Source of the DNA: Amoeboaphelidium protococcarum X5
Taxonomy: Eukaryota; Fungi; Aphelidiomycota
Assembly: GCA_023515725.1 (NCBI GenBank)
Contig: JALDTO010000346.1
Coordinates: 1-5,488 of the forward strand
Length of the DNA: 5,488 nucleotides
Direction: 5' to 3'
How positions within the stretch are numbered: position 1 is the first letter of the stretch; every line of letters begins with the position of its first letter. This document shows, in pieces, positions 1-5,488 of this stretch. A program made the translations under genes and the position numbers. The notes under the pieces were generated by a model. That model was not told the origin of the DNA. It was given only the letters and a program-made list of their open reading frames with translations, and searched no databases.

Positions 1-2
1 TT

Positions 3-468
3 GTCAGCGACATTCGTTTGATCGTGTTAGCGACAATTTTGTAGCGACATTTGGCTTAAGAGTAGTAAGGTACCCCGGAATTGGATGAATCGGCTCAGCA
101 CAAGAGGAAGGAATCGCCTCATTTCAATCATGCGACCAATCAGCTGATGTAAGCCGCGGAACACGACGGAATACCGTTTCACCGCCGATCGATGGTTCGA
201 CGATATTCTCGCCTGTTATGTTTCATACAGACGCCATGTTCCAGGCCCCGCCTGCATGTCGCCCCTTATTACATCCACATTTATACAGTATGTAGTGGCA
301 TAATGTATTTTGTTGCTAGAGCGTTTCACGACCAGGTATGATGAAGAGGACTTAGATTGGCTTGAAGTCTTTTCTGGTGACTTGCATGATTGTTCTCCAC
401 CACTAGGCACTGTCATGTTTAAATTTATTAGAGACTCGGCTATGTGGAATTACTCACATCTAACTTGA
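3..468 (+). CDS. Possible 3' end of a gene entering from the left (hypothetical), perhaps join(<3..148,231..468)
   Basis: The frame from base 3 reads VSDIRLIVLATILQRHLAQEQQGTPELDESAQHKRKESPHFNHATNQL with TAR in Q/E context. GTAAGC 149 to TTTCATACAG 230 is phase-compatible with a frame reading RHVPGPACMSPLITSTFIQYVVAQCILLLERFTTRYDEEDLDWLEVFSGDLHDCSPPLGTVMFKFIRDSAMWNYSHLT-TGA (466-468). The candidate intron is GC-rich and no homology was recognised, so support is weak. Confidence 0.3.
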
Positions 469-516
469 GGTCTTTAGGTGTTTAAAATTAGCCTCTATCT
501 GTAACCTCAAAAGCTA

Positions 517-524
517 TATATAAA
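517..524 (+). promoter_or_regulatory. Candidate TATA box of the CBM19-like gene
   Basis: TATATAAA about 70 nt upstream of ATG 593 in an AT-rich intergenic stretch. Confidence 0.4.
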
Positions 525-592
525 TCACGTCTTGATGTTTTTCTTATTGAATATTTCAGAGCAATTAGCTATCATAAAGACCTCAATATATC

Positions 593-1376
593 ATGAGATA
601 TCCTTACGTGCTTATATCAATTATATCAATTGCTGTTACTACCACCAACTCGCAGTTAACTGGCAAAGCTTGCAATGCAACAGCAATCAACAGCGCGTTC
701 ACTGCTGGTCTCACGTGCATCAGCTAGAAAGATATCGGCTACTGCGATAATAGTAAGTCTTTTCTTATTGTATATATCTAAATACACGTTTAAATTCTGT
801 GTAGATATCTGGTATAGTGTGAAATGCGCTAATAATTACAATTGTTTCAACACGACTGGGTTGATTCAGTGTAAGCCAGCGTAAGCAACAGTGGCGCCTC
901 ATACAATCACGTCTATAAGAGTTACCACCATTACTAGTTACAGCACGGTAAAGCAGTTGTGTACTTAAACCTCTAGATTATCGTCTCAATCAACCACTAG
1001 CACGAAAGTTTCATCAAGGATTGCGACTACCGTGTTTCAGACAGCCACTCAAAGAACATCAGCCACCGTGTATAGTAGAAGCAGCAGTACCAAGTCGCCA
1101 TTGGCCCGCTCAAGAACAACCACGTCGCCTAGTATGTCTCGGTCACCTTCAATCACACCGACAGTGTTGTCAACAACACCGACTGTCCCTATTGCTGGCG
1201 ATGGGAATGACGTGTTGGGTTAAATGGCAAAACTATTCACTGGTTAGCTGTACGTCGGTCACACGGAGAGCTTTTCAATTTTCGCCACTGGTGTAATGTT
1301 GTCATTGATTGCTGTCATGCGTTTAGCTTTCGTCATTCGCAACATTCATAAAATGTACAAAATAAACAGTATTTGA
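593..1376 (+). CDS. 243-aa cell-surface protein: signal peptide + CBM19-like chitin-binding domain + Ser/Thr-rich stalk + C-terminal transmembrane/anchor segment; join(593..752,805..1376); requires TAA/TAG = Gln
   Basis: ATG 593 gives MRYPYVLISIISIAVTTTNSQ (signal-peptide-like). Splicing out 753-804 gives CNATAINSAFTAGLTCISQKDIGYCDNNIWYSVKCANNYNCFNTTGLIQC, with core C-x8-C-x4-W-x4-C-x5-C-F, the spacing I recall for the CBM19 of yeast chitinase Cts1. A T/S-rich stalk follows (about 880-1190), then hydrophobic FSIFATGVMLSLIAVMRLAFVI (1272-1337), a short basic tail and TGA 1374-1376. Five in-frame TAA/TAG. It merges track ORFs 675-884 (part) and 1032-1223. Confidence 0.85.
753..804 (+). other. 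Spliceosomal intron, 52 nt, phase 1
   Basis: Consensus donor GTAAGT at 753, AT-rich body, acceptor ...TTCTGTGTAG ending at 804. Removal joins the signal-peptide frame to the downstream frame (A|AT = Asn) and restores the Cys/Trp spacing. Confidence 0.88.
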
Positions 1377-1714
1377 TCCTTATTATCATTGATAGTTTGA
1401 TTTTAACATTTAGAGTCATTTTCAGTGCATCTAGTGGTGTGATTGTTAAAATCGCATCGGAGCGGTAACCTTAGTCGACGATGCGACCATTAAACTTTTT
1501 TACATTCTGCACCGCAAAACGTCAAATCATTTCGTTTCGCCTCTCTCCGTCGTCCGTCCGTGTGAAAGAAGAAGAATCCGTTTCTAATCCAGTTGTTGCT
1601 TTATTGTTGATCGTCGAAAATCAAATCAATTCTCATAATAATACAGTTGGAAGAATACATTTTAATTGCTCCCTGGCAACACGCTCTGGTACCTCAAATT
1701 TACAATACAAATAC

Positions 1715-1729
1715 TGATTGATTGATTGA
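1715..1729 (+). repeat. (TGAT)3TGA tetranucleotide repeat upstream of the zinc-finger gene
   Basis: TGATTGATTGATTGA, with TGA at 1715, 1719, 1723 and 1727. Confidence 0.8.
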
Positions 1730-1759
1730 CTACTGTTTTCACATCATTTGAATATCAAC

Positions 1760-4231
1760 ATGGATACTTAATATCATCATCGTCAGCAGCACTTCTCTCC
1801 TATTGATTCTGATTAGAAGAATATCATCAGTAGTGTCTACTCTTAGCATCCTCAGTATAGTCCGTACAATAATAATCTATAGTTTATGAACGGTGCAGAT
1901 AGTTTTAATACTGGCCATTCCGTAAAGGGGGCCTCTGGTGGCATCGATGCTGGAAATATCCTATTTGGCTCGCAGAATACTAATCATTCGCATTATCAGT
2001 CGTCGTTCTCATCAAACTCGTCCGCTTCCGGTACTTCAAATGCTTTAGATAAGTCCAGAGTGAGTAAAATTTGGAATTCCCCATTCTCTATGCCATCATT
2101 AAACGTGTCGCTGTTCTCTCCTACCAGCTCTACTCCGACTCCCTAATAGCATTAGAGCTCATTATTGGAACCCGGTATTAATTACGGTGGCGGCCGTATG
2201 AATTATTATGACAATCTGACTAATACTTCGCGTATGCCTTCTGATCAAGCTTCTTATTCTAATGGCCCCTCCAAGATTGATTATAATACATCCACGCTTC
2301 TTGGTGGAGATTCCGCCAGTATGAATGGTAATGCAAACACCACTATCTAACCCGCTTGTAATAATATGGGACTATTTTCTGAATCAACGTCTTAGTTTGA
2401 GAGTACCGTTTTGTCGCATCAGAATTCGCATAGCAACGATATACTTGGTAAATTAAGAAAGCAAGAGTCTGATCTGAAGGCTCGTATCTAGTCGCGTCAA
2501 GAGTACATTAACAAGATGAAGAATGAACTGTGGAGTGACGAAATGGAGCTTGCAGAAATTACTAGAAGAATTGAGTTATTTAAGTCTTAGTCTTTGGGTT
2601 TTGGAGGAATTTCTACTGCTTAAATGCCTGAGTCCTTCTCACAATCGAAGGGATAACCTGTGCTATAAGAGCACCAGCAGACTTTATCCAGCAGTGGTGA
2701 TACTGTCAGTACTAGTAATGATATAAGTCAATTCGACGCTTTAGCTTAGGTGTTCAGCCCTCCTTCCAACAATCAATCTGGATTTGGTACTGCTGCGACA
2801 GTTGCATAGGATTAGAATCATGCAATGAAGGCCAATGATTTGAAGGTCAGTGCCTCTCCTCAAAAGTCAATGTCACAAACCAAGAATCCCTCCGCCGCTG
2901 CTTATAATTAGGACAATGTTTGCCGTAAGTGGAATCGCGGTATCTGTATGAAGGGCTCGCACTGCTCATATTTGCATCAGTGCTTGAGCTGTGGCGAGCA
3001 ACACATGAAGTCCAAGTGTCCTCGATTGAAGATTAGTTCATCAAATGGTAATTTGTCTAGACATATGACGACCCTGAGTGTTAAAGAAGATAACGCGGAA
3101 AGTGTCGATGTCTCTCATGATTTAGAGTCTTCCTAGGTGCATGGCATCAGTAATAAGCATCGACTATCCTCTAATGCCAGAACCATAGTCAAAGATGAGC
3201 CGTGTATTAAGTGGAACTACGCCGAGTGTCAATGGGGCGATCGATGTCATAGACACCATGTCTGTATCAAATGTAGTGGATCTCATCGCCTATTGCAGTG
3301 TCCATCTTAATCTGATGGCGATCGTAGAGGAGATACTCGTAACACTTCTGTCGTTAGTAGTGACGCGAAATGCAATATCGGCGGAAGATCAGAATCTAGA
3401 CAAGTGCAGCTCAGTACTTAGTCCTCTTCTCTTGATGCCGTACAAGGTGATGCTGATGAACCACAGGCTGCAGCCGTTAATACCTCACCGTTGTCAGATA
3501 ATACCACACCGGCATTGATTTAATCATCATCTCCTGTCCGATTCAATGGTAAAATATCTGAAGTTTGCTTTAATTTTAATGATAATCGTTGCAAAATGGG
3601 CAAAAAGTGTCATCGTCTCCATGTCTGCAGTGCTTGTAAAGCTGATGATCACGTCTCTTCTACATGTCCTAAGAAAAAGGTTCAGAGTAGTGTCAGCTAA
3701 AAGAGCGACGATGGAGAAAGTCGTATTGAGTAATTGCATAATCACTAAAATCTTAATTAGAATCGCTCATCGTTGAGATATAATGGCTTAAAGGTTAATA
3801 GAATCTCTGATGAAGTGTGCCTCAATTGGAATAATAATCGCTGCCCTCTGCCCATCAATAAGTGTAAGCGCGTACATGTTTGCAGCTTTTGCAAGTCTCC
3901 ATCTCACAATATATTAAAGTGTATGGATCCAACCTCAGTTGAGCACTATGTCGATGCCGGAGTTGAAATTTGTTACAATCACAATCATCTGCGATGTGAC
4001 TAGAGAAATTGCACCTTGCCAATGCTTGGTAGTGGAAATGGCAGTAGCAGTAGTAAGTCGGATGCTCAGTCAACATCACCACATCAGGCGGATGGGAAAT
4101 CATCAACAATCCTCATCGGACAGCACTGTAAAAGGTTGCACTGCTGTTCCAACTGTAAATCATTTGAGCACACGGCTAAAACTTGCCCTCAAGCCTCCCC
4201 TCCTCCACCTTCTGCATCTCAATCTCTATGA
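1760..4231 (+). CDS. 823-aa multi-zinc-finger protein (5x CCCH+CCHC modules, coiled coil, S/N/Q-rich linkers); putative RNA-binding protein; requires TAA/TAG = Gln
   Basis: Track ORFs 1886, 2165, 2948, 3773 and 4016 share one frame. From ATG 1760 (first ATG after in-frame TGAs at 1715 and 1727) to TGA 4229-4231 there is no TGA or frameshift, only 27 TAA/TAG by hand count (11 TAA, 16 TAG). It begins MDTQYHHRQQHFSP and ends CPQASPPPPSASQSL. Five repeats of C-x7-C-x5/6-C-x3-H-x-C-x2-C-x3/4-H-x4-C, the fifth with a long insertion. Confidence 0.93.
2435..2590 (+). other. Predicted coiled-coil segment within the zinc-finger protein
   Basis: NDILGKLRKQESDLKARI(Q=TAG)SRQEYINKMKNELWSDEMELAEITRRIELFKS(Q=TAG): charged, Pro-free, with heptad-spaced L/I/M (L-x6-L-x6-R-x6-M-x6-D-x6-I, plus the a/d partners). 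Judged by eye. Confidence 0.7.
2921..4186 (+). repeat. Five protein-level repeats of a CCCH finger fused to a CCHC knuckle (2921-3019, 3203-3301, 3566-3667, 3818-3922, 3971-4186)
   Basis: CRKWNRGICMKGSHCSYLHQCLSCGEQHMKSKC; CIKWNYAECQWGDRCHRHHVCIKCSGSHRLLQC; CFNFNDNRCKMGKKCHRLHVCSACKADDHVSSTC; CLNWNNNRCPLPINKCKRVHVCSFCKSPSHNILKC; CYNHNHLRC-(43 aa)-CKRLHCCSNCKSFEHTAKTC. All 8 ligands are present in each module. Confidence 0.92.
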
Positions 4232-4264
4232 CGAGCGTGACTTTTGAATAATTCTGAATTGCGA

Positions 4265-4270
4265 AATAAA
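4265..4270 (+). terminator. Candidate polyadenylation signal of the zinc-finger gene
   Basis: AATAAA starting 34 nt after the TGA, followed by TA-rich sequence. Chance occurrence in AT-rich DNA is possible. Confidence 0.35.
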
Positions 4271-4362
4271 TATATCCTTTCTATAATATAATGTTTCCTT
4301 GGTAAAATCAGCAGGCATAGTAACAAGTGCCAAATAAGGAAACTGATTTAATTGCTTCGCTA

Positions 4363-4401
4363 ATTGGCCAATCACATGAGATTAACGAAGCATTAGCCAA
4401 T
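4363..4401. promoter_or_regulatory. Candidate CCAAT boxes upstream of the third gene
   Basis: Palindrome ATTGGCCAAT at 4363-4372 (CCAAT on both strands, GGCCAATCAC context) and a further CCAAT at 4397-4401, about 100-135 nt before ATG 4499. Confidence 0.3.
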
Positions 4402-4498
4402 ACTGTTGCTTTATCACGCACCCATAAAAAAGCGTCACTTACTTGAGTTACTTTCTTCTTCTCAATTAATTTAAAGCGAAATTTTAATCAAATCTAAT

Positions 4499-5432
4499 AT
4501 GTTAATCTTTAACGGGATCATTGGTGTGCAAACCGTTTCTTGGGCCAAGCCTCAAAAACAATCTTAGTACAAGGTATCCTATCCAAGCACGTGTCAATCA
4601 CTTATTGTGGCAATAGAAAAGCCATACACTGAAGTGGTTGTCTCAGTTTGGCCTAAGAGTGACGCTGATCCTCTAACTAATCACGACGTCTATGAACCAG
4701 GGGCGAAAGGTCTCTATAATCTTTCGGCCTTGATATCACTGTGCATCTTTTTAAGTTGATAATTACATTTAGAACAATAACATTCGCAAAGAAGAAATTC
4801 AAGCATGAACCAGTGAATATTCATTCACGATCTGTGGGTTGTAAATTGCTCATAATATTGTATATGGCGACGTAATTGAACGATCTATACTATTGATGAT
4901 AATTAGTTTCATTGATTGTCGTCCATACTTAACTGATCACAACTCTTCCAATACTTCTACCAGGAGCATAGAAAGAGCAAATAGGCAGACTACCTTCCTC
5001 AAGTTGGAGGGACAGTTAAAGACCTGTTATTCGATGAAAGATTTTACGAATGAACGTCTTACGAATATGGTTTCCTTTGATTCTATGGATGAATTGATTA
5101 CTGTACCTTTGACACTATCACCAATTAACACGCAATTAATTTTAAGTTTATAACCAATCAGCATCAGCATGCTTTAAATATCTTCAAACAATGTTGCGCT
5201 ATTGTAGTCTTATTTCTTAACTCATAATATCAATATGAGCCTTCTTGCGCAATTATCGTCGACGATCCAGTTTCAACCGGATGATTTAAAATTATTGGCC
5301 AGATCATCGTTGATACGATGCGTCCAACACTCTTCAATTGAGTCAGGCCTCTATTCACTCCTGTGTAAGAAATAATCAACTCGAAGAAGACCATGGGTGT
5401 AAAGGGAGTTCATCGTCAATTAAGAAGGCTGA
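4499..5432 (+). CDS. Probable spliced gene, hypothetical protein; start (ATG 4376 or 4499) and intron boundaries within about 4710-4906 unresolved
   Basis: With TAR=Gln one frame is open from ATG 4376/4499 to TGA 4757-4759 (MLIFNGIIGVQTVSWAKPQKQSQYKVSYPSTCQSLIVAIEKPYTEVVVSVWPKSDADPL...). Track ORF 4893-5153 extends through six TAA/TAG to TGA 5430-5432 (...LQPISISMLQISSNNVALLQSYFLTHNINMSLLAQLSSTIQFQPDDLKLLARSSLIRCVQHSSIESGLYSLLCKKQSTRRRPWVQREFIVNQEG). AT-rich acceptor-like sites end at 4772 (CATTTAG) and 4906 (TAATTAG). No family recognised. Confidence 0.5.
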
Positions 5433-5488
5433 ACCTCTTTAGCAATCAAAGAGCAGTTGATATATAAAGAGTGTGTTAAATGGCCACC

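Follow-up and report, generated by a model that had tools for sequence, protein, structure and literature searches.

Glutamine at TAA and TAG in nuclear genes of Amoeboaphelidium protococcarum: candidate decoding tRNAs, eRF1 changes and a mismatched first acceptor pair

The nuclear genes of the aphelid Amoeboaphelidium protococcarum, a parasite of algae, use a stop-to-glutamine code that is real and already known. It is credited to Karpov et al. 2013 in PMC5304391, PMC6299283 and PMC11687900. The stretch of DNA analysed here (the window, 5,488 nucleotides, positions 1 to 5,488 of contig JALDTO010000346.1) is almost certainly nuclear DNA of this species, written in translation table 6, and probably read with dedicated Gln-type tRNAs and a changed eRF1. 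The match to table 6, put forward in the original prediction from the letters alone, is borne out by the rates at which codons change from one gene copy to the other, conserved protein columns, tRNA genes and RNA contigs. The prediction also raised a new reassignment, should the source lie outside the lineages that it listed. This does not apply, as A. protococcarum is a listed lineage with a known code, and a new lineage for the reassignment was rejected. With the code established, what invites further work is the set of tRNAs, which may involve an undescribed step.

The genome of A. protococcarum amounts to 23.6 Mb in 346 contigs. Its genes are paired, with copies that are about 90% identical, and a genome-wide duplication has been reported (PMC10608142). 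A stop-free piece of the proteasome beta-5 gene was 100% identical to the A. protococcarum record MIR68_000627 (KAI3641497.1), which has a paralogue, MIR68_010685; the next match was from Paraphelidium (91%). The NCBI protein of beta-5 has Q at all four TAA/TAG (TAR) codons, which is circular as evidence for glutamine and shows that the code is already annotated. Two metagenomic beta-5 proteins (P0003, P0097) are about 90% identical to that of A. protococcarum and possibly come from uncultured aphelids. Table 6 is needed for this genome, as gene calling with the standard code fragments nearly every gene.

Gene 2 (positions 1760 to 4231, forward strand) encodes 823 amino acids and ends in a TGA stop. 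A recount agreed with the predicted 27 in-frame TAA/TAG codons (11 TAA, 16 TAG) and with the absence of internal TGA. Against 30 CAA/CAG (CAR) codons (14 CAA, 16 CAG), TAR supplies about half of the glutamine codons of this gene, as had been proposed. The run TAA-TAG-CAT-TAG at 2144 to 2155 and the TAG at 2489, both singled out earlier, are present. The longest TGA-free frame in the window spans 833 codons. Shuffling the window 1000 times by dinucleotide gave a longest TGA-free frame of 267 codons on average and 597 at most, and thus 0 of 1000 attained at least 833.

Besides a low-complexity N-terminus and a coiled coil by prediction, the product of gene 2 has five zinc units of the CCCH+CCHC type, all encoded on the forward strand. 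Units 1 to 4 (2921–3019, 3203–3301, 3566–3667 and 3818–3922) are complete Cys/His units. Unit 5 (3971–4186) contains TAG4001 and is split by a Ser/Gly-rich insert, which is retained in RNA, since an RNA-type contig covers 3507–4286 without a gap. The zinc ligands, described earlier as intact, are those expected in the four complete units and in the split fifth. Pfam gave a zf_CCCH_4 match from unit 1 with an E-value of 8.6e-5, below the cut-off. A homolog search with two of the zinc units as queries, whose length rule keeps full-length relatives from view, found none, and an Atlas search returned unnamed eukaryotic clusters only (best 0.91) and no named family. The product is probably a nucleic-acid (RNA)-binding zinc-finger protein, a designation that we infer because no named family or full-length relative turned up. 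A loose poly(A) end in run X9 places the poly(A) addition site of the gene at 4283 (forward strand), 8 bases into the right-hand repeat. Upstream of the gene lies a short (TGAT)n run at 1713–1730, from which other strains lack 4 bases at 1715; a second such run directly follows the eRF1 stop codon (L003:2755-2770).

Gene 1 (593–1376, forward strand) had been presented as one gene with five TAR codons and a TGA end. The codons (at 725, 882, 966, 1221 and 1245, the last four in exon 2) and the TGA stand, but the frame is open only once an intron is removed. Exon 1 (593–752) encodes a signal-peptide-like hydrophobic N-terminus and the start of a 6-Cys domain with the in-frame TAG725. In the contigs from runs X6 and X9 the intron (753–804, 52 nucleotides, GT..AG) is spliced out; the DNA run X8 retains it. 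Exon 2 (805–1376) encodes the remainder of the Cys domain, a Ser/Thr-rich stalk (45% S+T) and a C-terminal hydrophobic segment, and ends in TGA. The copy of the gene on contig C98 has the same length and also ends in TGA. The TAG within the Cys-rich domain, at 725–727, had been cited in favour of the code; the codon is present but lends no support to glutamine, because its counterpart in the C98 copy is TGG (Trp), and it was dropped as evidence. Searched exon by exon, gene 1 gave no significant Pfam match. The 243-residue product is probably a membrane-anchored surface glycoprotein.

The frame at 4893–5432 (forward strand) had been offered as a third example gene. Six TAR codons and a terminal TGA are indeed there, yet the frame is no gene: it is part of a dispersed repeat, lying upstream of the repeat ORF and overlapping its start. 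TGA-free frames as long as this one occurred in 891 of 1000 shuffles, which is chance level. Differences from the C179 copy are spread over the codon positions without periodicity (17/16/18), and other copies of the region carry indels of 1, 2 and 5 nucleotides inside the frame. A 1-nucleotide insertion after 5287 is found in two RNA-type contigs. Pfam gave no significant match to this frame. The frame was ruled out as a gene by its chance-level length, the even codon-position differences and the frame-shifting indels.

The window contains the end portion of the dispersed repeat (4275–5488, forward strand), whose true ORF opens with ATG 5393 in a different reading frame and is cut short by the contig end. 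A full copy (L079:3778-7224, reverse strand) has an ORF of 1148 residues with 46 TAR codons and a TGA end, the start of which corresponds to window position 5393. The N-terminal part of the protein shows a weak likeness to EXO1/FEN1 nucleases (PDB matches, best E-value 0.023), and TnpB/Fanzor-like RuvC and zinc-finger motifs are present in the C-terminal part (Cas12f1-like_TNB, E-value 0.006, weak). The other end of the window (1–76, reverse strand) is the terminus of a second repeated element of 4037 bp, which is missing from the C98 copy of the locus. This element (L083, L084:1997-6033) has an ORF of 1187 residues, the product of which shows DDE-transposase-like motifs and matches DUF6729 faintly. 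Its copies on C57 and C192 are 100% identical and there are many identical ends across the genome, which points to an element that is recently active.

As the contig is short and has a repeat element on either flank, the window might be thought to hold pseudogenes with nonsense codons read in the standard code. The probability of this reading is negligible. Purifying selection is apparent between the copies, with 119 differences at third positions against 37 at second positions; the transcripts are spliced and polyadenylated, and TAR codons occur in essential genes genome-wide. Pseudogenes were refuted on these three grounds. Across the 19 genomic matches to the HSP70 family, for instance, there are 103 internal TAR codons against 2 TGA.

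The duplicated genome provides a clean in-genome test of the synonymy of TAR and CAR. Fifteen gene-copy pairs (6200 codon pairs) were compared, independently of annotation. TAR–CAR exchanges between copies numbered 39 in 377 (10.3%). For the leucine codons TTR/CTR, which served as a synonymous control at the first position, the figure was 40 of 412 (9.7%, p=0.81 against TAR–CAR), while the pooled nonsynonymous T–C controls gave 15 of 1608 (0.9%, Fisher p=7e-18). TAR was found opposite Glu, Lys, Tyr, Leu or Ser codons at 0.2–1.1%. The 27 TAR codons of gene 2 correspond in the second copy to 14 identical codons, 7 TAA–TAG swaps, 5 CAR codons and one His codon. The overall supply of glutamine codons was 205 TAR and 201 CAR, TAR thus amounting to half.

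The positions of TAR in conserved proteins point to the same residue. In the polyubiquitin repeats, TAR was found at positions 2, 31, 41 and 49 in ten cases out of ten, and CAA or CAG occupies these positions in sister repeats. The GGQ motif of eRF1 is written GGT-GGT-TAG in one gene copy, and its glutamine is encoded by CAG in the other. Tabulation of the residues opposite TAR in eRF1, which had been suggested as a check, gave a largely concordant result: glutamine occupies 6 of 7 well-conserved columns (150 homologs), but TAR was also found under a conserved Glu column and under a conserved Leu column, the latter being CAG in the second gene copy. Both cases are as would be expected of ordinary substitutions. 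Together with the exchange rates and the cognate tRNA genes presented below, these columns uphold the predicted glutamine identity, and the equivalence of TAA and TAG with CAA and CAG at glutamine positions is supported by the sequence comparisons.

The RNA evidence consists of assembled contigs, and these derive from other strains or samples. Run X15 is recorded as RNA; X6 and X9 were taken as RNA from the spliced intron and poly(A). An X15 contig over 1774–2031 has a single difference from the window, at 1994. An X6 contig over 1590–2079 has 15 differences, none of which falls in TAA1769, TAG1814, TAG1844 or TAG1880. These four codons are intact base by base in contigs of other strains or samples, in keeping with the expectation that TAR would be unedited in transcripts. 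T>C differences did not exceed C>T (24 against 27 in X6, 39 against 41 in the DNA run). The RNA contigs show that unedited codons are present; rare editing could still occur. Editing of UAR to CAR in mRNA was rejected on the unchanged TAR codons and the lack of a T>C excess. It is most improbable that TAR is edited in this way or encodes another amino acid (Glu, Tyr or Leu). The conserved Glu and Leu columns of eRF1 could be read in favour of the latter, against which stand the exchange of TAR with CAR at the synonymous rate and with every other partner at the nonsynonymous rate, the ubiquitin and GGQ positions, and the Gln-like suppressor tRNA genes.

Gene ends were sampled in about 270 kb of DNA, a small sample. 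In 10 of 10 gene-copy pairs whose alignment reached the stop of both closed frames, TGA was found on both sides, and every gene end examined is TGA, those of eRF1, pelota, polyubiquitin and beta-5 among them. No gene ending in TAR was found among the 10 copy pairs, polyubiquitin and beta-5; conserved genes ending in TAA or TAG had been named beforehand as evidence against the code, and this small sample contained TGA ends only. In one pair (L037/L038), the last codon before the TGA stop is TAA in one copy and CAA in the other. A dual meaning, in which UAR would still be read partly as a terminator beside glutamine, is very unlikely given the uniform TGA ends in both copies and this TAA immediately ahead of a stop, even though the sample is restricted in size and eRF1 largely keeps its NIKS, GTS and YxCxxxF motifs, so that some UAR recognition may remain. 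The genes examined differ in this from the dual-meaning stops of Condylostoma and Blastocrithidia, as they show neither a TAR gene end nor sense use of TGA.

The mitochondrial contig (C346, 28 kb) has ORFs that end in TAA and contain no internal TAR; the code change is therefore nuclear. The mitochondrial cob and nad1 genes (L078, L094) continue into probable intron ORFs. Mismatches in the 5' part of the acceptor stem were seen in three of four mitochondrial tRNAs.

The tRNAs with UUA and CUA anticodons that the code calls for were found, as two genes of each type located in the duplicated regions of C158 and C200. They were identified among Rfam tRNA matches; searching by pattern for suppressor tRNAs brought up background matches only, and a DNA search with tRNA-Gln(UUG) returned its own two copies only. 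The CUA and UUA types are identical at 69 positions, and the nearest other tRNA is tRNA-Gln(UUG), with which they have U73 in common and a near-identical T-arm. From this likeness we infer that both are charged with glutamine and derived from tRNA-Gln. In all four genes (L068, L069, L076, L077) position 27 is unpaired with 43, as C:A in the CUA type and C:U in the UUA type, leaving an anticodon stem of 4 bp. The unpaired 27:43 is identical between the duplicated copies and also occurs in five ordinary tRNA genes. It recalls the 4-bp anticodon stem of the readthrough tRNA-Trp of trypanosomatids (PMC13092985).

Substitutions in eRF1, also anticipated, were found in both copies (human numbering): F56Q, T58A, S60V, R68K, L126Q and K130R. 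The TASNIKS motif reads AAVNIKS (L003, L004). Retained are GTS, E55, NIKS, S70, Y125, C127, F131 and GGQ. Glutamine at position 126 was found in none of about 130 aligned homologs. This position tracks the code variants of ciliates (PMC4482090). In yeast, L123Q (equivalent to L126Q) results in readthrough of 4.4% at UAA, 5.4% at UAG and 3.4% at UGA, against 2.6, 2.6 and 2.4% (PMC4482090 supplement). Because this increase is modest, L126Q alone is insufficient for termination restricted to UGA. A UGA-only eRF1 probably needs several changes, or competition by the tRNAs. It is plausible from these substitutions that the response of eRF1 to UAA and UAG is lowered. A literature search, outside of which the 2022 genome paper lay, found no description of suppressor tRNAs or eRF1 of A. 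protococcarum.

The evidence adds up to the following reading. UAA and UAG are ordinary glutamine codons, making up about half of those in use, with UGA as the sole nuclear terminator. Two dedicated tRNAs (CUA and UUA), apparently derived from tRNA-Gln and presumably charged with glutamine, would decode UAG and UAA. The eRF1 altered at codon-reading positions would probably respond less to these codons. The mitochondrion retains TAA as a stop.

The tRNA genes were sampled further by scoring 63 of 1171 candidates, 59 of which are nuclear genes (L015–L077), all anchored by U8 and A14. The acceptor pair 1:72 is mismatched in 34 of these 59, including all four UAR suppressors, where T1 stands opposite C72, against G1–C72 in tRNA-Gln(UUG). 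Pairs 2 to 7 of the same genes are mismatched in 2 of 354 cells. The mismatch affects 16 of 25 anticodon families, and in 12 of them every sampled copy. Between near-identical tRNA copies, position 1 differs in 15 of 44 pairs and position -1 in 10 of 44, against 1.2% per site in the body of the genes; position 1 thus varies as the leader does. The genome contains two genes of the Thg1 family (PF04446), each in two copies (G000:C154:17455-17979 and C162:219178-219701 for one; C154:724337-725062 and C205:152558-153292 for the other). One is a strong match and one is divergent.

It is conceivable, and we put it forward tentatively from the gene sequences, that base 1 of cytosolic tRNAs is routinely removed and then restored by a Thg1-like 3'-5' polymerase with base 72 as its template. 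Alternatively, an open 1:72 pair may be tolerated. The divergent Thg1-family protein may act in the mitochondrion, where 5' mismatches occur in tRNAs as well. Editing of tRNA 5' ends by Thg1-like 3'-5' polymerases is known from the mitochondria of Acanthamoeba, Dictyostelium and chytrids (PMC4284800). A. protococcarum has in common with these systems a mismatch at the 5' end of the acceptor stem, a conserved 3' strand and a second, divergent Thg1-family gene; it differs in that the genes are nuclear, only pair 1:72 is affected, and the feature was seen here in gene sequences. According to the same review, of 2014, 5' editing was not associated with nuclear-encoded tRNAs except for G-1 of tRNA-His, and a literature search found no report of it. 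Repair of base 1 after transcription, if it takes place, would amount to 5' editing in cytosolic tRNAs, listed in that review as not observed, and would provide a substrate for cytosolic Thg1-like proteins.

The code described by Karpov et al. 2013, as cited in PMC5304391 and PMC6299283, is identical in species and assignment to that found here. UAA and UAG are likewise glutamine, with UGA as stop, in ciliates (Tetrahymena, Paramecium, Stylonychia), Hexamita, Streblomastix and ulvophycean algae (PMC11687900). These table 6 lineages share with A. protococcarum separate CUA and UUA tRNAs and changes in eRF1, both at position 126 and within TASNIKS. In A. protococcarum, however, the code is of independent origin, in an opisthokont, and the related aphelid Paraphelidium is without it (PMC6299283). 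Position 126 of eRF1 is Gln in A. protococcarum and mostly Phe in the ciliates with the same code (PMC4482090). The suppressor tRNA genes of A. protococcarum further differ by their T1:C72 and their unpaired 27:43.
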